DNA from: Rhizodiscina lignyota
Taxonomy: Eukaryota
DNA: 64,000 nt
NCBI GenBank assembly: GCA_010015805.1
Contig: ML978128.1
Coordinates: 1,302,001 to 1,366,000 of the forward strand
Reading direction: 5' to 3'
This document shows, one piece after another, positions 1-64,000 of this stretch (the stretch's first letter is position 1; every line of letters starts with the position of its first letter). The notes under the pieces are model-generated. The model ran no database searches and was not told the origin of the DNA. It worked only from the letters and a program-made list of their open reading frames with translations. The position numbers were made by a program, and so were the translations under genes.

Positions 1-794
1 AGGTCAGCAATTTCGGACTGTCGGTAGTCGTTCAAGAATTCGTAGTTCTTCGCAACTTTGTCTTGTGTGGGCTTTGGTCCTGTTATAGGCATGAACCGTG
101 GATCCCGTGGGCGAGAGGAAGCTGGTCTATCCGAAGACACGACACTGCGCTTGCGTGAGACTGCCTTATTTGAAGGCATTGCCATGGGTGCATGCTTGGA
201 CCGTTTCGCGAACTGAGACGTTGGAGCGGCGTCTGGCTCTGAATCGGACTCAGAATCCTCGGAGCTTGTCTCTGAATCTTGCCCAAGACGTGATTGACCG
301 ACATTTTTAGAGAATCCTTCCTCTTTCTTGTCCAAGGTCTTGGGGACTCTTTGAGCTGGGACTTCATCATGGCCACGCTTTGTCCCACGCAGCTCCCTCA
401 ACCGCTCTCGCAGGGCCTCCAGCTTTGCTTCTGTGTCCCCTGAAGTGAGATCGCCTCGTTTGCGCTTCCTACTCGCCTCCTCGTCCCTCTCGATTTTGGT
501 TTGTGCCTTTGCCAATGCGCCAAAAGGCACTTTCCTCAATTGTGCTTGGATGTCGTCGCCTTTACTGCCATCCACCCCCGAGTTGTCCGACTCATCAGAG
601 GAATTGTCTTCTCCTCCTGTATCCTCTTGGCCTTCTGCTTCCTCCAACTCTTCATCTGACTCCTCAATGGCATCGGCATCACCAGTGTCGAGGATGGAGG
701 GCGATGAGCCTTCTAGCTCATCAGAGTACGGGTCTGAGGCCGAGTCATCATCTCGTGCGCGCAGATAGCGTGAAAGTGTTTTTAGAAGCGGCAT
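1..794 (-). CDS. RRP36: rRNA biogenesis protein Rrp36 (5' part; runs off the left edge)
   Basis: Manual translation from ATG at 794: acidic N-terminus, then QLRKVPFGALAKAQ and KHAPMAMPSNKAVSRKR...RPRDPRF, typical of Rrp36/DUF947. Absent from the ORF track because there is no stop in the window. Confidence 0.85.
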   Translation of the reverse strand, partial: MPLLKTLSRYLRARDDDSASDPYSDELEGSSPSILDTGDADAIEESDEELEEAEGQEDTGGEDNSSDESDNSGVDGSKGDDIQAQLRKVPFGALAKAQTKIERDEEASRKRKRGDLTSGDTEAKLEALRERLRELRGTKRGHDEVPAQRVPKTLDKKEEGFSKNVGQSRLGQDSETSSEDSESDSEPDAAPTSQFAKRSKHAPMAMPSNKAVSRKRSVVSSDRPASSRPRDPRFMPITGPKPTQDKVAKNYEFLNDYRQSEIAD

Positions 795-1149
795 ATTCGG
801 TAAGAATTATCTCTGGCTCGTTGTGTTCACTGTTGTGGAATGGTAGGTTAAATATTCATTGCCAAGATTTCGAAGTTCCCCACTCGCCAGGTTCTACAGC
901 GGAGATTTCCGCTCCGCCCCAGGAAAGGGTGATGCGACGCTAGGTCGGATAGCACACGGAAGGCGAGTTTATTCTCTTGTTCAAGTATGATACAAGTCTA
1001 TTCTCCTATTGACGTGTTTTTCGCCTACCTAGCACTCATCTAAACGACGCTTTTGCCCTCCAGTATGCATTGGAAATGCCGAAAAGTGGTATCAAGTTAC
1101 ATCCCCGGCTTGTCCTCAAACCCCTAAAGAACAAGAAAAGACCGCCGAA

Positions 1150-4100
1150 TCAACCCTGTAGAACCAGTTGCAGCGCGGATTTCGCCTCATCACTCAGCCT
1201 CTCTTGGACGTAGTTCGTGATCTTGCCGCTGTGACGGCTATCCGCCTCCCGAAGATACTGGCCCACCCAAACCTTCACATCCGGGATCTGAGGGAAAGGA
1301 TCTTTCACGACCGGCTTGATGGACTGCAGCTGCGTGAAAGTTACGCCGAAGCCCACGTCATCCGTGTCGTCGTTAACCAGGATGTCGTCGTGTTGCGCGG
1401 TTGTGAGCTGGGGCGGGTTGATGAGGAGCTTGAGCAGGGCCTGACAAGTGAGCGCCCATCCCTTCTTGTAGCGCTCGATGAAGGCTTCGCTATCCGCGAG
1501 AATCTTGGTGAATGACACGACGGCGATTTTGCGATCCGAAGGTCGGGTTAGCTTCTGTGTGTCCGGAAGGATGATGCTCGTGTAGATCGGGCGAAAGACG
1601 CTACGTAATTATGTCAGCTTGACGCTTCATTCACCTTCAGGGAACTTACTCGTTCTGAATCTGATCCGTAGTTTTGATGAAGAAGTCGCAACCTAGGCCC
1701 TGTTCATCCCTCGCAGACACGAAATGGAAAAAGCGCGCGAAGCGTAGACTGAAGTTCTCAGTCTTCATCTTTGGATCAGACAGCCTCGTCAACATGATTT
1801 GCAGGATCGAAACGAAGTACGGCTGCAGTGCTGAAACTGGGACAGCTTGAATCAGAGCCTCGAGTAGATCGAATCCTTGATTCTCGCTGATTTTGCTTGA
1901 CGCAAGCTTTTGGAACACACCCAAGATCGGCTCGATTTGACCGTTCTTGACGACAACTTCGGCTCCTCGAGGCATGATTGAGGAGAGGAGACGGACCAAT
2001 GCTGGCCGATTGCCTTTTGACTCCCACAATACTGGATGGAGAATGGGCTGGATGAGTCTCTCGTAGAACTCAGGCAATGAGCCAGATGGGTTTGCCTCAA
2101 GGAGGGCGGCGAATAGCTGGAATACGTATGGAGTGAACTCGGCAACGTCGGCCTCTAGAATATTAGAGAATGGCTCATAGAGAGACTTCTCCAACAACTC
2201 GGCTCGAGAAGGTCCGGCATATCGTATCAAAGCGCCGATTGCCTCGAAATGGAAGTAATAGAATTTGGGGTTGCTGGGGTTGTGGCGGATGACCATGGTA
2301 ATGCTGATGAAACTCTTCAATACCATGTCCGTAATGGGAAGTACACCGTCTTTGATGACAAGGAGGACTCTCATGACACACTTCATGAGATACTCATTCT
2401 CCTGAATCTTTTCGGGTGCTTTGTCCCTCGTCATGAGCGAGAATAAGTGTTGCAGGAGGTCCTTAGAGAGCCCCGTTACAGTTTCTGTTGGTATCACAGG
2501 TGTTCGGTCATCGCCATGCATGGTAAGCACTCGCTCGACGGCAATGGAGGCGTATGTGTAGATGACATAGTTGGAGGATCCCAGGTGCTTTACCAGGAGT
2601 GGGAATGCTGCGGACCAGAGCTGTGGAGTAAGTTGGCTCCGAAACACGTATGTGAACTTGATCGCATCAACAATCAAAATGGGGTTGAGTGAGTCGTTGG
2701 TGAGGTCGCTGGCAATATTTTGCTGGAAGAAGTCGAGGATATTTACATGCCTGTAGGAGAATGCGTCAGCGCCATGCCTAGAATAGCTCATCTTCTTCGG
2801 AAGAACTTACGTGTTAACGTCTCTCACCCCATGCGCAGTAGTTGTCGAACCTTTCGCTGCGATAGACGAGAAGAGATAAACCGCTGTGTCTTTGGATTTC
2901 CAGTTCTGAGCCGGGTTCGATGCGTAGTCTTGGAGATAGTGATCGATATACTTGGTGACCACGGAGCTCACAAGTTGTTCGAACTGCTCCATGAGCTGAC
3001 GCAAGAAATCCGTAGCTGCACGCCGCCTAGTATCACTATCTGAGCCTTCCAGGTCTCTCCTGATGAACTCGATAGGCTCGTCTTCGAAGAGTTCCACGTC
3101 AGACTCACGCAATGACAGGTTCGGTAGGATGACTTTCTCGACTACCTGCCCGAGAGTTTGGTCATTGTTGAACGCTTCCGCATGTTGCCTGATGTGTGTA
3201 ACAGACGTGAGGAACTGAAGCGCTTTGCTGACAAGGATGTCATATTTCGTTTCTGGCCCAACCTTTGTCAAGAACTCCCAAGAGCTGTTGACAAACTGGC
3301 CCAGATGCGCTCCAAAGGCGTCTTCATACTTCTGCACGTAAAGCACGAGAACTTCAAAGATTCCTGCCTTCACATACTCAAGGATACCAGACTCTGCCTC
3401 ATCGTCCGTGTGAAGTAACGGATTATCGTACACGAGATACTTGTGGAGAAGGGTCGTGATGGCCGCGAGGTTGTCTTCAAACGCTGGGGGGAGATCTTGA
3501 CAGGAGAGGTCGTAGAAGAGCTTCATCATCAGGTTCATGGTCTGGAAATATTGTGACAATGCCTCCTTGTTGTTTTGCGACTGGCCAATCATGGCGTCTG
3601 TTCGTTCGAGGAGGGTGAGGAATGGGGTGCTGAATTTTGATAGCACATGATTGATCTCGGTGAAGAGTTCGTCGGAGCGGAAAAGAGGGCGCCATCGCTT
3701 GAAAATTGAATGCGCGACTTGGAGCACGCCGTTGTTGACGACTGCATTATCAGGCGTGAGGCGTGACACAAGATCGTCGACAAGCGAATCCCATCGATCC
3801 CAAAAGTCACTGTCTGCAATCTCGCTGATCGCCTCTCCTAGCTGAGACTGTATCGAGGGTGGCACGGAGATCATAAGCCCGATGAGCTCCTTCTTTATTG
3901 CCGTCACCTCATCTTCCGGAAGCTTGTGGACACCATTCTCATCCTGTGGGCGGTCAGCCGCTACTCAGTTCACACACAGAATCATACTGACTGTCCAGTT
4001 CCTCCTGATGAAGTTCTTGAAGAACAGCGCGCTTGCGAGTCGGGTGTTGGGAGGGAAGCTGTCGGAGGCAACGATGTGCAGGAGGGCGACTGAAAACTGG

Positions 4101-4335
4101 GGCTGCTTTTCGGACTCTTGTAGAGCCTTCTCCGCTGTGAAGTACGTAAAGTCAGCACTGCAACTTTAGAGCACGTAAGTGCCCACAGGTTTTGAGTTAT
4201 CAAGGTCGCTGTGAGCCGAACACAGTGTGCTGCTCACACTAGACCACCGAATGTAAACACACCTTGCTTGTTCTGTGCGGGATCGAGACTGGCCTGGAGA
4301 AGCTGGGCAATAGCTTGCAGATCTGCTGCAGCCAT
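1150..4335 (-). CDS. CSE1: Exportin-2 / importin-alpha re-exporter Cse1 (multi-exon)
   Basis: ATG 4335 (MAAADLQAIAQLLQASLDP). Exons include ORFs 2807-3907, 1646-2791 and 1150-1518, with motifs LFEDEPIEFIRRDLEGSDSDTRRRAA, ENEYLMKCVMR and NPSNPKFYYFHFE. GT-AG introns lie between the exons. Confidence 0.95.
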
Positions 4336-4850
4336 GTTTGCGCAGGCTCGGAGGGCAGAGAGGGTGGATGGAGGAAGGGAAGTTGGGTGCTTGCAGTGGG
4401 TAGGATTTGTAGCGGGAGCTCAGCAACACAAAAACATCGCAGTGTTCGCGGGAGTGACGCTAGGTGCGCGGCACGAGCCACTTCTTGGCGGAAACGCCCA
4501 GCAGGGTCAGGGCCACGCGCGCCTGCTGGAAACGAGCCGGGGCGCTTTACCCCAGAAAAACTGAGGGTGATCTGCCTCCATCCCATCCACCCTACTGACC
4601 TCTGCACCGAAAACCCTCCACCACCTGACCACATGCCCTCGTGGCTGACGTCCGCCATCAGCAACGCTCTCTGCCACACCATGAGCTTGCTGCTGCTCTC
4701 CACGCCGTCTTTCTAGCACACGCCGCCTCTCCCCCCTTCCTTTTGGCGCCCGCACCCGCTGGATGGTTTAAACGTCGCCCACCTCCGAACTCCGCACCTG
4801 CTGTCGCCAGAACCTCCACACTCTTTCCACCTCCCTTTCTTCCATCACAC

Positions 4851-5028
4851 ATGTCTGCTACCTTCCATTTGCGGGTACGTCAAACCATGTCGCTTCCTTC
4901 TTGACCATGAAGTTCCAAAAGCGCTTAGTCTCGGTTTTGAGCGGCCTTAATTTCACTCGTGAAAAGCCTCAGAAAGCTAACTTGTCTCGTCGCGTTAGGA
5001 GCCCTCTACAACCCGTCCGTCTCCATAG
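4851..5028 (+). promoter_or_regulatory. Putative spliced uORF (17 aa) in the TSC2 leader; intron 4875-4998
   Basis: ATG 4851, donor GTACGT at 4875, branch GCTAAC near 4977, acceptor TAG ending 4998. The spliced frame MSATFHLREPSTTRPSP* ends 11 nt before ATG 5040. Confidence 0.5.
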
Positions 5029-5039
5029 CTGCGGGCCAC

Positions 5040-8000
5040 ATGTCTCCATCTTCTGGCAATGGCACGCCGAAGACGCCTGAACGCAAAACCTCCGGATCGA
5101 TCCTGACCGCATGGCGGAACCTCACAGGCTCGAGGTCCAAGATCTCCGAGCTGTCGTCCTCTCCTGCAACCACCATGACCCCTACGCAAGCGATGTTCTT
5201 GTCTCAAGATCTATCGAGCAACGTCGGCCTGCCGCAGAACTTCACCCGTCTGGACAGTTTCGCTGCCATCGAAGCGGGAGCGTATACAAAGCTTGAGAGT
5301 CAAGATACTGACCTGGATCATGTAACTGGAGGCCCGAAAGAGCTTGGTGATCTGTTATGGAAGCTTCGCCCGGAACGTGCGATATCAGAACGTGTTACAG
5401 CGGCACGGAAGATTGGCGACATCATCAGCCAGTATCCAGTCTCGAATATTCTCGCGGTTTGGCATGCTGCAAAGGATCTCTTGGACGAGACGGAAAATGA
5501 TGCTTCGTGCGCTGGATTCTCGCTTCTCCTTCGCTGTGTACGCCCAGACAATCTTTCGCCTGTGGAACGCAAGGTCTTCTTTGAGTCCATAAACGATATC
5601 CGCAGTACCAATCACTTGTATAGTCGCTTTGAGGTACTTGTCGCCCTCACTAAAAATGGTCGCAACGTTGAAGCACTGGAATCAGAGCTCCCTCCTTTCC
5701 TCACCTTCTTGCTGCAAGCAAGCTTTGATGCTGTCTTGAGAGCCAGGCGAAAAGAAAAGAAACTGAAGACCGATGCTAGCGCTCAGGAAGAGAAGCTCTT
5801 TGCTGATGTTCTTCGCTATCTCGCAGACGTTGCGAAGTACAACTCTAAAATCGTCAGCGACAATGAGTTTGAGTCGCTCTTTGCGAAGATCATCCACGTC
5901 TGCAAGAAAACGAACAGTCCGTCTGATGTTAGCGGTTCCCTCGAGCTCATCAATGCTCTTATTACATACACGCACGTCCCTGTCACCGGCATCCCGCCCT
6001 GCGTTCAACTCTTGTCCGACATCTATCGACAGATTGAATCGCTGAGGAAGCCAGTGTGGGCGACATTGAAGGACCTTTTTGGGTCCCACCTCGCTCAGGC
6101 AACTGTCGCTGCTCTACTGGATACTATGCGGGGACCTGAACATGGACGAACAACATATCCATCTGCTAGGGGTGCGTTCCAGATCCTGGCCAAAGTAATA
6201 CGCAGAGGCCATAAGAAGGGAATTCCTTCTGTGTCCCTTAACCTCTTTGTGCAAGCGTGCAAAAGTTCTCTGGTCGTGAACTTCCCTGACTACTTTGAAG
6301 AGATCATACTCTTCTATTCGGATGCATTATTGGCAGAGGATATGTCCCAGCAACTTCTGGATGATGTCGATTGGACCGAGCTCCTCGATCTTATCTTGCG
6401 ATGTGGGAGTGTCTCGAAGATCTTTGCGGACACAGCAGAGGCTCCAAGTACAGAGCAGCCTTATCTTCTCACCCTCAATCGGAGTAACAGCCACCAGGAA
6501 TGGGAGAGAGATGGTCTTGCGGATGCTCTCATCATCTTCACTCAGAGACTCACTTTGCTCTTCGATCGAATGGACTTCGTGCCCAGAGCTTCCGCCATTG
6601 ACTTCTTCCTTCACCTCGAACCATTGATTAGCACTTCCACAGTCCAAACGATTGTAAACTATTACGAAAACGAGCGACTCCTGTGGCTCTCCAATCCAGA
6701 TTGGCTTGAAGCATGCCGCTTCTTCGTCGAAAGACTGTTCAAGGACCCAACTAGGCCATCTGAAATGCGAGTGCGCATGGTTAGGATGCTGCGACAAGTC
6801 TATGATACCGCAATGTGCGTCGTAGGAGACGTTAAAGTAGGAAAGCTGTCTCTGCTCATCCTAGAGTGCATACCAGACGAAGATGACCCTATGGTCCTCG
6901 ATGAGTTGGGCGGTTTCGCAGTGGAAATCGTTCAATCGGGGTCAAAAGATCTCTTCGGATCAAAGGACCTCTTTCCACGGGTACTGGAGTTCATCAGATC
7001 TGCCATTCTCAAGCATGAGAATACCACTCTTCCCGTCATACCCACAGTTGTAGATCGTCTCTCTACTTCGTCGGCATCATCGCCAGTGTTAGGCTCCCCT
7101 AGCAATGTCCTCACCAGAGCAGTAGTACGCATGTTTCTACAGAACGTGGGTCTGCGCGCGTGGGAGACAGAGCAGTTCTATGATATTCTTCTTGAAGTCG
7201 CTGGAAGACAAAGCTCCCCATCCGACGCACGAATCAGCGCGCTCAAACTTCTGTTTAGACTTCGGAGTGACGCGAACTTTGCGGTATTTGTAAACAGCGT
7301 TTCAGAAAGTGAAGACATTGCAGGCTTGTTATCACGCACGACAGAAACTGCTACGTCGAAACTCGCCACTACAGACACGCCTCAATCGAGTCACACTCGC
7401 TCCGACCGCGACTCCCCTCTGCCGGAGCAGAGGACTGTTTCAGGCGGCAGCTCGCAACCGTCCCTTGTTCGGCATAAAAGCACCAGAGTACTTGCGCCGG
7501 TATCACCATTGTGGATGTATCCTGGTCCACGAGGACTTCCGGAAGAGCCTTGCAGCCAGCCCAGCAGTGTTCTTTTCTCCACCTTTATCTTGAATGAAGA
7601 TACTGATCTCGATGACAATGTTGTGCTCGACGTTGGGAGGTGGCTTGAGCTCGTAATATCGATTCTGAAGCAAGACGTCGACTGGGAAGTCTACAGCTAC
7701 ACCCTCGTCCACCTTGGGGCTCAATTGGCGAACGGGACTATCTTCGCGGCAACGAAGCCTCAAATTCAAGCATTGAGAAGCCTCTTGTGCGAGCAAGTCA
7801 AGAATTCATCCTTCCAGGAACCCCCGTCTTACACATCACTGCGAAAGTCGGATGTTGCCGTTTGCATATACTACATCCTCACAATACTTATCAGCTATCA
7901 TGATAATTTCTCGAAAGCTGAAGAGGATGAACTTGTACGAGCGTTCCTACATGGGATTGGAACTTGGGAGTCCACTTCCAACTGGTGCATTCACGCTCTC

Positions 8001-10064
8001 ACTGTCTCTTGCCACGAACTCGCGCCTTCGGTTGGGAAATCTTTGGACAGCATCTTGCACAAGATGTCTCAGATCATCACGCAGAGCCGAGTCCAGATGC
8101 ACGTCTTGGAGTTCTTGGCGGCGCTGTCACGCTTGCCCGAGCTGTACAAAAACTTCAGAGAGGACGATTACAAGCTAGTCTTCGGGATTTGTTTCAGGTT
8201 CTTGCAGTCATCTAGAGATGATAGGGACAAGAAGAAGACGACAAGCCCACCTCCAAACAGGACCGCATCGGGCACATTAAGGCATAGTGCAGGATCGCGC
8301 GATTTAAATGCCCTCTCAGAGAGCACTGCGAGAGGCTGGCAAACATTTACCACAAGCAGTGATCTCCCTCAATACGTGTACGCCCTTGCGCACCACGTCA
8401 TCTCGTTCTGGTTCTTCTGCCTCAAGCTGGATGATCGTCCCAAGTATGTCCCTTGGATTACGAGGAATCTTACATATACCGAGAGCACTGGCTCCAGCGA
8501 AAAGGAAATGATCGAAGAGCAAGGCTTGGTGACAATCGACATGATGCAGCGGACTGCGTACACAGATCGTGATGAGACGACGCGTGACGGCAATTTTGCA
8601 AAGCCAAGTGATGGCCAGGTGTTAAAGAAGTCGTGGATTGTTGGAACGAGTATATTGACGATTGAGACTGCGGGGCGTACTGGTATCTCTCAAGTCACCT
8701 TTCGCCGACCGGTAAGTGTGAAACCATCATCTTGTGCATACAATACTAACTTACCCAAGTCTTCAACTAGATACTCGGTCCTTCGACCTCAGCTTTCGCT
8801 ACCGCCTCGTCATCAAATACCTTTGACCACTGGCCTCAACGCGGAATACTTCTACACGCCGTCGTACATTGGCGTCCTTCCTGACGACATCTTCCAGGAA
8901 TTTTACTCACCTTACTCAATCTCTCGGCTTCCAAATACGCCCTCAGAACCCCCAATACTTCTTCCAGATGATGAGGCCACCAAACGCGCAATCAGTACTT
9001 TTGATCGCAACACCACAGTCGATAGCCACAAAGTTGGAGTGATCTATATCGCTGATGGTCAACAAGCCGAACCGGAGATTTTCGCTAATGTCACGGGCAC
9101 AGCGGACTATACATCATTCATCACCTCCCTAGGCAAACTGACGCGCCTTAAGGGTGCGACTTTCAATACCCAAGGTCTTGATCGCGAGTTCGATACGGAT
9201 GGCGAATTCACAATTGCCTGGAGAGATCGTGTGACAGAACTAGTGTTTCATGTCACGACAATGATGCCGTCGGATCTAGAACAAGACCCTGCTGGTACAG
9301 CAAAGAAGAGGCACACTGGAAACGACTATGTCAACATCATCTGGAACAATTCCGGTTCACCTTTCAAGTTCGATACTTTCCCATCGGCCTTCAACTTTGT
9401 CTACATTGTTGTCACGCCTACTTCTCACTCGTCTTTTATCGAAACACGTACGAAGCTCCCGGAAGATGACGCTGCAAGTGTAGATGTGAAATCAATCACC
9501 AGCTCCACCGCACCGACTACATCGGATGAAGGCGCGGCAAGTCTTGCTGGTCAACGCACCGGCACAAAGTCACTGCAGAATCGCTTCTATCAGGTGCAGG
9601 TGCTTTCCGCACCCGGATTCCCGAACATCTCTCCCGCATCCAGTCCGAAGATCATCAGTGGCAAAGCTCTTCCGGATTTCATCCGTTGCGTGGCACTCAA
9701 TGCGTCTGTCTTTTGTCTCGTTTGGGCGAATCGTGAAGGTGGCGAGCATATTTCATCATGGCGTAATCGGTTGCGCGAGATCAGGAGACTCAAGGAAAAG
9801 CATGCGAACCGACAGCAAACGCAATCGCAGTTAGAGTCGGGATCACGTCCACCATCTACTCCACTTTCTACTGGCGGCGAACGAAACAGTGTCATCGGAG
9901 CTGTTAGCGGATTGATTGGCATTGGCGGAGACAGGCGCCCAACACCTTCCATGCGCGACAGCGGAACAGCGTTCAAGCGCTCAAGTAACATAACCTTCAT
10001 GAGCGAGGACAACGCGAGCAGAAGCAGCTTGACGAGCCACGACGAGCGGCAAGGGAGCCAATAA
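5040..10064 (+). CDS. TSC2: Tuberin (TSC2), Rheb GAP
   Basis: About 1660-aa protein with tuberin motifs (DWEVYSYTLVHL, HVLEFLAALSRLP) and a C-terminal Rap/Ran-GAP domain (HKVGVIY, VFHVTTMMP, KKRHTGNDYVNIIWN). 48-nt in-frame intron at 8712-8759. Confidence 0.93.
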   Translation: MSPSSGNGTPKTPERKTSGSILTAWRNLTGSRSKISELSSSPATTMTPTQAMFLSQDLSSNVGLPQNFTRLDSFAAIEAGAYTKLESQDTDLDHVTGGPKELGDLLWKLRPERAISERVTAARKIGDIISQYPVSNILAVWHAAKDLLDETENDASCAGFSLLLRCVRPDNLSPVERKVFFESINDIRSTNHLYSRFEVLVALTKNGRNVEALESELPPFLTFLLQASFDAVLRARRKEKKLKTDASAQEEKLFADVLRYLADVAKYNSKIVSDNEFESLFAKIIHVCKKTNSPSDVSGSLELINALITYTHVPVTGIPPCVQLLSDIYRQIESLRKPVWATLKDLFGSHLAQATVAALLDTMRGPEHGRTTYPSARGAFQILAKVIRRGHKKGIPSVSLNLFVQACKSSLVVNFPDYFEEIILFYSDALLAEDMSQQLLDDVDWTELLDLILRCGSVSKIFADTAEAPSTEQPYLLTLNRSNSHQEWERDGLADALIIFTQRLTLLFDRMDFVPRASAIDFFLHLEPLISTSTVQTIVNYYENERLLWLSNPDWLEACRFFVERLFKDPTRPSEMRVRMVRMLRQVYDTAMCVVGDVKVGKLSLLILECIPDEDDPMVLDELGGFAVEIVQSGSKDLFGSKDLFPRVLEFIRSAILKHENTTLPVIPTVVDRLSTSSASSPVLGSPSNVLTRAVVRMFLQNVGLRAWETEQFYDILLEVAGRQSSPSDARISALKLLFRLRSDANFAVFVNSVSESEDIAGLLSRTTETATSKLATTDTPQSSHTRSDRDSPLPEQRTVSGGSSQPSLVRHKSTRVLAPVSPLWMYPGPRGLPEEPCSQPSSVLFSTFILNEDTDLDDNVVLDVGRWLELVISILKQDVDWEVYSYTLVHLGAQLANGTIFAATKPQIQALRSLLCEQVKNSSFQEPPSYTSLRKSDVAVCIYYILTILISYHDNFSKAEEDELVRAFLHGIGTWESTSNWCIHALTVSCHELAPSVGKSLDSILHKMSQIITQSRVQMHVLEFLAALSRLPELYKNFREDDYKLVFGICFRFLQSSRDDRDKKKTTSPPPNRTASGTLRHSAGSRDLNALSESTARGWQTFTTSSDLPQYVYALAHHVISFWFFCLKLDDRPKYVPWITRNLTYTESTGSSEKEMIEEQGLVTIDMMQRTAYTDRDETTRDGNFAKPSDGQVLKKSWIVGTSILTIETAGRTGISQVTFRRPVSVKPSSCAYNTNLPKSSTRYSVLRPQLSLPPRHQIPLTTGLNAEYFYTPSYIGVLPDDIFQEFYSPYSISRLPNTPSEPPILLPDDEATKRAISTFDRNTTVDSHKVGVIYIADGQQAEPEIFANVTGTADYTSFITSLGKLTRLKGATFNTQGLDREFDTDGEFTIAWRDRVTELVFHVTTMMPSDLEQDPAGTAKKRHTGNDYVNIIWNNSGSPFKFDTFPSAFNFVYIVVTPTSHSSFIETRTKLPEDDAASVDVKSITSSTAPTTSDEGAASLAGQRTGTKSLQNRFYQVQVLSAPGFPNISPASSPKIISGKALPDFIRCVALNASVFCLVWANREGGEHISSWRNRLREIRRLKEKHANRQQTQSQLESGSRPPSTPLSTGGERNSVIGAVSGLIGIGGDRRPTPSMRDSGTAFKRSSNITFMSEDNASRSSLTSHDERQGSQ

Positions 10065-10694
10065 CTGCATTCGGAGTACGAGAAGATCGATGTGCAACAA
10101 CAAAAGTGCTTTCAACGGAGTTTCAGGAGTTTCAAGGGGGAAAAATTATAGAACGAAGGATGCTAGCGATGCACTCCTAGGAATGGCATGGCGTAGGATG
10201 GGAAGTCTTTGACCAATGTATACCCCCTTCTTTCTGGCACTTGGCGTTTCCTTGGTGCCAGCAATGGAAGGTGGGTTTGAGCGTGTATCTACCATTCAAG
10301 CGCCCGAACTTTTGCATTTTGGATGGTATCGCACTGAACCAGGGACTGACATAACAAAAAGTGACTTTCTTGTATACTTAGCTTGCTCTTTTCACTGGAT
10401 AACTTCTCCAAACGAAGGATTGAATGCTTCATCAATGTGGCCGTCAAACTTTCCACGTCTCCGGTGAGGTCAAGCTGAAGGCATTCGGGGCAAGGACGAA
10501 AAAAAATTTCTTTCTCGTCACCTCTATTGGCATCATTTTCTAAGATTCATAAGTTAAAAGCGTTACCTTACGGCACCTACTTCGGATAACCCGAGCATCT
10601 CTACCAAAGTTTCGAGAAACTCCCGCAGCGCCCTTCTCCCAAACGCCCGCCAATGCCAAAACCTCATGCCAGTAATATATACAGAGTCGTTTCG

Positions 10695-12427
10695 TCACAT
10701 TGCCGTAATCACCTGATTCTTCAGGGACCTGGTGTCCTGTGGGGTCCAAGTCTGCTCTTGCTTTGTGCCCGGCGGCAACCACACTCCCGCCGTATTTATC
10801 CTGGGTCTGCCGGGCCCGTTCGCATCCTGCTTCTTGTCTTCGCCAATGTGGCCATTGGCGCTCCCATTGGCGCTCCCACTGACACTCCCATTGCCACCGA
10901 CGAACTGTGCCGCGATACCGCCCCCAGGCGGCGTGAAGTTCTGCGGAGACTCGGCCACGTTCTCCGCCACTAAGGGGAGGATGGTGTCGCGGTCTTTCAA
11001 CTGTGCGGCGCGGGCCTTGCGGTCGGCCTTCGCGGCGTCGCTGACGCGGTCGTACAAGTAGAGACCGAGGAATGTGAGGGTGATGCCGACGGCTTGGATC
11101 GAGGTCATTCTGTTGCCGAACCAGATGATTGCGAAGACGATGACGAAGACGCGCTTGATGAGGCTCGCGACGGAGTATGTGACGGGTGATATCATGGAGA
11201 GGAGGATGAAGGCCACCATGCTTTGGCCGAAGTGGAAGGTGCCATTGAAAATGTACTCGAGTATTAGGCGTGCGTGGTCGACGCTGCCGGGTTTGTTCGT
11301 AAGGTCCAATGATCCGTCGTGGAGGAAGTCGTTCAGTAGCCCAAAACCTTCTGAGAACAGCCAAATAGGTGCAGTGAATAGGAACGCAAGACCAGAAGAG
11401 TAGCAAAGCAAATTGAGCTTGTCCGGCTTCTTCGTTCTGTGCAGTCCTTCTTGCTCTGCGAGTGCTGCTTCATTGAAGATCTTTTTGGACACGATGTTCT
11501 GCGTGACGAAAAGCAACGCACTTGCGAGGGCCGTCATTATTCCAATGAAGTTTCCTGAAAGATCCGCCGAGCAAGCCATTGCCACACCAAACGAGAGTGG
11601 TATCAGAGAGAGGTATGTCGGCCATGAGTATCGGATGTTGAAGACGAAGCGGTATGCGAGAACTGTGAAGAGGGGGGATAGTCCCTTGATTGTGTGTACG
11701 AGGGATACGGGTATTCGAGACGTTGCATCGGAGCTGAGGATGTGGCCTCCGATTTGGAAGAAGGTTAATGGGAGAGTTGTGAGAATGATGTCTTTCGTTG
11801 GAGGGCGTACGCCGTTCTTCAATGCTGGCATGGCGGTTCGTAACCAGGGGTATACTCTGGCCATCCATCCCAAGAACAGGCACCAGGAGCAGACAAAGGC
11901 GAATTGGATGAGGGTGAGCGTGACGGGTTTCGGGAATGCAGTTAGAATCGTTTTCGAGGAGGTGTTGGACATGATCGATGTCATGTACCAGAAAGCGCAG
12001 AGACCCTGAGGTTACTGGTGTTATAAGAAGTGACCCATATCGGAGCTTAATGATGCTGAGAACTCACTATTAGCTTAGGAGAGACCGGCGCTTTCAACGC
12101 CTCCGCAAGCTCCTGTGCATTGGCACTCATACTGCCATGCCGTCCACGTATTGTTCGAATAGCCTCACTCAAGCTCTTTTGTCGGCCGTGCCGTGTGCCC
12201 CCAGTATGTACGGTGGCCCCAGTATGTACGGTGCCATTGCCCCATACAGGTTCCCGCCGGGGAGTCCATCGCTCTCCCGTGCCCGAGCCAGGGTATCCGT
12301 CAGCGTATAAGCCGTTCGGCGAGGTGGAGGAGGTCCGGCCGGCGCGTTCATCGAAGGGCGGGAATTGCTCAGAGTGCAGCGGAGGGAACTTGTATGTTCC
12401 TGTCTGCGCGGGCGAGGCGTCCGCCAT
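10695..12427 (-). CDS. Triose-phosphate/nucleotide-sugar transporter family (DMT/TPT; Sly41-like)
   Basis: Exon 12068-12427 plus exon 10695-12005. Motifs PVTLTLIQF, VSLVHTIKGLSPLF and SPVTYSVASLIKRVFVI; several TM segments. Confidence 0.88.
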
Positions 12428-12927
12428 CTCTTATTTTCGTTGGTGCCTTCCTCCGTCTTCTGCCTCCCCTAGACGGCTGTGATTGAGTGTCTCGTGGCTG
12501 CTTGGTCCATGCGGGTCGCGTCCTTGGGTCTTTAGCTTATTGCGTGGCCTTTCGCGTCCAAGGTGTACGCTGACGTAGGGGGGATATCGAACGGGGAAGG
12601 ATGCGCCGTGCCAGAGACTGTGCAACGAGTGTGAGAGACACTGAGTCTGGATTTGATATACAATCACAACTATTCCCACAATGTACTCGTGACAGCTGAG
12701 GCAGCTGAAATGGCGTTGCGCTTCTTTTGTAGGACGAGTGTCACTTCGGAGGTTGCTCAGAAAAAGCGCGCTAACCAAGTTGTGCCCCCACGGCTCCGAT
12801 AGGATTCACAGGGCACTTGCTGCATGCGGCATCATTCTTTCGTTTCATCAACTAGGCATACAGAATTTGAATCTATTAGTTTTCAAAGGCTGCTCAATGG
12901 ACATTATAACATGCGTGGTTTGCGATC

Positions 12928-15732
12928 ATGCATCTCTGGCAGTACCTGAGCAACTGCTTGCCCCTTCTCCAGCGTGCCGTGTCGTCCGGTTCGGAACTCG
13001 TACTGCAACCGTTCACAGGATATAATTCTCCCCCTATTGCATTTTCACGCTCATGGCAAGTCTTGGGGCCGTTCTCTATTGGCACACGAGGCACGATAAC
13101 ATCTCTCGACTTTCGTCGTCTGTACTTACGTTAATGGCTTTCTAGAAGCCCCGTGGGGTGCAGATCCGCTGGAGTATGAAGGGGGATTCAGGGCGCTCCA
13201 TTACAATCCAGACGCCTGGTTTCGAGGATCTCTAGTCCCTGGAGCCGACGTGCCGTGGACTGTTTTCAATGCCAAGAGCATAAGTCACACCGGCCATGGC
13301 TCGGAAGTCACGCTTCAGATCCAGTTTGGTGAAGTGGACTGGCAGTTCCTGCAAAAGGTGTACGGCTGGTCCGCTCTGCAATACCAGGCGTGGGCCAGGG
13401 GCCATATCGATGTTGCTGGAGATACAGCAGAAGACGTTGTACTCTACACAGAAAGCATCCTAGAGTTCTGGCTTGATGGCGTACCGCATTTTGGAGGAGA
13501 CTTTTACGGCTATCGACGGGCGCCACTTGTCCTCCATTTGGATCCGGGACGTCACCAGCTGGATGTTCGCCTCGTCCGCGATGTTAGAGCTATGGGCGGA
13601 GCTGCTCTGCCTAGTATTGAAGTCCACCTGGAAGTTCGTCGTGCTGCTGAACCGTTGGAGTTCAGCGATTCCGGGCTTCTCATCTCAGACGTCGTTGAAG
13701 GCCGCTTAGCCGGCTCTCTCGGTTCTGCGACGCTCCGCAACAATGGAAAGGCCACATTGGAGATTGTTTCTATACGAGAGCTAAATGTTAGTACTAGGTT
13801 TATGTGCTTGAAGAGTGAGTGCTTATGGATTTCAGGACGCTGCGAAGTTTACTCTCCGCAAGGCTGCGAGGCTTGTCTCTGGCCAGACCAGACCTGTTGC
13901 CTTCGAGGTTGAACTGCAGAAGTCGAAGGTGTCTTCCTTGGACATCGTAATCGAGTATCGAGCAGTTGGTGAAGTAGGTTTCCTCTTCTCGCTCCATACC
14001 TCTGCGAAAGTTCGCCATCGCTCAATATACGAACCTCACATGACCACTTTTCTGCATCCCGGGGGCATTGTATCTTACGCAATGCTCCGGCCACCTGCAT
14101 GGAACGCATCGTGTCCGCAACATATCAGCGATGCCCCAATTCTCTTGCAACTCCATGGCGCTGGAGTAGAAGCCAGTGGTGACATGCTCACCCATTCGTT
14201 GGACGCTGTGCCACCATTGTGCGCATGGACGCTGTTTCCCACAGGTACTACTACTTGGAGCGGTGATGATTGGCATACTTGGGGCTTTGCCGACGTTGAA
14301 GCAGCCATCGAACATATCCCCGCTTGGATGAAGGCGACCGGCTGGAAAGGTGTCGGTGTCGACCCAAGCCGCTGGCTCGTTGCCGGGCATTCGAACGGCG
14401 GCCAAGGGACATGGTATGCACTTACGCATCGTCCAGATAAGATCATTGGGGCCGCGCCAGTATCGGGTTACTCTTCGATCCAGAATTACGTCCCGTATCA
14501 GCTATGGCAAACAGCCGATCCTAGCAAGACGGCTGTGCTGCAAGCTAGTCTGAATAGCTTCCGGCACGAGATGCTAGTGGATAACGCAAAGGGGATCCCT
14601 ATTTTGCAACAGCACGGCGTTTATGATGATAATGTGCCCACGTACCATTCCAGGCTCATGCATGCGTTGCTTTATAGAGCTGGCATTAACACCACGTACT
14701 CCGAAGTTTTCAAGGGACACTGGTTTGATGAGGTGATGGAAACGTATGCACTTCAAGAGTTTTATCGGACTCACCTCCACCGAATTCAGAGTGGCCCTCA
14801 TGTCCTGGCGAATTTCACAGTTGTCGTTGCTAACCCGGCCGACATGGGACCAAAGGAAGGCTTGAGAGTTCTCCATCTTGTGGACCCTGGGCAATATGGT
14901 AGGATTGAGACCTCAACGGAACCTTTGAGGGAGAGCTGCCATTTCAAGACGTCAAATATCATGGCTTTTGAAACCAATATGCGGTACGCAGCATGTCAGG
15001 TCATCAAGATAGATGGGAAAACAATTCCATCTGGTTGGGCGCCTCGATTCTCCAGAGACTACACTGGCGAGTGGAAGGTACGTACATGGCTTCGCCTGTC
15101 ACTTCGCCTGTACTGAGATGCTATAGGGATATCAGCATGCAGATGTAGCTCTGCCTCATGTTCGCAGGAAAGGGCCACAGCTTGGAAACATTGATGCCAT
15201 TCTGAGGACAGTCGGCAAATTTGCTATCTGTCACAGCGGCTCCAATGCATCTAATGTTGCGCTTCAGGTCTCACGAAATCTTGTACAGTACTACGCAGCA
15301 GATGCGGAAATCCTTGAAGAAAACGAACTCGCAGAGGCATTTGGAGGGAGTGAAGGAAATCGTATCTCAATCTTCACAGGAGTGAATGTTCCAGAGCCGG
15401 AGGAGGAAAACTATCCTCTGCAAGTGAATGAAAGAGGAGACGTATGGATTAGAGACGACAGTGGGAACAGGAGGTCATACGGGCAAGAAGAAGCAGGGGC
15501 TGCGATTTTTGTTCGCCCACTTCACTCCGAGAGATTGGAGCTTGTAATTTGGGGAGCCAACGCAGACAGCACAGCTATGGCAGCGAGATTGATGCCAACG
15601 CTCACAGGAGTTGGGCAGCCAGACTTCGTGATATTGAGCAAGAGCTGTAGGTGGAAAGGGGTTGATGGAGTGGTTGCTATGGGCTTCTTCGATGCCCAAT
15701 GGAACGTAACGCGTAGCTCTTTCTTTTCGTAA
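12928..15732 (+). CDS. Alpha/beta-hydrolase, peptidase S9-like C-terminal catalytic domain
   Basis: Four exons (introns about 13091-13145 [GC-AG], 13787-13834 and 15077-15126). Motifs WQVLGPF-GTREAPWGADPLE, LHGAGVE, nucleophile GHSNGG and HG-DDNVP. Confidence 0.8.
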
Positions 15733-16401
15733 TTAAGAGAGGGAAGCGTGTGTTTAGCGCGAGAACGTGCGCACACGTCGTGACTTCATTTCAAGTTGTT
15801 GTTGTGTTGCGGTTAACCCGCCACCTCTATTCCACCTTGCTCTTCGCTCCACTTCACACTTCTTCCACACAACAACCTCTTCTACCCGCCACCAACTCTC
15901 CTCAACTCTCTCCTCTTCTGCTTCTTCTCGCCTTTTTCGACGCCCCTTCCATCCTGCTGGAATGGTGACGTCTTGAAAAGCATCTGCGATCAAAATCACG
16001 CAGTTTTGAAGGAGCACTCTTCACTCGACGCTCATTCAGGCAGCCGCGCCTCACCGCAGATTAGACTCTTGAGTCTGCACTCCACACGCACCTTCCCCAG
16101 TCTCTCTCCCGCAGCGAGATCCTCAGATCCTCCTCCCTCTTCTCCGATCACCTGGCCACCTCTTGTTTTCCTCTCCTCTCATCTGGGCTTTGTCCATTTG
16201 AGTTCCGATCTAAACACCCTCTTGTACCAATTACGCGCTCTCAACTGCGTCAGCACGTCCGCAAACCTCAATTTCGAAGGGGCATAACTCCTCTTCGATC
16301 ACATCTTCCGGCAACCTAGCCGCATTCGCACGCTCCAAGTCTGTATCGAAAAGTTATCGCACAAAACTTCAACCACAGTCCAAAAGAGTCGGAACACCAC
16401 C

Positions 16402-19186
16402 ATGTCTTCCGCATTCTCCAACCACAGTTCTAAGGCGAGCGCTAGCGGTGGCTCTCAGCAGCAGCCGACTACTGCAAGTGTGAGTCGTATGTTCCTTACT
16501 CTGGACATTAATACTTTACAGAGCATGAAGCGTGGAAGCTCCGATCTGGGCGATGGCCCTGCTCGTCCTCCGTTGTCGACATTGACGACATCCAAACACT
16601 TGAATCAAGGACCATCTACCATTGGTCACAGTATGTCATACAAGGTTTGTGCGCTCCACGTCTTCACTTGAAAGTAAGAATGGCTTATGTTAAACGCAGC
16701 AGAAACAGAAAGTTCCCTGTGCCCCACAGCCTTCAGATAACACTATGATCGATGGTCTTCTTGCCAGGCTCGCCGAGCAGCAGGCGTTGATGCAGAAGCA
16801 AAAGCAAGCCCTCGCAGGCCCCGAGCCTGAGGCCTTCCGTACTCGCAAGGAAGTGGATGTGTACTCTAGCAGTTCCGGTCCAGCGCCAGCCAGCGACAAG
16901 TTCGACATCACCACAAGTGGCCCAGCCTCTGACGTCAACGACGGCTCGTCCGGCCGTGTGCCAGACGCCGCTGAGTTCCTGAAGCTCCAGCAGCAACTTG
17001 CTCTGGCCCAGGAGCAGATTGCCAATATGGGACAAGAGTTGAGCCAGCAACGCCACATCGCTAGTACCTTGGAGCATGCCATGGGACCTCCATCTGAGAT
17101 GGACTTCCCGATCCGTGGTGGTGATATCCGTTACGCCGTCCCTGAGATCGCACCACAGACCATCAGCAATCTTCAAGGTGTTGGCAACACAAACTCGCGT
17201 CCTGGAACTGCTCGTCAAGATTCATGGCTCCGCCACGAAGATACTCGCTCTGATGGAAGTGACCCACTCTCCACTGGAGGTAACGCGCGCGGCGCGAATA
17301 TCTGGGCTAATGCGTCCCGTAATACGCATACCCCGGATACTATGACAAGCATTGACCATCAGCTCGGTCTCTCAAGCAATACAACTTGGAATGGAAGCAC
17401 TACTCACCAGTTCCACAACAATCCTCCCGTGCCCTCTGTGGGTCCCGCTCAGCCATTCGCTTTGAATGCATTCAACACTGCAGCTTCTCGATATGGCGCT
17501 GGCCCCCGCGTTGACACAAGCCGTGGCTTCAATGGCTTCAATGGCTTCAACGGTTTCAACGGCTTCAACGGCTTCAACAATGATACCACTCAGTTCCAGG
17601 CATCTGAGTTTGGCATGCGTCGCAACAACCCGCCAAGCCGTCCCAGTTCCGCCTTTGACCCTCGCATGAACGCCATGAATGCGTACGCGGCTAGTCTCCC
17701 ATCCGCCGACATTCGTGGAGTTAGTCCTCCAATAACGCCAATGCCGTTCCAGCCAATGACGGGTAACATGTTCCCGCCGCCAGCACCATACCAGCCACGA
17801 CCGGTTGGCACACGTCTGTCTCCAACTGCCGCAGAGTTCCATGGCGAGCCTGTGGCCAACCCCTGGAACTCTCAGGTGAGATTTGGTTTTATTGGGTTTG
17901 GTAAGCCTTGTGACAAAGCTGATTCGTTCCAGCCATCGAGTGAGCCGACAGTTTCTACTTACATTCCACCAGTTGAGCCTCTGAACTATCGTCGCTTGCT
18001 AGACCGCAATGCTAGCTGCAACTGGGCCTACATCGTCGAGAAGATCACCCACAACAATGACCAGCAGGCATCTATTTTCCTTCAGCAGAAGCTCAAGAGC
18101 ACAACTCCAGACCAGAAGTTCGAGATTGTCGAGGCCATCATCGCAAAGGCATTCCCTCTCATGGTCAACCGTTTCGGCAACTTCTTGGTTCAGCGCTGCT
18201 TCGAACATGGTACGCCTGAGCAAGTCATCTCAATCGCCAATGCGATTCGCGGCAATACTCTTCAGCTCAGTATGGATGCGTTCGGCTGCCACGTCATTCA
18301 GAAGGCCTTCGATGCGGTTCCAGAGGAGTACAAAGCGATCATGGTCCATGAGCTGCTCCGCCGCATCCCAGAGACTGTTGTGCACCGTTATGCTTGCCAC
18401 GTCTGGCAGAAGCTCTTTGAGCTTCGCTGGAGTGATTCGCCTCCCCAGATCATGAAGTACGTCAACGAGTCCTTGAGGGGCATGTGGCATGAAGTTGCTA
18501 TGGGTGAGACTGGAAGCTTGGTGGTCCAGAACATCTTCGAGAACTGCCTTGAGGAAGACAAGGTAAGCTTCATCGGGATCCGTGCTTTTGTTCCAGCGAA
18601 AACTAATTTGCATCAACAGCGTCCCTGCATCGGCGAAGTCCTCGCGAGCATCGATGCCATCTCCCATGGCCAGTTCGGTAACTGGTGCATCCAGCACATT
18701 TGCGAGCATGGCGCTCCCGCTGATCGCAGCCGTGCCATCGACCACATCCTTCGCTGTGCCACAGAATACAGTATGGACCAATACGCCTCCAAGGTCATCG
18801 AGAAGTGCCTCAAGATTGGAGGCAATGACTTCATGGACCGCTACCTGGATCGTGTCTGCGAGGGTCGCCCAGACCGTCCTCGCATGCCGCTTATCGACAT
18901 TGCCGGCGATCAGTTTGGCAACTACCTCATTCAGTGGATTCTCACCAATGCCAATCCTCACCATCGCGAAGCCGTGGCCACTCATGTCCGCAAGCATATG
19001 GTCTCCCTTCGTGGCTCCAAGTACGGCTCTCGCGTCGCGATGCTCTGCTGCAACCCTATGTCGGCGACTCGTCCCGGTCCTCCATCCGGTATGCAACTCA
19101 CCCGCTACAATAGCAATGGCGGCAACAGCGGTAATGGCATGGGCAACATGGGAGGACGCCCGCCATACGGAGGAGCTTATCGCTAA
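16402..19186 (+). CDS. Pumilio/PUF-family RNA-binding protein
   Basis: C-terminal Pumilio repeats (NRFGNFLVQ, DAFGCHVIQ, HRYACHVWQ, GQFGNWCIQ, DQYASKVIE, DQFGNYLIQ) after a low-complexity N-terminus. Short 5' exons start at ATG 16402; in-frame introns 17876-17932 and 18563-18619. Confidence 0.9.
17525..17578 (+). repeat. Coding 9-bp tandem repeat (GGY TTC AAY)x6 encoding (GFN)6
   Basis: ggcttcaat ggcttcaat ggcttcaac ggtttcaac ggcttcaac ggcttcaac read directly. Confidence 0.9.
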
Positions 19187-20169
19187 TTGTATTATCGGCG
19201 ATTAGCACGATGACTACAGTTTCGCATTACACGATCACACGGACATCGACGACTTATGCAGTATTTGTTACCCCTTTCACAGGGTTATCAAGCAAATTTC
19301 TGTCTCCAATATCGGCTTCAAAATTGCGCTTGCACATCGAACATTTGCATCCCCAAAACCAAAACCACCAAAAAAAGACCTTGGCTCGCCTCACTTTGGC
19401 CACTGTCGCATCAGTTGGTCAAGTTTGGCTGGCCGTAGTTGCTCTGCTTGCCTCATCTTCTGTTCTGCTTTTTCTTCAACAACAAGGACCCATCGAAGGC
19501 ATATACCCTGTCATCAAAGTGGCATTTTGAGGGACTTTGTCGCCTTCTACGGATGGTTCTAGCGTGTTGCTCACGCCTTTTGGATTCCTCACATTCGGCA
19601 GCTGGCTCCAACTCACTCGGATCAATCGCTGTCGCAAGTTGGACCGGAGGAAATGTGTCCATATGTGCCAGGTGCAAGCTTGGGTTATCGAGGAAATCCT
19701 TTCTTTTGTTTTACCCCCCATACGATCACTATTGAATTTTACAATCCTCCATTGACTCCATTGCCTATTCCCCATTTCCTTTGTTTTTCCTTTTCTCCAC
19801 ACTCTTTTCTTCGACTCCTACACAGCAGATGACTAGGCAGAGTCAAAAAGTGCTTTTTAGCCACGGCAGTAATGCAGACGAGGAGTGTGGCTTGGATTCT
19901 GTGAAGGCGACTTTTTTGCAGTAGCATATATGCTTGTCGACGAGCGGCAAGTGGACATACAGTTACGAAGAATGTAGCACTCGTTGGCATAAAATGACTC
20001 TGCTCTGATCCAATTATCCTACGTGATGTTCCAACTCCCGCAGCTATGCTGAGCGCGAGCAACAAATTGTATTTGATCGCATTTGCGATTGCCTTATACA
20101 TTGGGATGTCCACCATACGTCCTCGCCGGAACTCAATACCTCGATCTCTCCTACTTCGATATTGTACAC

Positions 20170-20727
20170 TCAGAAGTCTTGTTCCTCTTGGAAGAACATT
20201 GTGAAGCTGATGATCGTGCCGTAGATCAACAAGCCGCCAAAAATCGACATGACCATAGCCTGGAAGACGATGATGCCGCAATGCGCCAGGAGCGCGGGTA
20301 ATGCTGAAGCAATCAACAGTTAGCCTCTCCCAATGGATATATAGTGCGACAGCCGTGACATCGTGTGCCCCCTTCCCTCTGCTGTAGAGACTCACCAATG
20401 CCCATAACCACGAGAAAGCCGGTGAAGAATCGCCCAAAGTCCACAATGCCGTTCCCAGAGCTCTCCATGAAGTCGTCATGGCTGGCGGCGCGGCTGCAGA
20501 TCCAGTTCGGCAGAGGGGCAATGACATATGTTGCGGCAACGAGGAGCGGGAAGTAGTTCTGCCACAGGGCGGAGGAGAGGATGATCAGGAGGAAGCCTAT
20601 GGCGAGGACCTGCACGTTTGAAATCGGGGTTAGTGGCTGGGTGGAGATATGCGTGCCTGAGTGGTGATTGGAAGGGGGCAGTACGTACGAAGGAGAGGGC
20701 GATGATGGTCTTCAGGCCTGCCGTCAT
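20170..20727 (-). CDS. VPS55: Vacuolar protein sorting protein Vps55 (OB-RGRP family)
   Basis: Three exons: MTAGLKTIIALSF / VLAIGFLLIILSSALWQNYFPLLVAATYVIAPLPNWIC...DFGRFFTGFLVVMGI / ...IFGGLLIYGTIISFTMFFQEEQDF*. Confidence 0.92.
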
Positions 20728-21020
20728 GGCGGCGGTGGAGTCTGGCTTGTGTATTTGTGTATGCAGACTCGTTTGGTGGAGTTGGTAGAAGAGCAGTTGC
20801 TCAAGTGACGTCTCGTGCCTCCGGAAGCGCTGGCACCTGAGGCTGAGGCGCAATTGGATCCCTGTCCGCAGCTCTCTTTCGCGCTTTGCCGTAAGAGGGA
20901 ATCGAGCTCGCCGCGTCTTCAACTACAGCCTGACTTTTACAGACGACACTTAACCCCACGACACGCTTTTGAGCCCTTAAAAGCGTATTCAACCTCAGAA
21001 GCTACTTCTCATGCGTCACA

Positions 21021-21924
21021 ATGTTCCGCAATAATTACGACAACGACTCTGTCACTTTGTAAGGCGTCCTCTTCCCCCTTCTTTTCTAATGATTTGAGCT
21101 AATGTGCTTCTTATAGCTCTCCTCAAGGCCGCATCTTCCAGGTTGAATACGCACAAGAAGCAGTCAAGCAAGGATCAGTAGTAGTCGGCATCGTCAGCAA
21201 GAAGTATGCTGTCCTCGCTGCGTTAAAAGTACGTCGACAGCTCACATCAAACACCGCCAAATAGAACTCAATACAACTTCTGGCAGCTCAAGCTAACATG
21301 TCCGCACAGCGAAACGCGGAAGACCTCTCCTCCTACCAAAAGAAGATCATCCCCATCGACACACACTATGGCATCGCGCTCGCCGGCCTCGCCAGCGACG
21401 CCCGCGTCCTCAGCAACTTCATGAAGCAGCAGTCCCTCGCCTCGCGCCTCACCTACGACCGCGCCATCCCGCTCGCCGAGATCACCGCGCGCATCGGCGA
21501 CCGCGCGCAGACCAACACGCAGCACTACGGCAAGCGGCCTTACGGCGTCGGCCTGCTGATCGCGGGCGTCGACGCAAACGGCCCGCATCTGTTCGAGTTC
21601 CAGCCGAGCGGCGTCACGCAGGAGATGCTGGCGTGCGCAATCGGCGCGAGGAGCCAGATGGCACGGACATACCTCGAGCGGAACCTGGATGAGTTTGAGG
21701 GTGCGACGAGGGAGGAGCTGATCAAGCATGCACTGCGGGGGCTGAAGGAGAGTCTGGCGCAGGACAAGGAGCTTACGGTGGACAATACGAGTGTTGGTGT
21801 GGGCGGGATGGACGAGCCGTTCAAGCTCTACGAGGGACAGGAGATAACGAATTGGCTGGAGACGACGTTTGAGAATCGGGAGGGCGGTGCAGAGGGTGGT
21901 GAGAGCATGGAGGTTGACTCGTGA
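21021..21924 (+). CDS. PRE5: 20S proteasome subunit alpha-6 (PSMA1 orthologue)
   Basis: [13 protein letters not shown] / [20 protein letters not shown] / [12 protein letters not shown]...RPYGVGLL...[14 protein letters not shown]; two introns. Confidence 0.96.
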
Positions 21925-22211
21925 TGGAGATGATGGCAGCATGGTGTATGGCACACACGCATCGGAAGGGTCACATAGAGATATCCAGGGCGTTTAGCGT
22001 TTAGCTTGAATGCTGATTTAATCTCATGCCTTTGCGGCGCAGGTATTTAACTGAACTGACAGTATCTGCCCCAAAAGACTCCAGGAGACTCGCTGCTATC
22101 ACAAATATACAAGTACAAAATGCTCCGTGCTCCATTCAACGCCCTGTGCTGTTCTTTACAACTCAGATGTGGTCTTGCCACGCAATGCAAGGTATCTACG
22201 TTCTTGGACGT

Positions 22212-22921
22212 TCAAAGCGCCAAGTTATAGGTATATTCGTCTTCCATATTCTGTGCCACCCAGAGAACAGCAGAACTGCGCTGTGTCAGCATCAAGTCAT
22301 TTCCGACTGGAATATTTGCACATACCTAAGCATTATCATAGCATTTGCAACGACGTTCGCGACGCCGAACCACAGCGTTGGGAAGGGATAGTCCGGAACA
22401 ATGTATTTCAGAACCATGACAGTCTGATTCATTGTCAGTCAGCTGTTCGTCATGCAACCTTCCATATCTTCCGCAGATTGGGGCGACCTACCACACTGCC
22501 CGCAAGTCCTCCAGCCATGAGCGCGAACCCCAGGAACAGCACCAACCTCGCCTTCCAAGCAACGCCATTGCCACTATAGCTGAAGCTGTCCCCGTTCAGA
22601 CGGTTCTTATCGATCGAATTGATCACCAGCATGCCCAGCGCCGAGCAGATGCCGGGTATCCAGTCGACGAAGTTGATGTGGATGGGCGGGTCGGAGCCAT
22701 TCTTGGGGGACTTGCTGAACGCCGCGGCGTCGATGAAGGCGAAGAAGCCGAGGGAGAACTAGAGGTTGTAACACAGTGTTAGCGAGAAAGGATGTGGAAT
22801 GAGAGCACACGAGCTGGGGCCAGCATACGAGAGCGCCGGCAGTGTAGACGCCTGCGGTGCGGGTGTTGGCGCTGTTTAGCCACGCAGGCTTGGGGAAGCG
22901 GAAGAGCCTGTGGCCGGACAT
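22212..22921 (-). CDS. VPS68: Vacuolar protein sorting protein Vps68 (UPF0220/TMEM50 family)
   Basis: Four exons: RTAGVYTAGAL / ...FVDWIPGICSALGMLVINSIDKNRL...ARLVLFLGFALMAGGLAGSV / ... / SAVLWVAQNMEDEYTYNLAL*. Confidence 0.9.
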
Positions 22922-23822
22922 TCTGAGAGTTGGAGACTGCGAAAAGAGCACACAGGAGGTGTGAGGTCTGAATTCGACTTTGACGATGAGATGCCGAGAG
23001 CTCACACGACGCGAGGCTGGCAGCTGCGTCAAAGGCTTGGCGGGCGGCATCACTGGTTGCGATTGCGCTATTCCATTTTAGGAAGAGATATAGATCACCA
23101 AGTCACTTCTCCAAGAGAGTCTTAACGTCTAAGCTCCTCCGACTTGCCTCCATGTTCAAATGATTGGCGGCAGATGCGGATATCCACCGCTCACTTATGC
23201 TTCTGGCCTTCTAGAGGTTCTGTCTCCCATCACGGTCCAATCTCGAAATTAGATGCATTGTATCAAGTGTGGTTTTGCCTGCTCTCTCCTTCATCTCGGT
23301 GCTTTCCTTCGCAACCAGTGGGTAGTTTTACTGTAGGTCATCAATATCATACTACTCTAGTTGTGCCGCGAGCCATGTTAATGAGCTTGGAAGAGGGTAG
23401 TACTTTTGCTGACCCTCTTCCATGTGAATGTTGCTCTCCTTGGACGAAATATCGTTTAAAAAGTGCCATTGTGACATCATTTTCTTGTATCTGTTCAGTC
23501 CATTCTGCATTTTTGGATGCCATCTCTGTCACTGCTTTCTCACAAATACAGATGGAAGCGAATCCTTTCCGTTATCGTTATCGTGAAAGAGATCACATTT
23601 AGTGTTATTTGCAGAGGCAATACAAGCAAGAGAGAGAGAGTATAGATTTCTGATGAGAGAAGCAATTGTACAGCAGATTGTCTCGTCAGATCATGATTTT
23701 TTGGAACTCCAGTGCGGTTGCCGACCGCATCGTCAACCCACGACTTCAACCATGGCCTCAATGTTGTCCGCCGCAGATGCACAGCTCCACATGGATAGCT
23801 TTCTGTGAAAAATCCGCCACCT

Positions 23823-24356
23823 CTACGTACCAGGAGCTCTCTTGCAGGTCGAAATACCGTAGAGCTCGATGTCCTCGCCACTGCCTGTCGTACCAGGGAT
23901 TTGCCAATATAGGCAGCACCAAGCACTGGTCAAGCCCACGGCACAGGTGCCTTCATTGCAGACACCCCTGGGGCAGCTGGGAGAGCCTGAGTCTGGTTAG
24001 CCACGCCATCACGTATCCAATGGGAGCCACAACTTACAGTAGTCTCGAACATCCCAACCGGGCTTCGGAGTCGTCGCGGGAGCCGGGTTATCCTCGTTGA
24101 TGCAGCACCAGAGCGTGTAGGCAAGCGGGCACTTGATGTGCTGCTGGGCAATGCCAGGCGGAGTGAATTCGGGAGGATTGTTGTTAGGATCCAACTGTCT
24201 GGCATAGACGGACGTCGGAGCAAGAATCGGAGATGGACCCGGAGTAATGCTTTGGTTGACGAGCGGGTCGACTACAATGACACCAGGTGCAGCGCCCTCG
24301 GGAAGAGCGAGGCCCAGAGGAGCAAGAGAAGCGAGGAGAAGAAGAAGAAGCTTCAT
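23823..24356 (-). CDS. Small secreted Cys-rich protein, hydrophobin-like (160 aa, 10 Cys)
   Basis: Signal peptide MKLLLLLLASLAPLGLA. A 51-nt intron at 23987-24037 (GTAAGT...GCTAAC...CAG) joins to an exon ending CKRAPGT*. Cys pattern is C-x7-CC-x21-C-x3-C-x4-C-x4-C-x8-CC-x22-C. Confidence 0.8.
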
Positions 24357-25461
24357 GTTTAAGACCTGTTGCTTGTGTGTCTTTGATTGCAGAAGATGAC
24401 TTGCAGGAATGGTCGATGATGTTGTTGTTGTTAGAGGCACAGGATTTGGATTCCGAAGCAGAATGCAGAATCCGAAAATTCCTCGAAGTTGAGCTTCTTT
24501 TATACATTGAAGGACACTTCTAACGCGCCTGGGAACGGAGGTATGCCAATGGTAACCTTGATGCTTTGGAAGGGAAGAAGGTTTGGCATTAAAGCTTCTT
24601 GCGTGAGAATGAGCAATTTTATTGACCTATGCAGCAGCGCCATCGAATCTCAAATTCGCCTGTACGCTGAATCAACATCTATAGCCGATGCTGTGACAGA
24701 TCCGATCTTAGGAGTTGTATCAAAGCCTATTTCTGGCGTTAAGCTTCGTCCCGCTTAGACTTGTTGTGAGCAAGATACCATGTGATGCAAAAACAAGTCA
24801 CTCTCCCGGTTCGTACTGTTCTCATTGAGCTTGAACCAGATGTTCTCCACATGCGAACGCCATACTACATCGATCATTCAAAGTGCTGTTGCGTCATTGT
24901 CACTACTTCAACAGTGCAGTAGCCAGACGCTCATAGTTGGGCCAAATCGACACCATGTCCCGCATCACCGGGTATGACTTGTAGAAGCTGGAGACTAATG
25001 CGCTTGCAGAGAGCCCTGGATCGCTGGCAAATAGATCTTTCGTTGTCCAAGATAGTCATTGTATTTGTCTTGCTGCACGGTGAACGCACGACATAATGTC
25101 TGTTCAGTCTGAATCTGGGGAGATGGGAATCATAATGCCCTTCGTAGATGGCACGTCACTGATTCTCACTCTGCCTTAGGGTTAGCGACGAGTAGGACGT
25201 AGTAAGGCATCGAGAATAATCAAATCCAAGATGCTGACAGAATGTAATAGATTGCTCGTTGCCGACGCGGTCATAGGATTATCTGATCTCTGAAATATGA
25301 ACATATCACCACGAAGCCATACCCCTTCCGTCCTCAAACGCCCAGTACTCTATACAGTTGTCAAAAAGTTTTGTCGTAGCCGTATTACCCGACCAGCGGT
25401 TGCGAGGATAACCGGAGAACTTGATCACCACCGGGGGCACCTGCCGACTCCAGGCTCGACA

Positions 25462-26238
25462 TTAGCACACACTCCCAATGAATGCCATCTCGAGACACAC
25501 CCGTTCCTTGAAGTCGCCGTCTTCACCATCCTTGACAAAGCGGATCTCGTTCTTATTCGACGAGCCCGTGCCCGTCGTGCGCACGATCCGGTGCTCCTGC
25601 AGCTTCTGCAGCTTCTCCTTGCCCAAGGTGGATTCGTTGAAGAGGATGCGCAGCTCGCGCACGCCGGTGACGTAGGAGAGCAGGGCCTCGATGCACACTA
25701 GCCACGAAAAGGTGAGGTCTTGCACCTTCATGAATAGCAGGAAGCCGGGAGTACCTATATCGTTCTCGACCGGAGACCACGTGTTCAGCGCGATCTCGCC
25801 GAATCTGATCCGCTCCAGCACGGGCTGCGGCACCGAGTTCATGCTCTTGAAGCTGTCCACCCCGCGACAGTCCCAGGCGTCCAGCATGGTTGCGCGCGTC
25901 TCGCGGAAGACGGTATCGAGCACTTCCTCTCGGACTTGTCGGTTTACCCTCAGGAGGGCAGGGAACGGCAGGGATTCGAAGAGGACGTGGGTGAAGACAT
26001 GTGGCTCGACAAGGACAATTGTCGTGTGCGTTGATGTTGCGAATGAGTAGATGTTGTCCCGGATCTCCCGAGGTAGGCTGAGAAGCTTTGAAGAGAATTG
26101 CTTCCACTCGGATTCAGCCATTACCGGCTCCTCTGGAACGCTGTTCCACGTGGTTGTGACAGGATCCTGCTTCAAGTCCAGACGAAAGTGTGGAGCAAGA
26201 CTGTCCTCACAGCAAGTGATGGTAGAGGTAGTGGACAT
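25462..26238 (-). CDS. Hypothetical protein with F-box-like motif
   Basis: Single-exon ORF from ATG 26238. LLSLPREIRDNIY and PALLRVNRQVREE are typical of fungal F-box-like families. Confidence 0.65.
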   Translation of the reverse strand: MSTTSTITCCEDSLAPHFRLDLKQDPVTTTWNSVPEEPVMAESEWKQFSSKLLSLPREIRDNIYSFATSTHTTIVLVEPHVFTHVLFESLPFPALLRVNRQVREEVLDTVFRETRATMLDAWDCRGVDSFKSMNSVPQPVLERIRFGEIALNTWSPVENDIGTPGFLLFMKVQDLTFSWLVCIEALLSYVTGVRELRILFNESTLGKEKLQKLQEHRIVRTTGTGSSNKNEIRFVKDGEDGDFKERVCLEMAFIGSVC

Positions 26239-26721
26239 CTTTCGAACAAAATTTGTAACAGTGACCAGAAACAGAAAAAAGTAGAAACAAGAAAGGTAGA
26301 CGGCTACGAGAAAGTTCCGAAAGATATAAGCATATAGGGGAATGGAGCGATTTTCGAACATACTACCTTGCGAGCGCTCGGAAGCTCCCAAGCTTACAAG
26401 GTTCCTAAAAAATGCCGTCTTTGGCCCCCCTCGCGAATCTAAGCACTATCGGCTTTGAGGAAAGGAAAACCATGGTTATGAGCAGTTTGGACGTAAGATT
26501 GGTTGCAGTGCAACAATCTCAGGCGAGTGTCGGCCGAATGTAAGACAGGTGAAGGACGGTGAGAGGCGGCGACGGCGGCCGTTCGGCCTGACTCAGCCAC
26601 TGTAATACCCGATTGATTCGTTCGCCTCAGCCCTACGACCTTACTTCCTGAACCGGAGTCGCAGTGGCATCCTAATCAGGATCTACCAAGCCCTGCGGCA
26701 TCATAGCTCCGCAGAACGACA

Positions 26722-28276
26722 ATGGATGGCAGCAGGAATCGAGGAGGCCAAGCTCGCAATCCCACTCACGATGAGCGGAGACGGGGTAATCACTCGCACT
26801 CGTTCCTGTAATGGGATTCCTCGCAGATTGTTTGCTCACTCCCATCAGTACCAATGCCGCGCCGAACGACGAGAGGGCCTCTCGATGGCGATATAGACGA
26901 GTAAGCTCCATCGAACAAGCCTCGAAGAGCTACAGAGCTGATCATACAGCCCTCTAGCTGAACCACCATCCCCACTCCCAGAACGAACCTCCACATCCTC
27001 CCCCGCAACACGCTACCACCCCCGAACGGCGTCTCCAGCACCATCAACCTCCTCCTCGATCAAATCCCCAACGACCAAGCCACCCTCCCACCTCCAGCAC
27101 CAACAATCCCTCTCCGCAGACCTGCACGACCTCCCCGCAAAAGAGTACTCCTACCTCCTCTCCCCGACAAACTTCCACCCGCTGCCCACCTCGACCGTCC
27201 CGCCGCCCTTCCTCTCCTCCGCGCACCAGCCGCCCTCAAACACCCCCATCCACAACCTCCTCGCACACGGCCACTTCCGGCAAGCCGCCGTGTCGGCCGC
27301 GCTCGCGCTCTCTACCGCCACAAACGCGGAGGATGAGGAGCGCGTGTTCGCGCTGTGGTACGTGCGGCTGGCGTGCCTGACGCTGTGCGGGCAGCACGGG
27401 CTCGCGGCGCAGGAGAGCAAGTGCCTGGGCGACCTGAGCAGCAGCTTCTACCGGCACCCCGTCAGCGGGGCGCACGTGGTGTCGTGGGAGCTGCGCGTGC
27501 TGGCGGTGCGCCTGCAGGCGCTGGGCTTTGGCGAGTGGAGGAGGGGCGTGATGGGGTACTATGAGCTGGCGAAGGAGGCGCGGCAGGGTGTTGTGGAGGC
27601 ACGGCGGAAGAGGGGGGAGGGCGGGGACGAGAGGGACTCGGTGGAGGAGGAGGGAGACGAGCAGGATGTCAGGATGTGGGAGGCGAGATTGAGGGAGTTG
27701 GGAGTTAGGATTGCGGATACGATGGTCGAGATGGGTGACTTTGAGCTCGCTGGAGAGCATCTGAGGTCCTTGCGGACAACTCGCTCTCCAGCAAGCCAGC
27801 ATGAGGATGACGAGAGGCTGAAGCTGATGGAGGCGCTCGTCTGGCTGCGTGTAGGCGACCTCAGCAGTGCGCGGCGCTGTCTCTCCTCGATTCCAACACC
27901 GGATGCAGAGTCGGAATCAAAGGCCACCGGCGTTTTGCAGGCTCTGCTCAAGACCGCAGAAGGCGATTTCACCGCCGCTACCGACGCGTGGAACGCTCTG
28001 CACGAGTCGTATGAGGACGACGCGCTTATCACGCAGAATTTTGCGGTGTGTCTGATTTATACGGGGCAGATGCAGGAGGCAAGAAGAGTACTGGCGGAGC
28101 TACATGACAACGAAGACGAAAAGCCGTTCCAGGCGCTGACGTTCAATCTGGCGACGCTATACGAATTATGCACGGAGCGGAACCGTGAGAAGAAGTTGTC
28201 CATGGCTGCAAAAGACGCAGACAGGGCGCCGAGAGAGGACGGATGGGAAGGCGTAAATGTCGATTACAAGCTCTGA
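26722..28276 (+). CDS. TPR protein, TRAPP complex subunit 12-like
   Basis: Motifs LWYVRLACL, VSWELRVLAVRLQ, QNFAVCLIYTG and FNLATLYELCTE. The 5' exon structure (ATG 26722) is tentative. Confidence 0.7.
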
Positions 28277-28692
28277 AGATATACCCAAACGGACATTTGC
28301 GATTTAGGCTCAACAAACGAGATTGAGCTCTTGCTCTGGTATTATTACTCTATATGGTCAGTGACAGCGATATCTAATTCGCCGCACGAATGCTGGAAGT
28401 GAGTCTGAGCCAAAAAGTTGAAAAATCAAAAGCAGCAGCTCAGCTGCTGGCGGTATCATCCCAACCACTCCAAATTACCATGCTATGCTTGCGTTATCAT
28501 CTCGGCGGACACGGGACGGAATAGTTAGTTCCGCAGCCTCGAGCCCTTGTGTATCCGTCTTTTCGGAAGCTGGAGCCATGGAGCAGCATAAAGTGAGATG
28601 CTGCCGCTGAAGAAAGCGTTACTCCAAACTGATGCTGTATTATCACCCTCGTCTTGCTCTTGCTATCGCTCTCACTCAAGATACGTCAGAAG

Positions 28693-30255
28693 CTACTGCT
28701 TGATGGCGTACTTGCGTCGGAACATGTCGTCGATTTCGGTCAGGTAGTAAGTACCTGGGAAGAGCGTGTCCGGGTTGCCAGCCGGAGTGTAGCTCTTCTT
28801 GAGATGGGCGCGCTCACGGAGATTGCACATCTGTTCGCATGATCAGCACATCTATCCAGAAGCCAGTACCTTTTCTAAGAATCATATGACTTACCTCATC
28901 AAACACGGCTGGCTCGACGGTCCTTCTCGCCGCCAGCCTGGCCTTGACATCCATCTTCTCGGCAATCTCCTTTGTGCTGCCCCTGATCCTCAGCGAGAAG
29001 AAGCTGCTCGCCAAGCCACTGCCGTAGCTGAAGATGGCGACTCTCTTGCCCTGCAGCTCCTCGCTGGGGACGTTCATCAATAAGCTGCAGAAGCTCGAGT
29101 ACACGCTCGCGCAGTACATGTTGCCGCACATGGTGGGCACTTCGACGGATGGCTGGACGCGCTGAGCGAATCGCTTCTTCGCGAGCGCCATAAAGGTCTT
29201 CTCGACGGACTTGTCGGATATTGATGCTTCGTAGGTGATGTCCTTGATCTCGGCGGGGACTTCAGCGAAGAGTGGGTTGCTTGGATCGACGAGGTAGTCG
29301 TTGTACAGGAGGCGTGCGTAGGACTTGGAGACGAGCTTGCAGGTTGGGGCATGGAAGCAGATGTGGTCGAAACGGTCGAGTGGGACATCCTTCTCGACAT
29401 GTCCATTGGCCGCACTGCCATTGGCCAACTTGGCGAGTTTTGCTTCGCGCTCGTTGTACCTCTTGTAGCAATTGTCGACGGCTTCGGTGTAGCACTTGAT
29501 GGAGTAGTGGCCATCGACGTATGGGTACTCGCTGGTGAGATCTGGCTTATAGAAGTCGTATGCGTGCTTGATATACGTCCCTCTCATGCCAGGTTCGAAG
29601 ACAATTGGTGCGTCGGGGCCAATGAGGAAGGCAACGCAACCAGCACCACCAGTGGGGCGAGCATTGCCCTTCTTGTAGAGCGCGATATCGCCAGCAATGA
29701 CAATGGCGTCACGACCGTCCCAAGCGGACGACTCAATCCAGTTGATGGAGTTGAAAATGGCGTTGGTGCCACCGTAGCATGCGTTCACCGTATCGACACC
29801 CTCCACATCGTAGTTGCCCGACTCTTCGAACAGCTGCATGAGCACAGACTTGACCGACTTTGACTTGTCGAGCATTGTCTCTGTGCCAACCTCGAGTCTG
29901 CCAATGCCCTTGGGGTCGATGGAGTATTTCTTGAAGAGCGAGGAGAGTGCCGTGAGAGCGAGCGAGTAGATGTCTGAAGAACTCGTTAGACTTCTGTAGG
30001 TGTCAGGATAGAGGCAGCAATTCAATTACCTTCTCTGTCATCGCAGAAGCTCATCTTGGTCTGGCCGAGACCAATCGTGTACTTGCCCTGACTGACGCCA
30101 TCGAATTTCTCAAGCTCGGCTTGGTCGACACACTGCAGCTCGCGTCAGTGTTTCGACTTCTTCGCGCCGAGAACTTTTACACAGAATTGACGTACCTGGC
30201 TAGGGAAGTAAAGCTCTAAGGCCTTGATGCCGATATTGGATGGACGAGATGCCAT
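28693..30255 (-). CDS. ERG13: Hydroxymethylglutaryl-CoA synthase
   Basis: [38 protein letters not shown]; catalytic [38 protein letters not shown]; three introns. Confidence 0.97.
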
Positions 30256-32022
30256 GATTGTGAAGCGCTCCAGAGATTTGATATGGTTTCAGGCTGTCAA
30301 TTGCTTTCACGAGTGCTTCGAGAGAGCTTTTATGGAGCGAAAGGGGGGGAACGGATGGCAGAGGTGATAGGCAGCAATTTCGAGGCACACGAGGGCCGTG
30401 TGGGTTCACGGTTGTTTTTGACGACGAGGCGCAGTAGCTACGTAGATGCGCGCCAAAGTCGTACGATACGCCGTCGAATGCGAAGATCGCGGAGAGAATG
30501 TAGCGGGTGGTAGTGGCAATTGAAGCAGCGAATTGAGGGTGCGACTGGCGAAGGCGATCAAGGACAACGGTTGTGCGTGATTCCGGGGAAGGGAGAAGAG
30601 AGGATGTGTGGCTCGTGGCACGATCAGAGTCTGCTTCCCGTTCGACAATTTGCGCACGACGAAATTCGCGTCGTCTGGCGAGCAGGGAATACTTCGTAAG
30701 GGAAGCTCCACGCCACACCGCCTATGCTTGGTCCCTGACGCTAGTCCGCTTCCAGCGCGCAGGCAAAGGAGGCGCGTCTTGGCGCATGTCGCCTTCACCG
30801 TTGGCTGTTATCGATAACTGCGACTACAGTCCATCTCGTCGATATCATGCTGCTGCGAGTGTGGCGTAGGACGGGCCGGAGTGCAGGCTTAAACGGACGC
30901 TTGTTTCGTCGTCTCGTCGCAAGCCTCTGAAACATCTCACATGAGCGCTCCATCCTGCCATACGGCAACCACACCAGCCGAAAGCACCTTTGATTGCGAC
31001 TCGGCTTGTCGACCTTTTCTTCCCATCTCCACAGTCCTTCCTTTCCATTGTTGACAGACGTTCGTTGGCGAGAGTCCGGGGCACAGGACGTAACGGTCAT
31101 CTTGAAGTCGATGTTGTTTATATTGCAGGTGGGACCGATCTGGCCACGTGAATTCCATGAAACTGCTGCTCTCGCGACCATAATATGCGCACATACTCCA
31201 CGATACAAGATGAGACTGTTTGTCATGCAGCCTTCAATCATGACGGGACCTTGTCGCCACACTTCTCTCCTGCCAACAATTACATATACATGGTACCCAG
31301 CTGTAAGATGGATTAAGCGCCCGTCCTGCCTATCCCCGAGATATTATCGACTCTCGGCGGGGTCTTGGCCTGGAAAGGTGAAGCTGTCGTAAGGGCGGAC
31401 CTGAGGCTCCCAGTGCATACCCAATCCGTCCAGATACAACCCTTTTGCTTGGCTGAAGCGCAAAGGGGAGTGGCTGACGAAGCGGACGTCATCAGTTGAG
31501 GTCCACCGTTCGCCTTTCATTCCGACGTGACGGCGATAGACGGTCCACGGGAAAATAGGGAAAATAGGTTGTCTGCATATGTGACGTCTTCCACGCGCGA
31601 ACGGGCGTGGAAGCTTAGATAGACTGCAGAAGGCACTCGGAAGCGCTCTGAACGCTTCGCGATGCTGGACGAGTGCACGCCTGACAGAATATTGCGCTGT
31701 ATTATTGGCCGGTCGGCGGCATTTGCTGCAAGACTTTGAAACAGCTAAGGCCAGGCTTGAGACGGTGCGTACAACGGACTAAGGAAGGCCTCCCCCGTCA
31801 CCAGCCCCAAGGGCCTCCATCACGCTCGCTTCTCTGTCAACAATCACTCAACCACCACTTCGAACCGCCTTTCCCCCTTCTATCCGCCTCAATTCGACTC
31901 CAGATTAAGCGCTACTTCGATCAAACGCTGGCACGACTTGACCGAGCACCGCTTTGCAGCCGTACTGGTGTATGTGCAGCGAGGGCCGTCCTCCGTGACA
32001 GCAGCCCTTCCTGGGGGCCGCG

Positions 32023-34536
32023 ATGGATCGACAACGATCAGAGAACGACCTCGACAGGACTGTCACTGCCCGATCAGATAACCCAAACGTCTTTGACGAC
32101 GAATATGCCGTTGATACCCCGACAAGCGCAGACTTCGAGGTTGGGAATGGCTTCAGCACCGCCGCAGAGCGAGGGGCCGATTCACAACCACGCCGAACGT
32201 CGAGAAACCCCTCTGTCAGGGCAAGCAGTTCGATAGATGCAAAGGTCGCGCCCATGCCGTCACGGAGCAGTATACAGAAACCTCGAGACGCTTTAGGCGC
32301 ACCTTCCCCCTCCACCGACCGTTCATCGACCCCAGTTTCAACCCCTCCCGCGAATGCAGTTGCGACGCCGTTGGCAGACCTTCCCCGACGGTCAAGTAGT
32401 AGAGCCTCTTCAGCATATGCGACAACAGAGAGGGCATCAAGTCCGCAACAAGCATCAGGCCCGAGTTTCCCATATAGCCTCTACCAACAGAGCAGCACAG
32501 GCGTTGGACGGAGTCCAAGCCTAGCAACAACATCTACCGCACGACCCTCGACACTCTCTTCAACAGCACAGCGACCAACGCATCCATACGCTCTCTATTC
32601 TCAGAATGGCTTGGACGAAGGCGCGGAAACCCCCACAGTACAGCAATCAATACCACTGGGCTTCCCTGGTCGAGCCGATGCCTTTCATCGACAAATTGGC
32701 CCCGATGGTGAAGAGCAGGATATTGTAGGGCCGGATGGACACACCGAACAACTTCCACCCTACTCGAGATACCCAGAGGAAGGAGCCGCAAAAGTGGCAG
32801 TGACCGCGACAGCCCCGTCGCAGGAGACATTATCACGAGACACGACACAAACACCGCTGCAGACCAATCCGTCATCATCTGCTTCAAGAACTTTGATAGT
32901 AGAAGACGGTAATAATGAGTCGGGAGAAGTATCAGAAAAGACTTGGCATGAGAAGACCTGGAAGGAGAGGCGGAGGACGAAAGTATGCGGTGGCCGATTA
33001 CCATGTTGGATCGTGACGTTTATGGTCGTCACTGCAATAATAATAGTAGGCCTTGTCGCAGGCCTGGCAGGGGGCTTAGTGGCCGCAGAAAAGAAATCCA
33101 AGTATGTACACAGTATGACAGCGTTAGTTCGGCTGGCTAACACGTCTCGCAACAGTGCTCAAGTTGTAACAACAACACTATTTGATGCTTCACCCATCGC
33201 AGCACCAACAGGAATTCCAGGCCCTCCGGCTGGCACCTGGGCTCTTCCTCTAGGCATTCCTGAGGAGCAGCAGAACGGCTGCATCACTGATACATCGCAG
33301 CAGAAAGCGTGGACGTGTTCGCAATACGGCCCTCCTCTCCTTTTCAACATAAGTGCCGCTGCTGGCGGCCAACGTGTCGTCGGCACCGCCCAGTTAGGCG
33401 ACATCAACCCAAGCAACTCTGGTTTCAACTACGGCACTCAGCCTCCCGTCATGCAAGTCAGCGCTCTTGAGTGGGTCGTTGATCTCGACGATCCTCATCA
33501 GGGGCCGGCATTGCACTTCCAGGCAATGTACGATAAAGTCGTCATTGTATCTGAAAATGACTTCGACCCCGACGACAGTCCTTCGCGACTGCTTCGTCGA
33601 GGCGGTGGAAACAATGGTCTATCATTTGGGCCAGGCGATGAATTTCACAACAAGAAGGGAAAGGTCAACAACGGCGATCAGCCTTGGCTCTGCTACTGGA
33701 ATCAAACATTCATCGAAGGCTTCATTTACATGGAGCAAAATAGCTCCGACGCGGCGTCGCAGTCGTCGGCGTTCGCGTCGTACACGTCGAAGGCTTCTGC
33801 TCACTCTGCAGCAGTTGCCTCGTCAGCTTCCACAACCCCATCCAGTACTTCACCAAGTATGAATGCATTTATCCCGCCATCTGGCTGGTCCCACTTCACA
33901 CCACCAGCTAGTATGCCGTCGTCGGATTGGGCGTCTTGGTACTCCTCGCTCTCTGAAGCATCAGCCTCATCCTCGTCTTCAGCCGCGGCCGCGGAAGCAA
34001 ATGCAGACGCAGGTGCCGATGCCTCCGCCGACGCTTCCGCTTCCGCCGGAGGGTACAGGAAGCGCAGCGAGGACCACGACTCTCAATCAGCCATCACCAT
34101 CCCAACCACAACAACCCCTGCTCCCTCCGTTTATACGATCGCGATGTCCGGAAGCGGCACCATCTCGTCTACCTCCTTCACCGTGCCCACCTTCATCCCA
34201 TTATTCCCGCACATCGTCAAGATCGAAGAGCGCCGCATGGGCATGTCAGACAACAAGGCTGTCTGCACGCAGATGCAGCTCGAGCCCGGAAACCAGCTCG
34301 TCCCTGTCCTCGGCCCGGATAATGGACAGATCACCATCACGCTGAGCGAGTCGGATCCGAGCGATAGCGACTTCGAGCAGGATAAGGATGAGGAGGGGCA
34401 GAGTAAGAGGAGGGCGATGACGAGGAGGCGGTATCGAAGGATGTGGGATCGTCAGGTTGTCGGGTATGACGTGCAGCTCAGGAGGAGGGATAACGAGCCA
34501 GTGGATAGCTGCCATTGTCAGTGGAAGAACACATGA
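32023..34536 (+). CDS. Uncharacterised single-pass membrane protein (Ser-rich cytosolic N-terminus with PPY motif, Cys-containing extracellular domain)
   Basis: 837-codon ORF containing a 54-nt in-frame intron (33102-33155). Motif GPDGHTEQLPPYSRY, one TM helix, PWLCYWNQTFIEGFIY, C-terminal CHCQW. Confidence 0.8.
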   Translation: MDRQRSENDLDRTVTARSDNPNVFDDEYAVDTPTSADFEVGNGFSTAAERGADSQPRRTSRNPSVRASSSIDAKVAPMPSRSSIQKPRDALGAPSPSTDRSSTPVSTPPANAVATPLADLPRRSSSRASSAYATTERASSPQQASGPSFPYSLYQQSSTGVGRSPSLATTSTARPSTLSSTAQRPTHPYALYSQNGLDEGAETPTVQQSIPLGFPGRADAFHRQIGPDGEEQDIVGPDGHTEQLPPYSRYPEEGAAKVAVTATAPSQETLSRDTTQTPLQTNPSSSASRTLIVEDGNNESGEVSEKTWHEKTWKERRRTKVCGGRLPCWIVTFMVVTAIIIVGLVAGLAGGLVAAEKKSKYVHSMTALVRLANTSRNSAQVVTTTLFDASPIAAPTGIPGPPAGTWALPLGIPEEQQNGCITDTSQQKAWTCSQYGPPLLFNISAAAGGQRVVGTAQLGDINPSNSGFNYGTQPPVMQVSALEWVVDLDDPHQGPALHFQAMYDKVVIVSENDFDPDDSPSRLLRRGGGNNGLSFGPGDEFHNKKGKVNNGDQPWLCYWNQTFIEGFIYMEQNSSDAASQSSAFASYTSKASAHSAAVASSASTTPSSTSPSMNAFIPPSGWSHFTPPASMPSSDWASWYSSLSEASASSSSSAAAAEANADAGADASADASASAGGYRKRSEDHDSQSAITIPTTTTPAPSVYTIAMSGSGTISSTSFTVPTFIPLFPHIVKIEERRMGMSDNKAVCTQMQLEPGNQLVPVLGPDNGQITITLSESDPSDSDFEQDKDEEGQSKRRAMTRRRYRRMWDRQVVGYDVQLRRRDNEPVDSCHCQWKNT

Positions 34537-35746
34537 TGTGAGTCGGTTGGGGTGTCGGCGTTTTCTGATTTTCCTTTTTCATGCATCTTACGGGTGTCAC
34601 GGTGCTCTTTGTCTTTTCTCGCTCGGATATTTGGAGCCTTTTCTCGTATGTTTTGATATCATGCTACTTTGGGAAGGGCAATGCGGGAGCGAACGAATAC
34701 ATGACGGATCCACGGCGTATTTTGCGTGGCAGCATCGCGAGGATTCACGGAACAGTCCTTACTTTGTCTGCGATACGATGGGGGAAATGCTGGGCGCGGC
34801 ATCGAGTATATATAGCGTATGGCGGTCTTGATCGGTGTTTGGTTGGGCCCCCGTTGTAGTATAGGCTACCGCAATGAGGATTGAGAATTCATCACTGTGA
34901 TTATACTGGCAACTCTGCTGAGAGTGAGACGTGGAAGCCTGCAGTCAACGAACAGTTGATGAACGCCATTTCGAATGCCCAATGTCGAGAATCTAAACTG
35001 TATTCAATGTGCTATTCTGTACTAGTTCAACTTGAAGGAAAGGCTCTTCGATGCTGGTGGCCTTAGGCTCTGAGGTAGTATTAGATCTGAACCTATACTA
35101 CCATGCCGGTAGGCTTTAACGTCAACCGAGCATCGATTCCGCTTTATACAGCACCCGCTCATGCGTTATTAACCTATTCATCTGGGAGCGGTTCGGTATT
35201 CATTAAGAGCTGTCTGTCTGATCGTGTCTATCCATATGAAGAAGCCCCTAACAAATCTTGCTGTGAGCATCACTGACTGTAGACAGACGATGGACTTATA
35301 GCATTACCGCAGAACATAGAAAAGACCACACATATAAACCGCCGGTATCCACGCGAAAACGGTAAGCTAGATCCCAAGTCGCACGGGCCATGTGGAGACA
35401 CCCGACCCAATTTCCCGTGATATTCGCCACCATTACAACGTCGGTAAAACCGTTCTTCTACCCCTTCGTCTGTATGGCCAGACGCTCTATTAGACCTACC
35501 TGTATCCGACGAAGTCACAACGCAGCACAGGCACTCAAGCATCAATAGGATTAGTCACGGGATCTCGTTATGTAAGCAGTCAACGACTTGTGATCTCTCA
35601 CTTCATTCAGCTATCACCGTTTTTGTGCCGGTGTTCTCTACCGGCCAAGTTCAGGTGCGGCCTGCCGCAAGCATCTCGCGGAGATGCGACTCCGCTCACT
35701 CCCTCATCACCTCCATCATGCCCTCTCCGCCGTCCGCAGCACCCCC

Positions 35747-37001
35747 CTACACCTCCAGCATCCTCTTCCACACCTTCTCCAGCACCACCACGCACTCCGC
35801 CCCCTCCCTGGTCACCTCGCCCTTCGCCACCTTCTCGGCCTCCTCCTCCATGTGGCGCACCGCCACCGGAACGCTCTCGTAGATACTGTCGCATGCTGGG
35901 CAGTAGTACTCCACCACAGGCTCGCGGGCCTGTGTGGCAGCGTCGTCGTCGTCCTCTGTGCGCACGGCCGCGTCGCCGGCGACGGTCTCCCAGGGAAACC
36001 AGGAGCTGACCAGCTCACGTGCCTCGGCGGCAGTGGGGCCCGATGGGCAGTCTCCGGCTAAGAGGTGGGTGAGTGCCGCTGAGAGGCAGGTGTGTCGAGC
36101 CGGGCAGTAGGAGCACTTCGTGCCCGTCGTCTGCTCGCCGGTGCTCCTCCCAGGTCTCGCAGTGCGCGTGGCAGCGCCGACATCCCTTGACACCCAGGAG
36201 GTGCAAGTCTCGCTCGGTCTTCAGGTGGAAGCCGAGGTCGCAGCCGTTGCAGGCCCAGCCTTCTCCACTGCTCTTCAGGTGACGCTGTAGCTCCCTTTTG
36301 CTTCTTGCGTCGTAGCCACAGTCACGTGGGCACACGTTGTGCTTGCCCGAAGCGGCGATGTGGAAGCGCATCTCCACGTCGGAAGGGAGGAAGATGTCGC
36401 AGCGGTAGCACATGGCGCCGGTGTCAGGAGGAGAAGAGATGGGCGCCGCGGAAGGCTGAGGACTCGCCAGCTGCTCTTGCTTCTCTCGGTCAGCCATGAG
36501 CTCTTCACTTGATGCTCCGATCTCTTCGTGCGAGGCCTCGACCGATCCGTGTGAAGCTTCGATCTCCTCGTGCGGGTCATCGATGTTGTCGCTTCCCTCT
36601 TCTTCTTCTTCTTCTTCTTCTTCTTCTTCTTCTTCTTCTTCTTCTTCTTCTTCTTCTTCTTCTTCTTCTTCTTCTTCTTCTTCTTCTTCTTCTTCGTCGT
36701 CACAGTCGCTTGCCTCTTCCTCGCCGCCGGACTGGCGTGGAGAGAGGCGACCGAAGTCTGGTGATTGGTGACTTCCGTCGTTATCGTTCGCATGTGGCCT
36801 CGAGCTATAGCGCCATGGCAGGCGCGGCGTTGTGGGTGATGCTTGTGAACCTCGAGCTCGAGGGAGGTAATACCGCGTTCCTCTCAAAGGCGTGCGTAGC
36901 CACTTACTTCTGGTCAACTCCTCATCCGTGGGGCGGTTTGGGGAAGGATCTCGGTGGCCACCGCCACGGCTTCGCCAACCTCCGCGACCACGCGTAAACA
37001 T
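35747..37001 (-). pseudogene. Zinc-finger protein gene with poly-Glu tract, split by a +1 frame change near 36115-36140
   Basis: ORF 36015-37001 carries CxxC...H fingers. The overlapping +1-frame ORF 35747-36193 continues with CSYC...HLLAGDC and CPAC...HME fingers. No intron signals at the junction. Confidence 0.6.
36598..36693. repeat. (TCT)32 / (GAA)32 perfect microsatellite encoding poly-Glu
   Basis: Uninterrupted trinucleotide run read directly. Confidence 0.97.
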
Positions 37002-37681
37002 GGCGGCAGGAACTGAAGGAATGCTGGAAAGCTTGTCAAGAAGAGAAGATGTTTGCTAGAGCTTGAGAAGGCTCGCGTTGGAATGGGTGGATGTTGTTGT
37101 GGTGAGAGAAAGAAGAGTGTGGGCGAGCGCGAAGGTGTTGAAGTAAAGGAAGGGGAGCAGCGATAGCGGAGGTAAACAAACACCAGCAAAAAGGGAAGGC
37201 ACCGGAGATTAAGAGAGGGCCTCAGTCTTCTGCCTACCTTCAAGGCCTACCTCACCGGCGTAGAGCGCATCTAACCGCCTCGAAGCGCCGCAATTACGGC
37301 ACCACTTTCTGCCTGGAAGTCCTCTTCCCGTGCTCTTTTGAATCAAACGATAGCCAATGTTTAGATATACCTACACAGGATACGGGTATTCGTTCACTCT
37401 TCATCGAGACCAAACTTTTCATTTTTCTATTGAGCGCGACACTCAATGTCGACCAGGCTAGCTACAAATACAGTGCATGTTATTCCTTTTTTGCCTACTC
37501 ATGAAAGCTTCACTCCCTTCACCCAATCAGATGGGTATACGAGAGTCGAGAGCGAGGAGGCCGTCCCTCATACCACCAAACACCGAGTCCCTCGAACGCA
37601 ACTGTCATACGCCGTTCGTCGCGATCGCAATGATCCTATGCAAGTTCCATGTAAGCAAAGTTGAAAGCAAGAGACAAGCCT

Positions 37682-39728
37682 TTATCCACTTGTTGCCTCA
37701 GTGGTACCAGCGCCACCTCGTCCGCGCATGCCACCCCTTCCTCGTCCATAGCCCCTACCACCTCCTCTACCATAGCCTCTACCGCGTCCACGGCCGCGGT
37801 AACCGCCTCGGTATCCATCGACACTGCCTTGTCCGAATGTCTCGAGATTCTTCTTCCGCTCCTCGGTCCTGAACTCGCGGCCCCCAAGCTTTGCTCCAGT
37901 GTTGACCGCATCTTCCCTATCCCTCAGCTCGCTGCTGAGATTGTCGAAGAAGCTGGTGCTCTTGTTGTAGACCGGCGCAGAAGCCGGTGGAATTGTCACG
38001 TCATCCGCTTTGTTCTCGCCTGAACCGTTCGTATCTGCATGCTCCTGGAAATGGCCATTCAATGCACTTGCGCCTTCACTAGGAGAGGCCAGAGGGGAGC
38101 CAGAAGCGATTGCCTCCTTCACCAAGTCCTGCTTGTTGAATTTCTTGTTTGCCGACTCGAAGTCGTAGTCCTCCTCTGGTACCTCGACCTTCGGTCGCTG
38201 ACCGTGACCGAATTCTCTGCCACTTCCTCTTCCTCCACGACCTCCACGACCTCCGCGCTGGCCTGTGGCATAACCTCCTGTACCCTGTGCATTTCCACGA
38301 CGGATGCGATCGTCTGTTCGCATCTCTTGAACCTTTCTGGTGAGATTTTCCACGCTATCGTTAACTGGAGCCGGAACCCCATGCTTTGGTTGGCCTGGCA
38401 TGGGTGGGAGCTTGGCCATCGCCGCAGCAACTGCGGCGGTAGCTGCGTGAGTCGCGTTCTCATATTGTTGTGCGCTAGCCAGTGGAGTAGGGGCCGCAGC
38501 TTTTGGCGCTGCAGCTTGTGCACCAACATTTCCAGCGCCTGGCAAGGGCACTGCAGGCACGATTCGTCCAGCTTTGGGGCCAGTGGGAGCCAATTTGGGA
38601 GGTGTTCCAGCACCAGATGGTGCAAGAGCGGCGGCAACAGGAGGTTTGCTCTCCATCGGGGGAGGCGGACCTTTGGCGGCTGGTCCTGCAGGTATCGGAG
38701 TAACGGTCTTGCTTGCCGGTCTCGCATCGTTCGCAGTCGAAGGCTTTGGCTGATCTGCAGAGAGCTCTTGCTTCTCGGTTGGAACTGCTGCCTTCGGTGC
38801 ACTAGGCGTCTGCTGATTGGGAGGGCCTATAGGACCTTGCGGAGGAGAGAACGGTCCAGGTGGCTGGTTGGGGAAACCTTGGCCTGGCGGTGGATACCAG
38901 CCCGGAGGTGCGCCATATGGACCTGGATAAGGAGGGAACGCATTTGGGGCTCCAGGACCGCCAGGACCGCCAGGGAAGCCGCCAGGTGGGCCTCCTGGCG
39001 GACCGAAGCGCTGTCCCTGGAATGGTGGTGGGTATTGACCATACGGAGGAAAGGGTGGTTGCTGGGGGATATTCGGTGGCTGCTGCGGGCGTTGTTGGTT
39101 TCCAGTATTCTGCGATTGAGGACGAGCAGACTGTTGTTATGAGGCTCATTAGCAATGAACTTCTGATACGTTTTCAAGAGCTATTGCAGTTGTGTAAAGA
39201 GTCAGAAGGAAGGCAACGGAAATGTCCACAGCGTTTTGCGCTTTCGGTTATACTGAAAAGTTTCATCCGTATTGCTATCATCACCCGAACGACAAATATG
39301 CAAAATATGGTATTCGACTCACGCCGAGGATTGCAGGATCATTTGGGACTTGTGGAGGTGGAGGAGGTTTGGTCTCCTTCGCTGGCTCCTCAATCCTCAG
39401 ATCCTTCACATCGCTGCCACGAAAGACTATGTATTCGTAAATGGAGTCGGAAGGTGCGATCTCCTCCGCGGGATTGGCTTTGCGTCCTTCCGTGCCGAAC
39501 GAGGTCACATTTTCGAGTGCGACTGTGGAGTTTTCCGAGCTGATTTCGTGGAGGGTGCCAACGTAGCTGCCGTGTATTAGTCCAATGCACATGAACAATA
39601 ATTTTCGAGTGACGTACCGGATGTCGCTTTTGGAGATGAGAGATATGCGCGCCCTATTGGTTCTGTTTAGTGAAACGTGGATCGAATAGCTGGAGCTCTG
39701 GGGTCACATACCCGATGTATTCAGACAT
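37682..39728 (-). CDS. SCD6: Lsm14/Scd6 (Sum2) P-body mRNA decapping/translation repressor
   Basis: MSEYIG / ARISLISKSDIR / YVGTLHEISSENSTVALENVTSFGTEGR...YEYIVFRGSDVKDL (Lsm14 domain); FDF-type (DYDFESANKKF), FFD and TFG boxes; RGG tail. Confidence 0.95.
39198..39287 (-). ncRNA. Intronic box C/D snoRNA, snR52-like (18S rRNA Am420-equivalent guide)
   Basis: Inside an SCD6 intron: box C GTGATGA (39284-39278) and box D CTGA (39205-39202). The guide GTTGCCTTCCTT abuts box D and is complementary to the conserved 18S sequence AAGGAAGGCAGC. Confidence 0.85.
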
Positions 39729-40025
39729 CGCGCACAGTGGTGAGGAGGTTCAGAGTAATGGAAATGAGTAAAGCGGCCCAAAAGAGCCAATGAAGGCTGG
39801 AGCGCAGAGCGGATTCGAGATTTCGAGGGATGTTGTGGAGTCGAGGTGGAAAGAAGACGAAGTGTGGGACGGTGTGAGGCCAAGCTCGACCAGCCACAAT
39901 TGCACTTTTTGGTCACGTGCACCCTCACTGCCTTACCTAGTTGACTTGCAGCTTCCTCGCCGGCTTCAGTTACTTCAAACAAGAGACTCATCATCATAGT
40001 AATTTCCGAATTCTAATTGCTCATT

Positions 40026-40639
40026 ATGGCTAGTGCACCAGAACTCGCCAGTGGCGTAGATGCTCAACAAGCCCTGTTCGAGCGTCTGGAAAGCTACGAT
40101 TGGGATAACGACGCTGAATTCAACCAAGGGTTGAATGCCATCTTAGCATCGAATCCACCGCCAGAACAGGCAGCAGAGATCATTTTGAGGGCACGGTGCT
40201 TTTACTTTGCGAGGTGGGACATGGACATGTTCCCTCCGTGACACCCAACTTACTGAGCAACACCAGGAAAATCAATGCCTCGATCGACTTTGATGCGTAC
40301 AAGGCATGGCACGCGACTTCCCAGCAATCTCAGCGGGCTTCTACTGTTACGAATGGCAGCAGTTTTGCCACAAGCGCCGAAAATCCGTCTGAGCATGGAG
40401 CGTCTTCAGCTCCGGTTCAGAGTGTAGCGCAAACTCCGCAAGGAGATGCACCTTACCCGACGTCCTTTGCACAGATTGTTGAGCTTATCACCTCAGGCCA
40501 GCCTATTCCGGGCATCAAGGATATCCCGAATACTGTCTTGGAAGGCCAGCAGTCCGAGAGCAACAAGCCGAAAAGACGGAAGCCTTGGGAGAAAGACGAG
40601 TCTGCTGTCCTCCAAGAGACTCCGCTATCTACTTCGTAA
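40026..40639 (+). CDS. PEX39-like (DUF5572/C6orf226) peroxisomal import factor with KPWE motif
   Basis: Two exons (intron about 40214-40267). Motifs YDWDNDAEFNQGL, ARCFYFAR, YPTSFAQIVELITSGQPIPGIKDIP and C-terminal RRKPWE. Confidence 0.75.
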
Positions 40640-41502
40640 TGATTGAAGGGATCGTTGGAGGAACCTGTGGAATTACGCCTGGCGTTGCCTTCACGGTCAT
40701 ATCATTTGTCCTTGACGGCCTTGTGTGGTGTGGCTGAATGACTATCCCTGCACAGGAATGAGATGACTTAGAGAAGGAACTGGCCGCTGGCGCTGCATGA
40801 CTGAATGTCAAGAGACCTTTCACTCGAGCACAAAATTCATCCTTGCTTTCAATCAAGAGATGATGGTAAAAGGTGTTCCGGCAAGGTGAACGCCTTCGCA
40901 GTTGGACGCCTTTCTATGCAACCTGGCAATGTTGGTGAGGAGAAGTAGAATTAGCCAAGGATGTAATCAAGGACGTCTTTGAAGAATTGAATAAAGCCCT
41001 GCCGCAAAGTAAATGCAGCAGCAGGAACGATTTCAAGCTTGAGAGGAGCTTTCTCGAACAAAGCGAAAGCTATGTCCGACGGTCTTAGAGAGTCTTCCGA
41101 CTCAGCCTCCACAGCCCAACATTCAAGTATTTCCTTACATGATAGTATCTTACATTACTGGGCCAGGTGAGGTGGAGAGAGAAGAAGGACGGAAACACTA
41201 CCCGGCAACACTCGGAAATAGAGCATTTGTAACAAGTGCGAATAGTATTACAGCAATTGATTCTTGCCGTCATTCGCAGAAGTTGCTATTGATCACAGAA
41301 CACTCTGTCTGTTATGCTTAGCGAAATCCATAAAGCGAAGATACTTCTCAGATGAAGCATCCCCATTCGATATCCCACTTGGGTATATGCCGCCAGAATG
41401 CCATTGCGCCAGAACAATGCAGTGAACGCTTCCATCAACCAACCAGCACAAGCCAGTCAAACATATGATATGCCAAAATCATCACACAGGTCCCATCACA
41501 TG

Positions 41503-44070
41503 TCAGTTCACGCCGTTAGTGCAAAGATCTCTTAGCGGGGAGGGTAAACTGCCAACGCCCTTTTCTGCCTCACTTCTCACTCTCGCGGCCTCCTCGCCTT
41601 TGCCACACCGCGCGAGAGTGTCGGCCAACATGCCATTCGCGGCGCACGTCCACAGCTGGCTCTTGCCTCTCTTCGCAAGGTGTAACCCTGTCCTCGCGCT
41701 TTTCTCCGCTTGGTCTCCGGCAAGGTCTTTAAAGAAGAAGGCGGTCATGAAATTCAGAGAGATGTAAAGTAGCTGGCTGTTATTAATTGCCTTGGCGTCC
41801 TTGAGAGCAAGTTGGAGATGCTGTTTCATCTTCAATATTGTACTTTCGTCGGTGCGAGGAGATATTGCGCGCATGAGGTAGAACGCAGAATGTATTGATT
41901 TATTTGCATGCTGAATGCAAAACGGTTCGAGTCGAGCGAGAAGATCTGGGAAGAGCGTGTGTCGATTATGCATCGGGGAACGGATAACGAGGAGAGTATT
42001 GAGAGCGGCAAGTATACACAAGTCTGTCTGAGCATCGTTCATCCGGTTCTTATTTGTCGGAAGCGCGAAAATCGGCGACAGGAAGATTTCCACGGCGGTA
42101 GTTGTATCGCCAATTGCCTGCGAGATGGTAGCTTCTACGTAACGTAGCCACCTGCTGATATCATCTGTAAGCTTGAAAGCCGGGTCTTTGACTTCTGTCT
42201 CAAGTCTATCAAGATGGGATCGTGCGGATGTCCAGTCTGCTCGTTGGCAAGCTATTAATGCCAACTGTAAGCGCATGAACCAAGATGACATGGCATGCCA
42301 TTCATATCTTTGTGAAGCTGTCGTGACTGTAGAATGGTCGGTGCTTGGTGACTTAAGAAGTTCTGCAGTCAATTTAGTGTCTCACCGTGAACGAGTCATT
42401 GTTCTCAAGACGCACCTTTAGCCATCCTCAATCCCTCAAGTAGGTAATTGTTAGCTTTGTCGTCTGTGATGGATTTGGATTGGATAGCTGTGATTCCACT
42501 GAGGTAGTAACCCAGCATATACAGGTCCCGCTGAGGCAGCCAATGGAACGAGAGCGAAACCTGTCCTTTGCTTTCGAAATTGAGTATGTCGCCTGTATTC
42601 CCAATCAAATTGGGGTCCACAATATGATTGAGACAAACTGTGAAGGAGCCATCCGAGTTCCATGCTAATTTGGGGTTTGCCTCGTCCATAAGGTGTTGCA
42701 TAGCATTCATCTTCATATTAGCCTGCTCAGGGTTCTGAGAGTGCTTCAGACTACATGCCAAGTCAACAATATCCAGGATAGCCCAGACTTGAGACAGCTC
42801 AGTCGACGGTAACTGCAGCTGATAACTCCGAGCTGATGCGATTGCCCGCTGCGCTTGTTCAATGCTCTCTGGACCACCACTCTTGAGATGAATCATGGCT
42901 TCGAATGCAGCAGACGTGATGAATATTTCAACGTCACCAAAGGACTCTGCGGTTGCGGAGATGCTGCGGAGATGCTGCAATGCAACCAGGCTTTCCTGAT
43001 GAGACTCCATTTGGGACGAGAGAGTTACGCGGAGAAACCGTAACGCATATGTCCAAGCAGTATGTTGGAATCTATATTTGTCAGTGCTGTCCAGATATGA
43101 ATAACTTGAAATCCTCACGTCTCGACATCCGGGATAAGCTTATCGAGGCTCTTCAAAGCTGCCTTTGGCTTTGTGCGGAATAAGACTCGGGCCTGAAGAT
43201 GTTGCATGCTGTATTTGAGGTCCAAAAGGCGATTCTAAATCCATTAGCTGGGCCAAATCGATGGTCGTCGGGGACTTGCCCTTTCGCAAAGCATTATCTG
43301 CGTCACGTGAGCGCGCGTTCGAGCGTGATTATACGTGTCTCATGTACTTACGCCTTTATTCAGCACCTCTTCCGCATCTAGATTATTATTCGTCTCTTCA
43401 AAGAGCAGTGTCGCGTATCGGAGTCTTAAGGAAGCTTCTGCACGCGGCTCTAACCTATACTTCTACTCTGCACGTTAGCGAACGCGAAAGAAGAGCGATG
43501 TACTAAGCATACCCTCAAAACCGCGTCCATACAGCGCATACCCATCGCTATGAGCTTATAGTATTCCTGGAGCCTTGTGTCCTGCTTCATCAACGCGACC
43601 ATTGGTCCCATACCTCTCGCCGTGGAGATGTACTCATCCGCGAGTGACAAGAGAAGCTGCTGAAGGTCGACAGGAGGGGACGCAGGCTTCGGGGGTTGCG
43701 GCGGCAGTTGAGGTATCACCTCAGGTTTTCTTGAAGTCGGTGTAGAAAGCATTTGGTCATGTTGATGTGCCCGGGGTTGCGGACGTGGCTGCTTCGGTTG
43801 ACGAGGTTGCTGTTGCATATGTTCGCGATAATCTGAGAGGTCTTGAAATTGGCTAAGATAATCGGGTGGGCGTTGTGGTATAATGACCATTGAGGCTGCG
43901 TTGTACTGATGAGCCGCTTGAGGCGGCGGTGGTGGAGGTATTGAATGAGGTTGCTGTTGCGCATGCGGCAGGTACGGCGGAGGGTAGTTGATGGGCCGAT
44001 TAGGCTGCCCCGAGGAGGCATACGCTCCATTAGGATGGGACCCGTAAGGGTTAAACATCTGCCAGTCCAT
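41503..44070 (-). CDS. Cohesin loader subunit MAU2/Scc4 (TPR-like)
   Basis: Four or more exons. Pro/Gln-rich N-terminus, LLLSLADEY, YYKLIAMGMRCM, WTYALRFLR, helical TPR-like C-terminus. Confidence 0.8.
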
Positions 44071-44411
44071 GATGGTGGGCCAAAAGCCCGTTCAGGGCCC
44101 GTCAAACCGAATTCCAGGGTTCGTCAAGCCTGCGTTCGTCAAATGAACAAGCCGTGAGGTTGCGTAGATAGCCGCATTCGGTGGGTGAAGAAAGCGTCTA
44201 TTGGCCAATATAAGCGCAAACGGCTCAACACGCTGTGACGCGGCCGTGTCACTGCGCTTAGGCGAGCCGAGGCACCCTGCTCGTTATCGATAGCACCTTC
44301 CAAGTGCATTTTCGAACATTGCGGCGGTAGAAATTGACCCACTTTCCAATTTCTGCACTTCACCTTGACAGATCAAGGTATCTTACTTTCACTCAGTTCT
44401 TCCAGGCTGCA

Positions 44412-45809
44412 ATGTGGTTCTCGTGGCTTTTTGGCTACGCGAAGGTGGCCTTCTACGGCGCCAAAAACACAATCATTCTCACGGCTAAGGATGGATCTGA
44501 AAAGTCACTCGTAGACATCTGCAAATCAGCCACTCCAACATGTCGCCTGCACCCTCTCCTATTTAATGGACACCTGCAGACTATGTACACGGCCATTGGT
44601 AAACAAAGTATACCGATCATTTACAAACGCAAAGTCTTCGAATCGGACGATCCAGAGGTCGCAGGCTCATTTGTAGTTGACTTTGTGGTACATGAGCCGA
44701 GTGAAGTGGACAAGACTCTACCTCCACGCACGACTTACTATTCTGAGGACGAACTAGCGAATATCGGATCACTCGACATCAAGCCAATGCTCATCACACT
44801 CCATGGACTCAGTGGAGGATCACATGAAGACTACTTACGACATGTCTTCGCTCCCTTGTGCACTGAGGAAGGTGGGTGGGAAGCATGCGTTGTGACTTCT
44901 CGCGGCTGTGCCATGTCCAAAATCACTACAGAAGTGCTTTACAATGCGCGAGCTACTTGGGACTTTCGACAGGTAGTCAACTGGTGCCGAAAGACATTTC
45001 CAAATAGGCCGCTCTTCGGCATTGGTTATTCACTGGGAGCCAACATTTTGACCAATGTAAGTAAAGCTTGTCTATATTTCTGCTTAGGCCTTACGAATGG
45101 TAGTATCTCGGTGAAGAGGGCAATAAGTGTCCACTAAAAGCGGCTGTCGTTGTAGCCAACCCGTGGAACCTCGAAATCGGCAATGTGGGCCTCAACAGCA
45201 CCTGGTTGGGTCGAGAGGTCTACTCCAAGACCCTGGGAACAGCGATGAAAAGGCTCTTCATGGGACATGTCGATCAAATTTCAAAGAACCCGAGAATCAA
45301 CGTTGAGAATGTCATGAACGTGAAATATCTTTTCGAATTCGATAGAGAGCTGCAAGGGCCGACTTGGGGCTATCCCACCGAAAATGCGTACTACCGAGAC
45401 GCCTCCTCTTCCGACTCACTACTCGCCATTCGGATTCCAGTCTTCGCGGTAAGTGCCGAAGATGATCCTATTGCAACAAAGCTTGCCCTTCCATACGAGG
45501 AGATCAAGAAGAACCCATTCGCATGCCTTTGCGTGACCTCCACTGGCGGACATCTTGCCTGGTTTGAGCTAGGCGGTGGAAGGTGGTTTGTCAAGCCAGT
45601 GAGTAACGTCCATGTGGGAGCGCTGCCAAATGCTCAATAATTTCTAGATTGTGGGTTTCTTGCAAACCATGGCGAGAGACATCGATCATGTAAAGTCCAG
45701 CAAGAAGCTCGATGATATGATCCAGGCAATGATACAGCCCAGTCATGCTGATGCAGGCTTCCGGCCGATGCGTCGCAAACTCCGGTATCATCATGACCCT
45801 GATGATTGA
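44412..45809 (+). CDS. AB hydrolase family 4 (Eht1/Eeb1/YheT-like acyltransferase/esterase)
   Basis: LFNGHLQT, LHGLSGGSHEDY, SRGCA, nucleophile GYSLG, AEDDPI and GGHLAWF; two introns; last exon ends ...RRKLRYHHDPDD*. Confidence 0.9.
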
Positions 45810-45840
45810 AAAACGGGGAGGAGATCTTTGCCTGAGGTGC

Positions 45841-46789
45841 TCAACCGAAAGACACTCGTTTCTTGTTCTTTTTCGGTGCGGAAGTTTGAGCGTTTGCATC
45901 TGTCGCATTCAAGGCGTCGCCGTCGCTCTTGCGCTTTCTATGTTTACGGAGCGAGTTTTTGGTTTCTTCCTGCAAGCATATATTAGAACATGGCTGGAGT
46001 TTCTTCGCGCGGATTCCGCGCGATTTGCTTTTACAACTGCTGCAAGCCGGCAGGGTAGGGTGTGCTAAGGGAAGTACATGAATCATGGAGGTACTTTCTT
46101 GTCCTACTAGCTCTAAGAGGTCAAACAAGACAAAATGTGCCTTGCTCTCCGCTCCCAGAATCGAACTAGGGACCTTTCGGTGGCAGATATGAGCAATTAC
46201 AGCCGAACGTGATAAACCAACTACACCAAGCGGAGTAACCAAGCTGAGCATGGGCTTGTGGGGGTTTGGAAGTAAAAATTTCTTCCCAGCGACTGTCACG
46301 GAATGGTGAATTGCAACTCACCAGCTTTGATTTCTTGTCCACTTGCCTCATCTCCGCCTCCTTCCTCCTAGCCTCCCTTATTTCCTCCATTTGTCTCGCC
46401 TTCATCATCTTGCTCTCAATCTGGCCCTCCTTGTCCGCATTGACCATTGCCAAAATCGTCATCATGCTCTGTTGATCGTCGACGAAGACCTTGCCCTTCT
46501 TCTTCCCCTTCGGCTTCTGTACGCCCGCCGGTGTGATCATATTCAGCTTTGGAATTCCAAGCTCTTTCTCAGTGTATGTTCGCCGTTTCTTCTTCGTAGA
46601 AGGAGCATCGGCGCGCTTGGTCTTGATTTGGTCTTTTGGCTTCGGTACGCTGCGCTTCTTCGCGCTGGAGGACGATTTGCTCGATGGTTTGCTCGATGGT
46701 TTGCTCGACGGTCTGCTCGAGGGTTTGGAAGCAGAAGAACTAGATTTGAATTTAGAGCCTGAGCCTTTGGATGGCGGCTTTGGCGCCAT
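45841..46789 (-). CDS. LOC1: 60S ribosomal subunit assembly/export protein Loc1 (198 aa)
   Basis: Exon 46322-46789 ([45 protein letters not shown]), 352-nt intron 45970-46321, exon 45841-45969 (EETKNSLRK...KKRVSFG*). Confidence 0.9.
46146..46235 (-). tRNA. tRNA-Tyr(GTA) with 15-nt intron, inside the LOC1 intron
   Basis: Exact reverse complement of 47029-47118. Acceptor stem CTCCGCT/AGCGGAG, C1:G72, A73, T-loop TTCGATT. Confidence 0.9.
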
Positions 46790-47028
46790 AATTTCAAAAG
46801 GCTGTTGCCCTTAAATCAAATTATCGTGTTGTTGATGATGATGTGTGCGCAGATGTGCACTGGGCTTGTGACTTTTTGCCCGCAAAATGCGACAAAGTGG
46901 GTCCTTGAACGGCGAAGGCTTCCTTAGGCTTAGCGCACAACCGGCTCACTTTCGTAAATCAATTACGCTACCTATATATTTTATTTTTATTTTCCAGAAC
47001 CCCCACAAGCCCAGGCTTAGCTTGGTTA

Positions 47029-47118
47029 CTCCGCTTGGTGTAGTTGGTTTATCACGTTCGGCTGTAATTGCTCATATCTGCCACCGAAAGGTCCCTAGTT
47101 CGATTCTGGGAGCGGAGA
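47029..47118 (+). tRNA. tRNA-Tyr(GTA) with 15-nt intron (47068-47082)
   Basis: Cloverleaf: acceptor CTCCGCT/AGCGGAG+A, D-arm GTGTAGTTGGTTTATCAC, anticodon arm TTCGG-CT GTA A^A-CCGAA, T-arm CCTAG TTCGATT CTGGG. Followed by a long T-run (Pol III terminator). Confidence 0.95.
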
Positions 47119-47329
47119 TTTTTTTTTTCTCTTTTGTGCGCGCAATTAGTTCACCTTTTGGCTTTTTGTTCTTCCATTCGACTTCATTTTTGAGATTTTC
47201 GGTGGCAAGAGATCATTATGTAAGCAGGTCGTGCTTTCCAGTCTGGCAATCACGTCTCGAGGGAGGTCTCCCCTTTTCCCACACCACATCTACCAGTCGC
47301 ACTCACCTGCCACTTGCTGCAGGTGAGTG

Positions 47330-47832
47330 TCCTGCCTTAATGGAAGCAAAAGTCGTCACGCAATGTACGTCACCATGGTCAGCCGCGACAAAATTCCCTC
47401 TGAAGTCAAATGGATCTCTGCACATCTACTGCCCGATCAACGACGCGACCATCAAGGATGGGTACCCGATGAGACGTATAGAGCCAATCCTCAATGAGCT
47501 CAGTCAGCCTCATTTATAGTATATGTTCCAAGCTGATGCAGTAAACGGGTACTGGGCTGTTCCGATTGCGCCTGAACATGCATACAAAACTGCCTTCTCC
47601 ACAATCTTCGGACAGATATGTTATCTCCGAATGGGGTAAGGTCTTATTGGGGCTCCAGCAACATACTCAAAACTCAGACATCGCGATGGGATATATCCCG
47701 ATACCCAACTCCGAACTCCCACTCTCAGAGGTGATGAAGGAGCATGTCTCCTTTGAGTATTTCGTCGATGATGATCTGGGCGGGGCGGACACCTTCACTA
47801 ATTTGATTCGCTTCTTGCACGAATTCTACTTC
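47330..47832 (+). mobile_element. Degenerate Ty3/gypsy reverse transcriptase fragment
   Basis: SPWSA, PINDATIKDGYPMRRIEPIL, *YMFQADAVNGYWAVPI, YKTAF, YLRMG*GLIGAPATY and YFVDD. Contains in-frame stops and a frameshift. Confidence 0.9.
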
Positions 47833-47959
47833 ACCTGCAGCAAGCTGCAGGTGAGTGGGAAGTACATAACAGAGAGCGGGTCGAGGGTGAGAAGAAGGCT
47901 GATTCAGAGCTACAAGATAGTGCACCACCGTAATGTATATGATCTTTAATTAATTGAGG

Positions 47960-48510
47960 TTATGCTCGAGAAAGCTGTGGATGTTTAATAAGTATTGTCA
48001 GATGTATGTCAAACCATCCCTTCAGAGACGCTCTTGCTTGCGTTGAAGAGTAATACTTATTTATACTCTCCTTGTCCGACTTATCCAGCTCAACCAGTTT
48101 GTTGCCCTCAAGTGCGAATCTCTTCGCTTTTTCTGTTATGTAATTTCTTAATTCTTCGCGTTCAAGACTGCAGAGAAAAGCAGACACATGGCGACTCTGC
48201 TACCAAAGAATCTTCAAGGTAGAAGGAGATATGACTGGACTGGTCTTGCGCCCAGGAAGGAGCATTGAAGCCACGCCAAAGGCAGAATTTACAGGCCGGA
48301 TATATCTTCCTCCACCTCAAGCATATGCGCAGGCACTTCCTTCTGGATCCTCGACCTCTTCAACCTCATCCTCCACCACCTCTACTTCCGCGGCCCCAAC
48401 CTCCTCAACCTCCTCAACATAACCTCCCCAGCTCGACCTCCTCAACCCCCCAACCTCAACCTCCACTATCACTCCCTCCTCTTCCCACAAGCGAAAAGTC
48501 GATGTCAACG
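47960..48510 (-). pseudogene. Possible degraded coding remnant (Glu/Val-rich repeat plus helical fragment)
   Basis: CCT/CAA-rich tract 48310-48485 reads EEVEEV...EDEVEEVED on the minus strand; downstream ORF 47960-48187 is protein-like. No family recognised. Confidence 0.3.
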
Positions 48511-49199
48511 ATACGATATCGACGGAGCCAACGTGAAAAGGCAGCGAAGTGAGTGGCTACTACGAATGTACCGTGAATGTCTGCTCCCTAGTCATAAGGA
48601 GGACGCCGAAAATGGCTATATCCGACCGGAATTTGAGGCGGACAGACAGTACATCGAGTATTGACTGGTTACGGGTACGCACACCCAACGGCTCTCAGCA
48701 GCGGAGGGATGGCCTAAAAGGTACTGTGGTTCGGAATTACTGTCCGTGACACAACAAGCCAACATGCCTCTCGGAGCCATCAAAACTTCCCTGCTTCTCT
48801 TTCTTCTTCCCTTGGACGGCGTGCGGGATTAAGCCACACGGCCTTCTTGCAAGTTGCACCTGGGTGCGGACGGTCTGGCAAACCTCCGTACTCCAGCATG
48901 GGTCCCGCTTTTTCGAAGCGCTGGAGATAAAGGATACGGTAATTTCGCGAAAAGCCCAGTCAAGAAATAGATATTTGAGGTGTGGAATGTCACTTTCGAG
49001 GCATGATTTGGAGGCGGTGTTAGGCCACAAAACAAAAGGAACGCTTGCCTATTATAGTAAGGTTACTTAGGGCACTTGGGGGATATCCTGCTGGCAGACA
49101 CGCTCGAGGGTATTTCATAACTGCATCCAGAGGGAAAAACTAGTGGAATCCTTTGAAGCTGCGAAGACCCATAGTTCTTGCAAATTAACTATAGCTGTT

Positions 49200-51414
49200 T
49201 CACGCAAACCCTTCGAACTTTCTCGCGATTTCCAAAAGCTCTGCATCCATCCTACTGCCGCTCACAAAAGTCACTCCAAACGGGAGTGTCCCGTCATCCT
49301 TCTCATTTCCGGACAGCTCCTTTACCGGATATGTGCCAGCCGGCGTTGCAACAGCACACAAGTCCAAAACATTCGCAAAGTGCGTAAACTCGCCCAAGAA
49401 GCTGTTCTTCTTGATCGGGTCGGCATTGACTTGCTCAATTGTCCAATGCGTAGGTGCTGTGGGAACCATTACCACATCTACGCCGCTCGCCGCGTACGCA
49501 AAGACCTTCTCCACCTGACGTGTGTAAAGGGCTTTGGCCTGCAAGTCGCGATAAGCCTGGATAGCTGTGCTGTTTCGCGCAACAACCGCATCGAACAGCT
49601 GCACAGTGACGGGATGTAGATGTTGCCGATTCTGTTCAAGCCAGCCGTCGGGAAGTCCTGCGAGACGCTCAGAAACGAAAGTTCCGTCGTAAAGCAGCTT
49701 CCCAGCCTTGTCAAAAGGCGCCCAATCGATCGATACGAGCGTGCCACCGATGCTCTGAAGACGCTGAACAGCTTCGTCGAACATTCGTCGGTACACTGGG
49801 GTACATATCTCAAGGGCTTCAGGCGGCGGAATCCCAAACTTGAAGGCCTTAGCTTGAGGGCCTATTGCGTTGATATGTCGTTCAAAACCAATCGATGGCT
49901 TTGCGTAGCGGTCATTCTCGTCGTAGCCTTCCGTCAGTTGCCACACTAGCCTGGCATCGTCAATGTTCTTAGCAATGATGGCCATGCAATCTAGTGAGAG
50001 GCAAGCTGGCGTGACACCAACAGCAGATATGAGGCCTCTCGTGGGCTTGTATCCAACTACACCGTTGAAGAGTGCAGGTACGCGACCTGAGCCTGCGGTA
50101 TCAGTTCCGACAGAGAAAGAGCAAAGGCCCACTCCAACACTGACGCTGCTGCCAGAGGAGGAGCCGCCAGAAATGTATTCCTTGTGGAAAGCAGAGTGAG
50201 GTTGACCGTACGGGCTCCTGCAGCCTGTGAGACCCGTTGCGAATTGGTCGAGGTTGGCCTTGCCGATGAGGAGCCCACCTTCGGCTATAAGCTTCTCATA
50301 CATCGGTGCAGAAACGGTCGGGGTGAATGCCAAAGGCGGGCAGGCTGTGGTTGTCGGCAAACCGGCGACGTCTACGCTGTCCTTGACACTGAAGGGAATG
50401 CCGTAAAGCGGTGGGAGCGCAGATTTGTCTGGATACTTGGCGGCGAGTGCTTTTGCTTTCTCCACGACCACGTCTTTGCTCTCGAGATGGATCCATACGC
50501 CTTCGTGCTCCTGTCCGTAAGCTTCGATGATTTTGTATAGACCCTCAGCGACGGTGACAGGCGAAAGACCAGCTTTATATGCTTTCGATAAACCAGCAAT
50601 AGACAGATCACCGTCCCATTCAGGAGTAGTCTCGGGCGTTGATGAGGCTACCGTGCTGAGTGCATCCAGAAGAGGTTGTAATGATGCAACAAAGCTGAAA
50701 AGACCTTGTGACCAGTACAATACGTCGAGAGTTTGATATTTGAATTCGACATTATAGCCAGCAGTCGCTTCGGAGATTCCGCCTAACACAGTCAGTGATT
50801 GGGTTATTTCAACTCCATTGCGTTCTAACATCCCACGTACAGCATTCAAATCCCCGATCGTTCGCTTCCCGAATCGACGTTGCAAAGCAGCATTCTGTAG
50901 TGACACCAGCTACAATTATATGAGTGATGCCACGTGCTTTCAATTTATGCATAATTGTCGTATTCCAAAATGACCCCTTTCCGGGCTTGTCAATGACAAC
51001 CTCGCCAGGTAGTGGCTTTAATTCATCGACCAGATCATGGCCGTACTCTCCTCTCGTGAGCAGTCTTCCTAGCGGTCCTTTGTCTCCAATTACGAGCTTG
51101 TGCTGCTTATTTCCTGGAGAAGCAGCCTGCCTTACCAGTTTCGAGGATGGGCAGTCCGACATGTCTGGTTTTTGCCCTTCTCTGGTGTGGAAAATCGCCA
51201 GTCCTGCACTTCTGCAGGCATCAAGTAGCTTTCTCGTCGGGGCAATCGACTCTTGGACCGGCTCCAGATTCCCTCCCTGTATTTGCCCAAAGCCACCTGG
51301 GAGGAGAAAGTCCCTTTGCATGTCAATCACCAATAGAGCCGTGTGCTTGAGGGGAAAGGTGTATGCATATGGCTTGGCATCGATGGTGAGAGTGTCTATC
51401 TTTCCCTTACCCAT
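49200..51414 (-). CDS. Fusion: isochorismatase-like cysteine hydrolase (biuret/triuret hydrolase-like) + allophanate hydrolase-type amidase (718 aa)
   Basis: Exon 50841-51414 (IDMQRDF, HTREG, DKPGKGSF, GVTTECC, REANDRGF), 58-nt intron 50783-50840 (GTACGT...CTGAC...TAG), exon 49200-50782 (PFSVKD, NLDQFATGL, GGSSSGS, GTDTAGSGRVPA). Confidence 0.9.
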
Positions 51415-52442
51415 TTTTACACCGTGATCAGTCTTCTGATCAGTTGTTGCTGGCCAAACTAAATCCTTCTTGCCGGTTGTTGAGCTAAAATGCAATAAAT
51501 ATCTTTTGCTGTCGGGAGAAAAGATAAGTTGTCTGTTGGAGAGAATTGAATTCAAAAGAATGGGTTCCTAAATGAAATGCAAACTGGGTGAAGAACGAGA
51601 ACGGTTTCAAATCTATTATATGTAAATGCTCGTTTTGATGACCAGAAGAAAGATTACACCCTACAGATACCTCAAGAATTACGTTCCGACGCCGTCTTTC
51701 GGCTGTGATGCAGTCGATTGCCGTCGGCGCGCTCGCCGTTATCAAACGGAACAGTTTTGTGGAGCAATGGCGCTAGACTCAACTGGGGACAAGTATGTTT
51801 GGAAGGCACCTCCTAGTGGCTTGAAGGAGCTGCCCCCCAAAAGTCAAGTCGTAGCATATAAGGTATATTGGAAAGGCCTGCTTGAAACAGCTAGTGACCC
51901 CTACGACTAGTGAAATGAAATTTTTTGAGGAAATTTCGACAGAACATGAGCCCGCCGCCATATAGGCAAAGCGAGCACGCGTCTGTCAAATGGACTTGTC
52001 CTCAGCTCTATCTAAAATCAATATGTGGATCTCGGGATATCCACAATCGTGAAGTGAGTGTTTAGGACGACTTATTGTGGACCCGCAATATTGAGTGTTA
52101 AGATAACACAAACAGGGATATTTTCATCTCGGGCTTGCAACACCCTTACACCAGAACGTTCCTCAGGAGAGCTTGTTGGAGCTCCACCTGGCCTGGTTTC
52201 AAATTGCTATTGCCCATCGAAATGAACAGCTTTCGAAAGTTTGCCAAAGGCCAATTATAATTGAGCGTACTCATCTGCGGGCTCAAGCAAGCGATCAATG
52301 AGAGAATATTTTCATTATTACAATATATACTGAGTGTGTTTCGATACAACCTGATTGTTTCCAGGATTCCCTTTCTATTCGAAAGCAGGCACGTTCGTTT
52401 GTTCGTTTCTATGTGCGTGCAACGCTGGAACGCTATCAACAG

Positions 52443-54367
<1,925 letters not shown>

Positions 54368-55429
54368 CTTTTTTTCAAATGGACAAGAGGTCGACGAGAC
54401 GAACGCTCCAGGCGGCGGTCCTGCATACATATACCGACATTGAGGGCGGCGAACTCGGCCACTGACTATCGTTCACGTCGGTTCGCTTAGCTCCCGTGCC
54501 TGGGCCCGGAGCCGCCTTGTCGCCATTTTGCCTCCATAACCATGGCATCCTCAATATAGATACGACGGATTTGGAAGAGCATTGAGAGATTCATGAACGC
54601 TCATGGGTGTGCGTGGGCGGTGCGGAACGCCTCGACAAGCTCGACCGTCAGTCGACGCCGACTGTCTGCTTCCGACCTGCTCGTATTGATCTAGCACGCG
54701 CCGGGCCGGAAGCGCATTGAAAATTGAAACAGGCTTGCTGGCAAACCGGGCAGAGCAGCCGGAAGGGGAATCAAGCCTACTGAACGACTCAATGCCTTGC
54801 TGCAGGAACAACCTGACTCTGTACCACACCATGTCGTCTCTTAGCAAGGTCAACGAATCATTGTCTGACTCGCGCAACCGGGACGGGAGTGATTTTACGC
54901 AATTCGTCCGCCCGGCCGTAGAATCAAAGTGCTTACGGCCTCCATTCTCACCGTTGATGAGATATCTCTAATAGCTCCAGTTCGGGACACTGGGGAAAGA
55001 TGCAGCGGGAGGATTCAGAGATTGAAGACAACCACACTTTTCGCTGGCGGCGGGATAGTAGTGTTCTCTCGGTATCTTCAAAACCTTAATTCATGCCCTA
55101 AAAGCTCGCCACGCTGCGCCCTCCCACGCCGTCGTCTTTTAGATCGTCATTACTCGCGTCAAGCGAGCGCTCGACCCCGTCCGCACCAATCCCTTGTATG
55201 TCCCAAACGCTTTGTGGTTTCTCCTACATTCTCTCCCTTCAATCGGGCCTTTTAGCGATACGGAAGCGACAGGCTTCGTCAAGACCCTGGCTTTCCGTCG
55301 CTTCCAGGTCCAACCACCGGTTCTGTAGTATGGAGTACAAAGTCAGTCCACTCCTCCTCCTTTGCTTCGGGATGCCGCCTTGAACATACGTCCGTCCATC
55401 TACCGGATGTTTCCCACCCAAATCTCACA

Positions 55430-57382
55430 ATGGCGCCTTCAGTTGGTCTCGGGACGGAAGGCCCGGTGCAGCGCGGATGGGACCTCTGGATTGTCAGCGT
55501 CGTCATGGTCATTGTGGCTGGCATTTTCGTAATCGCCAGGTTTTTGGAAAGAGCACGGCGGCAAGGCCTTGGAGTCGACGATTACGTGATTCTTGCTGCT
55601 TTGGTACGAATAGTCTTAACTCCCGAACTGGATCATTGAAAGAGTGTGCTAATTATGAAAAGATATCATCCGTCTTGCTCTCTGTCACTGAGATCGAAGG
55701 TTGTACCCGCATCCGCACATTTCGGATTCAATGCTGACCTGGTTCCGCAGCTGTGGTTCATGGTTATGGAAGACACTCTGCTACATTACCGCACGCGCAA
55801 GTTATTATTGGGTTAAAATGGTCAGTCAATTGCAAGATCATGCTCCTCGAGAGGGTGGTGCTCACAGTGTAGCATAGGTTCTTTGCTGCGCAAGTTGTGT
55901 ACAAACTCGTCATCACGCTCGACAAGGTTGCCATCCTGTGCATGTACTACCGCATCTTCCAAGTCAACCAGGGTTTCCGGATTGCAGCGCATTGCGTGAA
56001 TGCGTTTATCATTCTCTCCGGTATAGCATATATCCTCGCTACCATCTTCCAATGCACCCCTGTCTCAGGAACATGGAATAAAACCATCAACCCGAAGTGT
56101 ATCAATAGCGAAGCTTTCTGGATCTCCTACGCGACGATCAATATCTTCACCGATCTCGTACTCCTCATCCTGCCAGTGCGACAGGTTATGCGCTTGAAGC
56201 TCTCGCGACTGGAAAAGCTTGGACTGTGCCTGGTATTCTGCACTGGATGCTTGTGAGTAGCCCTCGTTCTCTTTTATCCGCAGGTCTTCTTCTTGCTCGA
56301 TCCGAAGCCACGGAGCCACATCGAGACCGACATGCCCTACCCAAATCTCCGATGCTTGATTCATCTATTCGAGTACCCAATCGGAGCATTCAGCTCAGTT
56401 TCATATTGTACCACGTTCAGGGCTCTATCCCTTCAGTCTATCTTCGACATTGTTTTGCAGTACCACCCATCCGGGACCAATAAGCCATTCAAAACGCTGA
56501 TCATGACTCGCACTCAGTGCAACAGTAACTTCCATCGTCCGCACCACCACCTTGGCATCGTCTGCCCACGACAAAGATCCAACATGGGGCCCACTGCCAG
56601 CAACGGTGTGGTCCGTTATCGAGGCCAATGCAGGTATCATTGCAGCATGTCTGCCCACACTGCGGCATCCTTTTGCTTTGGTGTTTGGTCCACTTGTCCC
56701 TCAAAGGTTCCGCCCGTCGGCACAAGGCTCCGGTGGTCAATACAATCGCAGCGGCGGTAATGGCAGTAACCATAGATCAGGCAGAAGCGGAAGAAACAGT
56801 GGACTTCAACAGCTGTCTGACAACACTGCCGTTGAGGGCAGCAGAGGAAGCTTTCCCACAAAGTCCGGAGACAAGACCTTCGAGCCCTACGCATATGGCT
56901 ATGAACTCGATGGCCACAGTAGCATGGAGGAGCAGAATGCGCCATCTGACAGCGATAGCGGCCCCATTGTGCTGCAGCACCCCGAAGATCACAAGATGGT
57001 CGACATCAGGCCAGGACAGGCATACACGACACCGTATTCGCATCGCACCCGCAACGCGCCGCAGCAGCAGGAGCACCTGAACCCGCCGTTGGGGAAGCAA
57101 GGCGAGATATACGTGGAGAGCGACGTCAACATAAGCGTGTCGCATACCTCTGATGAACGGCTGGACAGGATGACCAGCGAGGGCAGAGGATATTATTCCT
57201 ATTCGGGCAGCGGGCTACGGAGTGGCGCCGGCCGACAATACTCGATTTCAGCCTCGAGGACGACGAGTAGAGATCGCGAGAGGGTGGAAAGGGAAGCGGA
57301 GAGACAGCGGTCCGCTGGCCGCGCAGAGCCCATGCCAGAGAGAGATCTTGGGAAGGAGTACTACTTGAGAGACATCATGTAA
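55430..57382 (+). CDS. Pth11-like integral membrane protein (fungal rhodopsin/GPCR-like, no CFEM seen)
   Basis: GLGVDDY, KVAILCMYYRIF, IFQCTPV, NIFTDLVLLILP, WSVIEANAGIIAACLPTL; multi-exon; long cytosolic tail. Confidence 0.88.
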
Positions 57383-58456
57383 GGGCGGTTTTATGACTTT
57401 GAGTGAACATTTTGGGGCGGGTACTGTCCTTTTTTTATACCCTGCTTGAGCATGTTGGCGTTTAGATGGGAGAGTGACGAAGACAACGTCGCCCACGCTG
57501 GGTTGTGATGTAAGATACCATTCTTTTTTGATTGTACATAGTACATGTACTATGAAAAGCTATGAATATATCGACAGAGTGGGATCTTATTCTCGCTCTC
57601 TTAGGATAGACCCAAATTAAAAGCTGAAAATGAGTCCTGTTTGGTGGTTTCCATATCCTCTCCCTTCATGATGCACAAATCACGTCAATGTCTTCAACAG
57701 ATTTACTACATAAAAGGAATGACTGGAGTTGCCCGCTTTCATTTTCAACTTCATCGCAGCAGTACTTTGCAGCGACTCGGCGAGTGGAGTCCCTCTGGAT
57801 ATGGAAGTTCTCGTGTAACCCTCGGCGGCAGAGCTGATCCTAGGGGAAGGATCCAATCACCTGGCTTCACTACAATGCCAGCAGAACCCTAAATAGCATT
57901 ATGTGGCTATGGCGCCGTTGTTTCAGTGCGAGTGAAACGCCATCAGCAAACGCAGAACATCATTAAGACAGCTTATGATGCTTACAAGACCTCAAAAGCA
58001 GGCATATTGTTGTGTGAAATGCATTACTAGCCACCCCGTGGCATACGCAAGAAAACTCCAATTGGAATGTACCTCCACGTGCCTGCTGGCATCCGAGCCT
58101 TCAGCCGCGAATGACGCACATCGCACATCGCGCTTCCCCGGCTCCGTCAGAGTGGGTGAAGCTTGCCTGCCTGGGTTCGTTGCGTGCTGGGTCCGCAGCG
58201 AAGGCGCGCCCTGACCTCCCGCCATCTCCATTACCAACTTCACTCCAGCCTCTCCACACTCCTCCATCCCACATTCATCACAATCGCATCGCTACTTCAC
58301 TGCTCCAGCTCGGTCGCGCACTTCACGCGATCTTGAAGCTATATCTCACTCCGCTCCTTCAATTTGCGCCAAAAGGGGCCGGTCTTGGCGCTTTGGTGCT
58401 GCTCATTGCTGCTGACGCTACTGCGCTTGAGGACATTTCCTTAACCTCTTACGAAG

Positions 58457-59253
58457 ATGGCGGATCAGAGCGTTGAGAAGGGCGATCAGGGTGAGTCCGT
58501 TCTTCCTGTCAGCTTTCAACCTCTCCTGTGCTCCTGGGAGTGCGCAATTGCGCCCCGAGCCGGCTGCATTTACCCGTTCCGGTCGAGCTGCGCTGAAGAA
58601 GCTATCAATCATGTCACTGTCTTTGCCAACTTTATGTTCTCGCGTTATACTAGTCATTTCAAAGTGCGGCATCGCTGATTAGACGCTATGCGCCAGTCTC
58701 CGGGCAATTGGGTTCCGACGCTCCGTCAGGTACCGTCCCCGAAGTCAACAAGGGAGGCGAAGTAGCAATTGAGTCGGACAAAGGCAATGCGGAGCCCGAA
58801 AAACCCGCTCTACCCGTCGAGGAGAAGGCGGATGGCAACACAGGTACTGAGGAGAAGAAGGACGAGGAACCTGCGACAGGCGAGACAGGCGACCAGGACG
58901 AGGAGTTGAAGGGGAAAGAAGAGGACACGAAGGCCGGCGCAGAGAAGGACAAGGATGAGGAGGCGAAGGAGGCGAATGGCGAGGAGAAGCAGACTGGTGA
59001 GAAGAGATCTAAAGAAGACCAAGAGAACGGCGAGAAGCAAGCAGAGGCCAATGGCGATGACAAGAAGGAAGCAGAGGCAGAGCCTGCAGCTAAGAAGCAG
59101 AAGAAAGATGAAGGAGAGGCAAATGGTGCCGGAAAGAAGAAGGCTGGCCGACCGAAGAGGAGTGATGGTCCACCAAAGCCAAAGAGGGAGCCTAAGAAGG
59201 CGGCAACGGAGACTGGAGAGCCAAGGAGGAGCTCCAGACACAAGTCTTCCTAA
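58457..59253 (+). CDS. Small acidic/Lys-rich protein with degenerate Hva1/DUF2945-like N-terminus and AT-hook
   Basis: Exon 58457-58490, intron 58491-58696, exon 58697-59253. Reads MADQSVEKGDQVSGQLGSDAPSGTVPEV...; KKKAGRPKR near the C-terminus. Confidence 0.65.
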
Positions 59254-59572
59254 GTCTCTTTATACACAGGAAATTGTCATCACCGGAAGGAGAGATGTCA
59301 ACATAACAGTTGACTAAAGCCACTGCCAACGGGAAACGGTACACGAGCAGGGCTTTGGATGAATGACGACGGGCACCGGGGCTTGGATGGTTGTCTTCTA
59401 TTTCTCTATGCATGGATCTGGGGGCCTTTTCAACGGGAGGAGGGGTTGTTCTGACATTATTATGCGTTCCAGGACTTCCGTTTCTATTCTTCTGCTTGAA
59501 AAGTAACTGCGTAGCAAAAAGTAGTCATTGTTGTAAGATACAGCAGCAACAACGCACAATCTTTTCCTCTGA

Positions 59573-60980
59573 TCAGTCTGAGTTCGATGCTTGTGCGTTG
59601 CCCATCATGCGTCTTAGCATGAGAACCTCGTGCTTCGTAATGAAGATGCTCGCTTTTGGGGAACTGCTGATGTCTGTCGTCCTACGATCGTCGTCGCCGC
59701 AGCAATCATTTGCGACGCCCTCGCCAAAGTCTAAAGCGTCAGTAAGATCGCGGACTTTCTGGCCCTCCCACTCGCCGCAATCATTAGTCCAGAAGACGCG
59801 CTTGATGCCGACTGAATGCATGTACTGTATACATCTGTAGCACGGACGTGAGGCATGCACAGATCTTATATCGTTACTTGACTCTAGTTCAGGTGATATA
59901 CCAGGACGGGTCCGAGGCCATGGATTGACCAGTTCATCATGCAGTGAGCCAGTCGCGACCAGTGTAGCTTGTCGAGCATCGGACAGATTGCTCCGCTCTG
60001 CTTTTCGACAGTTTGCCTTGACCGTTGGGACGGGTGGCATGTTGCCGAGTCTTGCGACATAGAGGTCTGCGCCAACAAGACGAGGATGCTTCGTTCGATC
60101 AACGACATGTTTCGTAGCGTTACTTGCAAGACTAGTTGGAACGAGTAAGGGCGATGATCTAGGATTGGACTGGGTCGACGAAGAGCGTGTTTGCTTTTGG
60201 CCAAGAGAGGAAGTAGAGGGGCGGTCGTCCAGCTTATGATACTGATATTGATCTCGATACTCGTCTCTGCCGTGATGACGCTGCTTGCCTTTCTTTGCCC
60301 TGTGAAACCCGCCACCCCGGTCCTTGTGTTCTCTCCGAACGTCCTGTTTCTTCTCGTTCTCGCTCTCCACCTTCAGGTACTCCGAGGTCTGGTTGAGATG
60401 TAGCGCCTTCAAAATACCACTGTTTATCTTGGACCTTGCTCGAGCGCTGCTTTGCGCCAGCCTGCTGTTCGGCAGCGGCGCTGCAGACCCGCTGGACATA
60501 CGACTGGAGACATTCCCGTCGTAGTCGCGCTTTTCGTTTAGAATGACCCGATAGTTTAAAGCACGGTTTTTGAGACAACATCTCTGTGGAAGCCGACGTG
60601 CTACAGGCTGCGAGGGCAGACTGGATTGCCATCATTTCGGAGTGCATTGAAAGTGGCACGTTTGCAAGGTGGGAACCGCCGCCTGTGTTCATGCCCTCAA
60701 ATGGAACAAATGTCGAAACCGATGAATTGGCGGTATGGGCAGCCTTCATATCAGCCTTGTCCTTACACTTTTTCTTCAGTTTTGCCAGTGCAGGTCCATC
60801 GAGGGAACCAGACGTGAGACGGCCGGATTTGAGAGCACCGCCATTAAAGCCAGGGCGATAATCATTGTAGCCACGGCCTATCACCTTACCACCACGCACA
60901 ATAATGCAGCCATGGCGATAGTGGAGAGGCGAGAGCGATGCCTGCTCAAGGCACAAGTTCAGGTAGTTATCAGTCTTCAT
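59573..60980 (-). CDS. Zn-dependent cytidine/dCMP-deaminase-fold protein encoded in two overlapping frames
   Basis: ORF 60234-60980 has HGCIIVRGGKVIGRGYN and SMHSEMMAI (HxE). The +1-frame ORF 59573-60499 has GADLYVAR and SRPCYRC...GIKRVFWT (PCxxC). Confidence 0.8.
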
Positions 60981-61821
60981 GTTGATTGTCGGAGCGAGTT
61001 CGTAATGAACAGTCTGATTGCTTGATCGTTTGAGTTAATCTGGAATGTAGAGCTGTATATCACAAGCGAAATGGTGAGCTGGTTGGTGTTTTTGGCGCAA
61101 GATACTGAGTGAAGTTAACGGCAGCGTTTGGACATGAATGACTGTTCAAGGGCAGAGGTTGAAGTTGACTTCGACTGTGCACGGGCCACTATGCCTCCCT
61201 GATCCATTCAAAACTTTCATTTGGTCTCGCAGCACATCGCCATCAGCCAGGTTCAGGTATCTGCCTATGCTGCTAATTCTTCAAGAAACTTTTGACTCTT
61301 AACTTTCATTCCCTCCGCTTTGACCATCAACAAAGACGCCGAGAAGTGCTGAAGATTCGGATCTGTACCGCCGGGGCGAGAGAGAATTCTCAGACAAAGA
61401 GACCAATCCTGCCCCTTTCTTTTTTATTTAACCACATTCTCCTAAGAGCATGTCAGACGTCGGCTTCTTTGGTTCTACCTGTCGAATTTATGACAAGTCA
61501 TGAGAGCGCAGCCACCATTGCGGTTTGGTGTCACGATCTTTCCCAAAGCACGGTCTCGGAGGTCCCAGGCCGCTCAAGAAAAGTTTATAACACGCCAGTT
61601 CCCATCAATTGGCCATGGCTCAATAGCACGACCAATTTGGTCTCGTCGATTATCTGTGTTGGTCGCTCCCGGAAACCAACATGGAGCGGAGACTAGCAAT
61701 ACACAGACCGATCCAGAAACCACCCATATCGCTTCAACTGCTTCTGTTCCAATTCGCTCGTGCATCGGACGAAGTCGTCCAATTCGACCAAGGTCTATTC
61801 GCAGTCGACTGGAACCGACAC

Positions 61822-64000
61822 ATGCCAGGTATGTCTTGTTTTCGTCAGCATATGCCAAAGCGGACGCGAAAAGCATCTCGCGGACGCCTTTCAATGTTAC
61901 TGTGAACTATATGGTGCAATTCAGTCTATTTAGGCTCAAGGCATCCTGATCCAGAGCTTCGATACCTACATCAGGTATCATGGACCGTCAGATCTGCAGA
62001 CATTGCAGTCTGGTCCTTATAATTACATACATTCCACCTTATTAGTCTTGGAAGTTATCGGAGAGTTTGAGTAAATGCTAAGTAGAGAAACAGGCCCCGT
62101 TTCAGTCTGTTATTTAAAGGCGCCAACACAAGATCGCGGGGCACCCCTAAACTGCGCTCGTCGCCTGGCCTGCGAAAGAAAAAGATACCGCATCTAATAT
62201 CTCCGCTCGAGGCGACCGATGCGCCGGAAGAAGTGGGTGATGAGGTTGACGTTGACACTGATGTCAAGTTTACCGTGCCCGGTTATCGGTATAGAACTCA
62301 CGACCCTAGTACGGGCATCTCACTCTATGGCACTGGTGAGGGGACATACCCCGTTTCGGCGTTCCTATCCATGGGCATTCCTGTGTACTACCTGACAACG
62401 AACTTCATACTTGATACTCATCAGCAGATTAGACACGAAGTTCGTGTGCTTGATGCATTCATTAAGGATTTTTGGCGCAAATATCCTGAGCAAGAAACTC
62501 ATGCTGTCATTGTCAGGTTCGTCAAAGATGAGCGTTCTCGTATCGCATATCTGTAACACCATTTAGGACACCTCACCATAAAGGTCGCCGCCCAAGTCAG
62601 GGAGCCCATATTACAGCCAAAATTTATAGCCGCGACTCCTGGTTGGGAAGGCCAGGAGCCGCCGTGACAGTACATGTTTATTCGGTCGATGAAAATCCTC
62701 GGAAAGGTTATTCAGGGTTCCGCATAATCTACAGATCCGCGAGGACTGGTCTCCTGGCCCTTAGCGAAATGGAGAATCGTCTCCATCTCGCTGCGGCAAA
62801 TTGTCTCTTCCATTTTATGGACGTTACAACCTTGGCTCCTGCGTCTGAGCTCGCACGGAAAAGGGCGATCGACAGCTTGCCACCGTTCGGCGCGAACTTC
62901 GTAATGAGCGAAGATAACGTTGCTTCACTAGTTCTGGCTTCAATAACTGCCAATACTGATATTGACCCATTGTTGAAACCCTGGTTGTACCGTCTAAACC
63001 CACACTTACGGAGAAGTCTTGAAGATTTCGAGGCTTTTGTCAAAAACCGACGGAAATCGGTGAAACTTGAGCAGAGTTCTCTTGGTGTGCAGGCGATCGA
63101 CAAGGATGTGCAAAGTTTCCAGATACTCAGAATGGACTTCGACAGACACAAATATGAGAACGGGCTTGCGAAGAGGACGCTGTACGACCGGATAACCAAG
63201 GTTGAACAACACGTCACAGACAATTCCAATCCGTTCGCAGAGGGTGCACTATGGAGACAGGTGCAGAAGCTTCAACAGCGTCTCACATCACACATTTCTA
63301 GCAGTACATCATGGAGACAGGAAGGCGTAGCGGAAGCCAAGAAACTGCAAAAGCTCAAAACCGACTTTGAAGAGCAGAAGAAAGACTTCAATTCATCGCG
63401 AATAGAACTTTGGGACAAGATTAGTGCGATCGGAAGCCACGCCACGGATAACTCTCTTGAATTGTCGCAGACATCATTATCGGATCGAGTCGACAAGCTT
63501 GAGAAGCGGTTTGAAGCATTGGCTAGAGATAACACTGCAAGTTCCAGGCACGTGTTAAACGGAGCCAATGTTCCCATGATCCACACTGGCATCTTAGAGC
63601 GCTTGTTTGCTCTGGAAGACGAGATGAGGAAGCTGAAGAATGCGAACGAAATGCCTTCCTTGGACGATCATCCTCCGATTTCGCCGCCTCCAGAGCATGT
63701 CCAGCAGCCACAGACTATAGAACAAGAGAAGGATTCGTCCGAACTTGCCACGGCCTTCCAGACTTTGTCGGATGCAGTTTTATCTCGATTTGAGCCGAGT
63801 GACATATCAAATAGCCAGGATAATGAGAGCAGCTCTCAGGCTGGAGATGGAACATTGGATGATGAAACAGCAACGTCTCCAGCTCACTCGGCACCAGCAC
63901 AATCAGACTCCGGCCTCGATGCTCTCATATCTGCCTCTGAGAACCAGCGAAAGCGCAGACGCTCTCGTTCCTCATCGCCGTTCAGGTTGGATTACTCAAG
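61822..64000 (+). CDS. Hypothetical multi-exon protein with coiled-coil region (runs off the right edge)
   Basis: Phase-compatible GT-AG introns 61829-61933, 61975-62085 and 62517-62566. The final exon is open from 62567 to the window end (more than 470 codons). No family recognised. Confidence 0.6.

Follow-up and report, generated by a model that had tools for sequence, protein, structure and literature searches.

A gene predicted to encode a CMP/dCMP-type deaminase of the PF00383 superfamily, with predicted zinc binding and activity, lies on the minus strand of the 64,000-nt window of Rhizodiscina lignyota DNA analyzed here (contig ML978128.1, positions 1,302,001 to 1,366,000). The two halves of this gene are in different reading frames (Table 1). 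The frame-0 ORF encodes helix 1, strands 1-2, helix 2 with the HSE motif, a long helix (KRKARLRR...YVQRVC), and a tail of 58 codons beyond the putative switch. The +1-frame ORF encodes the linker, strand 3 (ADLYVAR), helix 3 (PCYRC), strands 4-5, and C-terminal helices; GIKRVFWT is also in the +1 frame. The first-pass annotation had described a zinc deaminase split over two frames, and every coordinate it gave was reproduced on the minus strand. Its full-enzyme length of 468 aa was also obtained (190 + 278) with a +1 shift at TTT GAA, which is part of TGG TAT TTT GAA in the QWYFE region (60419-60408).

A Logan contig, assembled independently from a public DNA run (27,577 nt, word depth 147.9), is identical to positions 59450-61100, with neither differences nor gaps. 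This run is possibly the source of the window, and the match excludes an assembly indel, not a read-level error. Read-level error is excluded because the arrangement is conserved in orthologues, which also rule out an assembly indel as the cause.

Table 1. Features of the split deaminase gene (positions in the window).
Feature	Position	Strand	Remarks
Whole deaminase gene, NA57DRAFT_58060	59573..60980	-	ATG to +1-frame stop
Frame-0 ORF (ORF0), 248 aa	60234..60980	-	ATG 60980 to TAA 60236-60234
+1-frame ORF, 352 codons	59573..60631	-	Stop-free to stop 59575-59573
Overlap, frames 0 and +1 open together, 395 nt	60237..60631	-	
HSE zinc/catalytic motif, frame 0 (CAC TCC GAA)	60636..60644	-	
Candidate intron GTATGT...CAG, 82 nt, frame-restoring	60420..60501	-	
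Conserved nucleotide block around switch	60408..60440	-	-22 to +10 relative to first base of +1-frame motif
Stretch GTCCAA...ACCAG, 46 nt, skipped by public 453-aa model	60389..60434	-	
+1-frame motif GILKALHLN (family xxLKxxH[LIV][ND])	60392..60418	-	Earliest stretch with +1 synonymous signature
Candidate shift heptamer TTT GAA G, frame 0	60407..60413	-	Putative shift site
ADLYVAR, deaminase-fold strand 3, +1 frame	60050..60070	-	
PCYRC zinc motif, +1 frame	59831..59845	-	

Frame Offset in Orthologues

The orthologue sample consisted of 80 metagenome loci, 61 of which contain both halves; these gave 37 distinct junctions including the window. The loci are mutually related, and counts are not independent events. 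The same two-frame overlap was present in all orthologues examined. In 36 of the 37 distinct junctions, HSE and the +1-frame motif are separated by a distance equal to 1 mod 3, and the ten spacer lengths (190 to 268 nt) differ from one another only by whole multiples of 3. The one departure (L033) carries an upstream insertion of 61 nt and is likewise +1 if measured from KRKARLRR. Three loci missed by the search pattern (L034, L047, and L055) have the same arrangement by eye. A conserved offset is what the first-pass annotation had named as support for programmed recoding. Orthologues encoding both motifs in one frame, which it had named as the refutation, were not found among the 37 distinct junctions (0 in frame), and PCYRC was found in 0 of 71 N-half proteins with a frame-0 tail (mostly unannotated ORF calls).

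Indels in the overlap between close relatives are multiples of 3 in 30 of 31 entries, and they stay multiples of 3 for approximately 150-200 nt beyond the frame-0 stop. These sequences indicate that the junction region is translated throughout. Relatives with the arrangement belong, by assignment, to Dothideomycetes, Sordariomycetes, Leotiomycetes, and Lecanoromycetes, and the split appears to be old. Orthologues with public annotations include Parastagonospora nodorum SNOG_08042 and others from Zasmidium, Podospora, and Venturia.

Conserved Block and Change of Coding Signature

Substitutions were counted within nine groups of relatives by frame-0 codon position (1/2/3). The N part has the pattern of a gene read in frame 0 (76/54/168). 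Around the switch the counts are 3/8/16 at -15 to -1, 10/5/4 at 0 to 14, and 18/10/2 at 15 to 29. The pattern thus passes from frame 0 to +1 within approximately 10 nt, inside an invariant block. The change falls at QWYFE/TTT GAA, where the first-pass annotation had guessed the switch to be. After the block, synonymous variation is found in +1-frame codons for His (CAT 32, CAC 5), Leu (CTC 21, CTG 8, CTT 1, TTG 1), and Asn/Asp (AAC 16, AAT 6); in frame-0 codons after the block none was found in the 37 junctions.

The core of the block (60428-60408, including TTT GAA) shows little or no variation among orthologues at any of the three codon positions. Across the 37 junctions a single codon is used for each majority residue, both in frame 0 (CAA 33/33, GAG 26/26, TTT 36/36, GAA 35/35) and in frame +1 (AGT 31/31, TTG 37/37). 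In the remainder of these genes, GAA, TTT, and CAA each account for approximately 24-25% of their synonymous codons, AGT is 43 of 585 Ser codons, and TTG is 37 of 454 Leu codons. Synonymous-site conservation around one motif, which the earlier annotation had also named as support, is therefore present, and it points to an extra constraint beyond the amino acid at the switch site. Block invariance can be explained by double coding alone, and therefore it is not by itself a marker of a shift signal.

None of the known eukaryotic +1 heptamers listed in an excerpt of one source (CUU-AGG-C, CUU-AGU-U, GCG-AGU-U, and GCG-UGA-C; PMC12719033) is in the block. The frame-0 A site of the block has no stop and no known rare codon. 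Within the block, TTT GAA alone would let a P-site tRNA re-pair after moving forward by one base, and the site is YTT-GAA in 35 and TTT-GTA in 2 of the 37 junctions. Re-pairing from UUU to UUG would leave a G:G wobble mismatch. Folding of the downstream RNA (+8 to +98, 15 loci) gave no stable or conserved structure (z-scores -1.5 to +1.6), and alifold of -30 to +32 was empty. Stimulatory RNA structures are absent from some +1 sites.

Frame 0 beyond the Switch

Frame 0 stays open for 58 codons past the switch in the window and for 25-119 codons in orthologues. When synonymous +1 codons were permuted, frame-0 openness was significant at p < 0.05 in 32 of 37 loci and at p < 0.01 in 17 of 37 (p = 0.012 in the window). 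The reverse permutation test was significant in 0 of 37 loci (median 0.87). These permutations indicate that selection keeps frame 0 open. Frame 0 is open further than codon permutation allows, and therefore two products from the gene are suggested. Over most of the overlap, substitutions are spread evenly across the codon positions (200/184/187) and point to neither frame. A second invariant block of 8 nt, GAGAAACA (E-K-H in the +1 frame and E-T in frame 0), is present wherever a locus has this motif (19 of 37).

Deaminase Family and Fold

The frame-0 product matches Pfam family PF00383 (dCMP_cyt_deam_1) with an E-value of 1.3e-5 and 25.4 bits, a marginal pass of the cut-off of 25. The match spans frame-0 residues 5-141 and profile positions 6-84 of 102, and therefore it ends ahead of the PCxxC part. 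The +1 product alone matched 0 Pfam families at E <= 1. PF00383 is precomputed for the full gene models. H113 and E115 of HSE are invariant in 59 sequences, and P364, C365, and C368 of PCYRC are invariant in family alignments. The 29-sequence alignment has 26 invariant columns, all within the +1 part.

An AF2 model of the 453-aa public protein from the 59-sequence alignment was of moderate confidence (mean pLDDT 60.3, core blocks 81-93, pTM 0.47); an earlier model from 29 sequences was too poor (pLDDT 54). The order of elements in the model is helix 1, strands 1-2, helix 2 (HSE), linker, strand 3 (290-298), helix 3 (PCYRC, 366-375), and strands 4-5. The best VIA-align match is mouse cytidine deaminase 1zab_C (Z 11.6, 121/136 residues, rmsd 3.1, model range 1..402), and 117 of the 401 chains compared have Z >= 8. 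Nearly all of the 50 VIA-align entries listed are deaminases of this superfamily. In the model, both halves form one cytidine-deaminase-fold domain, divided between helix 2 and strand 3/helix 3. Foldseek alone found nothing for the fold model at E <= 0.001, and a PDB sequence-profile search found no solved relative, only a low-complexity hit (E 0.064).

The N domain defines a small family, with 282 representatives at E <= 0.001. The linker between the two deaminase halves is long and poorly conserved, and it carries the frame switch; in family gene models HxE and PCxxC are 183-343 residues apart. No relative with short HxE-PCxxC spacing in one frame was found among the best 150 of the 282 representatives. 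Atlas rows from Basidiomycota (216-273 aa, score 0.86-0.88) are leads only.

Introns and Other RNA-Level Candidates

Criteria for introns (GTAAGT-like donor, YAG acceptor) were those that recover a 44-58-nt intron downstream. Among 27 loci interrupted there, 22 have an intron candidate and 18 have one with a branch-point motif; this true intron shows 1-, 2-, and 4-nt indels. At the junction, the same criteria left 26 of 36 loci without a frame-restoring candidate, and a branch-point motif was found in 0 of 36. The loci appear to share no canonical intron at the junction.

Individual candidates were rejected. The annotated 46-nt intron of the public model removes the most conserved block of the linker; its GT is missing in orthologues, and it is private to the species. 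The 82-nt GTATGT...CAG intron had been put forward in the first-pass annotation as the best splice alternative, and its bounds, its restoration of the frame, and its lack of a branch-point motif were all confirmed. It is also private to the species and deletes the conserved YVQRVC (family YVxxVC). Another possibility, in which the linker is read in frame 0 and a long intron begins close to the frame-0 stop, would fit the variable N-to-C offsets (0, 1, 2) and the open frame 0. It was rejected on three observations: indels are 3n for the 150-200 nt or so past the stop, only the +1 frame is open past the stop, and the C domain is connected by the short canonical intron to the +1 frame rather than to frame 0. 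Paired CNGCNGN loops are the Ire1-type motif. Excision of the Ire1/HAC1 type was rejected because one such pair was found, in one lineage only, and the 14 nt it would remove give the wrong frame (by eye). Transcriptional slippage was rejected on the length of the T run, which never exceeds 4 nt and is down to 2-3 nt in several lineages.

Discussion

Conserved +1 translational recoding at a non-canonical site is the best reading of this gene, and we consider it probable. The first-pass annotation had called for a +1 (or -2) shift or an unusual splice. The conserved +1 offset and the lack of a shared intron favor the shift, while the ribosomal step itself is deduced from sequence comparison. A fraction of ribosomes would shift +1 within the block of approximately 20 nt (60428-60408 in the window) to make the full enzyme of approximately 468 aa. 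The likeliest place is the frame-0 codon pair TTT GAA (60413-60408), where peptidyl-tRNA on UUU (CUU in one lineage) would re-pair on UUG with the little-used GAA waiting in the A site. Ribosomes staying in frame 0 would read its remaining codons (58 here, 25-119 in orthologues) and make a 248-aa protein with the HSE half only. One mRNA would thus give two products. We infer the ribosome as agent, the exact codon, and the making and use of both products.

A different explanation is that a non-canonical or very short intron, or some other excision or edit of 3n+1 nt in the RNA, restores the frame and translation is ordinary. Annotators placed an intron at the junction in 64 of 64 models, and the window has private GTATGT...YAG options of 40, 55, and 82 nt besides the 46-nt GTCCAA...CAG. 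However, no candidate is common to the loci: 26 of 36 have no GT[AGT]NG[TCA]...YAG, and the branch-point motif is missing from all 36. The shortest spacers leave only about 31 nt between the conserved YVxxVC and FKS, and therefore an intron there would cut conserved coding sequence. Introns are free of the constraint seen in the spacers, whose lengths vary by 3n only, and in the overlap, where 30 of 31 indels are 3n. Coding-type substitution patterns also reach the switch from both sides. We consider an RNA-level explanation unlikely; for unconventional excision or editing, the argument against is the absence of a recognizable signal.

A second alternative is that the full-length enzyme is never made, with the locus giving only the frame-0 protein (HSE half plus tail) and the +1 part translated separately or a relic. 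Selection holding frame 0 open would agree with this, as would the 71 ORF calls that are exactly the frame-0 product. It is nevertheless very unlikely, because the C half is strongly conserved (26 invariant columns in 29 sequences) and contributes strand 3 and the PCxxC helix; otherwise the fold and zinc site would be incomplete. Moreover, the +1 frame of one locus (L007) has no Met for >200 codons upstream of its first in-frame stop, and therefore it has no AUG start of its own there, and two independent products would not need a conserved +1 offset. A shift at the frame-0 stop codon, as in an antizyme-like shifty stop, would account for frame 0 being open to a roughly homologous place, and frame-0 tails do end in ...ICV* or ...CA*, corresponding to SxSK or ARK in the +1 frame. 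Yet in 36 loci the stop is not conserved (TAA 20, TGA 8, TAG 8) and the last sense codon has 13 forms, frame 0 of one locus (L032) stops 23 nt past the motif start, and the clear +1 signature of the motif just after the block would be left unexplained. A shift at the stop is thus highly improbable, and recoding within the conserved block remains our preferred reading.

A broader proposal, which we put forward tentatively as possible, is that this is a cellular +1 recoding site of a new type. It would have neither a stop nor a classical hungry codon, with YUU-GAA in an invariant block of approximately 20 nt, and it would predate the split of Dothideomycetes, Sordariomycetes, Leotiomycetes, and Lecanoromycetes. 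The shift would cut one catalytic domain and would be coupled to a selected double-coding overlap of 25-119 codons. The complete deaminase and a protein having only the HSE half and a conserved tail of its own would both come from one mRNA, and the product ratio would be set by GAA decoding, e.g., by supply or wobble modification of tRNA-Glu(UUC).

Conserved chromosomal +1 frameshifts are few in eukaryotes; an excerpt of one source names antizyme and four yeast genes (PMC12719033). Each known +1 case is instructive on how ribosomes hold or lose frame. If the proposed recoding is correct, this family would provide a widespread fungal case whose shift site is unfamiliar, with no obvious stimulator and with a long overlap in which selection apparently acts on both frames. 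Among 64 annotated models with both motifs, the frame-0 motif was kept in 15, the +1 motif in 18, neither in 31, and both in 0. Public gene models of the family, of which 64 were examined, disagree with one another, and probably none of them is correct at the junction; where an annotation pipeline forces an intron, a case of this kind will be concealed. Should the enzyme act on nucleic acids, the efficiency of frameshifting would offer a novel means of dosing a deaminase; recoding as a limit on a mutagenic deaminase is speculation.

Comparison with Known Systems

CDA, dCMP deaminase, blasticidin-S deaminase, RibD, and TadA/ADAT2 (PF00383) resemble the present protein in the HxE and PCxxC motifs and in the order of elements, and fold likeness to this superfamily is Z 9-12 across 100-130 residues. 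The present family differs from these relatives in the 183-343-residue linker that carries the frame switch and in having no solved relative by sequence profile. No account of frameshifting in a fungal deaminase came up in full-text literature searches, and in the available part of a 2016 recoding review the one passage found on a deaminase concerns an incidental -1 shift in Bacillus cdd.

Antizyme (OAZ) is a conserved cellular +1 shift, present in fungi, that joins a short ORF1 to a main ORF2 (PMC1874602, in excerpt), and the deaminase resembles it in this respect. According to the same excerpt, the antizyme shift occurs at the ORF1 stop and is polyamine-sensed, whereas the deaminase block has no stop, its frame-0 stop context is not conserved, and no downstream structure was found. 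In Pezizomycotina, YIP3 has a conserved frameshift through which one mRNA yields both a short product and a long one, with cDNAs colinear with the gene (PMC3777964, in excerpt). The deaminase is similar to PaYIP3 in its conservation across Pezizomycotina, and a short and a long product are proposed here. The gene families are unrelated, and the PaYIP3 extension, as described in that excerpt, is a separate C-terminal region, while the deaminase shift would split a single catalytic domain.

A further likeness is to yeast ABP140, EST3, OAZ1, YFS1/YPL034W, and Ty1/Ty3, in which frames 0 and +1 overlap and both are needed for one protein. As in the yeast +1 genes, the offset is conserved, and the frame of the synonymous pattern switches within a short stretch of high conservation; the YFS1 paper, in the part available, argues likewise from a frame change in synonymous substitution (PMC12719033). 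The yeast sites given there (CUU-AGG-C, CUU-AGU-U, GCG-AGU-U, and GCG-UGA-C) place a stop codon or a slowly decoded one in the A site, whereas the deaminase block lacks these heptamers and its best candidate is YUU-GAA. The host groups also differ (Saccharomycetales for the yeast cases, Pezizomycotina for the deaminase), and unlike those of the yeast genes, the deaminase frame-0 ORF does not end near the site and continues for 25-119 codons.

The split deaminase gene

Minus-strand reading bore out every coordinate of the split deaminase described in the first-pass annotation, with the HSE half in frame 0 and the PCYRC half in frame +1 (see table). GIKRVFWT also lies in the +1 frame, and the two frames are simultaneously open for 395 nt. 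The frame-0 product matches PF00383 (E 1.3e-5; 25.4 bits against a Pfam cut-off of 25) over profile positions 6-84 of 102, ending before the PCxxC part. The +1 product by itself had no Pfam match. Its translation matches a 453-aa protein (NA57DRAFT_58060) of the Dothideomycete Rhizodiscina lignyota with 99% identity. Mapped onto the window, the public model of this protein skips 46 nt (60434-60389, GTCCAA...ACCAG) as an intron, giving ...AKQRSSK/TSEYLK... at the junction.

Coordinates of the split deaminase gene in the window
Feature	Position	Strand	Frame or remark
Start ATG	60980	-	frame 0
HSE motif	60644-60636	-	frame 0
Frame-0 stop TAA	60236-60234	-	
+1 open frame	stop-free from 60631; own stop 59575-59573	-	352 codons
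ADLYVAR	60070-60050	-	+1 frame
PCYRC	59845-59831	-	+1 frame

The frame split is not an assembly error. An independently built contig from one public DNA-like run (27,577 nt, depth 147.9) is identical to the window over 59450-61100; this run may be the source data of the window, so the identity speaks only against an assembly indel. The third frame has 162 codons without a stop at 59884-60372 (-), overlapping the linker; this stretch is probably due to chance because orthologues carry many stops in that frame. A convergent neighbour at 58654-59253 (+) is an E/K-rich open frame of 199 codons that includes a GRPKR stretch close to the end, and it resembles a low-complexity protein, possibly chromatin-associated.

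Conservation of the offset

The family defined by the N domain has few members (282 representatives at E <= 0.001), and the named ones are from Dothideomycetes, Sordariomycetes, Leotiomycetes, and Lecanoromycetes. Among the best 150 of these representatives, every member with both motifs has an HxE-PCxxC spacing of 183-343 residues. A scan of metagenome contigs gave 297 pattern matches, of which 137 encode a relative, and yielded 80 loci; 61 of these loci have both halves. Three landmarks were sought in all three frames with no frame condition imposed: the HSE motif, the KRKARLRR motif, and the first conserved linker motif, xxLKxxH[LIV][ND] (GILKALHLN in the window). The recoding proposed by the first-pass annotation held up in this comparison, a test which that annotation had itself suggested: counting the window, 36 of the 37 distinct junctions have an HSE-to-linker-motif distance of 1 mod 3. 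This count overstates independence because the loci are related to one another. The distances take ten lengths (190, 205, 220, 223, 226, 229, 235, 241, 247, and 268 nt). Three more loci, in which the search pattern missed the motif, have the same layout. In all orthologues examined, frames 0 and +1 are open across the junction, whereas stops are abundant in the third frame.

The sole exception, locus L033, is explained by a 61-nt insertion between HSE and KRKARLRR; measured from KRKARLRR, its offset is +1. The insertion is AT-rich, lies about 104 nt after HSE, and ends in ...TACTTAG, and it resembles an ordinary intron specific to its lineage. Locus L050 differs from L056 and L061 at 1-3 positions in 286 nt at the junction and has a 1-nt indel in the linker that closes the +1 frame. 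This indel reflects either a polymorphism or a mistake in assembly, and single metagenome contigs are accordingly not error-free. Between the N half and the whole C domain, the offset is variable (0, 1, or 2) because many loci carry a further interruption downstream.

Location of the frame change

Substitutions were counted within nine groups of relatives by frame-0 codon position (1/2/3), with sites numbered from the first base of the linker motif. They fall mostly on frame-0 third positions in the N part (76/54/168), and this bias persists at -15 to -1 (3/8/16). From position 0, they favor +1-frame third positions (10/5/4 at 0 to 14; 18/10/2 at 15 to 29). Past the switch block, the +1-frame His, Leu, and Asn/Asp codons show synonymous variation and the frame-0 codons show none. 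The coding signature thus changes frame at a block (about -10 to +10; window 60428-60408) that is near-fixed at all three codon positions, in agreement with the earlier guess of a switch near QWYFE. Across 37 junctions, the majority residues of the block use single codons in frame 0 (CAA 33/33, GAG 26/26, TTT 36/36, GAA 35/35) and in frame +1 (AGT 31/31, TTG 37/37), an invariance that double coding alone could explain. In the rest of the same genes these are minor codons: GAA, TTT, and CAA each make up about 24-25% of synonymous codons, AGT 43 of 585 Ser codons, and TTG 37 of 454 Leu codons.

We infer YUU-G as the candidate shift site because YUU before G is the only frame-0 codon of the block at which the tRNA could slip forward by one base and pair again. 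Most loci have UUU-GAA here, one lineage has CUU-GAA, and another has UUU-GUA. Known +1 heptamers were absent from the block, and no stimulatory RNA structure was found near the site in the 15 loci folded.

Probable translational recoding and alternative explanations

The best explanation of these sequence patterns, and a probable one, is that a non-canonical site directs conserved +1 translational recoding. The main rival, an unrecognised correction at the RNA level, seems rather improbable. Splicing was searched for in the same way at the junction and downstream. By its sequence, the interruption downstream is an ordinary intron: in 22 of 27 interrupted loci, removing 44-58 nt between a GTAAGT-like donor and a YAG acceptor connects the +1 frame with that of the C domain and leaves no stop, and 18 of 27 also have a CTRAY-like branch point. 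No such intron is needed in 15 of 42 distinct regions, including the window. At the 0/+1 junction, 26 of 36 loci had no frame-restoring candidate, and none of the 36 had a candidate with a branch-point motif. Conserved frame-0 and +1 residues are separated by only about 31 nt in the shortest spacers. Indels between close relatives agree with this: 30 of 31 entries in the overlap have lengths divisible by 3, and the same holds for roughly 150-200 nt beyond the end of frame 0, while those of 1, 2, and 4 nt are concentrated at the true downstream intron.

The window has three junction candidates, of 40, 55, and 82 nt, which share the donor GTATGT at 60501. All are private to it and would delete the family-conserved YVQRVC, and the 82-nt GTATGT...CAG intron offered earlier as an alternative to recoding is therefore rejected. 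Among 64 annotated models with both HxE and PCxxC, 15 keep the frame-0 motif at the junction, 18 the +1 motif, 31 neither, and none both. Annotated family models have differing ad hoc junction introns, such as about 34 nt in a Lentithecium model and about 40 nt (GC-AG) in SNOG_08042, as judged from similar metagenome loci rather than the species' own DNA. Another 71 proteins, mostly unannotated ORF calls, have the N half and the frame-0 tail without PCYRC. A shift at the frame-0 stop codon itself is unlikely, since stop type and preceding codon differ between clades and the stop context is not conserved.

A possible second product in frame 0

Frame 0 runs 25-119 codons beyond the block (58 in the window). 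When synonymous codons of the +1 reading were permuted, frame 0 was open beyond expectation at p < 0.05 in 32 of 37 loci, 17 of them at p < 0.01 (window p = 0.012); the converse test was significant in 0 of 37. Through most of the overlap, substitutions are spread about evenly over the three codon positions (200/184/187). A second invariant 8-base run, GAGAAACA, lies inside the overlap, about 100-250 nt after the block. It is found in those 19 of the 37 loci with an E-K-H (+1)/E-T (frame 0) motif (including L001, L007, L012, and L013) and is absent from the window. It contains a frame-0 GAA codon, as the first block does, and its invariance fits residues conserved in both frames. Frame-0 tails in many lineages (e.g., L013, L029, L035, and L040) end at a similar place, in ...ICV-stop or ...CA-stop, corresponding to SxSK or ARK in the +1 frame. 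Most simply, ribosomes that do not shift would make a second, selected product.

One catalytic domain across two frames

A fold model built from 59 family members is confident in its core (blocks 81-93; overall pLDDT 60.3, pTM 0.47) and has the order helix 1, strands 1-2, helix 2 (HSE), long helix, disordered linker, strand 3 (ADLYVAR), helix 3 (PCYRC), and strands 4-5. With VIA-align it aligns to complete cytidine deaminases on both sides of the linker, as in 1zab_C (Z 11.6, rmsd 3.1, 121/136 residues, model range 1..402), with Z >= 8 in 117 of 401 chains. Foldseek alone gave local, non-significant matches to cytidine-deaminase families, and a sequence-profile search found no solved relative. 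The element order and the match across the linker place the frame boundary within one catalytic domain, after helix 2 and before strand 3.

Comparison with known systems

Full-text literature searches returned no report of +1 recoding in a fungal deaminase. In the literature covered, this gene comes closest to the yeast +1 genes and antizyme, to the YIP3 frameshift of filamentous ascomycetes (PMC3777964), and to an incidental -1 shift in the Bacillus gene cdd, which a 2016 review mentions.
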